This document shows, in pieces, positions 1 to 64,000 of a stretch of 64,000 nt of DNA (positions are counted from its first letter, which is position 1; every line of letters begins with the position of its first letter). The DNA comes from Candidatus Nomurabacteria bacterium (lineage in GTDB: Bacteria > Patescibacteriota > Minisyncoccia > Phycocordibacterales > UBA9973): contig JAIOPO010000004.1 of NCBI GenBank assembly GCA_021413905.1, forward strand, positions 1,597-65,596, given 5' to 3'. The notes beneath the pieces are model-generated. The model ran no database searches. It was not told the origin of the DNA and was given only the letters and a program-made list of their open reading frames with translations. A program made the translations under genes and the position numbers.

Positions 1-522
1 AAGTAAATTTTTACCTAGCAACACACTGTCTTGATCTGTGCTATTCAAATACGAACCGCGAATTATGAATTTTGAAATACCGGAAAACTTTTCTTCTTGT
101 ACAGGATCAATACCCAAAAGAGAACCACCAACACCGTCATTTTTTTCTCCCGGTTTTATGGTTTTACGATAGTCAGACTCCACAAAAGCACTACCAGTGT
201 ATCTTGTAGTATGATCTCTGTATCCCGGTATTGTTTTTATTATTTCTTCAACTTTTGGAGTTTGTTGTATCTCTGATCTATTTAAAAAAGGAGAAATCAC
301 AATATCACCAATAGCGTATTTTTTCTGTGCATCTTCGGAACCTTGAATAAGACCGATCAAAATACCAGACACAACTATCAAATTCAAAAAGGTCAATGTC
401 ATTACAAAAACAATCAAAGCGGTAGTCCATTTGTTAGCGTGTTTTATATCTCGCCAAGCCAAAAACCAACCAACGGATATATTTTGCGAAAAAGAATTTT
501 CTATTTTTATTTTATCCTTCAT
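1..522 (-). CDS. ABC transporter permease, FtsX/MacB-like (N-terminal part; gene runs past window start)
   Basis: Minus-strand ATG at 522 overlaps the HlyD stop (TAATG). Translation MKDKIKIENSFSQNISVGWFLAWRDIKHANKWTTALIVFVMTLTFLN... shows the FtsX-type N-terminal TM helix. Sits directly downstream of the adaptor gene. Confidence 0.55.
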   Translation of the reverse strand, partial: MKDKIKIENSFSQNISVGWFLAWRDIKHANKWTTALIVFVMTLTFLNLIVVSGILIGLIQGSEDAQKKYAIGDIVISPFLNRSEIQQTPKVEEIIKTIPGYRDHTTRYTGSAFVESDYRKTIKPGEKNDGVGGSLLGIDPVQEEKFSGISKFIIRGSYLNSTDQDSVLLGKNLL

Positions 523-2063
523 TATTTATTTTGAATCAAAGCTATTTGATCATTCTCAGAAAGTCCAGAAACAATTTCTATCATATTATTATCTCCAATA
601 AAACCAGTCTGAACTTCTCTTTCTATGTATTTTTTACTTTTTATATTAGTTATAAAATCAACAAAATATTTTCCATCTTTTTGTATTATGCCGACATTTG
701 GTATAGCTAAAACATTATTCTTTTCTCCTGCTAAAATATTAACATTTGCATTCATGCCTGGACGAATGGTTTCATCTTTTTCATTTATTAATATTTTTAT
801 TTTATAATTAACCACTCCATTATTAGTCTCCGCAGAAGGATCTATTTGTGAAACAACACCAGTAAATGATTTATCTTTACCAAAAGCATCAAAAGTAATA
901 GAAACATTTTGACCTATTTTCAAATTTGCAATATTGGCTTCATTTATCAAAGCTTCAATGTATAAATTAGAAATATCTTGCAATGAAATAACAGCCTTTC
1001 CAACTTGAGATATTTCACCGTATTTTATATCAATTTTTGTAATAGTGCCGTCTGCTGGAGCACGAATAATAGTATCTTCATAAGCTGATTGCGCAGATTC
1101 TAAATTCCCTTCTGCTGACAAAATATCTGCATTCGCTAAATCAATATCAGATTGTCGTGCATTTGCTTTTTTTAAATTTAGTTCAGCTTGCTTTTGATCG
1201 ACTAAAGATTGCGCAGATGACAATGCTGACGTTTGAGTTTTCAATGCATTTTGATAAGCATTATAATTTGTTAAATAATTTGAAGCCTGTTTGTTTGGAA
1301 TAGAAACAACCCAGCTGTCTTGCACAGAATAATTTGTGGGAAATTGTATATATAAACCCGAATCTCCCAATGCTTGTGGAGAAGAATAACTTATTGATCC
1401 TGAAGTATTAAAAACACCTGAAGTATTAAAATAACCTCCATTACCACTTTGATATAAAGATATTTTTATATCTCCTTCTTTACCTAAAATATAAGTTCCT
1501 GATATGGTCGGAGATATTGCATTTGTAAATGAGCTGGTTGGATATGCTTGCAAATTTGAATTTAATAAATTTTGATATGCATTTGAAACTAAAACATTTT
1601 GAGCATTTTTAACATTTTCAAAGTCATTTTGAGAATTTTTCAAAGCAATCTCAGCTAAAACTATTTCTTCATTTGAAGCTCCTTGTAAAATTTTATTATA
1701 TTTTGCTTTAGCGGCGAGTAATGCTCCTTTTGCTTGTGTTAATACTGCTCCAGCTTGACCCTGATCAAGAGTCGCCAAGATTTGTCCTGTTTTTACAATA
1801 TCTCCAACATTAACTTTTACAGACTTTACAGTGCCTGTTTTATTAAAAGATAAATTTAAATCTGTTTTAGAAATAACTTGACCAGTGGCTTGTATATTTT
1901 TACTTAAATCTGAAAATTTAACTTGAGAAATTTGGATATTGTCACTCTTATCTCCTGAAAACATAAAAAAACCAACAATAGCGACAACTAAAAAACCAGC
2001 AATATACAAATTTCTTTTTTTAAATAAAAAACTTTTTATATTTTCAAGATTTATTTTATTCAT
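522..2063 (-). CDS. HlyD-family periplasmic adaptor / membrane fusion protein of an efflux pump
   Basis: N-terminal TM segment, long coiled-coil region and beta-barrel/lipoyl-like segments typical of MFP/HlyD. Likely start is MNKINLENIK at 2063 rather than the ORF-track start at 2117. Confidence 0.75.
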   Translation of the reverse strand: MNKINLENIKSFLFKKRNLYIAGFLVVAIVGFFMFSGDKSDNIQISQVKFSDLSKNIQATGQVISKTDLNLSFNKTGTVKSVKVNVGDIVKTGQILATLDQGQAGAVLTQAKGALLAAKAKYNKILQGASNEEIVLAEIALKNSQNDFENVKNAQNVLVSNAYQNLLNSNLQAYPTSSFTNAISPTISGTYILGKEGDIKISLYQSGNGGYFNTSGVFNTSGSISYSSPQALGDSGLYIQFPTNYSVQDSWVVSIPNKQASNYLTNYNAYQNALKTQTSALSSAQSLVDQKQAELNLKKANARQSDIDLANADILSAEGNLESAQSAYEDTIIRAPADGTITKIDIKYGEISQVGKAVISLQDISNLYIEALINEANIANLKIGQNVSITFDAFGKDKSFTGVVSQIDPSAETNNGVVNYKIKILINEKDETIRPGMNANVNILAGEKNNVLAIPNVGIIQKDGKYFVDFITNIKSKKYIEREVQTGFIGDNNMIEIVSGLSENDQIALIQNK

Positions 2064-2151
2064 TATAAATTTATAATAACATATAAATATAAAACAAAAA
2101 AGGGCTCCTGAGAGCACCTTTTTTGAATCTTATTTTATTAAAAAATAAAAA

Positions 2152-2847
2152 TTATTTATGAGACATATCTTGTTTCAAATTAGACAAAAATTCACTAACA
2201 GAATCTTTTGCGCCTAATCCTAAAGCCAAAGCACCTCCGACAGCAAGCATACCGATGATGCCAGTGAAAAGGATACTCATATATGTATCAGCTACACCGA
2301 GTTGGCCCAATGCAATTATGAAAGCAAAAGTCCAAACAGCATACTTTGCGATAACACCAAGCATATTTGCTGAACGAAGATTCATAGCTTTTGAACCAGC
2401 TGTGATGAATTTTGACAAAGCATCAGCTACGATAGTAGCGATGATCAAAATAAATGCTGCAATAATAACTCTAGGCAAGAACATCAATACACCTTGTGTC
2501 AAAAATACAGAAACAGTATCAAGTCCTCCTACTAATTTCAAAGAAGGTAAAAGGAAAAGAACAATGATAAACCATTTAACAACTTGTCCAATAAAATAAC
2601 CTGAATTTAAATTCATTCCAGCCTTCTTGAAAAAATCACCGAAGCCTGCAGATTCTAAAAGTTTATCTACTTTTAACAAACCAAAAACATGTTCAAATGC
2701 TTTTGCAACAAGATTGCCAACCAACCAACCAATTATAAAAAGTACAACAGCCAAAATAAGTTTTGGAGCAAATTGTACAAAACCAAACCACAAATCTACG
2801 AGTGAAGAATTAAAAACATCACCCCATGTATACCAAATAGTATTCAT
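2152..2847 (-). CDS. Membrane protein with tandem 'conserved TM helix' repeats (MscS-related N-terminal module, no channel domain)
   Basis: LILAVVLFIIGWLVGNLVAKAFEHVFGLLKVDKLLESAGF matches the IIGW...AK...L PF05552-type repeat, which recurs along the protein. Confidence 0.5.
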   Translation of the reverse strand: MNTIWYTWGDVFNSSLVDLWFGFVQFAPKLILAVVLFIIGWLVGNLVAKAFEHVFGLLKVDKLLESAGFGDFFKKAGMNLNSGYFIGQVVKWFIIVLFLLPSLKLVGGLDTVSVFLTQGVLMFLPRVIIAAFILIIATIVADALSKFITAGSKAMNLRSANMLGVIAKYAVWTFAFIIALGQLGVADTYMSILFTGIIGMLAVGGALALGLGAKDSVSEFLSNLKQDMSHK

Positions 2848-2951
2848 AATAATAAATTTCGCTTTTGAGGCGAACAGCTAATAGCTGAAATTAATAATAA
2901 AACTTTTCTAAGTTCGACCTTATTAAAGCTCTAGTATTATTATATCAAATT

Positions 2952-3533
2952 CTACAACTTTTTTAAGATTTGTGTGGATAACTCTTTTGCTTGCAAAATA
3001 ATCTCATGAGGAAAATCTAGGATATCACGCACGAGCTTGTCATACATATTTAGTCTATATATAAAGTCTTTTGTTTCAAATACAGCATATACCAACTCTT
3101 TACCGATCTCAGCTTCCATTTTTTTTATATTATCTTCAATTTTTGATTTATTCAATTTATCACCAACCAATAACAAATCTACCCTGCTTTCCTTGTCTTT
3201 AATGAAAAAACCTGAAATAACCATAAATTTCAATTTTCCAACTTTTTTAAACATATCTAAAATAACATTATGTTCAAAAGTATCAGACTTTATTAAAAGA
3301 CTCTCGAATTCATTTGCATATCTAAAATTCATATCAAAATACCAATCATCATTGCGTTTTTTAACAAAACCCACAGAGCTCAAAAGACGTATTTCTCTAC
3401 GAACTGAATCTATCGCAACACGACTTCTTTTTGCCACATCTAAAGGAGTAAAAGCTTTGCTTTTATTTGATAAAAACAATCTCATAATCTTAACTCTAGC
3501 TTGATTTCCTAACAATTTTGCCAATATATCCAT
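2952..3533 (-). CDS. Putative transcriptional regulator with an N-terminal winged-helix domain
   Basis: The N-terminus ARVKIMRLFLSN...FTPLDVAKRSRVAIDSVRREIRLL is HTH-like; the rest has no recognisable family. Confidence 0.4.
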   Translation of the reverse strand: MDILAKLLGNQARVKIMRLFLSNKSKAFTPLDVAKRSRVAIDSVRREIRLLSSVGFVKKRNDDWYFDMNFRYANEFESLLIKSDTFEHNVILDMFKKVGKLKFMVISGFFIKDKESRVDLLLVGDKLNKSKIEDNIKKMEAEIGKELVYAVFETKDFIYRLNMYDKLVRDILDFPHEIILQAKELSTQILKKL

Positions 3534-3611
3534 GAATCATTTATAAACCTTTTTAAACAAAAAAACAAGCCTCCATAAGAAAACTTGTCTGTGTTCCAAT
3601 ATTTTTTTAAA

Positions 3612-4040
3612 TCATACTCTTCTTAACGGTTTAAACAAAAAAACTGTATCGAAAGTGAAGCAACTATTTGTATTTCCGAAACAAGTAGTAATCTCCAAAT
3701 TCCCTGATTCAGAAATAAAAATCTCTGCAAAAAGACAAGTCATGGCATCCTTATTTTCTTTAGTAAAACCAATCGGACTAAAACCAATTTTTACATTTTT
3801 GCCTGAAAAAATTTTTCTTAATTTTTCCTGATTTTTACCATTCAAAGTATCGAGAATATCATTCAATGATTCTTCTCTAAAGAAATCAATAGACTGAACC
3901 TCAAAAGCTTTCTTATAAATCTCTTCATAAGTAAAAGCTTGTTTATATCCAAGCTTTTTAGCTAAATTGAAAATAAAAAACTCTACTTCTGTCGTTTCCA
4001 TATTCTTTTGGTTTAAATGAAATAAACAATTAAAGGACAA
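3612..4040 (-). CDS. Hypothetical protein (probable start at internal Met, METTEVEFF, ~4001)
   Basis: ORF only; no recognisable motifs. Confidence 0.3.
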   Translation of the reverse strand: MSFNCLFHLNQKNMETTEVEFFIFNLAKKLGYKQAFTYEEIYKKAFEVQSIDFFREESLNDILDTLNGKNQEKLRKIFSGKNVKIGFSPIGFTKENKDAMTCLFAEIFISESGNLEITTCFGNTNSCFTFDTVFLFKPLRRV

Positions 4041-4090
4041 CCCTATCCTGAGATGATATTAACTTTTTTTAAAAAAACACAAGTAAAAAG

Positions 4091-4120
4091 AAAAAGCCAC
4101 AATATATATTGTGGCTTTTT
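4091..4120 (-). terminator. Intrinsic terminator downstream of rplL (perfect 8-bp stem GCCACAAT/ATTGTGGC, A/T-flanked, bidirectional)
   Basis: aaaaaGCCACAATatatATTGTGGCttttt read directly from the sequence. Confidence 0.7.
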
Positions 4121-4140
4121 CTAAATATTTGAAATTAAAT

Positions 4141-4506
4141 TTATTTAAGTTCAATTTTACCTCCTGCTTCTTCGATTTTCTTTTTCAATTCTTCAGCTTC
4201 AGCTTTCTTCATACCATCTTTCAATGTCGCTGGAGCGCCGTCTACCAAGTCTTTAGCTTCTTTCAAGCCAAGACCTAGAACTTCTTTTACGACTTTCATA
4301 ACAGCGATTTTTTGTTCACCTGCAGCCGCTAATACAACTGTAAATGAATCTTTTTCTTCAACTGCGTCTGCACCTGCTGCAGGACCAGCCACTGCTACTG
4401 CAGCAGCAGAAACTCCGAATTTTTCTTCAATAGCCTTTACTAAATCGTTAAGATCTAATACAGACATACCTTCTATTTTTTCTAACAAATCTTTAAATTT
4501 TTCCAT
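4141..4506 (-). CDS. rplL: 50S ribosomal protein L7/L12
   Basis: Ala-rich hinge and conserved C-terminal domain ([22 protein letters not shown]...[17 protein letters not shown]). Confidence 0.95.
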
Positions 4507-4532
4507 AATATTTTATTAATTAATATTTATAA

Positions 4533-5012
4533 TTATTTCTTTTTAGCAACCTCATTCAAACCTAATGCCAATCTTTGCATAGGAGATTTGAGCAAGAAAG
4601 CCAATCTTGAAAGCAACACTTCTCTGCCCGGGATAGTAGCGATTTCCATCATTCTACCACCATCTACGAATTTACCTTCAAAAATACCTCCCAAAATATT
4701 TAACATATTTTTATGAGTTTTTTGAAAATTGTAAATCTCACGAGCTGGAGCTATCTCATCTGCGGAATATGCCATTGCGACTTCTCCGCCAAGCTCTGGG
4801 ATTTCCCCTTCCGCTTTGCCAGTCAATGCGCGTTTCAACAAAGTCTTTCTTGAAACTTTATAAGAAACACCTTGATTTCTCAAGTCACGACGAAGAGATG
4901 TCTCATCTCCTGCTGTCATGCCATGAAAATTCACAAAGACAACAGATTTTGAACCGGAAACATTTGTCTCCAAATCCTTTATCATTTCTTCTTTTCTATT
5001 TTTTGTAAGCAT
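4533..5012 (-). CDS. rplJ: 50S ribosomal protein L10
   Basis: L10 fold motifs and the conserved position immediately upstream of rplL. Confidence 0.9.
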   Translation of the reverse strand: MLTKNRKEEMIKDLETNVSGSKSVVFVNFHGMTAGDETSLRRDLRNQGVSYKVSRKTLLKRALTGKAEGEIPELGGEVAMAYSADEIAPAREIYNFQKTHKNMLNILGGIFEGKFVDGGRMMEIATIPGREVLLSRLAFLLKSPMQRLALGLNEVAKKK

Positions 5013-5170
5013 AATTGATTTTATTTTTTAAATTAAAAAACGGCCTTTCAGCCGCAAATTTATACACCTAAATGTATCGACCCCTAGATAGGACCTCTTC
5101 CCTCGATAAACTCGGGATGCCTACCTTCATTGCGGTATTTAAAGTATAACACAAAACTATATTTTTGCAA
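5013..5170 (-). promoter_or_regulatory. Candidate structured rplJ leader (L10-leader-like) with a small hairpin plus U-tract attenuator just upstream of the start codon
   Basis: Locally GC-rich 5' UTR in an AT-rich genome. On the minus strand GCGGCUGAAAGGCCG followed by UUUUUU (plus 5035-5056) lies ~25 nt before the rplJ ATG. Confidence 0.35.
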
Positions 5171-5367
5171 ATGATTTTATTACAAACAAATCATCCAAAA
5201 TAATCAGTCAGAAAATAAGCAGTTAAACCTAAAATCAAAAGAAATAAAAAAATCAAAAGTGTCTTAAAAAAATGTTTATTTACCATCTTTTTATTATATA
5301 TGAAAATATAATATATTAAAAATATATAAAGCTTTATTTTAAAAATATTTTATGTATACTAATCTAT

Positions 5368-6651
5368 ATGGACAGATCAAGGAAAATGATACTTTTTGCG
5401 GGTGATATATCTATGTTATATATTGCAGGCTATTTAACACTCCTTATTCGTTTTGGTATTAAACAAGCTTCTAACGAAATACCGACTCATATTTTACCTT
5501 TTATTATTTGGACAATACTATTATCTATTATTTTTTATATTTTTAATCTTTACGAAACGACATCTGTAAAATTAACTTTTAAAAACTTAAAACAATTTTT
5601 ATTTGCATTATCTACGAGCATAGTCTCAGGTATAATGTTATTTTATTTATTTCCCTTTTCCATAACTCCAAAAACAAACTTATTATTGACTCAAATATTA
5701 TTTTCCTTATTTATTTTAATTTGGCGTAGATTTTACTACAATATTTTTTCAAAAAAATTTAAAAATCAAATTGCTTTCATTGGAAAAACAACACCTGAAT
5801 CAGAAATATTAATAAAAAATATAATTGAAAATCCACATATAGGATATTCATTTATTGGAAATTTTAAAAATTTCTCAGATTTACAAACAAGTAAAATAAA
5901 AATAAATACAATAGTTTATACTGAAAAAGATAATTCTATAAATTTGGAAGAGCTAAGCAAATCAGATTATGATTATCTAAACATAACAAAAGCATTTCAA
6001 ATCATTTTAAATAAAATACCGGTCAGTCTTATGGATAACGAAATTGCTTTAAATATTTTAGAAAACAAAAAGAACATTGTTTTTAACAGTATCAAAAGAT
6101 TAACTGATATAATATTTTCAATAACAATACTTATAATCACCTTACCAGTAACCATAATAACCGCACTTTTAATATTCATAGAAGACAGAAAAAATATATT
6201 TTATAAACAAATTCGTGTTGGTTACAAGAAAAAAAAATTTAATATAATAAAATTTCGTTCAATGAATATAAATGCCGAAAAAAATGGTGCTGTTTGGGCA
6301 ATAGAAAAAGATCCACGCACAACTTTTGTCGGAAAAATAATAAGAAAATTACATATAGATGAAATACCACAAATGATAAATATACTCAAAGGAGATATTT
6401 CACTAATAGGTCCCCGACCTGAAAGACCTGAATTTGTTGAAATTCTAGAAAAAGAAATTCCTTTTTACTTTTTACGTCAAACAATAAAACCTGGTTTCAC
6501 AGGCTGGGCACAAATAAAATTTCGATATGCACGATCAGTGGTAGACAGTAGAGAAAAATTTGAATACGATTTATATTATATCAACAATTGGAATTTGTTT
6601 TTAGACTTAGGAATTTTAATAAAAACAATTCAAATAATTTTTAGTCATTAA
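5368..6651 (+). CDS. Polyprenyl-phosphate sugar phosphotransferase (bacterial sugar transferase, WbaP/WcaJ-like priming enzyme)
   Basis: N-terminal TM helices and a C-terminal domain with KFRSM...DEIPQ...ISLIGPRPERPEFV...KPGFTGWAQI motifs. Confidence 0.85.
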   Translation: MDRSRKMILFAGDISMLYIAGYLTLLIRFGIKQASNEIPTHILPFIIWTILLSIIFYIFNLYETTSVKLTFKNLKQFLFALSTSIVSGIMLFYLFPFSITPKTNLLLTQILFSLFILIWRRFYYNIFSKKFKNQIAFIGKTTPESEILIKNIIENPHIGYSFIGNFKNFSDLQTSKIKINTIVYTEKDNSINLEELSKSDYDYLNITKAFQIILNKIPVSLMDNEIALNILENKKNIVFNSIKRLTDIIFSITILIITLPVTIITALLIFIEDRKNIFYKQIRVGYKKKKFNIIKFRSMNINAEKNGAVWAIEKDPRTTFVGKIIRKLHIDEIPQMINILKGDISLIGPRPERPEFVEILEKEIPFYFLRQTIKPGFTGWAQIKFRYARSVVDSREKFEYDLYYINNWNLFLDLGILIKTIQIIFSH

Positions 6652-7741
6652 TAATCTCTTTATAAATTTGTATTGTTTCTTGAATCATTTTTTCTAAAGA
6701 GAAATTATTTTTTGCTCGCAAAAAAGCATTTTGACTCATGCAAGTCAAAATATTTGGATTTTTATATAAATATTCAATATATTCAGCTAATTCTTGTGCT
6801 GTATTCTTTTTTAACAAAAAACCAATATCTGATGTTACTATTTCGGAAACACCTCCAACGTCACTTGCAATGACCGGCAAACCTTTAGAAATTGCTTCTA
6901 ATATAGAACGAGGTAATCCTTCTTGTTTAGTAGGTAAAATAAATAAGTCATTTTTTTCCAAAAAAGATAAAATTTCCAATCTAGATAAAGCACCCATAAA
7001 AATAACTTTTTCATTTAAATCATTTTGAATAACCAAAGAATTCAATTTGTCATAATTAGGACCATCACCCACAATATAAACAATAATATTATTTATAATA
7101 TCTTTAGGTAAAATATTTAAAGCATTTAAAAGTAATTCTGGTTTCTTTTGATTAGACAATCTACCCACAAATATTATAGATTTCAAACTTTCACGAATTA
7201 AAGGTTTTTCACTTGGTATCTCCGCTCCATTGTGTATATTTATTAATTTATAAAGAGGAGCAACTTTTAATTTAATAGCTAAATTTAAATCATATTTTGA
7301 AACACATATTATCTTTTTACAAAAATGAGAAGCCAATAATTCAGAAGGATATGTAATAATTTTTTGCAAAAAAGGTGAACCTTGTCCAAATGACCAACCA
7401 TGCGCAGTAAATATTGTTGGTTTTTTATTTAAAATAGACAATCTACCAAAAATTCCAGCAATACCACTATGGCAAGACACGATGTCTGGATCAAAACTAT
7501 CCACAGTATTTAAAATTATTTTTTTTGATTTTAAAAAATTTAAAAAACTATAAGAATTTTTAAAATAATCATTTGAAATAAAAATTCCACCCAAATCTTT
7601 TATCGCAAATTCCAACCATCCGCCAGGACTACTCATTACGGCCACATCGTGTCCTTCTTTTTTCAAAGCTCGACACAATTGAAATATATGTGTCTGTGCT
7701 CCCCCTTCTGTTGATTTAGTTATTAAAAAAAGTATTCTCAT
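6641..7741 (-). CDS. Glycosyltransferase family 4 (GT-B)
   Basis: EGLPRSILEAISKGLPVIASDVGGVSEIV is the E-x7-E GT4 motif region. Confidence 0.8.
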   Translation of the reverse strand: MRILFLITKSTEGGAQTHIFQLCRALKKEGHDVAVMSSPGGWLEFAIKDLGGIFISNDYFKNSYSFLNFLKSKKIILNTVDSFDPDIVSCHSGIAGIFGRLSILNKKPTIFTAHGWSFGQGSPFLQKIITYPSELLASHFCKKIICVSKYDLNLAIKLKVAPLYKLINIHNGAEIPSEKPLIRESLKSIIFVGRLSNQKKPELLLNALNILPKDIINNIIVYIVGDGPNYDKLNSLVIQNDLNEKVIFMGALSRLEILSFLEKNDLFILPTKQEGLPRSILEAISKGLPVIASDVGGVSEIVTSDIGFLLKKNTAQELAEYIEYLYKNPNILTCMSQNAFLRAKNNFSLEKMIQETIQIYKEIIND

Positions 7742-7750
7742 AGATTAAAT

Positions 7751-8884
7751 TTAATTAAAAAGATTTTTAATTTTCAAAACAAGATTTTCCCATTTATAAT
7801 TTTCATAAACAAAATCCTTAGCTTCTTTTATTAAATTATTTTTTAAATTTAAATCTTGTAACATTAAAATCTTTTCTGCTATATCATTAGGATTAAATGG
7901 ATCACAAAACAAACCAGTTTTTTTATCAAATAGAAAATCTACAATACCGCCAACTTTTGTGCCAATAATAGGTAGACCAAAAGACATGGCTTCAATAAAA
8001 GAATTTCCTAATCCTTCTGAAAAAGAAGGCCTGATGAATATGTCAGCATATTTAAAATAACTTGGTATTTTTTTATGTTCCACATCACCAATAAAAAAAA
8101 CTCTATCATTTAATTTATGATCGAAAACTATTTTTTTTAATTTATTTTCAAGAAACCCTGAGCCAATAATTAATAATTTGTAATTATCAGATAAATAATT
8201 TAAAGACAAAATACAATTTGCTATATTATTTTTTTCAACTAACCTAGAGGTGGTTATTAAATAAATATCATCTTGTTTCTTGTTTAAAACAATATCAGAA
8301 TTCTGTTTTACATCAGAAGAAAAAATATTTATATCTACACCGTTAGGTATTATTTCAATTTTTTTTGCTCCCATTTCAACGGCAAAAAATGCCAAATAAT
8401 TAGAAATAACATGAACTATTTTAGCTCTTTTAAATATCAATTTATAAAAAGGCATTATGAAAAAAAATTTTCTTTTAATAATTTCTACAGATTTTCCTTC
8501 TTGAATAGTTAAAATATATGGAATTTTTGAATATAAAAAATTAAAAAACAAAACGGCAAACCCTGCATAACTTGCCATTAAAGACCAAGTGAAATCGTAT
8601 CTTTTTTTATTATTCAATTGAATTGCTTTAAATAAAGCAAGCAGAGGAAATATTATTTTTTGAAAAGAAAAAAATATTTCATTTTTTGTACACCAACCTA
8701 CATTATACACATTGATGTTTCCTATTTTTTTAAATAAAGAATTATTTTTTCTTAAAGTTATCATATCAAAAACAAAACCGTCATCCATACGATCAGTAAA
8801 TTCTTTTATTGCTATTTCTGCTCCACCGACAAATTCAGGCAAAAAAACAACAGAAAATATTAAAATTTTTTTACTATTTTTCAT
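7751..8884 (-). CDS. Glycosyltransferase family 4
   Basis: FSEGLGNSFIEAMSFGLPIIGTKVGGIVDF motif. Likely start is MKNSKK (ORF track extends to 8917). Confidence 0.75.
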   Translation of the reverse strand: MKNSKKILIFSVVFLPEFVGGAEIAIKEFTDRMDDGFVFDMITLRKNNSLFKKIGNINVYNVGWCTKNEIFFSFQKIIFPLLALFKAIQLNNKKRYDFTWSLMASYAGFAVLFFNFLYSKIPYILTIQEGKSVEIIKRKFFFIMPFYKLIFKRAKIVHVISNYLAFFAVEMGAKKIEIIPNGVDINIFSSDVKQNSDIVLNKKQDDIYLITTSRLVEKNNIANCILSLNYLSDNYKLLIIGSGFLENKLKKIVFDHKLNDRVFFIGDVEHKKIPSYFKYADIFIRPSFSEGLGNSFIEAMSFGLPIIGTKVGGIVDFLFDKKTGLFCDPFNPNDIAEKILMLQDLNLKNNLIKEAKDFVYENYKWENLVLKIKNLFN

Positions 8885-9671
8885 CTTTAAACAAGATACT
8901 TGGTTTAATAAAATCAAAGCCTAATTCTTGGGCATAATCGACTATTTCTAAAAATATTTTTTTATTTTCTTCGGACATCATGTGTAAATGATTCACCAAT
9001 ATGAAATTTCCATTGATTTTTTTTGCATACAATAAACCCTTTTTTAATATATCTAAACCCAGCTCAACACGAAAAGAATATGCTTCTTGATGCTTACCAC
9101 AATCAACAATATAAGGATAAGCTGGCATTTCCAAAGAAGATAAATTAAAAAAATTTAATTTATGTAAAATCATTTTAAGAATAACAAAAACATATTCTAT
9201 TCTAAATAAAAAATTTTTTGAACCCTTGCTTCTAATTATATTCATACGAGCATTTTCTATTGCTATTATGCCATTATTGGATATTTGATCATGTGGAGGA
9301 ACAAAAATATCAACTTTTCTTTTAAAAGTTTTTTCTAACTCTTCTTTACCTCTTAATGTTTCAATTTTTAAATTCTTATTTTGTAAATATTCAAAGACAT
9401 TATTTATTTTTTCATGAGTACAACCATGTTGAAAAATATCAATATTGATATTACTGTTTATATAATTTACCAAATCAATATTTTCTGACACTAAATACTC
9501 TTTTTTTTCTTCTGAAATATTCCAAGGATATACATCACTCAACGAAGAAACAAAAGGAATAACGGAAAGTCCAACTGATATATTTCTTTTAAAAATAGAA
9601 GAATACAGATTTTCAATATCTTGAGGTTTAGTAAAAAAATTCGTATCATCATCTCTTATAATAAATTTCAT
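8874..9671 (-). CDS. Putative polysaccharide deacetylase-like protein (DUF2334-type)
   Basis: N-terminal IIRDDD and an HGCTHE His motif; located within the glycan locus. Confidence 0.35.
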   Translation of the reverse strand: MKFIIRDDDTNFFTKPQDIENLYSSIFKRNISVGLSVIPFVSSLSDVYPWNISEEKKEYLVSENIDLVNYINSNINIDIFQHGCTHEKINNVFEYLQNKNLKIETLRGKEELEKTFKRKVDIFVPPHDQISNNGIIAIENARMNIIRSKGSKNFLFRIEYVFVILKMILHKLNFFNLSSLEMPAYPYIVDCGKHQEAYSFRVELGLDILKKGLLYAKKINGNFILVNHLHMMSEENKKIFLEIVDYAQELGFDFIKPSILFKDEK

Positions 9672-9672
9672 T

Positions 9673-10833
9673 TTATTTTATATTTTCTATTTTTAATATA
9701 TTTTCGTAAATACAAAAAACTTTCTCGTTAAAACATTCTTTTTTTAAAACCGCTTCTCTGCTCGCAACACCCATATCAATACATTCTTCTTTATTTGAAT
9801 ATAAATAATTTAATGCTTTTAAAATATCATCTGATTCACCTTCACGAACAATAATACCATGTTTTCTATCTTGAAAAAAATTCTCTGTATCTGTTGCATT
9901 TTTTGTGGTAATAACAGGCACACCGCAAGACATAGACTCCGCAACTGAACGACTAAAACCTTCGGTAAAAGAAGGTAATATGGTTACATCCGAAGAGCCT
10001 AAAATAAATTCCGGATTATTCACTATTCCCAATTCTTTTATTGAAATATCTTTTTTTATTATTTTTTCGTATTTTTCTTTCATCTCAATCGGCCAAAGAT
10101 TTTTTTTACCAAGAATAATTAATTTTTTATTAGGTATATCAAATTCTTGCCACGCATCTAAAACATATTGCAAACCTTTTAATATTCCAATATTAGAAGC
10201 AGGAAAAACAACAGTAAAGTAATTCTCATTTTTTTTTAATGGAACAAATCTTTCGGTATTAATATCCAAATTAGCAACAAAAATTTTATTTTCAGGGTAG
10301 CCATTTTCTACATATGTTTTTTTTGAAAAAGGAGACAAAGCAATTAAATAATCCATATTAAAAGCATAGTCTGCTTCAATAGTGTTTTTAGGGATTATTT
10401 TTATATTATTTTTTTCTAATTCTTTTTTCATTAAACTTTCGGTATGCAAAGGATGAGAGTTTACAGCAATACCAATACATAAATTATTATTTGTTTTGTT
10501 TATATTTATAGTCTTTGGAAATTTAGGAGGATGAAAAAAAACAATTTTATCTTTTAAAATAAATTTACTTGCAAAAAAATCAAAAAAATATTCTTCTATT
10601 TTCCTTGAAGGAAAATCTTTAAAGAATTTACCAAAACCTGCAATCAAAAAATGTAAAAATAATGGTAATGCTGAATACTGATAAAAATCTTTTTTTTTAT
10701 CAGTACCAATACGAGAAATGACCCCAAATATAGCTTTTTTATTTTCAAAATAATCAATCACTCCTGCAATATCCTCAGTTTTCAAATTTCTATATTTTCC
10801 CCTATCTGCATAAGTAACAAATAATGATTTCAT
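9673..10833 (-). CDS. Glycosyltransferase family 4
   Basis: ILPSFTEGFSRSVAESMSCGVPVITT motif. Probable start is MKSLFVTYAD (ORF track start 10920). Confidence 0.75.
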   Translation of the reverse strand: MKSLFVTYADRGKYRNLKTEDIAGVIDYFENKKAIFGVISRIGTDKKKDFYQYSALPLFLHFLIAGFGKFFKDFPSRKIEEYFFDFFASKFILKDKIVFFHPPKFPKTININKTNNNLCIGIAVNSHPLHTESLMKKELEKNNIKIIPKNTIEADYAFNMDYLIALSPFSKKTYVENGYPENKIFVANLDINTERFVPLKKNENYFTVVFPASNIGILKGLQYVLDAWQEFDIPNKKLIILGKKNLWPIEMKEKYEKIIKKDISIKELGIVNNPEFILGSSDVTILPSFTEGFSRSVAESMSCGVPVITTKNATDTENFFQDRKHGIIVREGESDDILKALNYLYSNKEECIDMGVASREAVLKKECFNEKVFCIYENILKIENIK

Positions 10834-10891
10834 AAATATGATATAGTATATCATATAAATACTCTTATTTAAAAAGTATTTATATATAAAA

Positions 10892-12130
10892 ATGTCTTTA
10901 AAAATCAACCTAAAATCCATACTAAGAGATAATTCAATAAATTACACCTTAAAGAATACCTCTCTGGCAATAGTTGGTAAAACTATAATTTTTATTTTTG
11001 GTTTTCTTTTAATGAAAGCTTTTTCTCATTTTACCAGCAAAGAAACAATTGGATTATATAATTATGTTATTGCTGTACTTACAATAATAAGTATAACCAC
11101 ATTACCAGGGACAACATCGGCTCTAGTGCGCGCAATATCTAATGGTAAAGAAGGTAGTTTTTTGCATATGACCAATGCGCGTTTACGTGGTGGAATATTT
11201 GCCTTCATTTTATCTTTTTGTATTGGTATTTTTTATATAATAAAGGGAAATAATACAATTGGTTATGTCTTTTTTGTCGGCGCTTTATGCACCCCTTTCA
11301 TAGACACCCTAAGCGAAATGGCATTTGCTTATTGGCAAGGTAAAAAAAATTTCAAAAAAAGTATCTATCTTTCTATAATTTATCAAATATTATTCACAAT
11401 ACCTTCAATTCTTGTTTTAATTTTTATAAAAAAAACAATCCTATTAATTAGCTTAATATTTTTATTTCAAGCATTAAGTGGTTTTTTGATTTATAAAACA
11501 ATATCTACGGAGAACAAAGAACGCGACATTGAATCAGAAAATTTTAGCCTGCATCTTACAATAGTAAACGGATTGCATACAATAGGTATGACAATAGACA
11601 GAATAATAATCTGGCATCTTTTTGGTAGCATATCATTGGCAATATATACATTTGCAATAATACCCATAACAAAATTAGAACAACTTATTCCTATTGAATT
11701 TTTATCTTTACCTCATTTAAGCAATCAAATAAAAATAACAAATAATAAAAAAGATATCAATGAAAAAACATTACTGCTTTTTATAATACTAATCCCGTTT
11801 ATTTTATTTGGCTGGTTTATTGCACCGCTTTTTTATAAAATAATTTTTCCAAATTTTCCTGAATCAATACATCTATTTAGGATCCTTCTTTTGTTACCAT
11901 TATGTGCTTTTTTTAGTTTACCAAAAACAGCATTAATAGCGTGGAAACAACAAGAAAAATTATATTATTTAGAATTTTTTTCAATACTCATAAAAATACC
12001 GACACTTATATTTTTTGGTTTAAAATTCGGCATGACTGGTATAGCAGAAGGTTTGGTTATATCTCGAATAATTGAAGGTATAATGATTGTATATTTATTC
12101 AATAAAGTAAAAATAAAAAATGAAAACTAG
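10892..12130 (+). CDS. Polysaccharide biosynthesis protein / oligosaccharide flippase (MOP/Wzx-like)
   Basis: About 12 predicted TM helices in the polysacc_synt-like topology; glycan-locus context. Confidence 0.6.
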   Translation: MSLKINLKSILRDNSINYTLKNTSLAIVGKTIIFIFGFLLMKAFSHFTSKETIGLYNYVIAVLTIISITTLPGTTSALVRAISNGKEGSFLHMTNARLRGGIFAFILSFCIGIFYIIKGNNTIGYVFFVGALCTPFIDTLSEMAFAYWQGKKNFKKSIYLSIIYQILFTIPSILVLIFIKKTILLISLIFLFQALSGFLIYKTISTENKERDIESENFSLHLTIVNGLHTIGMTIDRIIIWHLFGSISLAIYTFAIIPITKLEQLIPIEFLSLPHLSNQIKITNNKKDINEKTLLLFIILIPFILFGWFIAPLFYKIIFPNFPESIHLFRILLLLPLCAFFSLPKTALIAWKQQEKLYYLEFFSILIKIPTLIFFGLKFGMTGIAEGLVISRIIEGIMIVYLFNKVKIKNEN

Positions 12131-13097
12131 AAATTTTAAAAAACCTAAAACAATAATAGTAACGGGTTGTGCTGGTTTTATAGGAAGTAATTTTGTAAAA
12201 GTTTTCAAAAAAGAATTTCCAAAAACAAATATAGTTGGAATTGATGATTTGTCTACAGGAAAAATTGAAAATATAAGCAATCAAATAAAATTTTACAAAA
12301 AATCTATTTTAAATGAAAAAGAAATGGAAAAAATATTCAAAGAACATAAACCAGAATACATTTTTCATTTCGCAGCATTACCAAGAGTTTCATATTCAAT
12401 AGAAAATCCAATAAAAACAAGTGAAATCAATATCACAGGAACAATAATTCTTTTAGAAAAATCAAAAAAATACAAAATAAAAAGATTTATATTATCATCG
12501 TCATCATCTATTTACGGTGGAGCAAAAAAAATGCCAACAAGTGAAAACAATAATCAACCAAATCCAAAAAGCCCTTACGCTCTTCAAAAATATGTAGACG
12601 AACAATTTTGTAAATTATTTAGTGATTTATTTGAAATGGAAACAATCGCATTAAGATATTTTAATGTTTTTGGACCTGGTCAATATGGAAAATCTGCATA
12701 CACTACGGTTATTTCTGGATGGCTGGAATCAATATATTTTCCAAAAAACAAAAAAGGATTTATCGAAGGTGATGGTAGCCAAACTCGTGATTTTTGTTTT
12801 GTTGAAAATATAGTTTTTGCAAACATATGTGCAATGAAAGCCACTGGAGTATTTAAAGGTGAAATTTTTAATATCGGTAATAATATAAGAATTAGTTTAA
12901 AAGAAGTAAAAGAAAAAATAGAAAAATATACAAATAAAAAATTGGAGCTTGAGAAAAGACCAAGTAGATTCGGTGATGTTAAACATACACACGCTGACAT
13001 TAAAAAAGCAATGAAATATTTAAAATATAAACCATTAATTAGTTTCTCAGATGGACTAAAAAAGACAATAGAATGGTTTGAGATGAGAAGAAAATAA
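12120..13097 (+). CDS. NAD-dependent epimerase/dehydratase (SDR, UDP-sugar 4-epimerase-like)
   Basis: TGCAGFIGSN Rossmann motif and a YxxxK catalytic motif (SPYALQK). Confidence 0.85.
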   Translation: MKTRNFKKPKTIIVTGCAGFIGSNFVKVFKKEFPKTNIVGIDDLSTGKIENISNQIKFYKKSILNEKEMEKIFKEHKPEYIFHFAALPRVSYSIENPIKTSEINITGTIILLEKSKKYKIKRFILSSSSSIYGGAKKMPTSENNNQPNPKSPYALQKYVDEQFCKLFSDLFEMETIALRYFNVFGPGQYGKSAYTTVISGWLESIYFPKNKKGFIEGDGSQTRDFCFVENIVFANICAMKATGVFKGEIFNIGNNIRISLKEVKEKIEKYTNKKLELEKRPSRFGDVKHTHADIKKAMKYLKYKPLISFSDGLKKTIEWFEMRRK

Positions 13098-13106
13098 AAA
13101 ATTATA

Positions 13107-13988
13107 TTATTCTGCAATAATATTTATTAATGGTATTGAATTATATTTTTCAATATAATCAGTAACTTTGTTTAAAACCTCAATCTGTTCTGGTTCTAAT
13201 ATTTTCATTCTTTTTGTAGCAATATAAAAATTGTCCTTATCCCCTTCTAAATAAAAAGTGTTAAAAAAACGTTCGTATATTTTCTTGGTAAAATCAGGAC
13301 TTGGATTAACATTTTGATTTAAACTAAATTCAAAATAATCTAACGCTGATTTATATTTTTCAGGACTAGTTGTAGCCAAAACCAAACCCATATAATAATG
13401 ACCTTCTGGAATTGAATTATTTTTATTTAAAGAATTATTCAACAAATCAATTGCTTCTTTTTTCATACCCCTATTACTCAAATTAAAAGCATAAGCGTAG
13501 ATCACGTCTTGTCTTTCTGGTGCCAAAGCAAAAGCTTGCTTGTAGTATTTTAAAGCTTTTTCATACATACTTTTATCATTATATAAATATCCATTTTGAT
13601 CATAAGCTTTTCCTAAAGAAAGATAATAATTATAATAAGCTGGTTTTTCTTTATCTAAATAATCAGAAAATTTATCAATAGCAAAATCAAATAAAGGATT
13701 TGATTGAGTCAAATCTCCGTTTTTATATTTGTTAAAAAATTCATTTACCATTGTATACCTGATCTGTCCTTGTATATAAGTATCAGGTGAAAATATAAAA
13801 GTTTTTTTAGTAAATTTCAAAGGATCATTTAATAAAATTGAAGTAAAATGTTTTGAAAACGTAACTGTTTGTATAAAAGGTATAAATGTCCAAAAAACAA
13901 AAAAAGAAGAAATAACAAAAGTGAAAAAATAACTAAATATTAATAATAAAATCTCTGTATTATTTTTTTTCATAAAATTCTTGTACAT
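13107..13988 (-). CDS. Membrane-anchored TPR-repeat protein
   Basis: N-terminal TM helix and repeated TPR-like helical pairs (ALKYYKQAFALAP..., YYMGLVLA...). Confidence 0.5.
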   Translation of the reverse strand: MYKNFMKKNNTEILLLIFSYFFTFVISSFFVFWTFIPFIQTVTFSKHFTSILLNDPLKFTKKTFIFSPDTYIQGQIRYTMVNEFFNKYKNGDLTQSNPLFDFAIDKFSDYLDKEKPAYYNYYLSLGKAYDQNGYLYNDKSMYEKALKYYKQAFALAPERQDVIYAYAFNLSNRGMKKEAIDLLNNSLNKNNSIPEGHYYMGLVLATTSPEKYKSALDYFEFSLNQNVNPSPDFTKKIYERFFNTFYLEGDKDNFYIATKRMKILEPEQIEVLNKVTDYIEKYNSIPLINIIAE

Positions 13989-15267
13989 TAAAAATAATAA
14001 ATCCAATAATTACATAAAAAAATAAATAAGAAGTAATAGTATCCATTGCAAATAAACCTTGAACAAAGAAAGCTGACAATAAAAACAAAACAAATGATAT
14101 TTCTATTCTAGATAAATTTTTTATTTTAAAAAGTTCCTTAAAAAGAAAAAACCATAAAGATAAATAAGCAAAAAGACCGAGTAGTCCATTCATTGACCAT
14201 ATATCCAACAACTTGTTATGAGTTCTATCAAATATTCCCCTATCAAAAGAAAACAATTCAGCTGGATATATTTTTTGCCATAAAAAAGAATAATTATCCC
14301 AACCCCAACCAAGTAAATTATTTTTAAAACTATTCAATTTAGGACTTAAGGACTGAACAGTTGTTTTAGCTAAAAGTAAACGAGCCTGTGTATTACCATC
14401 AGAGGTATCAAAATCTGCTAAACGAGAAAATCCAGGTATTTTTTGCCAGAACATAAAATGCCTGGTCATAAAAAATAAGGCACTAAAAGAAACGATTAGA
14501 ACAAGTATTCCAACAGATATTTTTTGTAAAGAATACTTATTTAAAAAATAAATATTTTTCCCTTTAAATACCAAATAAAAGAGAGCAAGAATTACACCTA
14601 AAAATATTCCCAACATCACCCCTCTTGATTCTGTAATCAAAATACCTAAAACAGAAAAGAGTCCGGCAAATATTCCAATAAACTTAAACCAATTATTATT
14701 CTCTTTTACACCTCTTGACCAAAACAAAAGACTAAAAAATAAAATAAAAAGCAAATAGACTGCCAAAAAAATAGGGTTATCTACCAAAGAACCAGGGCGT
14801 AAAGTTCCATTAAACTTCTCTACCATTTCAACTATAAATAAAATAAAACCTGAAAAAATACTAATTTGAAAAAAATCATACCAATCTTTTTTTTCAAAAA
14901 TTAAAATAAATAGAAAAAAGATAATATATAAAAAAGACAAACCGACAAGCCCTTCCCCGCGCTCCATTGTGCCAGTAAAAGCCACAGAAGGACTATAAGC
15001 AAAAATCGTACTTAAAACTAAAATAACATAAGAAAACAAAACACACCAAACAACTTTATTATTTTTAAATATTTGTATTTTTTCTATTATTTTTTTTCTA
15101 AATTTTAAATCAAGAGATATTAAAACAGTAAATAAAAATAGAGCTAAAAAAACCAAAGTTCTAAAAAAGAATACTTTTGGTGTAGTATATGGAATCAATA
15201 TGCTTTTCCAAAACACAACTGGAGTCAAAGCAGTAGCAAATAAAGACAATTTAAGTAAATTCTTCAT
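13960..15267 (-). CDS. O-antigen ligase / Wzy_C-domain membrane protein
   Basis: Polytopic membrane protein; central loop GILITESRGVMLGIF resembles the O-antigen ligase signature. Confidence 0.55.
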   Translation of the reverse strand: MKNLLKLSLFATALTPVVFWKSILIPYTTPKVFFFRTLVFLALFLFTVLISLDLKFRKKIIEKIQIFKNNKVVWCVLFSYVILVLSTIFAYSPSVAFTGTMERGEGLVGLSFLYIIFFLFILIFEKKDWYDFFQISIFSGFILFIVEMVEKFNGTLRPGSLVDNPIFLAVYLLFILFFSLLFWSRGVKENNNWFKFIGIFAGLFSVLGILITESRGVMLGIFLGVILALFYLVFKGKNIYFLNKYSLQKISVGILVLIVSFSALFFMTRHFMFWQKIPGFSRLADFDTSDGNTQARLLLAKTTVQSLSPKLNSFKNNLLGWGWDNYSFLWQKIYPAELFSFDRGIFDRTHNKLLDIWSMNGLLGLFAYLSLWFFLFKELFKIKNLSRIEISFVLFLLSAFFVQGLFAMDTITSYLFFYVIIGFIIFNVQEFYEKK

Positions 15268-15291
15268 ACTACTATATTAACAAATACAAAA

Positions 15292-15324
15292 CAAAAAACC
15301 ACCCCTTTCGGAGTGGTTTTTTGT
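15292..15324 (-). terminator. Intrinsic terminator of the large surface-protein gene
   Basis: Minus strand reads CCACUCC-GAAA-GGGGUGG followed by UUUUUU. Confidence 0.7.
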
Positions 15325-15379
15325 TTCGATTACGATTCGAAAACGTTTCTACTGTCCTTAGACATTTAGATCAGATCTA

Positions 15380-18300
15380 CTAATTGTAGATTGTTGAACT
15401 GAATGTGTTAGGGAAGTTGTAGATATTAGCAGTACCAGTCAATGAACCACCAGCACCTGCAACGTCTGTCCAACTAAATGCTGAACCTGTCGCAAGAGAT
15501 GTTGTCATAGAAGCACCGTTAACACCTGTACCTGTAACAGCAGTTGGAGTTACATAGACACGGAATGTCTTTGAAGTTCCAGCTGGGATCAAGTATGAAC
15601 TACCAAAAGTAATTGTACTTGAACCTCCTGTTGTAGCAGAGAAAGCTGAGTTTGATACAGATACTGTTTGACCATCAGAAGTTACAACTGAAATGTTACT
15701 TGTTGATGTTGTACTTACAGTAGCAGCATTAAGAGCAACAGTTATTGGGAAAGCATCAAGAGAAATATCTCCTTTTGAATCCGCAGCGATTGTTACGTCT
15801 ATAGCTTCTGTAGCAGCTGCAGCAAGAGTTGCTGTAGGTTTAGAAGCAGTTACTGTAGGTTTAGAACCAACGAGTGTCATTGTTGTTGTTGAAGCAACTG
15901 GTGTTATAGCACCTGATGTTGTTGTACCACCGATTGTGTATTTTCTGTAAGTCAATTCAATGATTGAAGTTGAGCCAGAAGATACACCGTTTGTACCAAC
16001 ATGGTTGTAAGAAACATAAACATCAGTTTGTAGACCTGAACCACCGTTAGGAACAGTTAGGTTAACACCTGACAAATATGCCATACCGTAAGTTGTTACA
16101 GCAGCACTATTTGAGTGAGTAGCAGCAGATGTACTGTTAACACCACGAGTTACTGTCAAAGTTGTTCCAGAAACTGCTGTTACCAACATTTCTTCAGAAT
16201 CAACTAAGAATACAGAACCAACATCCATACCAGCAGCTGAAGTAACAGAAACTGAAGTAGCTGTTGTTGTTGTTATCGCAGCACTAAGAGTAGTAGCAGC
16301 AGGAGTTACTACTGGAGCTGTTAGAGATCCTACGCGGATTGATCCAACTGTACCAGCTGTACCTCTTGTTACAAATTTCAATTCAGAAACTGTAGCTGTA
16401 CCATTTGTAGCTGAGAATTTGAATGTTTGTTTTACAGCATCTGTAGCACCACCGTTTGCTGCAACGTATTGAGCAACTGTTGATGAAGAAGCAGTAAATG
16501 TAGGTGAACCGAATGTACCACTTGACATAGTGATTGTTTGACCTGTAGTAAATGCACTAGGAGTCAAAGTAACACTTGAAGAAGTACCGACTGCTGTAGG
16601 TTTTAACTTAGCAATCACTGTAGGAGAACCTGTTGTTGAACCAATATCAGCAAATACATCAACTGTCTTTGTTGCACCTGGAGCAAGCTCGAAGTTAACA
16701 GAGAAGTTGTTTACTGAATCTTGACCAGCCGCTGCTGTTGCAGGGTTGATTGGAGTTGAACCTGAACCTGAAGTTTCAGATGTTCTCAAATTTGCGTAGT
16801 TTGTAGATGCAGCTGTAGTAAGACTAAGAGTTACTGCAAGATTAGTTACGCGAATTGATTCAGAGGTACCTTGGTTTTGAAGAACGAAAGATCCGATCTT
16901 TGCACCAGTAGCATTTGGACTCAATGTGTAATCAGCATAACCAGTATTTTTTGATACTGATAATGTACCTGTTTGAATTGTCAAACCTGAAGTAGTAACA
17001 GAAGTAGCAGGAACATTAACTGAATAAAGTGATGTCATACCTTGTGCATTATTTGAACCAGTTGAGAGTGCTACAGTAATAGATCCATCAGAGTAGTTAA
17101 GGTTTGTACTATATGTTGTAAGATCTGCACGAACTTCAAGAATTGAATCAACTCCTGCAGGAACGATCAAAGATGAACCAAGTGTAAATGTAAGTGCTTG
17201 TGTAGTAGCACTTGTCATATTTGTACTTGAACCAACTTGTGAACCATTAAAGAATAAAGTCACATTATTAAGACCTGCAGCAGTAACTGCTGATTGTCCT
17301 GACAATGTAGGTGTAACTGTAAGAGTTTGAATCTTTACATCTTCACCATATCCATGAAGTTTGAATTTCGCAATAGCAGTATTTGTAGCACCACCAGTTA
17401 CGTTACTCATAAGTTGGAAAGCAGGGTCAACATTTGCAGTTACTGAACCGTAACTAACACTAATTTTACCTGCAGTATTTGAAGCAAATGCTGTTGGACA
17501 AGTACCTGAACAAGCAGCAATATTAATACCAAGTTGTGAATCAGTAACCATTAGATCAGCCGCATTTTGAATTGAAAATGTGAAATCTCTATTAGAACCT
17601 TTTTGAACATCTCCACGAACATCAATTGTATGTGTACCTGTGTTCAATGAAAGTGGGTTTGAACCAAAATCAAAGAAAGCATAGTTGTTAGATCCAACAG
17701 TTGTTGCTGAACCTATAGCTGTACCGTCTACATAAAGTTTGATGTTTTGAACAGCGTCAATTGGAGCAGATCCAACGACACGGAAGTTAGCACCTTTTAA
17801 GAATGCTGAACGTCCACTAACTGTCAAAGGAGCTGACCATACTGTGTATCCAGGAGAACCAGCATTAATAGTTGCTACTGGTACAGTGTTTGCACCAAGA
17901 GCAATCTGACTACTGTTACTTGGTATTGCAGAAACATAGAAAACATTAGCAGCAACATTAGCAGTATTTGCTGTTGTTGAACCTGTTACCATGTAACTTG
18001 TCAAAGTAACACCAAGAGATACTGATGAAACTGGTGACGCCATATCAACTTTAACAGAAAGAGTCTTTGAACCATTAACAGCGATATTTAAACCACTGAA
18101 AACGATTTGACCATTTGTGTTAACACTTGCTCCGTCAGTTAGACGCATATTTCCATCAAAAAGGTAGACACTAGAAATGTCAGCACTTGTTGAAAGACCT
18201 GTGCGTTGTAATGTTACGTTTGAAAGTGTTCCAGAACCTGTGAAAGTAAAGTGCGCAAGATCAGCCAAAGCTTGACTTGAAAGCACAGTTCCTGCAGCAG

Positions 18301-18661
18301 GATTATCTGTAGACAACATTACTGACAATGGGCCAGTAGGAGTTGGTGTTGGATTAGGAGTTGGAGTTGTTGTTCCAGCTACTTTTCCAAGAGTCATCTT
18401 TCCAGCGATACCATCAGCTTTTAAGCCGTTAGCTGTTTGGAAAGCCATAACTGCAGCTTTTGTTAATTTACCGAAGTATCCAGTTGCTGGAGTTACTCCG
18501 AGAGCTGTTTGGAGACATGTGACTCCAGAACTTCTCATACCGAACTTAAGAGTTGTAGTACCACAATCTGTCGCAGCACTTGCTACTGTAGCAACGCCTA
18601 CGAACATAACCATAGCAACCATAACTCCAAGAAGGAATTTTGATTTGAATAATTTATTCAT
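15380..18661 (-). CDS. Large cell-surface protein with N-terminal signal/TM, peptidoglycan-binding domain (PG_binding_1), PT-rich linker and a long Thr/Ser/Gly/Ala/Val-rich beta-type region (S-layer-like)
   Basis: LQTALGV...GYFGKLTKAAVMAFQTANGLKADGIAGKMTL matches the PG-binding fold, followed by a TPTPNPTPTPTGP linker. Codon usage is GC-enriched by amino-acid composition. Confidence 0.6.
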   Translation of the reverse strand: MNKLFKSKFLLGVMVAMVMFVGVATVASAATDCGTTTLKFGMRSSGVTCLQTALGVTPATGYFGKLTKAAVMAFQTANGLKADGIAGKMTLGKVAGTTTPTPNPTPTPTGPLSVMLSTDNPAAGTVLSSQALADLAHFTFTGSGTLSNVTLQRTGLSTSADISSVYLFDGNMRLTDGASVNTNGQIVFSGLNIAVNGSKTLSVKVDMASPVSSVSLGVTLTSYMVTGSTTANTANVAANVFYVSAIPSNSSQIALGANTVPVATINAGSPGYTVWSAPLTVSGRSAFLKGANFRVVGSAPIDAVQNIKLYVDGTAIGSATTVGSNNYAFFDFGSNPLSLNTGTHTIDVRGDVQKGSNRDFTFSIQNAADLMVTDSQLGINIAACSGTCPTAFASNTAGKISVSYGSVTANVDPAFQLMSNVTGGATNTAIAKFKLHGYGEDVKIQTLTVTPTLSGQSAVTAAGLNNVTLFFNGSQVGSSTNMTSATTQALTFTLGSSLIVPAGVDSILEVRADLTTYSTNLNYSDGSITVALSTGSNNAQGMTSLYSVNVPATSVTTSGLTIQTGTLSVSKNTGYADYTLSPNATGAKIGSFVLQNQGTSESIRVTNLAVTLSLTTAASTNYANLRTSETSGSGSTPINPATAAAGQDSVNNFSVNFELAPGATKTVDVFADIGSTTGSPTVIAKLKPTAVGTSSSVTLTPSAFTTGQTITMSSGTFGSPTFTASSSTVAQYVAANGGATDAVKQTFKFSATNGTATVSELKFVTRGTAGTVGSIRVGSLTAPVVTPAATTLSAAITTTTATSVSVTSAAGMDVGSVFLVDSEEMLVTAVSGTTLTVTRGVNSTSAATHSNSAAVTTYGMAYLSGVNLTVPNGGSGLQTDVYVSYNHVGTNGVSSGSTSIIELTYRKYTIGGTTTSGAITPVASTTTMTLVGSKPTVTASKPTATLAAAATEAIDVTIAADSKGDISLDAFPITVALNAATVSTTSTSNISVVTSDGQTVSVSNSAFSATTGGSSTITFGSSYLIPAGTSKTFRVYVTPTAVTGTGVNGASMTTSLATGSAFSWTDVAGAGGSLTGTANIYNFPNTFSSTIYN

Positions 18662-19160
18662 AATATTATTTTTAATGTCCGCTTATCGGCTTCCGTCTCA
18701 GCTTTTTACGCTGAGAAAAATTTCCAAGGCGAACGATATGCCGTTAATTAGTTTCGACTTGCTCAATGTATTTTAATTACACGAGCAAAACTAAAAGCAT
18801 ATTTTTCTAATCACTATATTTTTAATTATAGTGAACAGATGAACTTTAATTGAAAACAAACACGTCTTGTTTTACAGAATATTATTCCGTAAAACTTTCG
18901 ATATTTAGTTTTCAATGATCTTGCCTTTGCTGTTTTTATTTAGAAACTTTTAAAGCAATTTCCAAACAAAAACAAGACAATTTTTGCAATGCACATACAA
19001 ACATAAATGTTTTCATATGCATCACAATATAAGTATAATACTTGCTGTAAATTACAGCAAATTATATGTGGATAAACAGCCTTTTCAGGCAATAATAACC
19101 ACTTGTTTATCTTAGCATTTTTTATACAAAAAAGCAATAAATTATTTAGATGATAAATAA

Positions 19161-20027
19161 TTAATTGATTGAATATTTTGACCAGCGTTTCTCTCCTGCT
19201 TTCTTAAGGACACCGGAGTTTACCATGGCGACTAATTCTCTTTGTAATGTCTTTTCTCCGCACGTAGAAAGATGTCCGTTAGAAGATTTAACAATGTCCT
19301 TTATCTCTGCAATAGTAGCGTCTTTTTTACCTTGTCCTTTAGATAAATCTTTTAAAATATTAACTATTTCGGATTGTCTGTCCTTTTTCAATTTATCAAA
19401 ATTATTAATTGGTTTTATTAGTGGCATCTTGTCCGTTAAAGCTTTCAACAAAGTGCTTCCCTTTTGGACACCGAGACGAGTAGTCTGATGGTTTACCGGA
19501 GCTGGAATCTGTATCGGATATTTCACAAAAAGCTGTCCTTTATTTTGATCTTTTTTATCTACAGAGTAATTATTTTTATTTTCAGTATTTAAAGAATTTT
19601 CAATATCTTTATCTTGCAAAAGAGTATCTAAAAATATATGTGTTTTATCTTGAGAAAATTCAATCAAAGAATCGTGTAATTTTACAAATTCTCTTTTTAA
19701 AATATCATGATTCATTTCAGAAATTAAATGCACTGTAAAGGCAATGTCCAATAGAGACAAAATCTGCTTAACATTACGGACACCATTATTTTTAAAGGTA
19801 GAAAATGTGTCTGATATAATTTCTACAGCCAATGTCCTTAATTGAATCCTGATAGGTTCATCAGTGTCCATTATGTCCGTAACCATGTATAAAGCGCTTA
19901 TAAGTTTATTTGTTTTTGAATAGGACCCGGAACCAAAACCTTCAGCTTGGTATGGGGCAGGTATTGACGTGGTGTCTTTTATAGAATTAGTCTTGGAAGT
20001 TTTATTTTCTTCAAACATATTGTCCAT
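19161..20027 (-). CDS. Hypothetical protein with a C-terminal winged-helix DNA-binding domain
   Basis: C-terminus TLQRELVAMVNSGVLKKAGEKRWSKYSI fits the G-x-x-R/K-W-x-x-Y wHTH pattern. Confidence 0.35.
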   Translation of the reverse strand: MDNMFEENKTSKTNSIKDTTSIPAPYQAEGFGSGSYSKTNKLISALYMVTDIMDTDEPIRIQLRTLAVEIISDTFSTFKNNGVRNVKQILSLLDIAFTVHLISEMNHDILKREFVKLHDSLIEFSQDKTHIFLDTLLQDKDIENSLNTENKNNYSVDKKDQNKGQLFVKYPIQIPAPVNHQTTRLGVQKGSTLLKALTDKMPLIKPINNFDKLKKDRQSEIVNILKDLSKGQGKKDATIAEIKDIVKSSNGHLSTCGEKTLQRELVAMVNSGVLKKAGEKRWSKYSIN

Positions 20028-20124
20028 TATATATAAAGGACAAATAAATGCAAGATTATTATTTTCTATTTATACAAAATTAGACTTATCCACAATATTT
20101 TTTTTATGTTAAAATATAATCTAT

Positions 20125-22377
20125 ATGGCAAAAAAAGAAAAAAATTCTAATAAAAAAAATGGGGATAAAAGTGGACGTGTAAATAAAGATTATTCAATGA
20201 AAATATCTACACCAAAAGTAAACTTAAAATCTGAAACAAAACACACGATTGCTTCTATCGCGTGTTTCTTGTTAGCATTATTTTTAATAATGTCCGTATT
20301 TGATATGACAGGTATGGCGGGCAGATTTATTTATAAAGTTTTTCACTATTTATTTGGCTTAGGTTATGCATTATTACCCACTCTTTTTATTTTGCTCGGA
20401 TCTTCTTTTATAAAATCTGAATATCCTCACATAGGATGGGAACGCGCATTCAGTGGATTTTTATTTTTAATTTCAGGACTCGGTATCATAGATATCGCTT
20501 CTATGAAACATGCCGGTGGTATTTTAGGCGAAATCTCTGGAGCACCATTGGTGTATTTATTTGACCCAACAGCGAGTATTTTAATACTCGGTGCAATTCT
20601 AATAATTTCTATTTTAATAATGTTTGATACTCGTCCAGAATTTATTCCTTTCTTTAAAAAATTATGGGCAATAATCACAAGAAAAAAATCTACAGATATG
20701 GCAGAAGAAATAGACACTATACCAACAACAATAGAAAATAAAGAAGAGAAAGAAAAAGAAGAAGACAAAAAAGAAAACACTAGTGAGAAAATAAAAAAAG
20801 CGTTAGGTGTAAATAAGAAAATTTCAAAAGAAGACGAAGAGGAAGAAATGCCGATTAAAAAAATGCGAGCATTGCCATCTACCTACACCCCGCCTCCTTT
20901 GTCTCTACTTGAAGAAGACAAAGGTAAACCAAATACAGGAGATATAAAAGCAAATGCAAATATAATAAAACGCACACTTGCGAATTTCGGTATTGAAGTG
21001 GAAATGGATGAGATAACAGTCGGCCCGACTGTCACACGTTATGCTTTGAAACCTGCCGAAGGAGTAAAACTCTCTCGTATAGTCGGACTTCAAAGTGATT
21101 TGGCTTTAGCACTCGCAGCGCACCCTATCCGTATCGAAGCTCCAATCCCCGGCAAATCACTCGTAGGTATAGAAATTCCAAACAAAGTAAAATCAACAGT
21201 CGGACTCGCTACTCTTTTGGCTGATGACAAATTTAAAAATTCTCCAAAGCCCCTCAATATAGCACTCGGTCGTGGAATATCCGGAAAAGCTGTATTTGAT
21301 GATTTGGCAAAAATGCCACACGCGCTAATCGCAGGAACTACAGGTTCCGGAAAATCTGTCACCATACACTCTGTCATCACTTCCCTTTTATACAGAAATG
21401 GACCAGACGATTTGAAATTTATCATGGTTGACCCAAAAAGAGTGGAGCTGACTCTTTACAATAAAATTCCCCACCTGCTGACGCCTGTTATCACTGACGC
21501 AAAGAAAACAATTCTTGCTTTGAAATGGGCAGCAAAAGAAATGGATAGACGTTATGACATATTGGGAGCTGAATCTGTCCGCGACATTGAGTCATATCAC
21601 AGTACTATATTCAACAAAAATCAAAAGAAAACAAAAATAAATGAAAATGGCGAAGAAGTATCAGATGCACCAGAACGTATGCCATATATAGTCATTATCA
21701 TAGATGAATTGGCGGATATTATGATTGCATATCCTCGTGAACTTGAGAGCGCAATAGTGCGCCTCGCTCAAATGTCTCGTGCTGTTGGTATTCACCTCAT
21801 ACTTTCCACTCAACGTCCGGAAGTAAATGTCATTACAGGTCTGATCAAAGCTAATGTCCCCGCTCGTGTAGCCCTCAAAGTATCTTCTCAAATAGATTCT
21901 CGTACTATACTCGATGCCGGAGGAGCGGAAAAACTTTTGGGTGCCGGAGACATGCTTTATTCTTCAGGCAAAGCTCAACCAGAACGTTTGCAATCAGCAT
22001 ACATAACCGAAGGTGAAGTTAAAAAAGTTGTAAAATATTTATCTGATGCTTATGCTGATGAAATATTGGAAGAAATATCATTAACATCAGGTTCTATTTC
22101 AGCTGATAAAAGTATTTTTGAAAGTACTTTAGATGATGAAAACAGTGATGATGATGAACTTTATGAAGATGCTCGTGCTTGTATCATAGAAGCAGGCAAA
22201 GCTTCTACGTCATATTTGCAAAGAAAACTCAAAGTCGGTTATGCTCGTGCAGCGAGACTCATGGATATGCTCGAAGAGCGTGGAGTGATAGGTCCGGGTG
22301 ATGGCGCAAAACCTAGAGAAGTTTTGGAAAGAATAGAAAGAGATGAGACAGGCAATAATGTAAACACGATGGAATAA
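20125..22377 (+). CDS. ftsK: DNA translocase FtsK/SpoIIIE
   Basis: N-terminal TM helices, acidic linker, Walker A GTTGSGKS, and FtsK-gamma-like C-terminus (STSYLQRKLKVGYARAARLMD). Confidence 0.95.
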   Translation: MAKKEKNSNKKNGDKSGRVNKDYSMKISTPKVNLKSETKHTIASIACFLLALFLIMSVFDMTGMAGRFIYKVFHYLFGLGYALLPTLFILLGSSFIKSEYPHIGWERAFSGFLFLISGLGIIDIASMKHAGGILGEISGAPLVYLFDPTASILILGAILIISILIMFDTRPEFIPFFKKLWAIITRKKSTDMAEEIDTIPTTIENKEEKEKEEDKKENTSEKIKKALGVNKKISKEDEEEEMPIKKMRALPSTYTPPPLSLLEEDKGKPNTGDIKANANIIKRTLANFGIEVEMDEITVGPTVTRYALKPAEGVKLSRIVGLQSDLALALAAHPIRIEAPIPGKSLVGIEIPNKVKSTVGLATLLADDKFKNSPKPLNIALGRGISGKAVFDDLAKMPHALIAGTTGSGKSVTIHSVITSLLYRNGPDDLKFIMVDPKRVELTLYNKIPHLLTPVITDAKKTILALKWAAKEMDRRYDILGAESVRDIESYHSTIFNKNQKKTKINENGEEVSDAPERMPYIVIIIDELADIMIAYPRELESAIVRLAQMSRAVGIHLILSTQRPEVNVITGLIKANVPARVALKVSSQIDSRTILDAGGAEKLLGAGDMLYSSGKAQPERLQSAYITEGEVKKVVKYLSDAYADEILEEISLTSGSISADKSIFESTLDDENSDDDELYEDARACIIEAGKASTSYLQRKLKVGYARAARLMDMLEERGVIGPGDGAKPREVLERIERDETGNNVNTME

Positions 22378-22378
22378 A

Positions 22379-22735
22379 ATGAATAGAGATGCTAAAAAAA
22401 TATTCAGTATTGCTTCCCTCTCAGTATTGTTTTTAACAATACTTGTCTATGCTTTTTTCAGCTCAAGATCTTTAATCTTTGGAGTAAAAATTAAAAATGT
22501 AAATATAACAGACGGTGCAAAAGTAGAAAAAAATATTCTAGAAATTAAAGGAAATGCTAAAAATGCAATAAATATAACACTAAATGGACGTGAAATATCC
22601 ATAAATCAACAAGGTGATTTCGATGAGACAATTATATTACTTTCGGGGTATAATGTAATAGACATAAAAGCCAAAGACAAATTTGGCAAAGAAGATGAAA
22701 AAATTTTTCGCCTCATCGGCGAATTCGCCAAATAG
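22379..22735 (+). CDS. Hypothetical small membrane-anchored protein
   Basis: Start codon is coupled to the ftsK stop; one N-terminal TM helix. Confidence 0.35.
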   Translation: MNRDAKKIFSIASLSVLFLTILVYAFFSSRSLIFGVKIKNVNITDGAKVEKNILEIKGNAKNAINITLNGREISINQQGDFDETIILLSGYNVIDIKAKDKFGKEDEKIFRLIGEFAK

Positions 22736-22768
22736 GCGAAATAATTATTAATAGTTTAAAAAAACAAT

Positions 22769-23824
22769 ATGATTAAAAAAGCAAAAAAAGCGGGCAATAG
22801 TGAAACAATGAATGACAGAGGTTTAGAAGATACACTAAAATCAATCCAAACTAAATTTGGAGAAGGAGCCATAATGAAACTTGGCGAAAAACCAAAAGTA
22901 GATGTGGACGTCGTCCCTACTGGTTCACTTGGTCTAGATATGGCCCTCGGTATCGGAGGTGTTCCTCGTGGCAGAATTATTGAAATATTCGGACCGGAAT
23001 CAAGTGGTAAAACTACTTTAGCTTTGCATATAGTCTCCGAAGCACAGAAAAAAGGTGGTGTGTGTGCATATATTGATGCCGAACATGCGATGGATCCTGT
23101 ATACGCAAAAGCTCTCGGAGTAAAAATAGACGATTTGTTGATTTCTCAACCAGACACAGGAGAACAAGGTCTTGAAATCACAGAGTCTCTCGTCCGTTCA
23201 GGGAAAATAGATGTCATTGTCATAGACTCTGTCGCAGCATTGACTCCAAAAGACGAAATCGAAGGTGATATGGGCCAAGCGCATGTCGGTCGCCAAGCTC
23301 GCCTTATGTCTCAAGCATTACGTAAACTCACAGCCATAGTCGCTCGCTCAAAGACTATTGTTATTTTCATTAACCAAATCCGTATGCAAATCGGTGTAAT
23401 GTTTGGTAATCCAGAAACAACAACCGGAGGTAAAGCTTTGAAATTCTACACTTCTATTCGCCTGGACATTCGCAGAATTGCACAAATTAAAAAAGGAGAA
23501 GAAGTAGTCGGAGGACGCACACGCGTAAAAGTCGTAAAAAACAAAGTTGCAGCTCCATTTAAACAAACTGAATTTGATATTATTTATGGTGAAGGTATTT
23601 CACACGAAGGTGAACTCATGGCTCTCGGAGAAAAACTCGGCATAATAGAAAAATCCGGAGCTTCATATTCAATGAAAGACAAAGAAGGAACTAAAGTTTC
23701 TATGGGACGTGGTTATGATGCTACTCGCACATGGCTAAAAGAAAATCCAAAAGTCGCAAAAGAAATTGAAAAAGAAGTAAAAAATCGCTTTAGTGAAATA
23801 CAAGTGGCGAGTTCGGGAGAATAA
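22769..23824 (+). CDS. recA: Recombinase RecA
   Basis: [12 protein letters not shown] Walker A, L1/L2 loop regions and conserved core. Confidence 0.97.
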
Positions 23825-23866
23825 ATATTTAGTTGATTTTATAAAATATTTTGTTAATATAAATTT

Positions 23867-24445
23867 ATGGCAACATTAGAATACAGTGAAATACGAGAAA
23901 AGAAAATAATATTACATGATGATGAACCTTGTGAAGTTGTAGAAAGCCATGTAGCTCGCACACAACAACGCAAACCTCAAAACCAAGTAAAACTTAAAAG
24001 TTTAATAACTGGTAAGACATTTGCAGCGACATTTCATGTTTCTGACAAAGCAGACGAAGCAGAAATAGAGAAAAGAGATGTTAAATTCTTGTACCATAAC
24101 AAAGGTGAATATTGGTTCTGTGATCCAGCTGATCCTAAAAACAGATTCAAACTTGATGAAATGATGCTCGGTAATACCGTTAAATTCTTAAAAGCAAATG
24201 AAAATGTTTCTGCTTTGGTTTGGGATAATGATGGAGAAGAAAAAATAATAGGACTTAAATTACCTATCAAAATGCAATTCAAAGTAAAAGAAGCTCCCCC
24301 TGCAGTACGTGGAGACACTTCAAAAGGTGGTAATAAATTTATTGTCCTTGAAAATGGTGCATCTATCACTGCTCCGATGTTCATAAATGAAGGCGACACC
24401 GTGATAGTAAATACCGAAAACGGCGAATATTACGAAAGAGCGTAA
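23867..24445 (+). CDS. efp: Elongation factor P
   Basis: KOW-like N-domain; length (~190 aa) and OB-domain pattern consistent with EF-P. Confidence 0.75.
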   Translation: MATLEYSEIREKKIILHDDEPCEVVESHVARTQQRKPQNQVKLKSLITGKTFAATFHVSDKADEAEIEKRDVKFLYHNKGEYWFCDPADPKNRFKLDEMMLGNTVKFLKANENVSALVWDNDGEEKIIGLKLPIKMQFKVKEAPPAVRGDTSKGGNKFIVLENGASITAPMFINEGDTVIVNTENGEYYERA

Positions 24446-24478
24446 ACATTTGACTAAAAATATAAAAAATGTAAACTA

Positions 24479-24509
24479 AAAACACCTACTAATTAGTAGG
24501 TGTTTTTAG
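24479..24509 (+). terminator. Intrinsic terminator after efp
   Basis: Perfect 20-bp palindrome CACCTACTAATTAGTAGGTG followed by TTTTT. Confidence 0.75.
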
Positions 24510-24526
24510 TTCTTTTACATAGTGCT

Positions 24527-24586
24527 CCCCTGTTTTGAGTTTATTTAATAAAATAATTTCAAAACAGGGGAAGCCGAAAACCTGTT
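24527..24586 (+). promoter_or_regulatory. Candidate RNA switch: 12-bp perfect stem (CCCCTGTTTTGA/TCAAAACAGGGG) whose 3' arm can alternatively pair with downstream CCTGTT
   Basis: Read from sequence; lies ~35 nt upstream of the 24621 ORF. Confidence 0.3.
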
Positions 24587-24620
24587 CCAGAGTAGGCACG
24601 ATCAAAAAAAATGAACAAAA

Positions 24621-25259
24621 ATGAAAAATCAAAAAAGTGATCAAAATTTACTTGAGCAAGAAATCTCACAAGAACTTGCCAATGCAGAAAAAATTGCAAA
24701 ACAAGTAATAGCTAAAAAAAACAGAGCTAATTCTTTAAAAGAAGAATTGGACAAAGCAAAAAAAATAAAAGTATCTAGCGTCGTTCATAAATATCAAAAC
24801 CATGCGACTACTGTTACATGGAAAGATATAGAGGAATTCAATATTAAAACCGATAAACTTCTCCTTGATATAATAGAAGAAGTTTTTCAAAAAAACAAAA
24901 CAGTTCACTCTCCAAAACAGACTTATTTTCATTCGAAAATAGAAGAGTACTCAACAGACTTTGAGGTAATCAAAAACCTTAAAATAAATACTTTTCTGAG
25001 TATTGAGGAAATAATAATACTCTGTTATGATCTTATTTTAACAGAAAGATCCGGTAGTGGGCCATTGTATAACTCGGATTTTAAAAAATCAAAAATCCTT
25101 AATCTTGGCTATATAAATCACCCAGATTTAGGACTTGCATCAATCAGACTGGAAAGAAAAAGACTAAACCATTCTGAAGGCGAAGCAAGAGAGTATCACT
25201 TGCATTTTTACAGTGAAACAAGGCGATATTACGCGGGAAATGAATTTCTCGTTAAATAA
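24621..25259 (+). CDS. Hypothetical protein (isolated transcription unit)
   Basis: ORF bracketed by two strong terminators; no recognisable family. Confidence 0.35.
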   Translation: MKNQKSDQNLLEQEISQELANAEKIAKQVIAKKNRANSLKEELDKAKKIKVSSVVHKYQNHATTVTWKDIEEFNIKTDKLLLDIIEEVFQKNKTVHSPKQTYFHSKIEEYSTDFEVIKNLKINTFLSIEEIIILCYDLILTERSGSGPLYNSDFKKSKILNLGYINHPDLGLASIRLERKRLNHSEGEAREYHLHFYSETRRYYAGNEFLVK

Positions 25260-25265
25260 AACAAA

Positions 25266-25298
25266 GCAAAAGCCCCCGACGAAGTCGGGGGCTTTTTT
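25266..25298. terminator. Bidirectional intrinsic terminator
   Basis: GCCCCCGAC-GAAG-TCGGGGGC followed by TTTTTT, between convergent genes. Confidence 0.85.
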
Positions 25299-25309
25299 AA
25301 TTGCATTTT

Positions 25310-25510
25310 TTATTTAGCTACGAAAGGCAATAATCCTAGAAATCTTGCTCTTTTGACTGCTGTCGATAGAGCGCGTTGATTTTTAGAAGTCACACCTGTG
25401 CGCTTGTGATTCATTATCTTTCCATTTGGATTCAAAAACTTTTTCAAGATTTCAATATCTTTATAGTCGATAAATTTTATGTTATTTGATGAGAAATAAT
25501 CTTGTTTCAT
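25310..25510 (-). CDS. rpsR: 30S ribosomal protein S18
   Basis: Conserved S18 core ...[40 protein letters not shown]. Confidence 0.9.
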
Positions 25511-25526
25511 AATTTTATATTAACTT

Positions 25527-25982
25527 TTAAAAAGGAATATCTTCAGGGTTTATATCTTCTTCAGGATATTCGATCATATCTGCTTCAGCTTCTTCCCCTT
25601 TTGGTCCGGAAGTCATCCCCGGAGCTGTTTGAGTACCACCACTAGAACCTGCATTACCCTTTGGGCCAAATTGAGTTCTGTCAGCGATAATTTCTGTGCG
25701 ATATTTCTTTGAACCGTCTTTATCGTCCCAACTTCTTGTTTGCATTCTGCCTTCCACTAACATTGAATTTCCTTTCTTCATATATTGAGCGACAGTCTCA
25801 GCTTGTCTACCGAAAACCACAACATTGTGATAATCAGCGGATTCTTGTTTAGCTCCATTTTTGTCTTTCCAAACACGATTTGTAGCCAAAGAAAACGAAC
25901 AAACTTTTATACCAGATGGTAATGCGCGAAGTTCCGGATCGCGAGTAAGATTTCCTATAACGATTGCTTTATTTAGATACAT
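25527..25982 (-). CDS. ssb: Single-stranded DNA-binding protein
   Basis: OB fold, Gly-rich tail and acidic C-terminal DIPF tip. Confidence 0.9.
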   Translation of the reverse strand: MYLNKAIVIGNLTRDPELRALPSGIKVCSFSLATNRVWKDKNGAKQESADYHNVVVFGRQAETVAQYMKKGNSMLVEGRMQTRSWDDKDGSKKYRTEIIADRTQFGPKGNAGSSGGTQTAPGMTSGPKGEEAEADMIEYPEEDINPEDIPF

Positions 25983-26022
25983 AATTTATTTTTGGTTTTT
26001 TAAAAAACCTATTAATTAATAA

Positions 26023-26508
26023 TTAAGCCTCTACCATAGCATCGATTTCTTTATCGATTTCTTCTTTGTTTATTTCAACTGGAGTCTCTTCCCCTTCTTT
26101 CTTTGGAGAATGTTTGTATTTACCCATATCAGCACGGACAAATTTCTTTGTTGCGATAGTATTTTCTTTTACAGTTTTAGTTGTCAAAAATCTGATAACT
26201 TTAGGATCCAAGTCCATTTTCTTTTTCAAGTCAGCGACTTTTTCAGGATTCATTTCAAATTTAATCCAACCAAAATATGCAGTGTCAAATTTATTTCTGA
26301 TATTTTGCACAACTTTAAGCATTTGATATGCAAGGTTGATTTGTTTTGGCATTTCATCAGCAATAACTTCCCCACCCAAAGATGAGATAAGTTCTTTTAG
26401 ATTTCCATAAACAGCAGGCACTTCATCACCTGGAATTGTGGGAACCAAAAGATAACCGACTTCATACACGCGAGCATCAGAATCTGTATTTTTTATATTT
26501 TCTTCCAT
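26023..26508 (-). CDS. rpsF: 30S ribosomal protein S6 (with C-terminal extension)
   Basis: YEVGYLLVP... S6 N-terminal pattern and conserved rpsF-ssb-rpsR order. Confidence 0.75.
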   Translation of the reverse strand: MEENIKNTDSDARVYEVGYLLVPTIPGDEVPAVYGNLKELISSLGGEVIADEMPKQINLAYQMLKVVQNIRNKFDTAYFGWIKFEMNPEKVADLKKKMDLDPKVIRFLTTKTVKENTIATKKFVRADMGKYKHSPKKEGEETPVEINKEEIDKEIDAMVEA

Positions 26509-26630
26509 TTTGTTTAAATTTTAAATTAATTAATATATGTCATGGCCATTGTCACATAAGGACAAATGCAGTACAGACGACCTGCTGTATTGAACATATA
26601 AGCTCATATTAGCGAAAAATAGCCTTGTTG

Positions 26631-27422
26631 TCAAACACTAAACACTCTTTTGGCATTTTTGATGATAGCTTCAGCCACTTCGTTCTCAGGAAGTTCTTTT
26701 ATGCGAGCAATGGCTTTCACAATTTCACACACCATATATGGTTCACAAGTTTTACCCCTATAAGGCACAGGGGCTGCGAAAGGCGCATCGGTCTCGGACA
26801 TTATATATTCCAAAGGCAAAAATCTAATAACTTCATCATAATCTGACGTGAAAGTAATAGGCCCATCAAAAGACATCGTAAAATCTATATTCATCGCGCG
26901 TTTTGCGATATTTATATCACCGACAAAAAAATGAAAATTGCCGGACAAAATAGAACCATGTTCTTTTTTATAATTTTCTAAAATATCGAGAGCGTCTTCA
27001 TATGCATCCATGCTCCCCTTTGATGGACGTGCGTGTATCATGAGAGGTTTTTTCATTTTAATTGCAAGCTCGATATGTTTCTTGAAAATTTCTTTTTGTT
27101 TTTCTTTTATATTTTCATCTGCTCCACGAAAATAATCCAATCCGCATTCTCCAACACAAACGACTTTTTTATCTTGCGCCAATATTTCATATTTTTCAAT
27201 ATTAAAAATTTCATTTGTATTATCTGTCGGATGAAGCCCAACTCCAGCCCAAACAAAATCATATTTATTGGCTATTTTTATAGCTTGTTTTGATGTCTCG
27301 TAATCCACACCGATAGTTATAGTGCTCACATTATTTTCTACCATGCGAGCAATAACCCCTTCATGGTCAGCATTGAGAGGTTCTAAATTCAAATGTGAAT
27401 GTATATCTATGTATTTCTGCAT
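26631..27422 (-). CDS. tatD: TatD-family metal-dependent hydrolase/DNase
   Basis: IDIHSHLN metal-binding start and TIM-barrel TatD motifs; start overlaps the metG stop (TAATG). Confidence 0.85.
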   Translation of the reverse strand: MQKYIDIHSHLNLEPLNADHEGVIARMVENNVSTITIGVDYETSKQAIKIANKYDFVWAGVGLHPTDNTNEIFNIEKYEILAQDKKVVCVGECGLDYFRGADENIKEKQKEIFKKHIELAIKMKKPLMIHARPSKGSMDAYEDALDILENYKKEHGSILSGNFHFFVGDINIAKRAMNIDFTMSFDGPITFTSDYDEVIRFLPLEYIMSETDAPFAAPVPYRGKTCEPYMVCEIVKAIARIKELPENEVAEAIIKNAKRVFSV

Positions 27423-28897
27423 TAATCTTTTCGTAAAAACAAAGGCTCAATGGGCATTTTACCTGACTTCACTATTTCAATAATTTTTTTACTGGTTTCC
27501 GGAAGAACGGGCGTCAACATCTGACCTATATTATGCAATTTTATTACCAAATTTTTTATTATTTCCAACGCTTCTTCTTTGTTAGTTTTAACAAGTTTAA
27601 ACGGTTGTTTACTTTGAATTGTTTCATCTAATTCTGTAACATGTTCAAATACAATATTCATTGCTTCTGTAATATTAAAATTATTCATTGCAATCAATGC
27701 AGGCGTCCAGTCTTCAGACAATTGCATTTGTGGAATTTCTACAGGTTTTTCAAAATTCGTCTCCGCCATTTTCATAATTCTACTTGTTAAATTTCCCAAA
27801 CCATTCGCCAATTTTGCATTGTAACAATCTTTAAAACGCTCCATTGTCACAGGAGAATCTTCGAAAGAAGAAATTTCGGAAAGAAGAAAAAATCGCAAAG
27901 CGTCTGTACCATATTCATCCACGATATCTTTCGGATTTATAACATTACCCAAAGATTTTGACATTTTTACACCTCCTCCACCCATAATAAAACCATTGAT
28001 TATTATCTGATGAGAATTTGGCAAATCAGCTGCCATTAGCATCGCTTGCCACATTGCAGACTGAAAACGCAAATTGTCTTTTCCGCAATACTGCGTAGGG
28101 TTTCCATTTACCCAGTATTTTTGAAATTTCTCACTTGCGACAAGACTCTCCAAAGTATCCACACCTTCATCCGCCAATGTAGAAATATAATTCGTCAAAG
28201 CATCAAACCACACATACATCACATGTTCGCTATCGTTGGGCACTTCTATTCCCCACGGCATTTTATTTTTCAACCTTGAGATTGAAAAATCTTGCAAACC
28301 TCTTTCTACAAAAGATTTTATTTCATTAAATCTAAAATCAGGCACGACAAAATCCGGACGTTCTGCATAAAATTTATTCAATTTTTCTGTAAATGCACTA
28401 TATTTGAAAAAATAATTTTCTTCTTTGATTATTTCGAGCTTTGAACCCGGATGATCCGGACATTCGCCATTTTCATTTAATTCAGAATCGGTTTTTTCAC
28501 TTTCACAACCCACGCAATATTTTGTCTCATAATTTTTCTTGTAAATGTAGCCGTTGTTAAAACATTTCATCCAAAAATCTTTAGCAATGTTTTCATGTTT
28601 TTTATCTGTAGTGCGAATAAAATTCAAATCGTCGCTCATTCCAAAAATCTTCACGGATTCTTTGAAATTTAAAAAACTCTGATCTACAAATTCTTGCACG
28701 GAAATATTTTGCCCTTTTGCTTTTTCAAAAATCTTCATACCATGTTCATCCGTGCCAGTGTTAAAATAAACATCAAAATCTGCAAGCTTTTTATAACGAG
28801 CAATACTGTCAGCACGCACAAATTCAAGAGCATGACCCAAATGAAGATCTGCGTTCACATATGGCAAAGTTGTAGTAATGTAAAAACTATTTTTCAT
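27422..28897 (-). CDS. metG: Methionyl-tRNA synthetase
   Basis: HLGH and KMSKS class I motifs; MetRS zinc-knuckle cysteines. Confidence 0.95.
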   Translation of the reverse strand: MKNSFYITTTLPYVNADLHLGHALEFVRADSIARYKKLADFDVYFNTGTDEHGMKIFEKAKGQNISVQEFVDQSFLNFKESVKIFGMSDDLNFIRTTDKKHENIAKDFWMKCFNNGYIYKKNYETKYCVGCESEKTDSELNENGECPDHPGSKLEIIKEENYFFKYSAFTEKLNKFYAERPDFVVPDFRFNEIKSFVERGLQDFSISRLKNKMPWGIEVPNDSEHVMYVWFDALTNYISTLADEGVDTLESLVASEKFQKYWVNGNPTQYCGKDNLRFQSAMWQAMLMAADLPNSHQIIINGFIMGGGGVKMSKSLGNVINPKDIVDEYGTDALRFFLLSEISSFEDSPVTMERFKDCYNAKLANGLGNLTSRIMKMAETNFEKPVEIPQMQLSEDWTPALIAMNNFNITEAMNIVFEHVTELDETIQSKQPFKLVKTNKEEALEIIKNLVIKLHNIGQMLTPVLPETSKKIIEIVKSGKMPIEPLFLRKD

Positions 28898-29963
28898 GGC
28901 TCATTCTGGCAAAAATCTTATCTTTTTCAATATCATTCAAAAATTCCATTATACAAACAGCAAAAGGAATAGCGAGTATTAAGCCCCACACTCCACCCAA
29001 ATCAAAACCGATCAACACTGCCAAAATCACAACCAAAGGAGACAAGCCGATAACTTTTCGCACTATTAAAGGAGCTAAAAGATAAACTTCAAATTGATGA
29101 ATTATTAAATATGCTCCGGCAACCATCAATGAACTGGACAATCCTCCGGACAAATACGCCAAAGCTATTGCAGGAATCATTGCTATTAAAAATCCATAAG
29201 GGACGAGTTCCACAATACCTGTCAAAATTGCAAGTAAAAATGCATATTGTATGCCAAGCAAAGACAAAACCAAATAAACCAAAATACCCACAAGTAAACC
29301 AAGCAACATTTGTCCCTTTATCCAAAGGGCTATCTTTCTGCGTGAGCGTTCCCACAAATCCACTGCATAATTTTCATGTTTAGCCGGCACAACAATACGT
29401 AAGAAATTCTCTATACCCTTTTCTTGAATAGATAAATAAAAAGAAATTATTATAATCATACCGACATTGAACAAACTTCCGAAAGCAACGGACAATGTTT
29501 GGAAAAATCCTCCGGAAAGATTTGAAATGAAAGCTTTTGAAGTTGCAAGCAATGTGCCAAGAGAAAAATTATGAGAAAGAGTATTTACAATATTTTTTGC
29601 TCCGGAGAAAGCATCATTTTGAAAGAAATCCAAGAAATTCGCATCTGGAATATATGATTCTAAAAATACTGAAAAATTATATATTTCAGTTATGAGCAAT
29701 GGAGCGAAAAGATAAAACAAACCCGCTAAAAATAAAATGGAAATAACATACAAAATAACAACAGTGGAAACTCTGCCAATACCTATCTTTTTAAATCTTG
29801 AAACAGCAGATTCCATAAAAGAAGCTATAACTATCGAGGTCAAAAAGACTAAAACAATATCTCTCAAGAAATATATTAAAAAGAAACCCAAACCCACTAA
29901 TACAGCACGAATCATTGTATTGGTAGATATGGACACATTTATATTTTTGTCTTTTTCTTGCAT
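28887..29963 (-). CDS. AI-2E family transporter (PerM/UPF0118)
   Basis: About 8 TM helices and the conserved GxVELVPYGF-like motif. Confidence 0.7.
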   Translation of the reverse strand: MQEKDKNINVSISTNTMIRAVLVGLGFFLIYFLRDIVLVFLTSIVIASFMESAVSRFKKIGIGRVSTVVILYVISILFLAGLFYLFAPLLITEIYNFSVFLESYIPDANFLDFFQNDAFSGAKNIVNTLSHNFSLGTLLATSKAFISNLSGGFFQTLSVAFGSLFNVGMIIIISFYLSIQEKGIENFLRIVVPAKHENYAVDLWERSRRKIALWIKGQMLLGLLVGILVYLVLSLLGIQYAFLLAILTGIVELVPYGFLIAMIPAIALAYLSGGLSSSLMVAGAYLIIHQFEVYLLAPLIVRKVIGLSPLVVILAVLIGFDLGGVWGLILAIPFAVCIMEFLNDIEKDKIFARMSHEK

Positions 29964-29985
29964 TTATACATTGTAACACTAAACA

Positions 29986-31254
29986 CTAAACTTTCAAAAA
30001 AGGCAGAAATTCTTTACTGTCATTAAATGGACCAATAAGAGCAAGATTTAATTTGTCATTTTTAAATATTTCTCTAGCCATATCACGCACTTGTTTTGGG
30101 GTCACCATCTTTATTTTTTTTGCTTTTTCTTCAGCTGATTCTATTTTCTTTAAAAGTATTTCTTGTCCTCCGTAAAAATTGGCAATATCATCTGTGGCTT
30201 CCAAACCCATTTTCATACCGGAAATAAAAATCTCTTTTACTTTATTTAATTCTTTTTCTGAAACAAGTTCATCTTTTAATTTTGAACATTCTTCCAATAT
30301 CGCAGTGATGACTTCTTTGACACGCTTATTGTCCACACCAGAAGAAATCTGAAATACTCCGTGGTCAGTATACGGGTCTGTATTTGCGCGAACATAATAA
30401 CAAACTCCCATTTCTTCGCGAAGTTTATAAAAAAGTCTGGAGCTCATCCCTGCACCCAAAACACCGGACAATACGGACAGTATTGCATTTTTTTTGTTAA
30501 AAATATCAAATGCGCGAAAACCTAAAACAAAATGTGTTTGATCTGTGGCTTTATGTTTTATTTTAATATTTGGCTTATCTTGTTTTTCAATTGTCTTTAT
30601 TTTTCCAAATTTTTTATCATTCTTTAAATCACCAAAAGCTTTTTTAATTTCCTGCATCATTTCTTTTTCAGATACTCCCCCTGCGACGACCACCGTTGTG
30701 GCTTTTGGAACATATTGTTCTTTTTTATATTTAACAAAATCATCGCGTTTCATTTTTTTAATATTCTCAATCGGACCGGCAATATTCCAACCCGCAGGCT
30801 GATCTCCATACAATACTTCCATAAGCATGTCTTGCACATGACGCATTGGTAAATCTTCATACATATTTATTTCTTCTATTATCACTCCTTTTTCTTTTTC
30901 CATTTCAGTTTCTGGAAAAGTGGAATTCAAATAAATATCAGAAACTACATCAAAAATTTTCTTGAAATGTTTCACATCACTTTTTGCATAATAACCTGTA
31001 TATTCTTGGCCGGTAAAAGCATTGTATTGCGCTCCCATAGTGTCTAACTCTGTAGAAATATCACGCGCAGTCGGACGCTTTACAGTACCCTTGAAACACA
31101 TATGTTCCAAAAAATGTGATAAACCGTTTAACTCTCGAGTCTCATATTTGGAACCTGTTTCCACCAACACCAAAGCTGTCACCGTCGGGCTTTCTTTCAT
31201 TGGTATTGTAATAACTCGTAACCCATTCTTTAAAATTGTTTTTTTAGCTTTCAT
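29986..31254 (-). CDS. M16 family zinc peptidase (insulinase-like)
   Basis: HFLEHM inverted zinc-binding motif (HxxEH) near the N-terminus. Confidence 0.85.
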   Translation of the reverse strand: MKAKKTILKNGLRVITIPMKESPTVTALVLVETGSKYETRELNGLSHFLEHMCFKGTVKRPTARDISTELDTMGAQYNAFTGQEYTGYYAKSDVKHFKKIFDVVSDIYLNSTFPETEMEKEKGVIIEEINMYEDLPMRHVQDMLMEVLYGDQPAGWNIAGPIENIKKMKRDDFVKYKKEQYVPKATTVVVAGGVSEKEMMQEIKKAFGDLKNDKKFGKIKTIEKQDKPNIKIKHKATDQTHFVLGFRAFDIFNKKNAILSVLSGVLGAGMSSRLFYKLREEMGVCYYVRANTDPYTDHGVFQISSGVDNKRVKEVITAILEECSKLKDELVSEKELNKVKEIFISGMKMGLEATDDIANFYGGQEILLKKIESAEEKAKKIKMVTPKQVRDMAREIFKNDKLNLALIGPFNDSKEFLPFLKV

Positions 31255-31264
31255 GCCTTTTATA

Positions 31265-31762
31265 TTAGCACATTTTTGAAAGTGTTTCTTTTATCTCTTT
31301 ATTATTATGAACAATGAAAACTTGTTTTGTATCTTTATAGCTTTCAGCTAAGACAAGCATTTCTTTGTTTGGCCATAGGAGAATGTATTTTATTAAATCA
31401 AAACTAATCTTTTGTTTTGCTCCATCTGGTTTATCAAATGGCTTATCTGTATTAAAAATTCTTACAAAAGCTCTCCATACACATCTCCACTTTGGAAAAT
31501 CAAAAAATATAATTACATCAGCTCTTTCTAATCTACTAGGAAGAGTTTTTTTATAATTACCATCAATAATCCATTTGTCTTGTTTTACAAATGGCTCTAC
31601 TGCATTTTTAAATTCCATTTTTGTGGAATATACTTCTTTCCAGTCTTTAGTCCAGTACAATTTATCAAGATGCACCACTGGTAAATCTAATTTCTTTCCA
31701 AGCTCATTTGCCAATGTAGACTTCCCTGATCCAGATACTCCAAAAATAGTTATTCGATCCAT
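31265..31762 (-). CDS. P-loop NTPase, topology-modulation (FlaR)/adenylate-kinase-like putative nucleotide kinase
   Basis: Walker A GVSGSGKST at the N-terminus and a WIIDGNY motif. Confidence 0.55.
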   Translation of the reverse strand: MDRITIFGVSGSGKSTLANELGKKLDLPVVHLDKLYWTKDWKEVYSTKMEFKNAVEPFVKQDKWIIDGNYKKTLPSRLERADVIIFFDFPKWRCVWRAFVRIFNTDKPFDKPDGAKQKISFDLIKYILLWPNKEMLVLAESYKDTKQVFIVHNNKEIKETLSKMC

Positions 31763-31795
31763 AAAATTATTCTATCACAGAATTCCAATAACTCA

Positions 31796-31815
31796 ATCTA
31801 CGCCATGGCGTAGAT
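31796..31815. repeat. Perfect 20-bp palindrome ATCTACGCCATGGCGTAGAT (copy 1)
   Basis: Read from sequence; 8 nt downstream of the Cas2-like stop and ~34 nt upstream of the kinase start. Confidence 0.8.
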
Positions 31816-31822
31816 ATAAAAT

Positions 31823-32200
31823 CTACATACTACTCTTTTTTGTATCATAAGGTTTAGCTAATTTAAAAGTTTTAAAGTTATCCCCTATTTTTATTTCTTT
31901 CAAATAGCTCGTAAAATCTTTCGGTAAGGGTGAAGGTCCTACCCAAACACTTTTTTGAATCATTACATAACCGAACTTAATTAAATGCCTACGAAACCAA
32001 TCGCGTTCTTTCTTTTGCTCACTAGGAATGTCGTACATGATGATTAAATTTTTTACAGAATCTTTTTGAAAAGGTGACAAAAAAGAGCCAAGATAAAGCC
32101 GCTTTGGATTTTTTATTATTGAATTTTTCTTTTCGCTAATTAAAATGGGTAAACCAAAAGAATTTACTTTTACACCTTTATAATATTTAGACATGAACAT
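31823..32200 (-). CDS. Cas2-family protein (type II Cas2-like core) with ~50-aa N-terminal extension; orphan, no cas1 or CRISPR array in window
   Basis: IIMYDIPSEQKKERDWFRRHLIKFGYVMIQKSVW aligns with SpyCas2 [37 protein letters not shown]. The core may start at the internal Met (~32038). Confidence 0.55.
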   Translation of the reverse strand: MFMSKYYKGVKVNSFGLPILISEKKNSIIKNPKRLYLGSFLSPFQKDSVKNLIIMYDIPSEQKKERDWFRRHLIKFGYVMIQKSVWVGPSPLPKDFTSYLKEIKIGDNFKTFKLAKPYDTKKSSM

Positions 32201-32216
32201 ATTATACCACCAAAAT

Positions 32217-32239
32217 TCATCTACGCCATGGCTGAGATG
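32217..32239. repeat. Degenerate second copy of the 20-bp palindrome (ATCTACGCCATGGCTGAGAT)
   Basis: Differs from copy 1 by a gt->tg swap; lies 17 nt upstream of the Cas2-like ORF start. Confidence 0.7.
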
Positions 32240-32288
32240 TAAGAAAAGTTATTCTTTCTATTCGAAATAAAAGCTTTTAGTTGATTAT

Positions 32289-32933
32289 TTAATAACTAAA
32301 GTCTTGTATCTTTAAAAATACAAGATTATCTTTTTTATTATCGTCATAAAAACCATTTATAAATTTCTCGAAAACATCCCATTCTTTATGGTATCCATAA
32401 ATAAATTTATTATATTGTTTTAAATATTTTGGCAAAAATTTCATAAACGCAAATTCAGAAAGAATATAATGAGTTCCAATTTGAATATCACTTAATTCAA
32501 TACTTTTCTTTTTAAAAGGATTTTCTATCAAAACATTTTTTGTTGCTTGATTTATATCTTTTTCAAAGTCTTTATTTGTAAAATATAAATTTTTAACGTA
32601 ATTATATTCTTTTTTATAATCATTATTATTTTCAATATTTTCTTTTTGCCAATCAAAAACTAGAATATGACTTTCATTAAGATTTTGATTTTTAATAGAT
32701 CTTTTTACTCTATTTTTAAAATTATTACCTTGAGGAATTGCTTTTTTACCACGTGCAATATTTTCTGAATAACCAAGAGCTAGGTATGTTGAAATTGCTG
32801 GAACATCTGGAATAAATATTCCTAAATTTAAATACTCATCTGAATATTTTTTTAATATCCTATCAATAACCTCTTGTTTAAAGTAGCCATTACCAGGACT
32901 CATCCCTATAACTAAAAAATCTTCTACGTTCAT
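32289..32933 (-). CDS. tRNA-dependent cyclodipeptide synthase (CDPS family, NYH subtype)
   Basis: VIGMSPGNGYF matches the catalytic-Ser box (AlbC GISAGNSYF, YvmC GISPFNSRF). YILSE matches the AlbC Y178/E182 box (YVLAE). YGYHKEW matches the Y202-H203 box. ATG lies 2 nt after the glyS stop. Confidence 0.7.
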   Translation of the reverse strand: MNVEDFLVIGMSPGNGYFKQEVIDRILKKYSDEYLNLGIFIPDVPAISTYLALGYSENIARGKKAIPQGNNFKNRVKRSIKNQNLNESHILVFDWQKENIENNNDYKKEYNYVKNLYFTNKDFEKDINQATKNVLIENPFKKKSIELSDIQIGTHYILSEFAFMKFLPKYLKQYNKFIYGYHKEWDVFEKFINGFYDDNKKDNLVFLKIQDFSY

Positions 32934-32935
32934 TT

Positions 32936-34264
32936 CTAATTCAATTTATTTTTTATATAAGAAATTAATTCAGAAATTTTTATTCTTTCTTGGTTTCCGG
33001 TATCTCGATCGCGGATAGTCACAGTATCCAAAAGCTCTGGATTTTCACCAAGGGTGTCGAAGTCGATGACGATGCACCACGGCGTGCCGATTTCGTCTTG
33101 TCGGCGATAACGCTTGCCGATGTTGCCATTGTCATCCCAAGCCACACGGCCGAATTCTTTTTTTAACATAGAAAATACTTCCCTACTTTTTGATACTAAT
33201 TCTGGTTTATTTTTCAACAGTGGAGACACAGCACAAAGCACAGGGGCAATTTGTGGACGAAGTTTTAAATATATACGAACTTCTCCACCCATTTCATCTT
33301 CAGTATATGCAGATAATAATATAGCTAATAATGCCCTCTCTACACCAAATGAAGGCTCTATCACATGTGGAGTAATCTTTTCGCTGTTCTCCTCGTCTAC
33401 ATATTCAAGCTTGTGTATCTTCAAATCAAAATCTCCTCGATATGCAAGACCGAAAAGCTCTTTTCGGCCAAAAGGATAATCAAACTCAAAATCTACTGTG
33501 CGTTTTGAGTAGTGTGCCAAATCTTCTGATACTACTTCAAGCTCGTGTACTTTATTCATATCAATACCCACGCTACTCATCCATAAATGCATTTCATTTT
33601 TCAATTCATTAAAAGCATTTTCCCAATTATTTTCTCGTACAAAATATTCTATTTCCATTTGCTCAAATTCACGAGAACGAAAAATAAAATCTCTGGGTGT
33701 AATTTCATTTCTAAAAGCTTTACCAATTTGAGCAATACCAAATGGAATCTTTGGATGATGTGTGTCCACAATGTTTTTAAAATTCACAAATATTCCTTGT
33801 GCAGTCTCTGGGCGAAGATATGAAATAGCAGAGGAATCTTCTGAGGCTCCCACTTTTGTTTGAAACATCATATTGAATTGGCGAGCTTCCCCTAGTTTGC
33901 CTCCACAATCAGCACAATTATTTTTATCTTCAATTTGATCTATTCGAAAACGATGCTGACATTTTTCACATTCTACCATTGGATCTGCAAAATGCTCCGC
34001 ATGTCCGGTAGCTTGCCACACTTCTTGACGCATCAAGATTGCAGCACGAATACCATACATATCTTCACGATTAGAAACAAATTTTTCCCACCAAGAATTT
34101 TTTATATTATTTAAAATTTCATTTCCAAAATGCCCATAATCCCAAGTGCCCGCAAATCCCCCGTAAATTTCAGAACCCGGAAAAATAAAACCGCGTCTCT
34201 TACAAAGACTCACTATTTTTTCCATTAACTCACTTTCTTCTTTTTTATTTTCTTTATTAGACAT
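32936..34264 (-). CDS. glyS: Glycyl-tRNA synthetase (class II, dimeric archaeal/eukaryotic-like type)
   Basis: Class II motifs and the GlyRS-specific FIFPGSEIYGG...WDYG region. Confidence 0.9.
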   Translation of the reverse strand: MSNKENKKEESELMEKIVSLCKRRGFIFPGSEIYGGFAGTWDYGHFGNEILNNIKNSWWEKFVSNREDMYGIRAAILMRQEVWQATGHAEHFADPMVECEKCQHRFRIDQIEDKNNCADCGGKLGEARQFNMMFQTKVGASEDSSAISYLRPETAQGIFVNFKNIVDTHHPKIPFGIAQIGKAFRNEITPRDFIFRSREFEQMEIEYFVRENNWENAFNELKNEMHLWMSSVGIDMNKVHELEVVSEDLAHYSKRTVDFEFDYPFGRKELFGLAYRGDFDLKIHKLEYVDEENSEKITPHVIEPSFGVERALLAILLSAYTEDEMGGEVRIYLKLRPQIAPVLCAVSPLLKNKPELVSKSREVFSMLKKEFGRVAWDDNGNIGKRYRRQDEIGTPWCIVIDFDTLGENPELLDTVTIRDRDTGNQERIKISELISYIKNKLN

Positions 34265-34276
34265 ATTTATATTAAA

Positions 34277-36217
34277 TTATTGTATAACAGTATTGGACCC
34301 TGCCGAAGCATTCGAATCATTTGATAAACTTATATTAAGCGTGCCTTTATTGACCTGTATATTCACATTAGCAAAATCATCGTGTCCCGTCAAAACGAGA
34401 TTATTTACCAATGTCGGAGATGTAGCCACTTGAGAAGAAGAAGGAGTAAATGCTAATTGAAAAGATATTTCTCTATCGGCTTCTGTAATACCAGTTCCGC
34501 GTGGAATACCGCCGATATTCCAAACTAAATCATGAGTTGAAGGATTGTAATTCAAATCTTCATTTGCCGGAGAAATACTTCCGACAAATCTGACCCATGG
34601 TGGCAATGTCGTCATGAGTTGAGCTTTGGAAATATTGTTGGCTGTATTTGAAAGAGTCCAGACTACTGTATAGGTAGTCTCTTGTCCGACTTTCGGAGGA
34701 ATGGGTCCATTATTTTTAAATGAACCGGAATAATACAAAATTTTATTTGCAATACCTAAATCAGAAGTGATACGAATTATTTTTGATTCAGAATTATTTA
34801 ATTGTTGCAATACATTGCCTTCTACAGCTTGTTTGCCATTTATAGAAACATCGATATTTACAGTGGGTGAATTTGCAATACTCCCTGCAGAAAATAAAGA
34901 TATTGGAGAAAATGAAAAAGACAAAGCACCAGACGCTCCGGGTTCTACTTCAGACAAAGTACTATCAGCATTTTTATCCCAAATAATAGTATTTTGATTT
35001 GAATCATAAAATCCACCTTGTGTATTTATGGTTTTCCTATTCACAGCATTGCCGGAAATCTTTGCGACAATTTGCAAATCATTTACTTTTGTAGGTAAAT
35101 TATTTACCCAATTTATTTGTCCTTGTATTGGTGTTTTAGAATCCACTGCGTATTCTCTTTGGTATACTCCATTTATAAAAAGCTGAGCATCGATAAATGG
35201 TTTTTTGATATTTATAGTATGACCTAAAGAATTAAATACAATACCTATCAAAGTCTTGTCATTGTCAGCTTGTGAACCACTCCAAACATGAAAAGTTTTA
35301 TCTTCACCATCGGAAACATCGGACATTTTGCCTAAAATTGTAATATTGCTTTCTGCTCCTGGAGCCAAATCACCCAAAGACCAAACGTTATTACCAAAAG
35401 AAGGCATCGGTATTGCTTTATCAAATTGAAAACCAATAGGATAATCCACTCTTAACAACATTTTATTTACTGTTTTTGTTGAATTGAGAGTCGCTTTTAT
35501 ATTCAAAGTAATATCTTGATTCGGACTTGCTTCTGTCGGCGCATCTATGGATAAATTAATCGGGGCTGAACTTATAGACACAGGATAATCTTTTTCTTTT
35601 ACGAAAATAGCATTGGAGCCTTCGACCCTGTATTCAATTGAAATCTTTACTGGTTGAATACTGTCTTGTTCTCCAAACAAAACTATTTTTGTATTTTCAG
35701 TATGAACAGATCCGGCTGATACCGTTCCGATTGATTGACGCAAATGCGACATATTTCCGGAAGCATCACTGGAGCCTTTTGGATAATCAATAACGAGATC
35801 CACTAATTGCAAATCGGCATTATTTCTATTTGTTATTTCTATTTGCAAAGGCAATTCTTCCCCACCGGCAGTAAAAGTATTTCCCAAAACAGCAATATCT
35901 ATATTGTCATTCGACACTGTATTTCCGCCAAAGAAAAAAGAATACGAAGCAAATAACATAGCCAATATAAAAAAACCTATCGAGAACATAAAGAATTTCT
36001 TGAACATTGAAGTTTTCATAAAAAATTTATTCATAGTATTTTCTTGTTTTTCCGTAGCCCAAACATCAGGCACGTCTATTTCTTTTGATTCTGAAAAACT
36101 CGTATGATATGGGTCGTGCACTTTATAACCCTTGCTAAACAATCTGACTTTCATCTCTTCAAGTCTATTTAATTTACCTTTATCATTTTCTAACATCTGA
36201 TAATTATACCATTTCAA
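34277..36217 (-). CDS. Hypothetical membrane-anchored large protein with repeated beta-sandwich-like extracellular segments
   Basis: Single TM helix after a ~70-aa cytoplasmic N-terminus; Asn/Ser/Thr-rich beta-type repeats. Confidence 0.35.
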   Translation of the reverse strand: MKWYNYQMLENDKGKLNRLEEMKVRLFSKGYKVHDPYHTSFSESKEIDVPDVWATEKQENTMNKFFMKTSMFKKFFMFSIGFFILAMLFASYSFFFGGNTVSNDNIDIAVLGNTFTAGGEELPLQIEITNRNNADLQLVDLVIDYPKGSSDASGNMSHLRQSIGTVSAGSVHTENTKIVLFGEQDSIQPVKISIEYRVEGSNAIFVKEKDYPVSISSAPINLSIDAPTEASPNQDITLNIKATLNSTKTVNKMLLRVDYPIGFQFDKAIPMPSFGNNVWSLGDLAPGAESNITILGKMSDVSDGEDKTFHVWSGSQADNDKTLIGIVFNSLGHTINIKKPFIDAQLFINGVYQREYAVDSKTPIQGQINWVNNLPTKVNDLQIVAKISGNAVNRKTINTQGGFYDSNQNTIIWDKNADSTLSEVEPGASGALSFSFSPISLFSAGSIANSPTVNIDVSINGKQAVEGNVLQQLNNSESKIIRITSDLGIANKILYYSGSFKNNGPIPPKVGQETTYTVVWTLSNTANNISKAQLMTTLPPWVRFVGSISPANEDLNYNPSTHDLVWNIGGIPRGTGITEADREISFQLAFTPSSSQVATSPTLVNNLVLTGHDDFANVNIQVNKGTLNISLSNDSNASAGSNTVIQ

Positions 36218-36238
36218 ACAAAATTTTAAAATGTCTTT

Positions 36239-36820
36239 TTACAAATGTGTTTCTTTTAAAGCACGATTTATTTCATTTAATATTTTCAAACGATTTTTAC
36301 CCATTTCAAAAATCAAATCTTCTTCAAATGGTGATTTTGTGAATTTTCCAAAATCATCCCCCGCTCCGACATAACCTAAATTATTTAGAATACGCAATAC
36401 CATGACAGATTCTATATTTTTTATTTCTTCTTTATTTTCAGCTTTTTCCAAAACCGAAAAACCTGAAATCAAATCGGTAAACAAAATATCATTTTTTTCT
36501 TCTCCCGCCAACAGGCGTTTCAGTAAACGCGCAATATTAAAAATTATTGCGAAAGTATCCGGATTTCTAGAAAGATTCTCTAGAGCATTTGTTTTCGATG
36601 CACTAGTCAAACGCCAAAAATCTTTACCCCGCACGAGGTCGAGTTTGATATAAGAAAAATCCTGCAAAACATAACGAAGTTTCGAAGACATTTTTCGCAC
36701 ACCTTGCGCAGATGCAAAAATCATCCCTAAATCACGCGTAAAAATGTAATAACATTTCCCCGCCTCGCCATAATTCTTGCTTCCCAATATTATTCCCTCC
36801 GTGTGATAAATGTGATGCAT
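36239..36820 (-). CDS. recO: DNA repair protein RecO
   Basis: N-terminal OB-fold pattern TEGIILGSKNYGEAGKCYYIFTRDLGMIFASAQGVRK. Confidence 0.65.
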   Translation of the reverse strand: MHHIYHTEGIILGSKNYGEAGKCYYIFTRDLGMIFASAQGVRKMSSKLRYVLQDFSYIKLDLVRGKDFWRLTSASKTNALENLSRNPDTFAIIFNIARLLKRLLAGEEKNDILFTDLISGFSVLEKAENKEEIKNIESVMVLRILNNLGYVGAGDDFGKFTKSPFEEDLIFEMGKNRLKILNEINRALKETHL

Positions 36821-36864
36821 AAAATTAAACTAAACCTTTCCTAAAGGGAAAGATTTTCATACCT

Positions 36865-39800
36865 TTATTCTATCACAACCTTAAATACCAATTCGTTGAT
36901 TTTTATTTCATTGCCGTCATTTTTTGTAAAATCAATTTGTTTAACGCCGACAATCTTCAAAAATTCATCTTTGAATTTATTTATTATTTCTTTGCCTTTT
37001 TCATCAGTATCAATTTTCAACACTATCAAATCACTAGGCATCAAACCTTTTGTTTTCCGCATATCTTGCACAGCTCGCACTAGCTCGCGATAATTGCCTT
37101 CTATTTTTAATTCTGGTGTGATTTCTGTATCTAATTTTATAACATCTTCTACATTTTCAGATTTAATAAATTCAACATTTTTTATATTCAATTCTTCTTT
37201 TAGAATCTCTATATAATTTATATTAAATTCATGATAAAAAATTTGAATATTACTCAAAGGCTGTCTTACGGGAATTCCTGATTTTTGTCTTTCTTTTAAA
37301 CCAGATGAAACAATTTCTCTGACTTGTTTCATATTTTCTAAAATTTCATCATTAAAATTTAAAATATTTACTTCCGGCCATTCTGCCAAATGTACAGATT
37401 CTACATCATTTTTATTTTTTAATTTTTGCCAAATATCTTCGGACGCAAAAGGCGCAAATGGGGCCATAATTTTCACTAAATTTTTCAACACAAAATACAG
37501 AGTTTGTTTTGCTTCGATATCTCCATTTTTAATTCTCTCTCTTGAACGACGCAAATACCAAGTAGAAAGATCATCGATAAAATCACGAACAGCACGCACT
37601 GGTTCCAATGTTCTATAATTGTCTAAATTATCTGTTACAGTTTTATTCAATTCATTTAAACGCGCCAAAATCCATTGATCTAAAATATTTTCAGATTTTA
37701 ATTCTGTGAATACTTCTAATTGTGGATCTCTATAGAGTTCATAAAAAGCGACGACGTTATAAAGCAAACCAAAAAATTGACGATGAATTTCCATGACAGT
37801 TCTCTCATCAAAATTCTTTGATTCACCCGGTTGATTTACGGAATACATCCAAAGACGAATAGTGTCCGCGCCATATTTTTCAAACATAAGCCAAGGGTCC
37901 ACGACATTTCCTTTTGACTTTGACATTTTTTGTCCATTTGCGTCTAAGATATGCCCCAAACAAACGACATTTTTATAAGCATTACCAGGTTCATCAGAAA
38001 GTAAATTTATAACTGCATGCAAAGTATAAAACCATCCGCGAGTCTGATCTATCGCTTCAGAAATATAATCCGCTTTTATCGGATTAAAATCAATCTCTTT
38101 ACCCAGAATATGATTTTGAGCATAAGGCATAGCCCCAGAATCAAACCACACATCCATCACTTCTCCCGTGCGAATCATTTTTTGACCATTATCTTCCAAA
38201 ACTATCTCATCAATATATGGCTTATGAAAATCCAATTCGTAATTTGCATTATGAGGTAATGGCACAAAATCTAATTCCTTGATTTCAGCATTTTGAAAAA
38301 AATGAAAATCTTTTTTATCTAAAATCATTTTTAATGTTTCTTTTACATTTTTTCCTTCAATACCTGCACACAACAACCAAGCAGGACCACCATGAGTCAC
38401 AAATAAAATATTTTTGTCTTTGTATTTTTCTTCAACATCATACAAAAATGCTGTCATACGATTTTTCACATCTTGATATGATTCATCATCCTCTACATGC
38501 AAATTAAAATTTGCTTCCGTTTTTATGTGATATTTATGATATTCTTCCCAATTCTTTCCATCAAAAGAATACGCTCCTATTTCTCGCAGTCTTTCATCTT
38601 TGATAATATTTTCTTTATTCAATCCCAATTTTTGAGCGACGATTTCCGCAGTTTCAATAGTACGAGTAAAATCAGAAGTAAATATCAAATCAATTTTTTT
38701 ATCTTTCAGAAATTCTGCGGAAATTTCCACTTGCTCTTTACCGTCTTTATCTAAATGCCATTTACCTGAAGGTTGTGTGCAAATTATATTTTTTTTATTT
38801 GCTTCTGTTTCTCCATGTCTCATTACAAAATATTTATTGCCTGATTTTTTAGTATATTTTTTCAAATCAGCCAAAGAACCGACAACTTTATAAGAGCCAT
38901 CTTCTTTTTGCCAAACAGGTATCGGTGTACCCCAATATCTATCTCTGGATATAGCCCAATCTTTTATACCATCAAGCCATTCACCAAAACGTCCTTTTTT
39001 AATATATTCCGGCTCCCAATTTATTTTTTCATTTCCTGCGAGCAATTGTTCGCGAAGCGCACTCATGCGGAAATACCAAGAAGAACGTGCGTAATAAATG
39101 AGCGGTGTATCACAACGCCAACAATGCGGATAGCTATGCATATAATTTTCTTTTTTAAACAAAAGACTTCGTTCTGTTAAATGATTTATTATATCCACAG
39201 CCAAAGTAGGTTTACCGTTCTCATCTGTTTCTTTTACATATCTACCTGCTAAGAAATCCGTACCGATGACGAATTTTCCTTCTTCATTTACTGTATGATA
39301 TTTAGGCAAACCGACTTTTGTACCAAGCTCAAAATCATCTGCTCCATACATAACAGCGGTATGCACTATACCCGTACCGTCAGTAGTCGTAACAAAATCC
39401 GCTCCGTAAATTTTAAAAGCATTTTTTATTTTTTCATCATCTTTAGCCAAATCTTTTAAATATGGGAACAATGGTTCGTATTCCATACCAATCATTTCAC
39501 TGCCTTTATGTTCAGCAATAATTTCATACGGCTGATTTAATATTTCCAATCTTTCTTTTGCCAACACTAAAATCTCATCACCGACTTTTGCCTCAACGTA
39601 AATAAAATCATTACCAACTGCAAGTCCGACATTTCCCGGTAAAGTCCAAGGCGTTGTCGTCCATGCCAAAAAATATGCGTGATCGAAATTTTTAATTTTA
39701 AATTTTATATATACGGACAAATCTTTCACATCCTTATATGCTCCCGGTTGTGAGAGTTCATGACTTGAGAGGGCCGTACCACAACGTGTACACCAAGGCA

Positions 39801-40344
39801 AAACCTTAAAATCTTTATATAAAAATCCTCTATCATTTATTTTCTTTACAACACCCCACAATGCTTCTATATAACTGTTTTCATATGTCACATATGGATT
39901 TTCTTGGTCAATCCAATAACCCATTCTTTCTGTAAATTTATTCCAAAATTCCAAATATTCCCAAACATTCTCTTTACACTTTTGATTAAAAAGTTTTACA
40001 CCATAATTTTCTATTTCTTTTTTTGATTTTAAACCAAGAGCTTTTTCCACAGCCAATTCAACAGGCAAACCATGTGTATCCCAACCCCCTTTTCTACCAA
40101 CATGAAAACCTTGCATTGTTTTGTAACGAGGAACAACATCTTTGAAAGAACGAGCTTCTAAATGATGAATACCTGGTTTACCATTTGCTGTCGGTGGTCC
40201 TTCATAAAAAATATAATCTCCTTTTGGATTATCTTTTCGATTTATCGTCTTTTCAAAAATTTTATTTTCTTTCCAGAATTCTAAAACTTTTTCCTCACGC
40301 AAAGCTGTCTCACTTTTTGTAATATTTTCTTTATTTTCAGACAT
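36865..40344 (-). CDS. ileS: Isoleucyl-tRNA synthetase carrying an inserted histidine-phosphatase (PGAM-like) domain
   Basis: PGIHHLEA (HIGH), KMSKS and CP1 editing region are present. Between the WAISRDRYWGTPIP and DVWFDSG motifs lies a ~170-aa RHGETEAN...IFTSDFTRTIETAEIV...VTHGGP insert. Confidence 0.9.
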   Translation of the reverse strand: MSENKENITKSETALREEKVLEFWKENKIFEKTINRKDNPKGDYIFYEGPPTANGKPGIHHLEARSFKDVVPRYKTMQGFHVGRKGGWDTHGLPVELAVEKALGLKSKKEIENYGVKLFNQKCKENVWEYLEFWNKFTERMGYWIDQENPYVTYENSYIEALWGVVKKINDRGFLYKDFKVLPWCTRCGTALSSHELSQPGAYKDVKDLSVYIKFKIKNFDHAYFLAWTTTPWTLPGNVGLAVGNDFIYVEAKVGDEILVLAKERLEILNQPYEIIAEHKGSEMIGMEYEPLFPYLKDLAKDDEKIKNAFKIYGADFVTTTDGTGIVHTAVMYGADDFELGTKVGLPKYHTVNEEGKFVIGTDFLAGRYVKETDENGKPTLAVDIINHLTERSLLFKKENYMHSYPHCWRCDTPLIYYARSSWYFRMSALREQLLAGNEKINWEPEYIKKGRFGEWLDGIKDWAISRDRYWGTPIPVWQKEDGSYKVVGSLADLKKYTKKSGNKYFVMRHGETEANKKNIICTQPSGKWHLDKDGKEQVEISAEFLKDKKIDLIFTSDFTRTIETAEIVAQKLGLNKENIIKDERLREIGAYSFDGKNWEEYHKYHIKTEANFNLHVEDDESYQDVKNRMTAFLYDVEEKYKDKNILFVTHGGPAWLLCAGIEGKNVKETLKMILDKKDFHFFQNAEIKELDFVPLPHNANYELDFHKPYIDEIVLEDNGQKMIRTGEVMDVWFDSGAMPYAQNHILGKEIDFNPIKADYISEAIDQTRGWFYTLHAVINLLSDEPGNAYKNVVCLGHILDANGQKMSKSKGNVVDPWLMFEKYGADTIRLWMYSVNQPGESKNFDERTVMEIHRQFFGLLYNVVAFYELYRDPQLEVFTELKSENILDQWILARLNELNKTVTDNLDNYRTLEPVRAVRDFIDDLSTWYLRRSRERIKNGDIEAKQTLYFVLKNLVKIMAPFAPFASEDIWQKLKNKNDVESVHLAEWPEVNILNFNDEILENMKQVREIVSSGLKERQKSGIPVRQPLSNIQIFYHEFNINYIEILKEELNIKNVEFIKSENVEDVIKLDTEITPELKIEGNYRELVRAVQDMRKTKGLMPSDLIVLKIDTDEKGKEIINKFKDEFLKIVGVKQIDFTKNDGNEIKINELVFKVVIE

Positions 40345-40388
40345 AATAGGATTTTAGCATAAATTGAACTTTTTTCCAGCCCAAAAAA

Positions 40389-41738
40389 TTAAAAAGAATT
40401 CAAATAATTTTTGTGCATCTTTTGAGTTTCTTCTTTTGAGAGTTTACCGAAAACTTTCACCGCTTCGGAAGATTGATCTTTGAAAAAAATATCTTTTTCT
40501 AAAATATCTGGATGCACTTTAAAAGCTCTATCATTTATGCCGAGCAAATACAAACCCGACAATCTACGCACACGAGAAAGCGCCACATATCCTTGCCCGT
40601 ATTCAAAAACTTGTGACAAATCCATAATAGCCGAATCGAGCGACATTCCCTGGCTTTTATGCACTGTCATCGCCCATGCCAAACGCAAAGGCACTTGCGA
40701 AATCATCGCGCGCACTTTGCCATTTTCTTCGACAACCCAATCCAATGGTGAAACTGTAAAACTTTTTCCGTTTTTCTTTTTAATTATCGGGTAACCGGTA
40801 AACTCTTCAAAATCCTCCACTACACCGAGTGTGCCATTCACATAACCTTCTTTCGGATTGTTTTTCGTGCACATTACCACTGCACCGATTTTAAGCGTCA
40901 AAATTTCCGGTGACAAGCATCCTTTCTTGAGTGACATTACCAAAGGTTCACGCCCTTCGGAAACCATTTCAAAAATTCTTTTCTCTTCACTTATTTTTTC
41001 AAGCTCAATATTATTTATCTGATCCACATTATAATTGTGCGAAAAAAGTTTCGTGACATCGTCTGGCACATCGTCTAAAATGGTTTGCCTAGCTGTGACG
41101 TATTCCATATGCTCGTCATTTATTTTATCTGCGCGTATTGCCGAAAGTAAATTTAAAAAATCCGGATCATCCTGACGATGTTGTTCTGTCAGATAGCAAA
41201 TGACCAAGCCCGCCCTACCCCAAGACACTGCGTCATATGCAAAAATACTTTTCTTTTTTTCTATCAAAAGACTATTTTGTTTTTCTTCTGTATTGCTACG
41301 CACTATCGGTGGCAATTGAAAAAAATCTCCAACTAAAATTATTTGTATTCCGCCAAAAGCTTCACTGTTTTGTTTTACTTCTCTGCACACTGCGTCTATC
41401 ATATCGAGCATATTTGCCGTTAGCATTGATATCTCATCAATTATCAAAACACGCGTTTTCCTAATGCGTCTTGAAATATATTCAGTGCTCGCTATTTTGT
41501 CCAATTCGTATTTATCAAGTTTCGTGCGTATACCTATGCCACTCCAAGAGTGTATCGTCATCCCGCCTATATGCGTCGCGGCTATACCTGTTGATGCGGT
41601 TATCGCGGGCTCCACGCCATTGTTACGCAAATAATTCACAAAAGAATTGATAGTATAACTTTTACCTGCCCCCGGCTCGCCAGTCAAAAAAACATTCGCT
41701 CCCGTTTTTAAAATATTTAGCGCTTGCTCTTGGGTCAT
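40389..41738 (-). CDS. PIF1/RecD-like ATP-dependent DNA helicase (AAA_30 + UvrD_C_2)
   Basis: Walker A GEPGAGKSY, Walker B LIIDEISM, helicase motifs. Confidence 0.75.
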   Translation of the reverse strand: MTQEQALNILKTGANVFLTGEPGAGKSYTINSFVNYLRNNGVEPAITASTGIAATHIGGMTIHSWSGIGIRTKLDKYELDKIASTEYISRRIRKTRVLIIDEISMLTANMLDMIDAVCREVKQNSEAFGGIQIILVGDFFQLPPIVRSNTEEKQNSLLIEKKKSIFAYDAVSWGRAGLVICYLTEQHRQDDPDFLNLLSAIRADKINDEHMEYVTARQTILDDVPDDVTKLFSHNYNVDQINNIELEKISEEKRIFEMVSEGREPLVMSLKKGCLSPEILTLKIGAVVMCTKNNPKEGYVNGTLGVVEDFEEFTGYPIIKKKNGKSFTVSPLDWVVEENGKVRAMISQVPLRLAWAMTVHKSQGMSLDSAIMDLSQVFEYGQGYVALSRVRRLSGLYLLGINDRAFKVHPDILEKDIFFKDQSSEAVKVFGKLSKEETQKMHKNYLNSF

Positions 41739-41779
41739 TAAACTATTCTACTACATACGCACGAGTAAAGAAACGAAAA

Positions 41780-42409
41780 TTATTCTACTTTCCAAGAATT
41801 CTCATCAAAATATAACTTTGATGCATCCATATCCTTCTTATAAAAGAGAACACTGTAACTTTTTCCATTATAATCGTAAAAAACAAACTTAATCTCTTCA
41901 AAATTAAGAACTAATTTAAAATCTGTTGATTTTTCTTTTTCAACAACAAAACTAACATAATAAGAATTAGCTTTATCTTGTTTTAAATAAGTTATAAACA
42001 AAAGATCTTTATCTGATGGAATTCTCAAGATATTTTTTTTACCATTGTTAAATTTATATTCAACATCGTCAGATTTATAAGCTTTAGCAGAATAATACTT
42101 TTCATCTCCTGGGTATTTTACAAATACATCAAAATCTTTTATATTTATTGCTTTCTTTAGAACTGTTAAAGAAACCTGTAAAGTATACCCAAAACCATTT
42201 ATAGTTTTATTTTCTAAGTTAATATCTGTATGTGTATAAGAGATACTTGGACTCCCAGTAAGACTTATAATTCTACCATTAATTTCTGGCTTAATTGGCC
42301 AATAAGGCCTACTAGCAATGATTAAAGCTAAAATAGAAATTACTATAGTTGCCCAATCTTTAAAAGAAAAAGATTCACAATTATTTACCATAAAATTTAT
42401 TATACACAT
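41780..42409 (-). CDS. Hypothetical membrane-anchored protein
   Basis: ORF with N-terminal TM helix; no recognisable family. Confidence 0.3.
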   Translation of the reverse strand: MCIINFMVNNCESFSFKDWATIVISILALIIASRPYWPIKPEINGRIISLTGSPSISYTHTDINLENKTINGFGYTLQVSLTVLKKAINIKDFDVFVKYPGDEKYYSAKAYKSDDVEYKFNNGKKNILRIPSDKDLLFITYLKQDKANSYYVSFVVEKEKSTDFKLVLNFEEIKFVFYDYNGKSYSVLFYKKDMDASKLYFDENSWKVE

Positions 42410-42420
42410 AATATTAATTA

Positions 42421-44136
42421 CTACATTCTCTCCGGCAATTTAATGCCCAAAAGCCAAAGACCATTTTGCATTGTGGTTAGGAATGATTTTGTGAGAGAAA
42501 TATAATACGGAGAATATTTGTCTTCCGAATTTAAGATTTGTGTTTGTGCGTAAAAAGAATTGAAGCTGGAAGCCAAAGCTGTCAGATATGTGGCAATGTG
42601 ATGCGGTTCTAGTTCTTCATATGAGTGAACGACGACTTCCGGGAAACGATAAATTATTTTTTCTAATTCAGAAATTTGTTCAGGAATTTCTGAAGCTTTT
42701 TTTATTTCACCAGCTTTCACGAGGATTGATTTCGCGCGCATTGCGGAATATTGTAAATATGGACCGGAATCCCCTTCAAAAGAAATTGATTTTTCAAAAT
42801 CATAAATAATATCAGAACCCAAAGATGAGCGAAGAATAGAATATTTCAAAGCAGACACGCCAACAATTTCTGAAACTTTCTTTTTTTCTTCTTCGGTGAA
42901 ATCTCTGTCTTGGATTTTCTCCAATACTACATCCATAGAATCCCGCAACAAAGATTCCCCTGTTATGACATTGCCTTTTCGTGAAGACATCTTGCCGGAA
43001 GCAAGGCGCATCATACCGTGCGTGATATGTTTCATTCTTTTTTCAAGTTCCGGATGCATCAATGCAATCGCTTGCTGGACGACTTTCATATATTCTCCTT
43101 GCTCGATGGCTGTATCAACTATAGAAATATCCGGATTTTCTTTTTCAAACTTTATCATTGTCAGTCCTATTTCTTTCGTCTCATAAAGCGGTATGCCTTG
43201 AGAAGTCAAAAATACTCGCGTATGAAGTTTCGGATTATATTTTTCTGCGTGAAAAACTATAGCGCCTTCTGATTCTTCAAAGACATTTGGCACATTTGCG
43301 CGGACAATTTTCTCACCTATAGGCGCCATCTCACTTTCAAAAAAATAATAATCAAATTTTGTGCCAAGAATTTTATAAATTTCTTCAAATGCTTCAAGAG
43401 TAACTTTCCTACCCCAATCATAAATTTTATTTATTTCCGCATCGCTCCTGTCGTAAACTTTTTTATTTATTATGTCGATTTCTTTTTTCGCTTCTTGGTC
43501 ATTGTCATACAAATCACTGCCTTTTGAATAGCACTCACCAATATATTGAGCAAGAACAGAAGCAGGCGCAGATTCATCTGCCGGAGCACCTGCTTTATAC
43601 ATCCCATAAATCGCTTTCGCAATATGCGGACCGACGTCGCCTTGATAATTTGCACGGATAGTTTTCGCTCCGGAGAATTCCACAATTCTCGAAACTGATT
43701 CCCCAATAGCATTACTCATCAAATGCCCAATATGAAAAGGCTTGAAAGGATTTGGCTGAGTGTATTCCACCATTACTTTTTTGCCAGACAATACTTCATT
43801 TTTCCCCCAATCTTCTCCTTTATGTAAAATATCTTTTACATAATCACTGAAAAATTCTCTTGTTAAATAAAAATTAATAAACCCTGCGCCGGCTATTTGA
43901 ATAGTGTCTACTCCTACTATTCCTTTTTCATTTGTATCTTCATAAAGTTCAGCAATTAGTTTCTCTGCTAAATCTATTGGTTTCATTTTTAATTTTTTCG
44001 CGCAAACCATAGCGACATTTGTAGAATAATCCCCATTCTTTAAATCTTCCGGATGCTCCACGACAAAATTCATCTCTTCGTTTATATCAAGTTTTTTTAA
44101 CGCCTCTTTTATTAAATTTTCTATTTGTTGTTTCAT
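42421..44136 (-). CDS. argS: Arginyl-tRNA synthetase
   Basis: PNPFKPFHIGHLMSNAIG HIGH-region and ArgRS anticodon-binding C-terminus. Start likely MKQQIENL (ORF track 44175). Confidence 0.9.
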   Translation of the reverse strand: MKQQIENLIKEALKKLDINEEMNFVVEHPEDLKNGDYSTNVAMVCAKKLKMKPIDLAEKLIAELYEDTNEKGIVGVDTIQIAGAGFINFYLTREFFSDYVKDILHKGEDWGKNEVLSGKKVMVEYTQPNPFKPFHIGHLMSNAIGESVSRIVEFSGAKTIRANYQGDVGPHIAKAIYGMYKAGAPADESAPASVLAQYIGECYSKGSDLYDNDQEAKKEIDIINKKVYDRSDAEINKIYDWGRKVTLEAFEEIYKILGTKFDYYFFESEMAPIGEKIVRANVPNVFEESEGAIVFHAEKYNPKLHTRVFLTSQGIPLYETKEIGLTMIKFEKENPDISIVDTAIEQGEYMKVVQQAIALMHPELEKRMKHITHGMMRLASGKMSSRKGNVITGESLLRDSMDVVLEKIQDRDFTEEEKKKVSEIVGVSALKYSILRSSLGSDIIYDFEKSISFEGDSGPYLQYSAMRAKSILVKAGEIKKASEIPEQISELEKIIYRFPEVVVHSYEELEPHHIATYLTALASSFNSFYAQTQILNSEDKYSPYYISLTKSFLTTMQNGLWLLGIKLPERM

Positions 44137-44137
44137 T

Positions 44138-44566
44138 TTATTTATGTCCTGTGCTACCTTCCCTGCTATCACCACGCACCGTATCAGTCAAATCTTCCAC
44201 TTCTTCTACAATATCACAATGTTCGAATTTTTGTATCAACATCTGAGCAATTTTATTTCCTTTTTCCAAAGTCACTTCCTTATCAGAAGTATTTAGCATA
44301 CACATAATTATTTCTCCGCGATAACCAGCATCAATGACTCCACCCATAACTTTTAAACCCATATTAAAAGAAATACTGGATTTATCCCAAATCAAACCCA
44401 CATATCCTTCGGGTATTTCCACAGCCACACCAGTATGTATTTTCATTTGTTTTCCGGCAGGAATCGTAACATCATTCACAGTATAAAAATCCATACCCGC
44501 ATCCCCCGGATGTCCGTGTGTCAGCAATTTTGCATCATTATTTAATTTTTTTACTTTTAGTTGCAT
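44138..44566 (-). CDS. dut: dUTP diphosphatase
   Basis: dUTPase motifs (GDAGMD, GVIDAGYRGEI, RGDSREGSTG). Confidence 0.9.
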   Translation of the reverse strand: MQLKVKKLNNDAKLLTHGHPGDAGMDFYTVNDVTIPAGKQMKIHTGVAVEIPEGYVGLIWDKSSISFNMGLKVMGGVIDAGYRGEIIMCMLNTSDKEVTLEKGNKIAQMLIQKFEHCDIVEEVEDLTDTVRGDSREGSTGHK

Positions 44567-44582
44567 GAATTTTACTTAATTT

Positions 44583-45272
44583 TTATTTTACTACTTTTTT
44601 AACTATCTCATAAACCTCCTCGTGTATATCTTCTCGAGTGCAAATTTGATTTTTATTTGCGCAATTTATTTTTACAAAGTTTTTTAAATAAGAAGAAAGC
44701 CACAATGCACTTTTACGAGAATTTTCTAAAAAATCAACATCGCTCTCATGCACATCTTTTTTCTTTTTCAAATATTCTCTTTTCATTTTAGATTGACGTT
44801 CTTTCATTAAATCCAAACTAATACTAACAGGCAAAGATAAATACAATGTCATATCTGGACGAGGAATCTTAAAAACTTCGTATTCCATTTCATCTAACCA
44901 TTTTATAAATTCTGATCTTTTTTTAGCGTTTTTTATTTTACCCCCCTGGTGAATCTGATTCGCGGAAACGTATCTATTAGCTATGATTATTTTTCCTTGT
45001 TTTAACCATTTTACAATATTTTCTTTTGTCTCCCATCTATCAGCGGCATACAAAACAGAAGCTATCTTTGGATGCACATTTAAAAAATTATAATATTGTT
45101 CAGAAAGACAGTGTCCGATAAATTTACCAAAAAAATTATTATAGTATTCTGGAAAATCCAACATCTCTACTTTGTGTCCTTCTTTTTTCAAACGTTTGAT
45201 CAGTAAATCCACCTGTGTCGCTTTCCCCGACCCATCAGTGCCATCTATTACTATGAGTTTTCCTTTTTTCAT
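44583..45272 (-). CDS. tmk: Thymidylate kinase
   Basis: IVIDGTDGSGKAT P-loop, DRW motif; start likely MKKGKLIV. Confidence 0.85.
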   Translation of the reverse strand: MKKGKLIVIDGTDGSGKATQVDLLIKRLKKEGHKVEMLDFPEYYNNFFGKFIGHCLSEQYYNFLNVHPKIASVLYAADRWETKENIVKWLKQGKIIIANRYVSANQIHQGGKIKNAKKRSEFIKWLDEMEYEVFKIPRPDMTLYLSLPVSISLDLMKERQSKMKREYLKKKKDVHESDVDFLENSRKSALWLSSYLKNFVKINCANKNQICTREDIHEEVYEIVKKVVK

Positions 45273-45279
45273 ATTATTT

Positions 45280-46524
45280 TTACACAAACTTTTTAGGTAT
45301 TGGGAATTTTTTGGCGAGTTGTTTTATCTTCTTTGCAATTTCTTCTTTTTTCTTTTTATTGTCTTTATTGCGTAATGTTTCAAGCAAAAGCTCTGCTACG
45401 AGTGCGCATTCTTTTTCTTTAAATCCGCGTGTTGTGATAGCTGGAGTGCCGAAACGAATTCCAGATGGATCAAGCGGTTTACGAGTATCCCCTGCAATAG
45501 AATTCATATTTAAAGTCATACCCACTTCATCCAAAACAGTCTGCGCTTCTTTACCAGTAACACCGAGAGAGCCGAAAACATCTGCAAGTATCAAATGATT
45601 ATCTGTGCCTCCGCCGATCATTCGCACTTTGTTTTTCTTCATAACCTTTTCCATCGCTTTCGCATTTTTCAAAACTTGTTTTGCGTATTTTTTAAATGCC
45701 GGAGTTAATGCTTCTCCGAAAGCCACAGCTTTAGCAGCGATAGTATGCATATGTGGACCACCTTGAATGCCAGGGAAAATAGCTTTATCTATTTTTTTCG
45801 CAATTTCTTCACTCTCGCGTGTCAAAATAATTCCTCCACGTGGTCCGCGCAAAGTCTTGTGTGTAGTGGAAGTAATAATATCAAAACCATCATCAAAAGG
45901 ATTTCGCAATACTCCGGCTGCGATGAGCCCTGCAATATGCGCCATATCCGCCATCGTGATAGCACCAACTTCTTTTGCAATACTGACAAACTTTTTATAA
46001 TCAAGAGTTCTGGAGTATGCAGAAAATCCGGCAATGATTAATTTTGGTTTAGTTTCTTTTGCAACTCGGAGCATGTCCTCATAATCAATTTCACCTGTCT
46101 CCGGATTTTTCATTTTGTAAGTGACAAATTTATAAATCTTTGCCGGCAATGTCATTGGATGTCCGTGTGTCAAATGCCCTCCATGAGAGAGATCCATACC
46201 GAGCACTGTGTCTCCTGGCTCAAGGAGCGCTGAATAAACAGCCAAGTTTGCCGGAGCGCCAGAATGTGGCTGAACATTTGCAAATTTACATTTGAAAAGT
46301 TTACATACACGTTCTATTGCAAGGCGTTCCACTGCGTCAGTCCAATCTTGCCCTCCATAGTACCGCCTACCCGGATAACCTTCAGAATATTTATTAGTAA
46401 AAATCGAGCCATTTGCAGTCAGCACATCAGCGGATACATAATTTTCAGATGGTATAAGTTCCAATCCTTCGGATTGTCTTTTAGCTTCGTTTTTAATAAA
46501 CTGCTCGATTTTTTTGTCTTTCAT
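45280..46524 (-). CDS. glyA: Serine hydroxymethyltransferase
   Basis: LELIPSENYVS, HGGHLTHG and PLP-Lys region (TTTHKTLRGPRGG). Confidence 0.97.
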   Translation of the reverse strand: MKDKKIEQFIKNEAKRQSEGLELIPSENYVSADVLTANGSIFTNKYSEGYPGRRYYGGQDWTDAVERLAIERVCKLFKCKFANVQPHSGAPANLAVYSALLEPGDTVLGMDLSHGGHLTHGHPMTLPAKIYKFVTYKMKNPETGEIDYEDMLRVAKETKPKLIIAGFSAYSRTLDYKKFVSIAKEVGAITMADMAHIAGLIAAGVLRNPFDDGFDIITSTTHKTLRGPRGGIILTRESEEIAKKIDKAIFPGIQGGPHMHTIAAKAVAFGEALTPAFKKYAKQVLKNAKAMEKVMKKNKVRMIGGGTDNHLILADVFGSLGVTGKEAQTVLDEVGMTLNMNSIAGDTRKPLDPSGIRFGTPAITTRGFKEKECALVAELLLETLRNKDNKKKKEEIAKKIKQLAKKFPIPKKFV

Positions 46525-46588
46525 CAGTATTTAATATAATTAATTTTAATATACTCATTCTATCATATTATTAACACAACAAGGAAAG

Positions 46589-47458
46589 TTATTTTAAAAA
46601 AGAAAAATTAAAAGTTTTTCCGTTTGATTTCATCACTATTGTGCCTAATAAATCAGTACGAAAAACCTTTGCTTTAAACTGATTTAGAATATCCAGAGTT
46701 TCCTTGTGCGGATGTCCGTATTTATTATTTTTACCATCTGAAATCATCGCATATATAGGAGAAACAGCCTGCATAAATTCAGGTGAAGTGGAGGTATGCG
46801 AACCGTGATGCCCGACTTTTAAAATCGTCGATTTTAAAAGTCGGGCATCATTTTCCTTTAACACTATCCTCTCCGTCAATTTTGTCGCATCCCCCGTCAA
46901 CATCACCGAAGTTTCTCCGTACGACAAACGCGCAATCACCGATCCATCATTCGTCTCCCAGTTCGCAACATCTCTATCCGGAAATAAAATATCAATTACT
47001 GCTCCGCCACCAAGATTCAACCTCATTCCCTTTTTTACTAAAATGTCCGGAATATTTTGCCTTTTTATTTCTGCTTCTAAATTCTTATAAGTTTTCGAAT
47101 TATTAAATGTTCCCGGCTCAAAAACTTTTCCTACTTTATAATTTTTCAAAATATCTAAAAATCCTGCAATGTGATCTGCATCCGGATTAGTGATAACAAT
47201 AGCATCTATTTTTTTATCATATATCGGCATCACTTGAGAAAGCGGACTTAAAACTTTATGTGCTAGACCTGCATCAAACATCACCTGCACCCCAGCCGGC
47301 GATTCTATAAAAAGCCCGTCCCCTTGCCCGATATCAAGCATAGCAAAAGTCAGACCACGATGAACATTTTGTCTGTCTAAAGAAAAAATATAAATATTTA
47401 CACCTAAAAGCATCACTGCAAGAATCAACAAATAGTATTTTTTGCAATTTTCAAACAT
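46589..47458 (-). CDS. ComEC-type metallo-beta-lactamase-fold domain protein (standalone ComEC C-terminal nuclease-like domain)
   Basis: MLDIGQGDG...DAG, ITNPDADHIAG and HHGS MBL motifs; N-terminal TM/signal. Confidence 0.7.
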   Translation of the reverse strand: MFENCKKYYLLILAVMLLGVNIYIFSLDRQNVHRGLTFAMLDIGQGDGLFIESPAGVQVMFDAGLAHKVLSPLSQVMPIYDKKIDAIVITNPDADHIAGFLDILKNYKVGKVFEPGTFNNSKTYKNLEAEIKRQNIPDILVKKGMRLNLGGGAVIDILFPDRDVANWETNDGSVIARLSYGETSVMLTGDATKLTERIVLKENDARLLKSTILKVGHHGSHTSTSPEFMQAVSPIYAMISDGKNNKYGHPHKETLDILNQFKAKVFRTDLLGTIVMKSNGKTFNFSFLK

Positions 47459-47472
47459 GCTATAATATTACC

Positions 47473-48066
47473 ATGCAACAATTTATACAAAAAGAATTTA
47501 ATTTAAAAGATTTAAAAGGAATTTCAAATAAAAACATTGAAGAGCATTTGAAGCTTTATGCAGGATACGTGAAAAGTGCAAACTTGATAGTGGAAAAAAT
47601 TAGCGAACTTATGGCTGACCCAGAGAAGAATACTTACACTATCGGCGAATTGCAAAGAAGATTTGGTTTTGAATTCAACGGAATGAGAAATCACGAATAC
47701 TATTTCAAGTCTTTGGAAGGCGGAGCGAAACCATTGCCAGAAAATTCTGAATTAAAAACTGCTATTGAAAAACAAGCGCCATCTTTTGATGCTTGGCTTA
47801 GTGGTTTTAAAATGCTCGCTATGACTCGCGGAGTCGGCTGGGCAGTTTTGTATTACGATAAACAAACAGACCAATTAATACATACTTGGGTAGACGAACA
47901 GCATTTAGGACAATTAAATGGCTTGCCATATATCCTCGGTATTGATATGTGGGAACACGCTTACGTTTATGATTACCCCACTTCTGAAAAGAAAAAATAT
48001 GTGGAAGCGTTTTTTGAAAATCTAAATTGGGAGGTTATTGAGCAGAATTTTTTAAACTCCCGCTAA
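47473..48066 (+). CDS. sod: Fe/Mn-family superoxide dismutase
   Basis: Metal ligands are conserved: H in IEEHLKLY, H in NHEYYF, D and H in DMWEHAYVYDY; plus GVGWAVL. TATAAT lies 6 nt before the ATG, suggesting a leaderless mRNA. Confidence 0.75.
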   Translation: MQQFIQKEFNLKDLKGISNKNIEEHLKLYAGYVKSANLIVEKISELMADPEKNTYTIGELQRRFGFEFNGMRNHEYYFKSLEGGAKPLPENSELKTAIEKQAPSFDAWLSGFKMLAMTRGVGWAVLYYDKQTDQLIHTWVDEQHLGQLNGLPYILGIDMWEHAYVYDYPTSEKKKYVEAFFENLNWEVIEQNFLNSR

Positions 48067-49501
48067 ACAACCAATAAGCAAAATAAATATAAATAGCTAT
48101 TGTCAAAATCAACGGAAAATTTGGCACAGCGAAAGCAGCAAAAGGCAGATGCGAAAAGAAGCTTATAGTGCTGAGTTCATAGTGCAATAAAAGATAAGAA
48201 ATATATCCAAAAGGCAAAGCTAAAATATGCCAGATAAGTCCGGCAAAACCTGTAATAAAACCAAAAATCATAGTGATAGGAATAAAAGGCAAAATCATAA
48301 TATTTGCCGGCAATGCCACTATTGAAAGATTACCCATTTTGTAAAGTATAAATGGTAAAACGAAAACATAAGCAGAAAACGTGACACACACAACATCGCG
48401 CAAGCCCCATCTTTTTGTAATCCAATAAAAATATTTTTCCATTTTCGGCGAGACGAATATCACAGCCACTGTGGCAATAAAAGAAAGCTGAAAAGAAACA
48501 TCGTATACTAAAATATACGGATTAAATAAAATCATAATTACTCCTGCGAGGACTAATGCTCGCGCAATGTCATATGTGCGCCCTGTCGCGCGAGCTATGA
48601 GTGCCAAACTCGCCATCATTCCCGCTCGCACAGCCGTGGACTGCCCGCCCGCCATCACAACAAAAAGCAAAATACCAAGTATTCCCATTCCGAAACCAAA
48701 ATTCCTCGGCAGAAATGCAAAAGCTTTCATTATCCATTCGGCGACTATCGTGACATTGTATCCAGACAAAGCGACTATATGTATCGTGCCAGTATCAATA
48801 AATTTCTGCCTCATTGCTTGATCAAAAGAAGAACGCTCACCTAAAATCAGCCCGCCCATCAAAAGCGATTCTGGTTCTCGTATCGCCATATTCATTTTCT
48901 CCAAGAATTTTTCTTTCGCAGAAAATAAAATACTTTTTATAAAATTGCCATTATCTCGCGACAATATTTCAATCTTCGGATATTGCATCACATAAAAAAT
49001 CCCGTCTTTACGCAAATAATTTACATAATCAAATTCTTTACCTTGATCTGTCAAAAAATTCTCTGGTTTTTCTAAAATCCCTGAGAAATTTATTTCGTCG
49101 CCGTATTTATAATCTTCATCCAGCCCCGCAGATAATAGTATTTTTGTTTTGTATCCATTATCATCTGCCTTTATTGTCAGCTTCACATTGTTTTCTCTGC
49201 CATCTGGCTCGTCTATTATTTCTCCGTGAAGTGCCACTTTTTTGCCAAGCTGTGATTCGAAAACATACGGCGCAGGTTTATCTGCAATATGAAATCTAAA
49301 AATTCCAAAAGAAAATGCAATTATAAAAATACTCACTAATATGCCAATATTATTTTTAGAAATTAAATTAAAAAATATAAATAAAAATACAGATATCAAA
49401 CCGAGAAATAAAGCAAAGTATAAATTTATCTCAACCAAAGAACGTAAAAGAATTCCGAAAGCAAATCCGAAACATAATAAATAAAAAATTTTATCTCGCA
49501 T
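48035..49501 (-). CDS. comEC: ComEC/Rec2 competence membrane channel domain protein (DUF4131 + Competence domain)
   Basis: Polytopic membrane protein with the conserved ComEC core (MAGGQSTAVRAGMMASLALIARATGR...). Confidence 0.75.
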   Translation of the reverse strand: MRDKIFYLLCFGFAFGILLRSLVEINLYFALFLGLISVFLFIFFNLISKNNIGILVSIFIIAFSFGIFRFHIADKPAPYVFESQLGKKVALHGEIIDEPDGRENNVKLTIKADDNGYKTKILLSAGLDEDYKYGDEINFSGILEKPENFLTDQGKEFDYVNYLRKDGIFYVMQYPKIEILSRDNGNFIKSILFSAKEKFLEKMNMAIREPESLLMGGLILGERSSFDQAMRQKFIDTGTIHIVALSGYNVTIVAEWIMKAFAFLPRNFGFGMGILGILLFVVMAGGQSTAVRAGMMASLALIARATGRTYDIARALVLAGVIMILFNPYILVYDVSFQLSFIATVAVIFVSPKMEKYFYWITKRWGLRDVVCVTFSAYVFVLPFILYKMGNLSIVALPANIMILPFIPITMIFGFITGFAGLIWHILALPFGYISYLLLHYELSTISFFSHLPFAAFAVPNFPLILTIAIYIYFAYWLFSGSLKNSAQ

Positions 49502-49502
49502 T

Positions 49503-49970
49503 TTAGTGAGTTATTAATTCTATTGGTTCCCCGTCTGCAAAGCTCGTCGCTATCACATCTGCGCGTTCATTGTATTTTATTCCTGAATGCCCTTCTACGT
49601 AAGTCCATTTTATTTTAAAATCTTTTACCAAATCATAAAGCTCTATCCAAAGCTCTTTGTTTAAAACAGGTTTTTTCGCCGTATTTCGCCAATTATTTTT
49701 TTGCCAATTAAAAATCCATTCTGTGATTCCCAATATCACATATTTTGAATCAGAACATATTTCAATGTCTCCATTAAACTTGATATGTTTTAAATATTTC
49801 AACGCTCCTATCGGCGCAGAAAGTTCCATTTGATTATTTGTAGCGTGGTCTGCCCTGCCTCCCAATTCATGTACCTTTTCACCCGAAATCACAATAGCCC
49901 CCCATCCGCCTTTCCCCGGATTCCCCCTCGCCGCCCCGTCTGTATAAATAATTACTTTTTCATTTTGCAT
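49503..49970 (-). CDS. rnhA: Ribonuclease HI
   Basis: IYTDGAARGNPG, NQMELSA and SDSKYV motifs with catalytic D/E/D/D. Confidence 0.9.
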   Translation of the reverse strand: MQNEKVIIYTDGAARGNPGKGGWGAIVISGEKVHELGGRADHATNNQMELSAPIGALKYLKHIKFNGDIEICSDSKYVILGITEWIFNWQKNNWRNTAKKPVLNKELWIELYDLVKDFKIKWTYVEGHSGIKYNERADVIATSFADGEPIELITH

Positions 49971-49982
49971 ATTTATATTATA

Positions 49983-51761
49983 TTACATAATATCAACAAT
50001 CCTAAGCCTCAGCTCTTCACGACCGCGGAAACGAGATAAATCAAAAGTCGCCAGTAAGTTTACAGACAATCCTTCGGCTAAAGGAATTTTAAAGGAATCT
50101 AAGCCAGAGAAAAATGAAATCGCTGTGGCTTTTTTGTTATTATCGGAAAAAATAATTTCTAGATGTTCTTGTGAATTATTTTTTCCGAATTTTTTCAATT
50201 TTTCTATTTTCACATTTTCAAAAAGAAAAATAGGCTTTGGATTTTCACAACCAAATGGCGCCATTTTTTCTATTTCTTTCCAATTTTTCATATTTACGTC
50301 AGTGAGAGATAATTTTAAATCAAAAAGTGTGGGAGATTGCTTTTCTGTAGCCGAGGACTGTCTGAGCGTAGCGAGTTCCGCAGGCAAAGAAAAAATATCA
50401 CCTGCACTTTTTGCACGAATATTTACAAAAGAACTAGACAAAGCTTCCTCCAAAAAATGCACTTTTTCTGTATGCACTGTAAATCCTCCCGCGCCTTCGT
50501 GCCCGCCAAATTCCAAGAAATACTCACGTGTTTCTGTCATCAACTCAACAACAGACACTGAGCCATCTGACCGACAAGAACCTTTTATAAAATCATTCTC
50601 ATCTTTACCCCACACAAACACGGGCTTTTTATGTTCATCACAAATCTTACCCGCAACAAGACCGAGCACACCCACTTTCCATTCCGGATGCCCTATAACT
50701 ATCACTTCGTTCATTTCACGTTTCTCGAATTTTTTATTCACATCTTTCATAATACCAGCAACCATTTTTTTTCTTTCGTCATTTATTTTCGTCAAATGAT
50801 TTGCCAAAATTCCTGCCTCCGTTTCATCTTGCGTTGCCAACAATTCAAAAGCTCGGCGCGGATCATCCATACGCGATGCAGCATTAAGTCGAGGCGTCAC
50901 CATAAAACCAATATCGTCTTCAGAAATATATTTCTGATCTATGCTCATCTTTGCCAAAAGTTTTTGCAAACCCGGACGCGGAGATTTCCTAAAAACTTTC
51001 AAACCAAAATATGCAATCACTCTATTTTCTCCCAACAACGGCACCATGTCAGAAAGTGTCGCTAGCCCCGCCATATCAAGCAACCATTTCTCCCAAGAGA
51101 GAGGCGCGGGTATTGTGTTTTCTGTAGCCGAGGACTGTCTGAGCGTAGCGAGTTCCGCAGGCAAAGGAAACACAATACCCGCGCCTCCATACTTCTTCAA
51201 AAAACCTTGCACCAATTTAAAAACAACCCCAGACCCACATAACATTTTTTCCGAATATTCGTCTACTTTCGGATTCAAAATAGCATACGCTCGCGGAAGC
51301 TCTGCGTGCGGAATATGGTGATCTGTAATTATAACATCAATGCCGTACACAATAGCTTGAGCTACTTCTGCCACAGCTGTGATGCCTAAATCAATCGTGA
51401 TTAAAAGCTTCACACCGTCTGCGTCCATTTTTTTTACCATTTCCAAATTCAAACCATATCCTTCAGAATTTCTTTGCGGAATATATACTTCAAAATTTTT
51501 ATAATTTAATTTATTAAAAAAGTCATTCAATATCACCGCGCCTGGAATGCCGTCGCAATCATAATCCGCATATACCAATATTTTTTCTCCAGCTTCCATC
51601 GCTTCAAAAATCCGCACGCAAGCTTTTTCCATATCGCGCATTAAAAAAGGATCGTGCATATCGCGTTCATAATTTGGATTTAGGAAAATCTCTTTTTGCT
51701 CGGCTGTTGTAATGCCTCGTTTTTCCAATAATTCATTTAATAGGCTACTTGGTTGCATAAA
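49983..51761 (-). CDS. recJ: Single-stranded-DNA-specific exonuclease RecJ (DHH/DHHA1), with two in-frame copies of a ~73-bp repeat element
   Basis: DHH motifs (YADYDCDG, DHH) and DHHA1. Probable start is MQPSSLL (ORF track start 51908). Confidence 0.85.
   Translation of the reverse strand, partial: FMQPSSLLNELLEKRGITTAEQKEIFLNPNYERDMHDPFLMRDMEKACVRIFEAMEAGEKILVYADYDCDGIPGAVILNDFFNKLNYKNFEVYIPQRNSEGYGLNLEMVKKMDADGVKLLITIDLGITAVAEVAQAIVYGIDVIITDHHIPHAELPRAYAILNPKVDEYSEKMLCGSGVVFKLVQGFLKKYGGAGIVFPLPAELATLRQSSATENTIPAPLSWEKWLLDMAGLATLSDMVPLLGENRVIAYFGLKVFRKSPRPGLQKLLAKMSIDQKYISEDDIGFMVTPRLNAASRMDDPRRAFELLATQDETEAGILANHLTKINDERKKMVAGIMKDVNKKFEKREMNEVIVIGHPEWKVGVLGLVAGKICDEHKKPVFVWGKDENDFIKGSCRSDGSVSVVELMTETREYFLEFGGHEGAGGFTVHTEKVHFLEEALSSSFVNIRAKSAGDIFSLPAELATLRQSSATEKQSPTLFDLKLSLTDVNMKNWKEIEKMAPFGCENPKPIFLFENVKIEKLKKFGKNNSQEHLEIIFSDNNKKATAISFFSGLDSFKIPLAEGLSVNLLATFDLSRFRGREELRLRIVDIM
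50331..50402. repeat. GC-rich repeat element copy A (49-bp identical core with imperfect terminal inverted repeats), in-frame inside recJ
   Basis: Core ttttctgtagccgaggactgtctgagcgtagcgagttccgcaggcaaag is identical to the copy at 51118-51166; encodes ...LPAELATLRQSSATE... Confidence 0.85.
51108..51180. repeat. GC-rich repeat element copy B with perfect 13-bp terminal inverted repeats (GGGTATTGTGTTT...AAACACAATACCC), in-frame inside recJ
   Basis: Read from sequence; 73 bp spans 24 codons plus 1 nt in the recJ frame. Confidence 0.85.
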
Positions 51762-51794
51762 GACAATTTTAACACAGTTTGATATAATATTGAT

Positions 51795-52205
51795 ATGGAA
51801 GAGTGTATATTTTGTAAAATAATAAAAGGGCAAATCCCTAGCACGAAAATTTATGAGGATGATAAAACCCTCGCCTTTTTGGATATTGCGCCAGTAAACA
51901 TCGGGCACGCTTTAATAATACCTAAAGAACATTATGCAAATATATATGAAACTCCGGAAGACACTATGTCAGACATAATAAAAGTAGCTAAAAAAATATC
52001 TCTCGCTGTGAAAGAAGCAGTAAAAGCAGAAGGAGTAAATATTACAATGAACAATAACCACGCTGCCGGGCAAGTAATATTCCATTCACACATTCACGTC
52101 ATCCCCCGTTTCTCAAACGATGGCTTTGAACTCTGGCACGGTAAAAGAGCATACGAAGATGACGAAATGAAATCTGTTGCTGAAAATATTACTTCAAAGC
52201 TTTAA
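51795..52205 (+). CDS. HIT-family (histidine triad) nucleotide hydrolase
   Basis: HSHIHVIP histidine-triad motif; N-terminal CxxC-like IFCKI. Confidence 0.9.
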   Translation: MEECIFCKIIKGQIPSTKIYEDDKTLAFLDIAPVNIGHALIIPKEHYANIYETPEDTMSDIIKVAKKISLAVKEAVKAEGVNITMNNNHAAGQVIFHSHIHVIPRFSNDGFELWHGKRAYEDDEMKSVAENITSKL

Positions 52206-53232
52206 TTAAATTTTTATCATTAAAAAATTTAGAAAGTTTATACCCCCTACAATGAGACAAAATTCCTAAATAAGAAAACTTTGACTCTTTGAATAAATTT
52301 TGTTTCACTTTTCGTAAAATTCTTTTTTTAGTGGAAGTTCGCAAAACTTTATAATGTGTAAGAACTACATAACCAAGAAAATCCACTCCTTGCGATACTT
52401 TTCTAATTTCAACTTTTTTGGGATGTAATTTTAATTTAAGTTTCTCTTCTAAAAATTCGGAAATTTTTGGTAAAAGTAATTCAAGAAAATATTTATCTTT
52501 TGAAACGCACACGAAATCGTCACAATATCTTGCATAATATTTTACTTTTAAAACATGTTTCATAAACTGATCAAAAACATTCATATAAACATTTGCAAAA
52601 AGTTGACTTGTCACATTACCAAGAGGAAGACCTTTGCCTTCTAATTTTTCAAAACTTTTTATAATATTTTCTAAAAGCCATTTGGTTTCCAAGCACTCAA
52701 TTTTTTCAAAAAGAATTTTCTTTAAAATTTCGTGATCTATTGAATCAAAAAATTTAGAAATATCACACTTTAATACCCAAGCATTATTTTTATAATTTTT
52801 TGTTTCTTTTCTTAAAAAACTTTCAAGACGCTCAACTCCCGCGTGAGTGCCTTTATTAAATCGGCAAGCATAAGAATCATAAATAAAAGATGGATCATAA
52901 ATTTTATAAAGTTGGCGAAAAACAGCTTGATGCACTACCCTGTCTCGAACCTGTGCTTTGTGTATATGTCTTATTTTGGGGTCGCAAACATAAAAAGGCA
53001 CATATGGCTCATTTATATATGTTTTTCTTCGTAGAGAAAAATGAATATCCAAGATATTTTTTTCTAAATTAAATTCAAATTTCTGTATATCAGTTTTTTT
53101 ATTTTTTCCACGACGAAACTCTCGCCACGCAGACAAAAGATTGGAAGTGGAAATAATATGATAGAATAAATCACTATGATGACCCCCCCACTTACTTCCA
53201 ATAAAATTATCGAGCTCCCTGTTATTCTCCAT
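52189..53232 (-). CDS. Diversity-generating retroelement (DGR) reverse transcriptase
   Basis: RT motifs including YCDDF (motif C) and the DGR-specific motif 4 LPLGNVTSQLFANVYMN (I/LGxxxSQ instead of QGxxxSP). About 347 aa with no maturase domain. Confidence 0.85.
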   Translation of the reverse strand: MENNRELDNFIGSKWGGHHSDLFYHIISTSNLLSAWREFRRGKNKKTDIQKFEFNLEKNILDIHFSLRRKTYINEPYVPFYVCDPKIRHIHKAQVRDRVVHQAVFRQLYKIYDPSFIYDSYACRFNKGTHAGVERLESFLRKETKNYKNNAWVLKCDISKFFDSIDHEILKKILFEKIECLETKWLLENIIKSFEKLEGKGLPLGNVTSQLFANVYMNVFDQFMKHVLKVKYYARYCDDFVCVSKDKYFLELLLPKISEFLEEKLKLKLHPKKVEIRKVSQGVDFLGYVVLTHYKVLRTSTKKRILRKVKQNLFKESKFSYLGILSHCRGYKLSKFFNDKNLIKALK

Positions 53233-53562
53233 GTAAAGAGATTATATAAAATAATATATCAATTGGGAATAAAAATGCCGAAACAAAATAAATTGGGCAT
53301 ACATAAAGTGTTGGAAGAAAAAACATTACTAATACTTACTACATTAATTGATTCAGCACTTAGAAGTAGGCAAGACAAAATACAAACTCTAAATCAAGCT
53401 CGTAGAGATATTGAAGTCTTGAAACATCTTATTCGCCTAGAATATGAATTAAATATAATACAAGAGAAATCTTATATAAATTTATCAGCGATGCTTGAAA
53501 ATATCTCTATGATGACAACCGGTTGGATAAAGTCTCTCGGAACACAAAAGCCCCTCTATTGA
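53176..53562 (+). CDS. Avd-like four-helix-bundle protein (23S rRNA IVS protein family), DGR accessory variability determinant candidate
   Basis: ...IYQLGIKMPKQNKLGI...LNQARRDIEVLKHLIRLEYELNIIQEKSY...WIKSLG parallels IVS/Avd proteins. Start uncertain (53176 overlaps the RT start on the other strand; alternative ATG at 53275). Confidence 0.6.
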   Translation: MMTPPLTSNKIIELPVILHVKRLYKIIYQLGIKMPKQNKLGIHKVLEEKTLLILTTLIDSALRSRQDKIQTLNQARRDIEVLKHLIRLEYELNIIQEKSYINLSAMLENISMMTTGWIKSLGTQKPLY

Positions 53563-53583
53563 GGAGCTTTATGAGAAACTTCT

Positions 53584-53693
53584 GACGGAGACCGTTGTCG
53601 GAATTACGGTTGTCGCGATTGTCGTTGCTGATGTTGAACTGACCATTGTCGTTGCGGTTCATGTTCATCGCGTTACCGTCTGAATCGAGGGCT
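53584..53693 (-). repeat. DGR template repeat (TR), 110 bp
   Basis: Aligns base-for-base with 53959-54068. Of 20 mismatches, 19 fall where the TR coding (minus) strand has A; the TR coding frame is AAC/AAT-rich. Confidence 0.85.
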
Positions 53694-53884
53694 CTTTCTG
53701 TGAGTGTCCACCAATATCACCACATATCTTTTTCAAAATATGTTGAATTTTCCGGCACTAAAGCCGTCTCTGTTTGGAATCTAAATTCCCTAGACTCTCG
53801 CAGGCAGTTTCTATTGTTTGGCAAACTGTCATCACATTTTTTAAACGGATCAGCTTAACAGCCGAGTTAATTATAACAAAATTG

Positions 53885-53926
53885 TAAAAAAAAGTTCCCC
53901 TTGAATTAAAAAATCCAAAGGGAACA
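53885..53926 (-). terminator. Intrinsic terminator of the DGR target gene
   Basis: Minus strand reads GUUCCCUUUG(G)...CAAGGGGAAC, a ~10-bp stem, followed by U8. Confidence 0.7.
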
Positions 53927-53944
53927 AGATAATAGTCAAGAGGT

Positions 53945-54691
53945 TTAGAAACCTACTTGACGGAGACCGTGGTCGGAAAGACGGCCGCCGCGATGGCCGC
54001 TGCCGATGTAGAACTGACCATAGTCGCGGCGGATCATGAACATCGCGTGCCCGCCTGAATCGAGGGCTGCAAAACGTGTGAGTCCTTTGACATCATACAT
54101 TTTACTAGTCTCAGTCCGATGACGAAAAGCGGCGATGATGCCTTCTTTCGGCACCATAAACTTGGTGCCGGCTTCGATACCGTCATCATAGCTTTTGCCT
54201 AGCATGTCGGGCTCGTCTCCGCCGACGTGGCACATGGGATAGTCGCCTTCGGGGCGCGCTTGCTGTTCGCGAATTGCATCGGTGATGCTGTCGTAATATT
54301 TCCATACAGCATCCTTTCCGAACTTTTTCGCATAGGCTTCAAGTGCCTGATCCTCGGTGATGTCGGAAAAAATAACCTCAAGGCGAGACATTTTTTCAGT
54401 TTTCACCGGCAAAGAAAGTTTCGTCCAGTCAACCTGACGGTTGAAGAATTTTTTGTAAAATATTTCTATCTTACGTTTTTCTTCAGTCCAGTGGTCAACT
54501 TTTACACCGAGAACTTCTTCGCAGAATTTCTCGGTCAGTTCTTCAAGCTCTTTTTTGTCACTCAAGACAAAGTGTTGCGCTTGGTCAAAACTGAAACCTC
54601 CATCGCCCAGCACACGAATAATGGTGCCGGCAATTTTAAAACCAATTGCAGACAACTGCCCCGTGGTTGCGGGTTTTTGCTGATTTGTCAT
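53945..54691 (-). CDS. DGR target protein with C-terminal variable region (C-type-lectin/FGE-like fold suspected); GC-rich relative to neighbours
   Basis: 3' 110 bp (53959-54068) is the variable repeat. C-terminus ...IGSGHRGGRLSDHGLRQVGF resembles the CLec-fold VR ends (…GFRxV) of known DGR targets. Confidence 0.75.
   Translation of the reverse strand: MTNQQKPATTGQLSAIGFKIAGTIIRVLGDGGFSFDQAQHFVLSDKKELEELTEKFCEEVLGVKVDHWTEEKRKIEIFYKKFFNRQVDWTKLSLPVKTEKMSRLEVIFSDITEDQALEAYAKKFGKDAVWKYYDSITDAIREQQARPEGDYPMCHVGGDEPDMLGKSYDDGIEAGTKFMVPKEGIIAAFRHRTETSKMYDVKGLTRFAALDSGGHAMFMIRRDYGQFYIGSGHRGGRLSDHGLRQVGF
53959..54068 (-). repeat. DGR variable repeat (VR) at the 3' end of the target gene
   Basis: See the TR alignment; adenine-specific substitutions. 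Confidence 0.85.
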
Positions 54692-54857
54692 AAGACTCCT
54701 CCTTTAAAAAGAACATTAATTTGTTGAGCCAAAAACCACAAAGGTTATCAAGGGTGCTCATACCCTTAATATCTAAAGTATACACCTTTTAGAGTAAAAA
54801 GTCAAGAGCTAAAAATAGCTGTAAAATAAAGCTTTTCCCTATGTCAGACATATGTAT

Positions 54858-55925
54858 TTATTTCAAAGCTTTAATTCCAGGCAAGGTGCCATTAGCGAGA
54901 AAGTCCAGTGTCGCCCCTCCGCCAGTGGAAACAAAAGAAAATTTGTCTTCCATTTTATTTTCAGAAATTAAAGATACCGTGTCTCCTCCACCAATAATGC
55001 TTTCAGCTTTAGAATTGGCAACCAACTTCAAAACACTTTTTGTGGCTCCACCATTCAATACTTCGTATTTCCCCAAAGGTCCGTTCCAGAGAATCATTTT
55101 AGCTTTCCTTATTATTAGTGCGAGATTTTTTATTGATTCAGACCCAACATCTAAAATGATTTCATCTTTTTGTACTTCAGTTACTTTTTTATTTATAAAA
55201 GTCCCATCAGTTTTTTTTACCACTACATCAGTAGGTAAAATAAGTTTTTTATTATTTATAAATTTATTAATCCCAAAGTCACTTTCATCAACAAGAGACT
55301 TACCCACTTCATAACCTTTCGCTTTCAAAAAGTCATTTACTAGAGCGCCCCCTATGAAAATATTATCAGCGAGATTTAAATACTTTTTAATCAAAGGCAT
55401 TTTAGTGGAAAACTTCGCTCCGCCTAGAATAAACAAAAATGGATGCTTTGGATTTTTCATAACCTTGGAAAGATTTTTCACTTCTTCTTCAAGCTGAAAG
55501 CCCGCATAGCTGGGCAAATATTTTGGAACGCCGACAACAGATGCATGCGCTCTATGAGAAACAGAAAATGCGTCATTCACATAAATGTCTGCGAGACTTG
55601 CCAAATGTTTCGCAAAATCTTTATCATTCTTTTCTTCACCGGGGAATTTACGAACATTTTCAAAAAATTCTATTTTGTTTTTAGGAATTTTAGAAAGAGT
55701 AAAAAAATTTTTAATCACTGGCTCAAGTGAAGCTGTACCGTCTTTACCTAAATGAGTTAGCAAAATTACTTGCGCACCTTTTTTTAATAAATAATTTATA
55801 GTTGGCAAAGATTTGCGAATACGAAAATCATCTTCAACCTTGCCATTTTTAATAGGCACATTGAAATCCACCCTCACGAGAACTCTTTTACCTTTTATGT
55901 TTTTTAATTTTTTGATTGATTGCAT
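54858..55925 (-). CDS. pgk: Phosphoglycerate kinase
   Basis: RVDFNVP N-terminal motif and the conserved hinge and C-terminal nucleotide-binding region. Confidence 0.9.
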   Translation of the reverse strand: MQSIKKLKNIKGKRVLVRVDFNVPIKNGKVEDDFRIRKSLPTINYLLKKGAQVILLTHLGKDGTASLEPVIKNFFTLSKIPKNKIEFFENVRKFPGEEKNDKDFAKHLASLADIYVNDAFSVSHRAHASVVGVPKYLPSYAGFQLEEEVKNLSKVMKNPKHPFLFILGGAKFSTKMPLIKKYLNLADNIFIGGALVNDFLKAKGYEVGKSLVDESDFGINKFINNKKLILPTDVVVKKTDGTFINKKVTEVQKDEIILDVGSESIKNLALIIRKAKMILWNGPLGKYEVLNGGATKSVLKLVANSKAESIIGGGDTVSLISENKMEDKFSFVSTGGGATLDFLANGTLPGIKALK

Positions 55926-55939
55926 TTTTTTATTATGAA

Positions 55940-56039
55940 GCAGAAACTTGTTTTTTAAAAGCCTTGGTAGGAGCGACGGCGACGGACAGAGAAAGTTTTC
56001 AACAGAAAACTTTCGTGCTTTTTAAAAATTAGTTTCTGC
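55940..56039. repeat. ~100-bp imperfect palindromic element between tpiA and pgk with a GC-rich core and a nested perfect 10-bp hairpin
   Basis: Outer arms cagaaacttgttttttaaaagc / gctttttaaaaattagtttctg; inner GAAAGTTTTC-aaca-GAAAACTTTC; core ggagcgacggcgacggacag. Confidence 0.5.
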
Positions 56040-56798
56040 GGAGCTTACTATTGATAAAAACTTCTTCACATCCAAACTATCCCTGCCGACTAAAAATCCA
56101 TCTGCGCCTTCCGCCAAAAAACCCTGCACATTTTCCGGATGCACAGAACCGCCATAAATTATTCTGGGCATATTTATTTTAATTCCAAATTTATCTGACA
56201 AAATTTTCTTTACATAAATACTCATCTCACGAAATTCCGCAGGAGTAGCTTCCCTTTTTGCATTCTTACCAATAGCCCAGATTGGTTCATACGCAATAAT
56301 CATTCTTGAAATATTTTCTTTTGATATTTTTTCTAAACATTCTTCGATTTGTTTTTTAATAAAAATCAAATATTCATGATTTTCATCTCTTTCATTTTCA
56401 CCAAAACAAAAAACAGGAACAAGGCTTGAATCTAATGCCATTTTTATTTTTTTATTTACATCTTGATTACTTTCCCCGCTTAGCGGGGCAAGCACCCCTG
56501 CGCGTCTTTCTGAATGCCCTAATATTACATATTTTGCTTTTATGTTTATCAACATTTCTGCTGACACTTCTCCGGTATAAGACCCAACACCATTTTCCAA
56601 ACAAATATTTTGTGCTCCTAAAGAAACTTTTTTTGATATTTTGCCCAACTTTTCCAAATATAAAAATGGCGGACAAATAGCCACTTCTGTTTTTTTATTT
56701 TTTAAATTTTTAGAAATTCCAGAAAAGATTTTCTCCGCTTCTTTCATAGTCAACGGATTCATTTTCCAATTACCAATAATTATTTTCTTTAAAATCAT
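56022..56798 (-). CDS. tpiA: Triosephosphate isomerase
   Basis: IIGNWKMN, catalytic GHSERR and AYEPIWAIG motifs. Confidence 0.95.
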   Translation of the reverse strand: MILKKIIIGNWKMNPLTMKEAEKIFSGISKNLKNKKTEVAICPPFLYLEKLGKISKKVSLGAQNICLENGVGSYTGEVSAEMLINIKAKYVILGHSERRAGVLAPLSGESNQDVNKKIKMALDSSLVPVFCFGENERDENHEYLIFIKKQIEECLEKISKENISRMIIAYEPIWAIGKNAKREATPAEFREMSIYVKKILSDKFGIKINMPRIIYGGSVHPENVQGFLAEGADGFLVGRDSLDVKKFLSIVSSAETNF

Positions 56799-56811
56799 AA
56801 TACTATTATAA

Positions 56812-56842
56812 CAAAAAAATCCCCATTTGGGGATTTTTTTGT
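56812..56842 (-). terminator. Intrinsic terminator downstream of the 56858-58711 gene
   Basis: aaaaaaATCCCCatttGGGGATttttttt. Confidence 0.7.
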
Positions 56843-56857
56843 AAAGTTAAATTAAAT

Positions 56858-58711
56858 TTACTTAACACACATTTTCATAGGTCCAGCACTTGTTATATTA
56901 TATGAAGTGCCAGAGCTACCAGTAGTTAAACCCATTGTAGCAACACCAACACCAAGATCTTGTACTGTAAAACCAGTAGGACAAGAACACCCAGCAGTAA
57001 AAGTGTTTGATTTTAAACAAGTTGAATTATCAAAACCAACAATATAAGAACCTCCAAAACCATAAGTAGCTCCCCGAATAGTTGAAGTAGATCCAGCAAT
57101 AACAACATTCCCAGAATTTGTTAAAACTCCAAAAGAGTCTATACCGCCAGTAAGATAAGATTTACCATTTACAGTTAAAGCATGACCAGAAACTGGTGTT
57201 GTGCCTATAGCAACATTTCCACTTCCATAAGTAATATCATTTCCTGACACAGTCCAAGATGGTGATGGTAATGTTTGCCAACTTGCTAAACCATTAGCAT
57301 CAGAAGTTAAAACTTTTCCAGCTCCAGGTGAACCACCAGAAATTTTTATTTTTCCATTTACATCTAGATTTGTTGCAGGAGTTGAAGTACCAATACCTAC
57401 ATATTTATTATTTGTATTATAAATACTTGTATTACCAGTCTCTGGATCTGTTGCAGAAGCCCAAGGTGAAGTTACAGTTCCACCACCAGTAGCTGGTGTC
57501 TGCCAACTTGCCAAACCATTAGCATCAGAAGTCAAAACTTTTCCAGCTCCAGGTGAACCACCAGCAACAGTAAGTTGCCCAGGAATTTTAAAATTAGCCG
57601 GACCATAGACATTGCCTGTCGCTGTCGGAGTATTACCAGTGCCTAATATAAAAGTTTTTTCATTTGGATACCAAGATATATTTCCATGCGCAACGCCAGA
57701 TCCTCCAAAAAATATTCCTTGACTAGCTGTACCAGCACCACCCGCTGTACCATTCAAATAAAAACCACCATTTGAATTTAAAGTATTCGCTACACCTAAA
57801 TCACCGTTTACAGACAAAGTATTTGTCGGTGTATTTGTACCAATTCCAACTTTTCCTGCTGTGTAAAAAATATCATTTGTGGAACCGATGCCTGTTCCAG
57901 CAGACCAATAAGAACTAGCAGTGGAAGCAGAACCTATATCAGTCCAAGCTGTTCCATTACAAAACTGCATTTTCATTGGCATCAGTAAATTATTATATCT
58001 TTGAGTACCAGCTAATGCTGTAGTACAAGGAGCATTTGTATTACCAATTTTTACAGTACCAGAAACATCAGCATTTCCATTTATTTTTAAACCGGTAGCA
58101 GTAATCAAACCATCTGAAGTAAGTCCCGCATCAAAAATCGCAGAAGTCATACTACGAAGACCTCCTAAAACAATATTTGCTGACTGTAAAAAAGTAGGAC
58201 CTGCAACAGTCAATCCATCAGAAATCTGAACATCACCACGAACATCAAGACGAGAGGTTGGAGAAGTTGTACCAATACCAACACTTCCATTATCTTGGAA
58301 AGTCATTATTGAGCCAGTTGTACCAGTATTAAAAGCACCGTTTACTGTTTCTTTTAATCTGCCTATATGAAATTTCCATCCTGTTTTATCACCAAAACGC
58401 AAATAACCAGCATTTGGTGAAGAATCACTTTTATTCAACATAAAAGAACCCAGAGATAGATTGTCAGAAGTAACAGTACCAGACGAAGTAATCCCTTGAT
58501 CAAAAATAGAAGGACCAAAAGATCTAAAACCATTTACCAAAACAGATCCTGGTTTATATTGAGTAGAAGTACTTACATTCAAAGGAGCTGAGACATTAGC
58601 ATTTGGAGGTGTTCCTGTTGGATTTTGCCATACAGCCAAAGCTTGAACAGAAAAAGCAATAGCCAAAATAACAAATGCTGATTTAAATATTGTTTTGTTT
58701 ATATAATTCAT
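56858..58711 (-). CDS. Secreted Gly/Thr/Ser/Asn-rich repeat protein with tail-fibre-like repeats
   Basis: Signal peptide; three VGIGT(T/N/S)xPxxxLxVxG repeats and a duplicated GGSPGAGKVLTSDANGLASWQT segment (~65-bp near-identical DNA repeats at ~57290 and ~57500). Confidence 0.5.
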   Translation of the reverse strand: MNYINKTIFKSAFVILAIAFSVQALAVWQNPTGTPPNANVSAPLNVSTSTQYKPGSVLVNGFRSFGPSIFDQGITSSGTVTSDNLSLGSFMLNKSDSSPNAGYLRFGDKTGWKFHIGRLKETVNGAFNTGTTGSIMTFQDNGSVGIGTTSPTSRLDVRGDVQISDGLTVAGPTFLQSANIVLGGLRSMTSAIFDAGLTSDGLITATGLKINGNADVSGTVKIGNTNAPCTTALAGTQRYNNLLMPMKMQFCNGTAWTDIGSASTASSYWSAGTGIGSTNDIFYTAGKVGIGTNTPTNTLSVNGDLGVANTLNSNGGFYLNGTAGGAGTASQGIFFGGSGVAHGNISWYPNEKTFILGTGNTPTATGNVYGPANFKIPGQLTVAGGSPGAGKVLTSDANGLASWQTPATGGGTVTSPWASATDPETGNTSIYNTNNKYVGIGTSTPATNLDVNGKIKISGGSPGAGKVLTSDANGLASWQTLPSPSWTVSGNDITYGSGNVAIGTTPVSGHALTVNGKSYLTGGIDSFGVLTNSGNVVIAGSTSTIRGATYGFGGSYIVGFDNSTCLKSNTFTAGCSCPTGFTVQDLGVGVATMGLTTGSSGTSYNITSAGPMKMCVK

Positions 58712-58762
58712 ATTTTTAATTTAATTAATAATTTATTCTAATAATTATAACATATATTACTT

Positions 58763-60061
58763 TTAATTCGCCGCGCCATCTGTTTTTATTTTGATATTTG
58801 GACTCAATCCTTGTCCTGGTTCAACATATTTTGGATCTCCAGGCTTTGGAGTAGTATCATTTGGATTTTTTATTCCACTAGATACAAATACCGGATTAGC
58901 ATCTATCTTAGAACCATCAACAGTATTAAAACAATACAAATCATATCTGGTAGGATTGTACAAGACATCAACTTTTTTTGAAGAAATAGAATCAGACAAA
59001 TTTCCATTCCAACCTTGTATAGTACTAGCATTGTTAGAACTGCTTGCCACACAACTTTTAATGGAAACATTTGAATTCCAATTCAAAGTGACAGTTGAAG
59101 GCAAAGAAGCTACAGAACCAGGAGTAGCATAAAATGTAATACTTGGAATATTTACACCGATTGAGACATTACTATTTGCTGTGGTGCCAGCAGTTAATCC
59201 ATCACAATTGATAGTATAAGTAATATTTTGAATCAAAGAAGAAGTCGTGAAAGTACCAGAAGGAGAAGGAACTTTTATTTTATCTGAATTCAAAGAATTA
59301 GCGATGACACATCCTTCTGCACTATTTACCAAATTCAAACCAGTCCAAGACAATGTAACTTTTGAATTTTTTGGAACAGAATATGAATTAGAACTCAAAC
59401 TAACAACAGGAACAGTAATAGGATCATAAGAAACACTATAAGGTATTTTTAAATCTGAAAAATTAATCCAACCAACAATATCAGAACCCCAAGCGTAACC
59501 ATTTATTTTTTTTGTTTCTTTATCAAAAGAAACTTTATAATCTTTACCATTAAGACTCACCCATCCATCCCAACCACCATTAGAAGTATTATTCCCAGCA
59601 AAACCTAAACAAGTATTTGTATTAGATGCAACAGAACAAAATCTTGCCCAACCTGTAACAATCCCAGTAGATAAATCAAGTTTTGCATTTTCTGATACAG
59701 TACCAGAGCCAATTGGAAAATCAGAGAGTCCTCCGAATTTCAACCAACCATAATTAGGAGACCAAGCATAACCGGAAATAATTCCAGTATCTGGGTTTAT
59801 ATTTACTCCATAAGAAGAACTTGCACAGGAATTATTGTCTTTACAATTAAAACTTAAAAAACCAACACCTCCAGTTTCTTCATTAGGAAAATCTTGAGTA
59901 TTATTATAAGGCAATAAATCCATCCAAGATCCACCCCAAGCATAACCGGAAACATTGTCTATATTACTAGAATTTACAAAACTAAAAAAACCCAAAAACA
60001 ATAAAAAGGAAGCAGTAATAAATACAGAAACCCACTTTTTTTTAAAATTATTTTTTTGCAT
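58763..60061 (-). CDS. Secreted protein with repeated GYAW(S/G)xxxGW(I/L)xF motifs and Ig-like C-terminal region
   Basis: Signal/TM at the N-terminus; motif repeated at least 3 times. Confidence 0.45.
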   Translation of the reverse strand: MQKNNFKKKWVSVFITASFLLFLGFFSFVNSSNIDNVSGYAWGGSWMDLLPYNNTQDFPNEETGGVGFLSFNCKDNNSCASSSYGVNINPDTGIISGYAWSPNYGWLKFGGLSDFPIGSGTVSENAKLDLSTGIVTGWARFCSVASNTNTCLGFAGNNTSNGGWDGWVSLNGKDYKVSFDKETKKINGYAWGSDIVGWINFSDLKIPYSVSYDPITVPVVSLSSNSYSVPKNSKVTLSWTGLNLVNSAEGCVIANSLNSDKIKVPSPSGTFTTSSLIQNITYTINCDGLTAGTTANSNVSIGVNIPSITFYATPGSVASLPSTVTLNWNSNVSIKSCVASSSNNASTIQGWNGNLSDSISSKKVDVLYNPTRYDLYCFNTVDGSKIDANPVFVSSGIKNPNDTTPKPGDPKYVEPGQGLSPNIKIKTDGAAN

Positions 60062-60063
60062 AT

Positions 60064-60390
60064 TTATTGTTTTTTAACAGAACCTAGTTCTTGTAATACT
60101 TTATCATTATCAATAGATTTTATTGATGGATTTGGAATAGAATTCAAATCTTTCAATATTTCTTCTGGATTTCTCATGTTATCGGAAGACTTATACTGCA
60201 TTAATTCTTTTGTAGCGGGATCTGTAATTTCAACATTTATATTTTGATTTAATTTTTGTGTATTTTTTGATTGAAAATATAAAAATCCAACAACCAACAA
60301 TACTAAAAAAATCAAAATAACTAAAAATAAAACTAAAGTTCTTTTAGACATATACAATATTATACAACTAAAGCATATTAATTGAAACAA
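60064..60390 (-). CDS. Small membrane-anchored hypothetical protein
   Basis: One TM helix; probable start at internal MSKRTLV. Confidence 0.35.
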   Translation of the reverse strand: MFQLICFSCIILYMSKRTLVLFLVILIFLVLLVVGFLYFQSKNTQKLNQNINVEITDPATKELMQYKSSDNMRNPEEILKDLNSIPNPSIKSIDNDKVLQELGSVKKQ

Positions 60391-60394
60391 AATT

Positions 60395-60468
60395 TTGACT
60401 CTTGTGTGGATAAACGAAGTATGATATACTGCATTTCAGTAGAGTCCTGCGAAACAGGGCTTTTTATA
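60395..60468 (+). promoter_or_regulatory. nusA promoter (TTGACT...TATGAT) followed by a leader hairpin plus U-tract (candidate attenuator)
   Basis: TTGACT at 60395-60400 and TATGAT at 60420-60425; GUCCUG-CGAAA-CAGGGC UUUUU at 60444-60465, ~30 nt before the nusA ATG. Confidence 0.4.
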
Positions 60469-60493
60469 TTAAAAAATTAAATAAAATAGACAT

Positions 60494-61681
60494 ATGTTGG
60501 ACATAAAAACATTTAAATCAGCATTAGAACAACTTGAACAAGAAAGAAAAATACCCAAAGAAAAGGTATTGGATGCTATTGAACAAGCCATGGCTGCAGC
60601 TTATAAAAAAGATTACGGCAAAAAAGGGCAAATAGTCCGTGCTAAATTTGATATGGAAACAGGTAAAACTGACTTTTTTCAAATTAAAATAGTTGTCGAT
60701 GACACAATAGTCCGAATGGAAGAAAAAAGCGAAGAAAATAATGAAGAATACACAAAAGACGAAGACGAACGTCCATATTTCAATGATGAACATCATATTT
60801 TACTTGAAGATGCTAGAAAAATTAAAAAGGATGTTGAATTAAACGATGAAGTAGTATTCCCTCTTGAACCAAAAGAAGATTATGGACGTATTGCGGCTCA
60901 AACAGCAAAACAAGTCATTATTCAAAGAATTAGAGAAGCTGAACGTACATCTATAATAGACGAATACGGCATAAAAGAAGGTCAAATCATCTCTGGTGTT
61001 GTTCAAAAAGTTGAAAGAGGTAATGTTTATATAGATTTTAACCGTGCAACAGGTATTTTACCCGCTGAAGAACAAATTCCTGGTGAATTTTTCCAAAGAG
61101 GACAACGTGTACGTGTTTACCTATATTCAGTAGAAGATACACCAAGAGGCATAAATCTTCGTCTTTCTCGTACACATCCTAAATTCTTGCAAGAATTATT
61201 TACTGTTGAAGCTCCTGAAATCGCAAGTGGAGTAGTAGAAATAAAGTCCATTGCCCGCGAAGCAGGATCACGTTCCAAAATCACAGTGCATTCAAATGAT
61301 TCTCACATAGACCCAGTTGGATCTTGTGTTGGACAAAAAGGTGCTCGTGTAAATACTGTTACAACAGAGCTCGGTGGTGAAAAAATCGATATTATTCCAT
61401 GGTCAGAAGACCCTAAAGAATTTATTACAAATTCTCTTTCTCCAGCGAAAGTTCTTTCTATTGAAGTTGATGAAAAAGAACACAAAGCTGTGGTAGAAGT
61501 AGCAAATGATCAATTATCCCTGGCTATCGGTAAAGGCGGACAAAATGTGCGTTTGGCAGCGAAACTCACAGGCTGGAGAATCGACATAAAGGGCGACGGC
61601 ACAGAAGTGGCAAAAACAGATGGAAATAAAGTTGAAATTGCAGAAGATATAGCTCCTTCAGTTGAAGAATCAATGGAATAA
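60494..61681 (+). CDS. nusA: Transcription termination/antitermination factor NusA
   Basis: N-terminal domain, S1 and two KH domains (GxxG motifs); an acidic insertion is present. Confidence 0.9.
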   Translation: MLDIKTFKSALEQLEQERKIPKEKVLDAIEQAMAAAYKKDYGKKGQIVRAKFDMETGKTDFFQIKIVVDDTIVRMEEKSEENNEEYTKDEDERPYFNDEHHILLEDARKIKKDVELNDEVVFPLEPKEDYGRIAAQTAKQVIIQRIREAERTSIIDEYGIKEGQIISGVVQKVERGNVYIDFNRATGILPAEEQIPGEFFQRGQRVRVYLYSVEDTPRGINLRLSRTHPKFLQELFTVEAPEIASGVVEIKSIAREAGSRSKITVHSNDSHIDPVGSCVGQKGARVNTVTTELGGEKIDIIPWSEDPKEFITNSLSPAKVLSIEVDEKEHKAVVEVANDQLSLAIGKGGQNVRLAAKLTGWRIDIKGDGTEVAKTDGNKVEIAEDIAPSVEESME

Positions 61682-61722
61682 TATATAATTAATATATTAA
61701 AAAATAAATAAAAAATAAAAAC

Positions 61723-62259
61723 ATGAATCTTTGGCACGACATAACAATAGGAAAAAATTCTCCGGAAGAATTCAATTGCATAATTGAAATTCCAAAAGGG
61801 TCACACAATAAATACGAGATAGACAAAGAAACCGGTTTGATAAAACTCGATAGAGCCAACTACGGACCGGCGGCGTATCCTTTTGACTACGGCTTTGTCC
61901 CTCAAACTCTCTGGGAAGACGGCGATGCGCTAGATGTGATTTTACTTTCCACATTTCCTGTGAATACAGGAGTCTTGGTAAATGCCCGTCCTGTGGCTCT
62001 TTTAGAAATGACAGATTCAGGTGAATCAGATTACAAGATAATCGCTGTGCCTGTGGAAGACAGAAGATGGGAAGATGTGAAAGACTTGGCAGATTTAAAC
62101 AATCATTCCCTGCGCGAATTCCAGAATTTCTTTGAAACTATAAAGCAATTAAAGGGCAAGCCTGCTGTAGTCGAAATACACGGGTATAAAGGAAAAGCTG
62201 AAGCTATAGAAGCCATAGAAAAAGCGCAAAAACTTTACTCTGAAAAGTTTGGTAAATAA
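61723..62259 (+). CDS. ppa: Inorganic pyrophosphatase (family I)
   Basis: DGDALDVI and the characteristic EIPKGS...KYE and YGFVPQT motifs. Confidence 0.92.
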   Translation: MNLWHDITIGKNSPEEFNCIIEIPKGSHNKYEIDKETGLIKLDRANYGPAAYPFDYGFVPQTLWEDGDALDVILLSTFPVNTGVLVNARPVALLEMTDSGESDYKIIAVPVEDRRWEDVKDLADLNNHSLREFQNFFETIKQLKGKPAVVEIHGYKGKAEAIEAIEKAQKLYSEKFGK

Positions 62260-62321
62260 AATATTAGGTATATAATATTAGCAGGTCTAATTATTATAAG
62301 TTTTTTAATGTGCAAAATTTT

Positions 62322-63023
62322 ATGAAAAAATATTTAGGATTGTTTATAGTTTTAATTATGACTTTTAGTTTAGCGAATATAGCAAAAGCGGAAGATGGAG
62401 CAAGTGAAAATTCAGATGATTCATTAAAAACAGGATTGCAACAAGAAAGACAAGATATGCGTGAAGGTATCAAAGAAAACAGATTAAAAATGCGCGCGCA
62501 AATTTTAGGTGACAAACAAGGTTTAAAAGAAGATTTAAAAAATGAAAGAGATACTTTTCATGATGACCTAAAATCAAAAATGGATGCATTTAAAATTGAA
62601 GTAGAGAAACAAAAATCTGATTTTAAAACAAATATAAAAACAAAAAGAAGTGAATTTAGAAAAAATGCCGAAGAAGTAAAAACAACAAAATTCACTGGAG
62701 CAATCACAAGTATTGAAGCAATACAAACAAAACTCTCAGAGAGAATTGCAAAAATGACAACAGATGGAAAGGATACAAAAACAGCAAAAGAATATCTTGA
62801 TGCTTCTGTTAAAGATTTAGCTGACGCAAAAATAAAAATAGCAGAAATAAAAATTCCTACTACTGACACAGCATTAACAGCTGATGATTTTGCTCAAATA
62901 AAAATCACAGTACGTGATGCGAGAAATCTATTAGAAAAAGCAAAAAATGATTTGCAAAATGCTATTAAAAGTCTAAAAACTGCAAACACTGCAAAAACAT
63001 CTGCAGAAAATACAAATCAATAA
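62322..63023 (+). CDS. Secreted coiled-coil hypothetical protein
   Basis: Signal peptide (MKKYLGLFIVLIMTFSLANIAKA) followed by a Lys/Glu-rich heptad-like sequence. Confidence 0.4.
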   Translation: MKKYLGLFIVLIMTFSLANIAKAEDGASENSDDSLKTGLQQERQDMREGIKENRLKMRAQILGDKQGLKEDLKNERDTFHDDLKSKMDAFKIEVEKQKSDFKTNIKTKRSEFRKNAEEVKTTKFTGAITSIEAIQTKLSERIAKMTTDGKDTKTAKEYLDASVKDLADAKIKIAEIKIPTTDTALTADDFAQIKITVRDARNLLEKAKNDLQNAIKSLKTANTAKTSAENTNQ

Positions 63024-63054
63024 ATTATTATCAACATTAATTAATAAAAAAATT

Positions 63055-63267
63055 ATGGAACAAAAATCAAATGGTGCATTAATAAGTTTGATAATTATAG
63101 TTGCTTTGCTTGTTATTGGTGGATTTTATTTATATCAAAATAAAATGAAAGAAAATGCAAAAACAAAAGAAATTCAAATTCAACAACAAGTACAACAAGA
63201 TGATTTGTCAGACATTGAGACAGATTTAAACAACACAGATCTAGAAAGTATAGATAAAAATCTGTAA
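63055..63267 (+). CDS. Small membrane-anchored hypothetical protein
   Basis: One TM helix then Gln-rich tail. Confidence 0.3.
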   Translation: MEQKSNGALISLIIIVALLVIGGFYLYQNKMKENAKTKEIQIQQQVQQDDLSDIETDLNNTDLESIDKNL

Positions 63268-63282
63268 AAATAAAAAATAAAA

Positions 63283-63313
63283 TTAAAATACACAGGATAT
63301 CCTGTGTATTTTA
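63283..63313 (+). terminator. Intrinsic terminator
   Basis: TACACAGGAT/ATCCTGTGTA perfect palindrome followed by TTTT. Confidence 0.7.
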
Positions 63314-63351
63314 ATTTTGACAAAATGAGTCAATAAATATAATATGGAAAT

Positions 63352-64000
63352 ATGAATATAAAAATAAACAAATTACCAAAAAGTGAAGTGGAAATAGACG
63401 GCGAACTAAATGCTGATATTTTTGAAAGTTATTACGAAAAAGCTTTAAAACACTTAGGTGAACACGTAGAAATAGATGGATTCAGAAAAGGAAAAGCACC
63501 AGAAAATGTGTTAATTTCTAAAATACCTGAAATAAAAATATTGGAAGAAATGGCGGAAATGGCATTAGGTGAACATTACCCAAAAATATTGGAAGAAAAC
63601 AAAATAGATGCTATTGGCAATCCTCAAATTTCTATCATCAAACTTGCTCGCAAAAACCCTTTGGCTTTTAAAATAAAGACAGCTGTAATACCGGAAATAA
63701 AACTCCCTGAATACAAAAAACTCGCAAAAAAAATAATGTCTGAAAAAAACGAAGGAGGGAAAGATCTTGAAGTTACAGATGAAGATGTTGAAAATACTAT
63801 TATGGATATCCGTAAATCTCGCGCACCAAAGAAACACATGACTGAAGCTCACACCCATGAAGACGGCACAGTACACACACCCACTGAAGAAGAAAAAAAT
63901 ACCGAACCAGAACTTCCTGAATTCAATGACGAATTTGTGCAAGCGCTTGGACCCTTTGAAAATGTAGAAGATTTTAAAATAAAACTTCGCGAAAATATAA
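63352..64000 (+). CDS. tig: Trigger factor (N-terminal part; continues beyond window end)
   Basis: MNIKINKLPKSEVEIDGEL... with the GFRKGKAP ribosome-binding signature. Confidence 0.8.
   Translation, partial: MNIKINKLPKSEVEIDGELNADIFESYYEKALKHLGEHVEIDGFRKGKAPENVLISKIPEIKILEEMAEMALGEHYPKILEENKIDAIGNPQISIIKLARKNPLAFKIKTAVIPEIKLPEYKKLAKKIMSEKNEGGKDLEVTDEDVENTIMDIRKSRAPKKHMTEAHTHEDGTVHTPTEEEKNTEPELPEFNDEFVQALGPFENVEDFKIKLRENI

Follow-up and report, generated by a model that had tools for sequence, protein, structure and literature searches.

A chromosomal diversity-generating retroelement of Candidatus Nomurabacteria with its template repeat in a predicted structured RNA

The 64-kb stretch of Candidatus Nomurabacteria DNA analysed here (the window) very probably carries a complete chromosomal diversity-generating retroelement (DGR) of the CPR/Patescibacteria type, with architecture B3; its order is target gene, template repeat (TR), inverted avd and reverse transcriptase (RT). 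An intact RT of the DGR clade, an Avd-like protein, an adenine-biased pair of template and variable repeats (TR/VR) and a C-terminal VR domain predicted to be C-type-lectin-like are present together. A complete DGR had been claimed in a sequence-only reading of this DNA, an interpretation that is supported by the location of all four parts: RT, Avd-like ORF, TR and a target with its VR. Architecture B3 denotes TR-(avd)-RT with avd on the reverse strand and accounts for 90% of the DGRs of CPR bacteria (Wu et al., 2018; PMC5758913); here, in a CPR host, the TR occupies 53693-53583 (minus strand), avd 53176-53562 (plus) and the RT 53232-52189 (minus). One DGR clade (clade 2) is restricted to Patescibacteria, and its targets are without recognisable domains (Roux et al., 2021; PMC8144416). 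As the layout is the published B3, the element is a further case of an already known class. DGRs of this type are already known as common in ultra-small (CPR) bacteria, and with the class catalogued in thousands, one more changes little alone. The new detail relative to the known CPR DGRs is the placement of the TR within a conserved RNA that is structured as judged by comparative analysis. Public annotation offers only the names "reverse transcriptase/maturase family protein" and "hypothetical protein", and hence can be corrected.

Inserted between pgk and a HIT gene, the cassette has a copy of a 19-nt direct repeat on either side. The minus strand of the left copy (52189-52207) codes for the last residues of the RT (IKALK*) and its plus strand for the end of the HIT gene; the right copy (54858-54876), identical at 18 of 19 positions, encodes the end of pgk (IKALK*), and duplicated pgk sequence served to rebuild the C-terminal tail of the RT. 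With close relatives, pgk and the HIT gene are adjacent or nearly so, and the cassette is absent between them. The insertion scar, together with these empty sites, indicates that whole cassettes move between chromosomal sites in these reduced genomes. Twelve related loci of Patescibacteria have the same order of target, TR, inverted avd and RT, and a thirteenth is without avd and RT; the order target, TR, (avd), RT was found in 12 loci reached via the target and in four further loci reached via the RT. No synteny of the window's flanking genes was found in the related DGR loci.

Reverse transcriptase and accessory protein

The RT (52189-53232, minus strand; 347 aa) matches RVT_1 (1.9e-25) and PHROG 1423 (5.9e-107). 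Its residues 202-218 are LPLGNVTSQLFANVYMN, in which motif 4 reads LGNVTSQ and fits the DGR pattern [ILV]GxxxSQ, and the catalytic YxDD is YCDD at residues 236-239. Both motifs had been noted in the earlier reading of the 347-aa protein, and they were confirmed by alignment with the RT of BPP-1 (8ub7_A), the best match in the PDB (E 1.1e-48), where the IGxxxSQ and YxDD residues align. By sequence, the protein is closest to the Bordetella phage DGR enzyme, and its best match places it in the DGR clade. Membership of another RT class (group II intron, retron, DRT or Abi), with the TR/VR pair arising as an unrelated partial gene duplication, might be suggested by the NCBI name 'reverse transcriptase/maturase family protein', by the JGI designation of homologues as 'retron-type', and by a group II intron model as the top NCBIfam match. 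The score with this model, 145.8 bits, is less than half of its 300-bit cut-off, however, and the next PDB class, that of the group II and retron-type RTs (E 1.5e-19), falls 30 orders of magnitude below the DGR RT. Moreover, neither an intron RNA nor a maturase or endonuclease domain was found, Rfam gave no group II or retron match, and adenine-specific mismatches recur in 13 independent loci. The probability left to another RT class is vanishingly small; it is effectively refuted by the tests run.

Between the TR and the RT, on the opposite strand, lies avd (accessory variability determinant; 53176-53562, plus strand). The ORF matches Pfam bAvd (4.2e-9; 37.3 bits against a curated cut-off of 40), NCBIfam DivGenRetAVD (4.1e-12; 46.3 bits against 80) and the PHROG 'Avd protein of DGR' (3.5e-10). 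Its assignment to the Avd family in the earlier reading is thus shared by three profile libraries, with scores under the curated cut-offs for the first two, and its product is probably Avd. The four-helix bundle expected of the bAvd / 23S rRNA IVS family found no confirmation: a profile of 13 Avd homologues gave no significant match in the PDB and reached no solved Avd, and the single-sequence AF2 model was poor (pTM 0.41). Conservation of residues 4-33 among homologues places the start upstream of the ATG at 53275. The genes avd and RT overlap head to head, with 57 nt common to their 5' ends. The position of avd is kept in 16 loci.

Target gene and the TR/VR pair

The target gene (53945-54691, minus strand) encodes 248 aa, with a helical region at the N-terminus and, at the C-terminus, a predicted, divergent C-type-lectin-like domain in which the VR lies. 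A strong Shine-Dalgarno sequence, AGGAGG, lies 6 nt before its ATG at 54691, and a promoter-like site further upstream (54777-54805, minus strand; TTGACT-17-TATACT) is proposed by consensus match only. An intrinsic terminator (53886-53925, minus strand), formed of a 14-bp hairpin and then T8, follows the VR by approximately 33 nt; a hairpin with a T-run is found at the equivalent site in related loci, where the stem sequences differ, and this hairpin may correspond to the one that follows the VR in other DGRs. The target protein has no evident signal peptide or transmembrane segment. Its C-terminus models as a divergent C-type-lectin fold; a Foldseek search of the model against the PDB and BFVD returned no significant match, and the family gave noise only, both when its members were compared one by one with Pfam and when its profile was compared with PDB sequences. 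The family, of approximately 250 aa, has 75 homologues found and matches no Pfam family. At 90% identity the target is the sole member of its cluster; its nearest homologue shares 72% identity with it. Alignment of the homologues (A1) showed hypervariability at exactly those codons with A in the TR, and conservation elsewhere.

The TR (53583-53693, minus strand; 111 nt, 36 of them A) and the VR (53958-54068, minus strand), which encodes residues 208-245 of the target, align without gaps at an offset of 375, with 20 mismatches over 111 nt. In 19 of these the TR has adenine, as read on the minus (coding) strand (8 A>G, 6 A>T, 5 A>C; hypergeometric P ~1e-10), and all 19 are at codon positions 1 or 2 in the frame of the ORF. 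The earlier count of 20 mismatches, 19 of them template adenines replaced by G, C or T, was reproduced by this alignment, and the mismatches lie almost only at adenine as opposed to being spread evenly over the four bases. That a noncoding copy is collinear with the end of the gene also held, with a length of 111 nt in place of the 110 nt given; its description as a copy of the last 110 bp of the ORF did not, as the VR ends 10 nt before the stop codon. The richness in Asn codons (AAC/AAT) read from the template frame amounts to 11 AAY codons; in the target frame the TR has 22 variable codons, none of which is able to mutate to a stop. When pooled over 13 loci, the window included, 213 of 219 mismatches are at TR adenines, corresponding to 213 mismatches over 461 TR-A sites against 6 over 970 other sites. 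At their 3' ends the two repeats have an identical, adenine-poor stretch of 11 nt, GGTCTCCGTCA, and the sequences diverge right after it; a long GC-rich IMH as in BPP-1 is absent from the TR/VR ends. No second VR was found anywhere in the 64-kb window. A small hairpin right after the VR (GTCAAG..CTTGAC) is not kept in other loci.

That this DGR diversified the VR in the past and is now silent or disabled, so that the VR is a frozen variant, might be suggested by the one mismatch at a non-adenine position of the TR, a silent T>G (GGT>GGG). Decay is also evident in the family: one locus (L011) has kept target and leader and lost TR, avd and RT, while two others (L009 and L010), both from a single metagenome-assembled genome, have kept target and TR RNA with no avd or RT within >5 kb. 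The rebuilt C-terminal tail of the RT can be counted on the same side. Against this, all ORFs of the cassette are intact, the catalytic residues and IGxxxSQ are present, every AAY codon of the TR is kept and the RNA helices described below are intact, and the non-A differences are just 1 of 75 positions, no more than in sister loci. A silent element is hence considered unlikely, and a complete DGR is the preferred interpretation.

The RNA containing the TR

The TR appears to lie within an RNA of approximately 325 nt that has a promoter-like box and a bidirectional terminator. The putative promoter is an extended -10 box, TGTTATAAT (53870-53878, minus strand), directly after the target terminator; all 13 loci have TATAAT or TATACT here, 8-10 nt ahead of helix P1. 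A structured 5' domain of approximately 170 nt (53694-53867, minus strand) was predicted by RNAalifold and covariation, with helices P1 (53863-53846 with 53835-53820), P3 (12 bp; 53803-53792 with 53709-53698), P3a (53790-53788 with 53778-53776) and P4 (53743-53735 with 53730-53722). A long-range helix of 7 bp, P2, would join AGAAACU of the leader (53812-53806) to AGUUUCU 3' of the TR (53580-53574). The helices bracket the TR: P3 stops 4 nt short of it, and P2 begins 3 nt past it. With RNAalifold and pair counts, 97.4% of cells were paired, compensatory changes were present in 29 of 45 pairs and none of 500 shuffles was as good; the structure survives the addition of four distant DGRs. Covariation in P2 is scant, since this helix hardly varies: one locus has a compensatory change (L020) and one a break (L015).

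A covariance model, R1, built of the leader only and not of the whole 329-position RNA, scored 158.7 bits at the leader of the window against at most 23 bits in 100 control loci. These controls were drawn from a metagenome scan with AGAAAYTGCCTGN{25,45}AAACA, which returned 120 loci, all of them chance and with no nhmmer RNA matches; 100 were scanned with the covariance model, none matching, and served as negative controls. No match to the 5' domain was found in Rfam. A scan of viral contigs with GTTTGCCN{5,12}GAAACTGCCTG gave six chance matches without RNA, RT, Avd or target similarity, and thus no evidence for phage-borne DGRs of this type.

The stretch upstream of the TR could be thought of as a 3'-UTR or regulatory element of the target, or as a small protein-coding gene, as it is positioned directly after the target gene, is retained following partial loss of the cassette (L011, L016 and L010), and is overlapped by a plus-strand ORF of 70 aa. 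Yet an intrinsic terminator and the conserved -10 box lie between it and the target gene, it accompanies RT and avd even in DGRs with non-homologous targets, and P2 and P3 come within 3-4 nt of the TR on its two sides. The compensatory helix changes and length-variable loops are the pattern of an RNA rather than of a coding sequence. Such roles are accordingly judged quite improbable, and the stretch is treated here as part of the DGR RNA.

At the other end, a stem-loop of 7 bp with an AAUA loop and flanking A- and U-tracts (53541-53567, both directions) overlaps the avd stop codon, and covarying hairpins of -16 to -26 kcal/mol are found at this position in 13 of 13 loci. The stem-loop is interpreted as a bidirectional intrinsic terminator serving both the TR RNA and avd, and it may also be a counterpart of the Avd-binding stem-loop of BPP-1 (10.1101/2023.10.23.563531). 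A pairing between the U-tract CUUUUGUGU and ACAGAAAG, a short way 5' of the TR, was rejected, as it showed no covariation and competes with the well-supported P3; the flanked hairpin is better read as the terminator. A primer strand like that of BPP-1 was sought in antisense-avd, where CCGGUUGUC can pair with GACAACGG of the TR in the window; this pairing is not preserved in the other loci. Codons 111-120 of avd have no excess of synonymous conservation, and such a primer strand was rejected; antisense-avd beyond the end of the TR RNA showed neither extra synonymous-site constraint nor covarying pairing with the TR.

Proposed mechanism and comparison with known systems

We infer the promoter, 3' end, priming site and stop of the TR RNA from sequence, and by analogy with BPP-1 the following series of events can be proposed. 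The TR would be transcribed as its own RNA of approximately 325 nt, from the extended -10 promoter after the target terminator to the bidirectional terminator over the avd stop. The covarying 5' domain and the 3' stem-loop would then recruit the RT-Avd complex, with P2 bringing the TR's 3' edge to the active site. Synthesis of cDNA would begin in cis, with misincorporation opposite adenines, and would stop at the 12-bp P3, which adjoins the TR on its 5' side. Finally, the cDNA would replace the VR via the adenine-poor ends common to both repeats, potentially diversifying the ligand-binding face of a soluble protein of 248 aa into as many as ~1e19 variants. That the TR in this clade of Patescibacteria DGRs is the core of a self-contained RNA with a large 5' domain, in which P2 sets the start of the cDNA and P3 its stop, and which constitutes a rearranged equivalent of the BPP-1 3' spacer and a family absent from Rfam, is a proposal for which we see the balance as even.

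If the TR RNA is a separate unit, modules of target and TR RNA could be served in trans by RT-Avd encoded elsewhere, and the presence of two such modules (L009 and L010) in one metagenome-assembled genome hints at this trans action. The CPR-type cassette would present a compact, sharply bounded DGR RNA, composed of promoter, 5' domain, TR and terminator, with covarying helices at the edges of the mutagenised segment, and with it a testable model of how mutagenic cDNA synthesis is begun and ended in the bacterial lineage richest in DGRs. The covariance model could find TR RNAs, orphans included, without a TR/VR pair.

Compared with the prototype BPP-1 DGR (mtd-avd-TR-brt), the element has a homologous RT (E 1e-48) with the same catalytic and IGxxxSQ residues, and its probable Avd would match the accessory protein of BPP-1. 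Adenine-specific mutagenesis, AAY codons, changes at codon positions 1-2 and an identical adenine-poor 3' end of TR and VR are likewise common to the two, as is, on the model of the target, a VR at the C-terminus of a C-type-lectin-type fold. No sequence similarity to the target was detectable among the FGE-type and DGR-type C-type-lectin folds of SUMF2 (1y4j), TvpA (2y3c), Mtd (1yu0) and TaqVP (5vf4), and its N-terminal helical region is without a match. In BPP-1, all genes are on one strand with avd upstream of the TR, whereas avd of the window is inverted and lies between TR and RT. The BPP-1 element also has a 14-bp GC-rich IMH that is lacking here, and it resides in a phage and diversifies a tail-fibre tip, while the element of the window is in a cell chromosome and its target is a small soluble protein.

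With the BPP-1 DGR RNA, cryo-EM revealed that almost all of the RNA bound by protein (primer strand, thumb ring and RT-binding stem-loop) is in a 140-nt spacer 3' of the TR (Handa et al., preprint; 10.1101/2023.10.23.563531). Similarities to it include a stem-loop shortly after the 3' end of the TR, where BPP-1 has its Avd-binding stem-loop (here 53567-53550), a duplex of upstream and downstream strands that loops the TR out beside the initiation site (here P2), and a helix at the 5' edge of the TR that could stop the polymerase (here P3). In place of the 3' spacer of ~140 nt, however, only ~40 nt separate the TR from the terminator, and the large conserved domain of P1, P3, P3a and P4 is 5' of the TR. 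The upstream strand of P2 is ~110 nt from the TR and thus outside the 40-nt upstream window surveyed in that study (10.1101/2023.10.23.563531), where an RNA of this kind would be undetectable.

The closest likeness is to the DGRs of CPR bacteria (B3, PMC5758913; clade 2, PMC8144416), which have the same TR-(avd)-RT order with avd reversed, a Patescibacterium as host and a chromosomal location. Their target, too, is single and placed upstream, bears its VR at the C-terminus and is without recognisable Pfam or membrane domains, and from these DGRs the cassette of the window differs in no essential respect.

Repeats, reverse transcriptase and Avd

The two repeat copies of the diversity-generating retroelement (DGR) align without gaps over 111 nt (53583-53693 with 53958-54068), at an offset of 375 nt. 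The minus strand is the coding strand of the 248-aa target ORF (53945-54691(-)); the upstream copy, the variable repeat (VR), is intragenic and the downstream copy, the template repeat (TR), is non-coding. Of their 20 mismatches, 19 were located at an A of the TR, where the gene copy carries G (8), T (6) or C (5); with 36 A in the 111 nt of the TR, the hypergeometric P is ~1e-10. The sole mismatch at another base, T>G, is silent, and all 19 TR-A changes occupy codon positions 1 or 2 of the target ORF. Translated in the target frame, the TR reads ALDSDGNAMNMNRNDNGQFNISNDNRDNRNSDNGLR and contains 11 AAY codons and 22 mutable codons, and no stop codon can arise from any of them; computed from the TR, ~1e19 peptides are potentially available. 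The sequence-only reading had described this repeat, with 20 mismatches of which 19 are at template adenines, almost to the base. The position and collinearity it proposed were retained; its length of 110 bp was corrected to 111 nt, and the VR, which it had placed at the very end of the ORF, stops 10 nt short of the stop codon. Further VR-like copies were not found in the 64-kb window.

The reverse transcriptase (RT) ORF (52189-53232(-)) matched RVT_1 (1.9e-25), and its best match among all PDB sequences was 8ub7_A, the DGR RT of Bordetella phage (E 1.1e-48 over residues 16-316), followed by group II intron and retron-type RTs near 1e-19. The catalytic aspartates, Y-x-DD and the motif-4 block are kept in the alignment with the phage enzyme (LPLGNVTSQLFANVY in the query, IPIGSLTSQLFANVY in the phage RT), bearing out the proposal of a DGR-type RT. 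Membership of the NCBIfam group II family was also considered; the RT reached 146 bits, short of the 300-bit cut-off, and hence it lies outside that family. Public annotation does not record a DGR: the RT is entered as a 'reverse transcriptase/maturase family protein' and the target as a 'hypothetical protein', and JGI calls the RT homologues 'retron-type'. The proposed Avd-like ORF (avd, 53176-53562(+)) was matched in three profile libraries (Pfam bAvd, 4.2e-9; NCBIfam DivGenRetAVD, 4.1e-12; PHROG "Avd protein of DGR", 3.5e-10), with the Pfam and NCBIfam scores falling under both curated cut-offs. It overlaps RT head-to-head by 57 nt (53176-53232). Both N-termini are kept in related loci, and the overlap is considered real because that of avd is both conserved in homologues and covered by the Avd profiles. 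Synonymous variation is lowered within the overlap, and the promoter-like sites of avd and RT each lie inside the coding region of the other gene.

Related cassettes, insertion and decay

An identical copy of the target is recorded as a hypothetical protein on an 86-kb contig of a Candidatus Nomurabacteria assembly. Seventy-five target homologues were found, and all those with a source name belong to Patescibacteria. When the homologues are aligned, conservation is high and is lost precisely at the codons with A in the TR. The order target, TR, opposite-strand avd and RT was observed at 12 of the 22 genome loci reached via the target, and a thirteenth locus, L009, has target and TR with merely a remnant of avd. 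Pooled over 13 loci (the window and 12 target-found loci, comprising 11 complete cassettes and L009), mismatches numbered 213 at 461 TR-A sites compared to 6 at 970 other sites. RT homologues at 56-58% identity led to four further loci with the layout of the window, whose targets are of similar size and have undetectable or only marginal homology to the window target. The RT, the Avd profiles, the concentration of mismatches at TR-A and the recurring locus order together support, at the level of sequence, the earlier interpretation as a complete DGR. Its layout is that of architecture B3, TR-(avd)-RT, which accounted for 90% of CPR DGRs in the study of Wu et al. (PMC5758913) and was nearly absent elsewhere; Roux et al. 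described one DGR clade restricted to Patescibacteria, with targets lacking recognisable domains (PMC8144416). The DGR of the window is typical of this known CPR/Patescibacteria group, and ordinary for its host lineage.

The neighbours of the cassette are the housekeeping genes recJ, a HIT gene, pgk and tpi. In the two closest relatives (L143 and L144; pgk 77-78% identical), tpi, pgk, HIT and recJ are present without the cassette and with no more than one small ORF between pgk and HIT, and related cassettes have a different genomic context in every genome. Comparison of these loci indicates that the DGR cassette is an insertion, because its nearest relatives lack it between pgk and HIT and because its context is never shared. 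The limits of the 2.67-kb cassette coincide exactly with the two copies of a 19-nt direct repeat, which are 18/19 identical (52189-52207 and 54858-54876). The right copy forms the end of pgk; the left encodes the last RT residues, IKALK*, and, on the opposite strand, the final part of the HIT gene. At its C-terminus the RT carries, in IKALK*, a copy of that of pgk. The G+C content is 50-54% in the 3' half of the target versus 24-32% in RT. A near-palindromic 14-nt sequence, CTATGTCAGACATA, is repeated exactly, at 51964-51977 in the HIT gene and at 54839-54852, 6 nt away from the stop codon of pgk; this repeat is out of register with the 19-nt repeat and may reflect chance or be related to insertion.

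Decay of these cassettes is frequent. L011 (5962-7020) has only a target and the full leader, the structured 5' domain of the TR RNA, its TR being cut after ~15 nt, and L016 (6001-6950) keeps the leader in part. Target, leader and TR are present in L009 (6001-7200) and L010 (4206-5320), both from assembly DATKGV01; neither avd nor RT was found within >5 kb of these modules, and the TR of L010 differs in VR class from the adjoining target. These four loci represent either modules served in trans by RT-Avd or stages of decay.

Elsewhere in the window, a GC-rich palindromic element of ~90 nt is found twice in the recJ-like ORF (49983-51908(-)), at 50321-50413 and 51101-51187, with 34-37-nt arms, a 19-nt spacer and an identical 39-nt core; none would be expected by chance. 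Both copies are in frame, each contributing the peptide LPAELATLRQSSATE, and the product has 641 aa compared to 580-591 aa in relatives; these insertions are reminiscent of the in-frame Rickettsia palindromic elements. The only Rfam gathering-level match in the window is a DUF805b RNA (RF02914; 24564-24598(+), 41.5 bits), just upstream of ORF 24621-25259. ORF 56858-58711(-) encodes a Gly/Thr/Ser-rich protein of 617 aa with two copies of the motif GGSPGAGKVLTSDANGLASWQT, which is probably a surface or fibre protein of repetitive type; its syntenic neighbour in L143 matches Pfam Gly_rich_2.

Structured RNA around the template repeat

What merits follow-up in this DGR is the structured RNA that surrounds the TR. 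The TR is separated from the stop codon of the target by 250 nt, which are more than spacer: a terminator of the target gene (53925-53886(-); 14-bp hairpin and T8) is immediately followed by a promoter-like box, TGTTATAAT (53878-53870(-)), whose core TATAAT or TATACT is kept in 13/13 loci, and the next ~170 nt are highly conserved. The TR RNA (53541-53867(-), ~325 nt) is a conserved unit in which the TR is embedded, with a covarying 5' domain, the long-range helix P2 and a terminator-like 3' stem-loop; besides the window, it was recognized in L001, L003-L005, L007-L012, L015-L018, L020 and L145-L148. Applied to 13 loci aligned by plain MAFFT, RNAalifold identified helices P1, P3, P3a and P4, in which compensatory changes are numerous, together with P2, in which AGAAACU (53812-53806) pairs with AGUUUCU (53580-53574) and closes the TR into a loop. 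The TR edges are bracketed by the end of P3, 4 nt before, and the start of P2, 3 nt after. With 45 pairs tested, 97.4% of cells were paired and 29 pairs had double changes; none of 500 shuffles matched the observed pairing values, and slid controls were 39-53% paired. Addition of four distant DGRs gave 93.2% pairing, with double changes in 32 of the 45 pairs. R1, a covariance model of the leader alone built from 17 loci, scored 94-174 bits on these, 66-165 bits on three unseen loci and <=23 bits on 597 kb of unrelated control loci; Rfam returned no match for the TR RNA. Downstream of P2, a stem-loop (53567-53550; -16 to -26 kcal/mol) that covaries in every locus lies between an A-tract and a U-tract, overlapping the avd stop codon, and is read from these features as a putative bidirectional terminator. 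The RNA probably ends there, since avd codons beyond the stem-loop have no extra synonymous constraint.

In the proposed mechanism, P2 would position the start of cDNA synthesis, P3 would block its end and the leader would recruit RT-Avd. In the cryo-EM work on the RNA of phage BPP-1 (10.1101/2023.10.23.563531), an Avd-binding stem-loop lies just 3' of the TR, a primer strand pairs with the TR in its 3' portion, an upstream/downstream duplex serves as a stop and RT-binding elements are found farther 3'. On the upstream side of the TR, the survey in the same study took in just 40 nt, and the 5' domain described here would therefore have been missed. The window RNA resembles that of BPP-1 in also having a stem-loop 3' of the TR and a duplex of upstream with downstream sequence, but differs in that most of its conserved structure lies on the 5' side of the TR.
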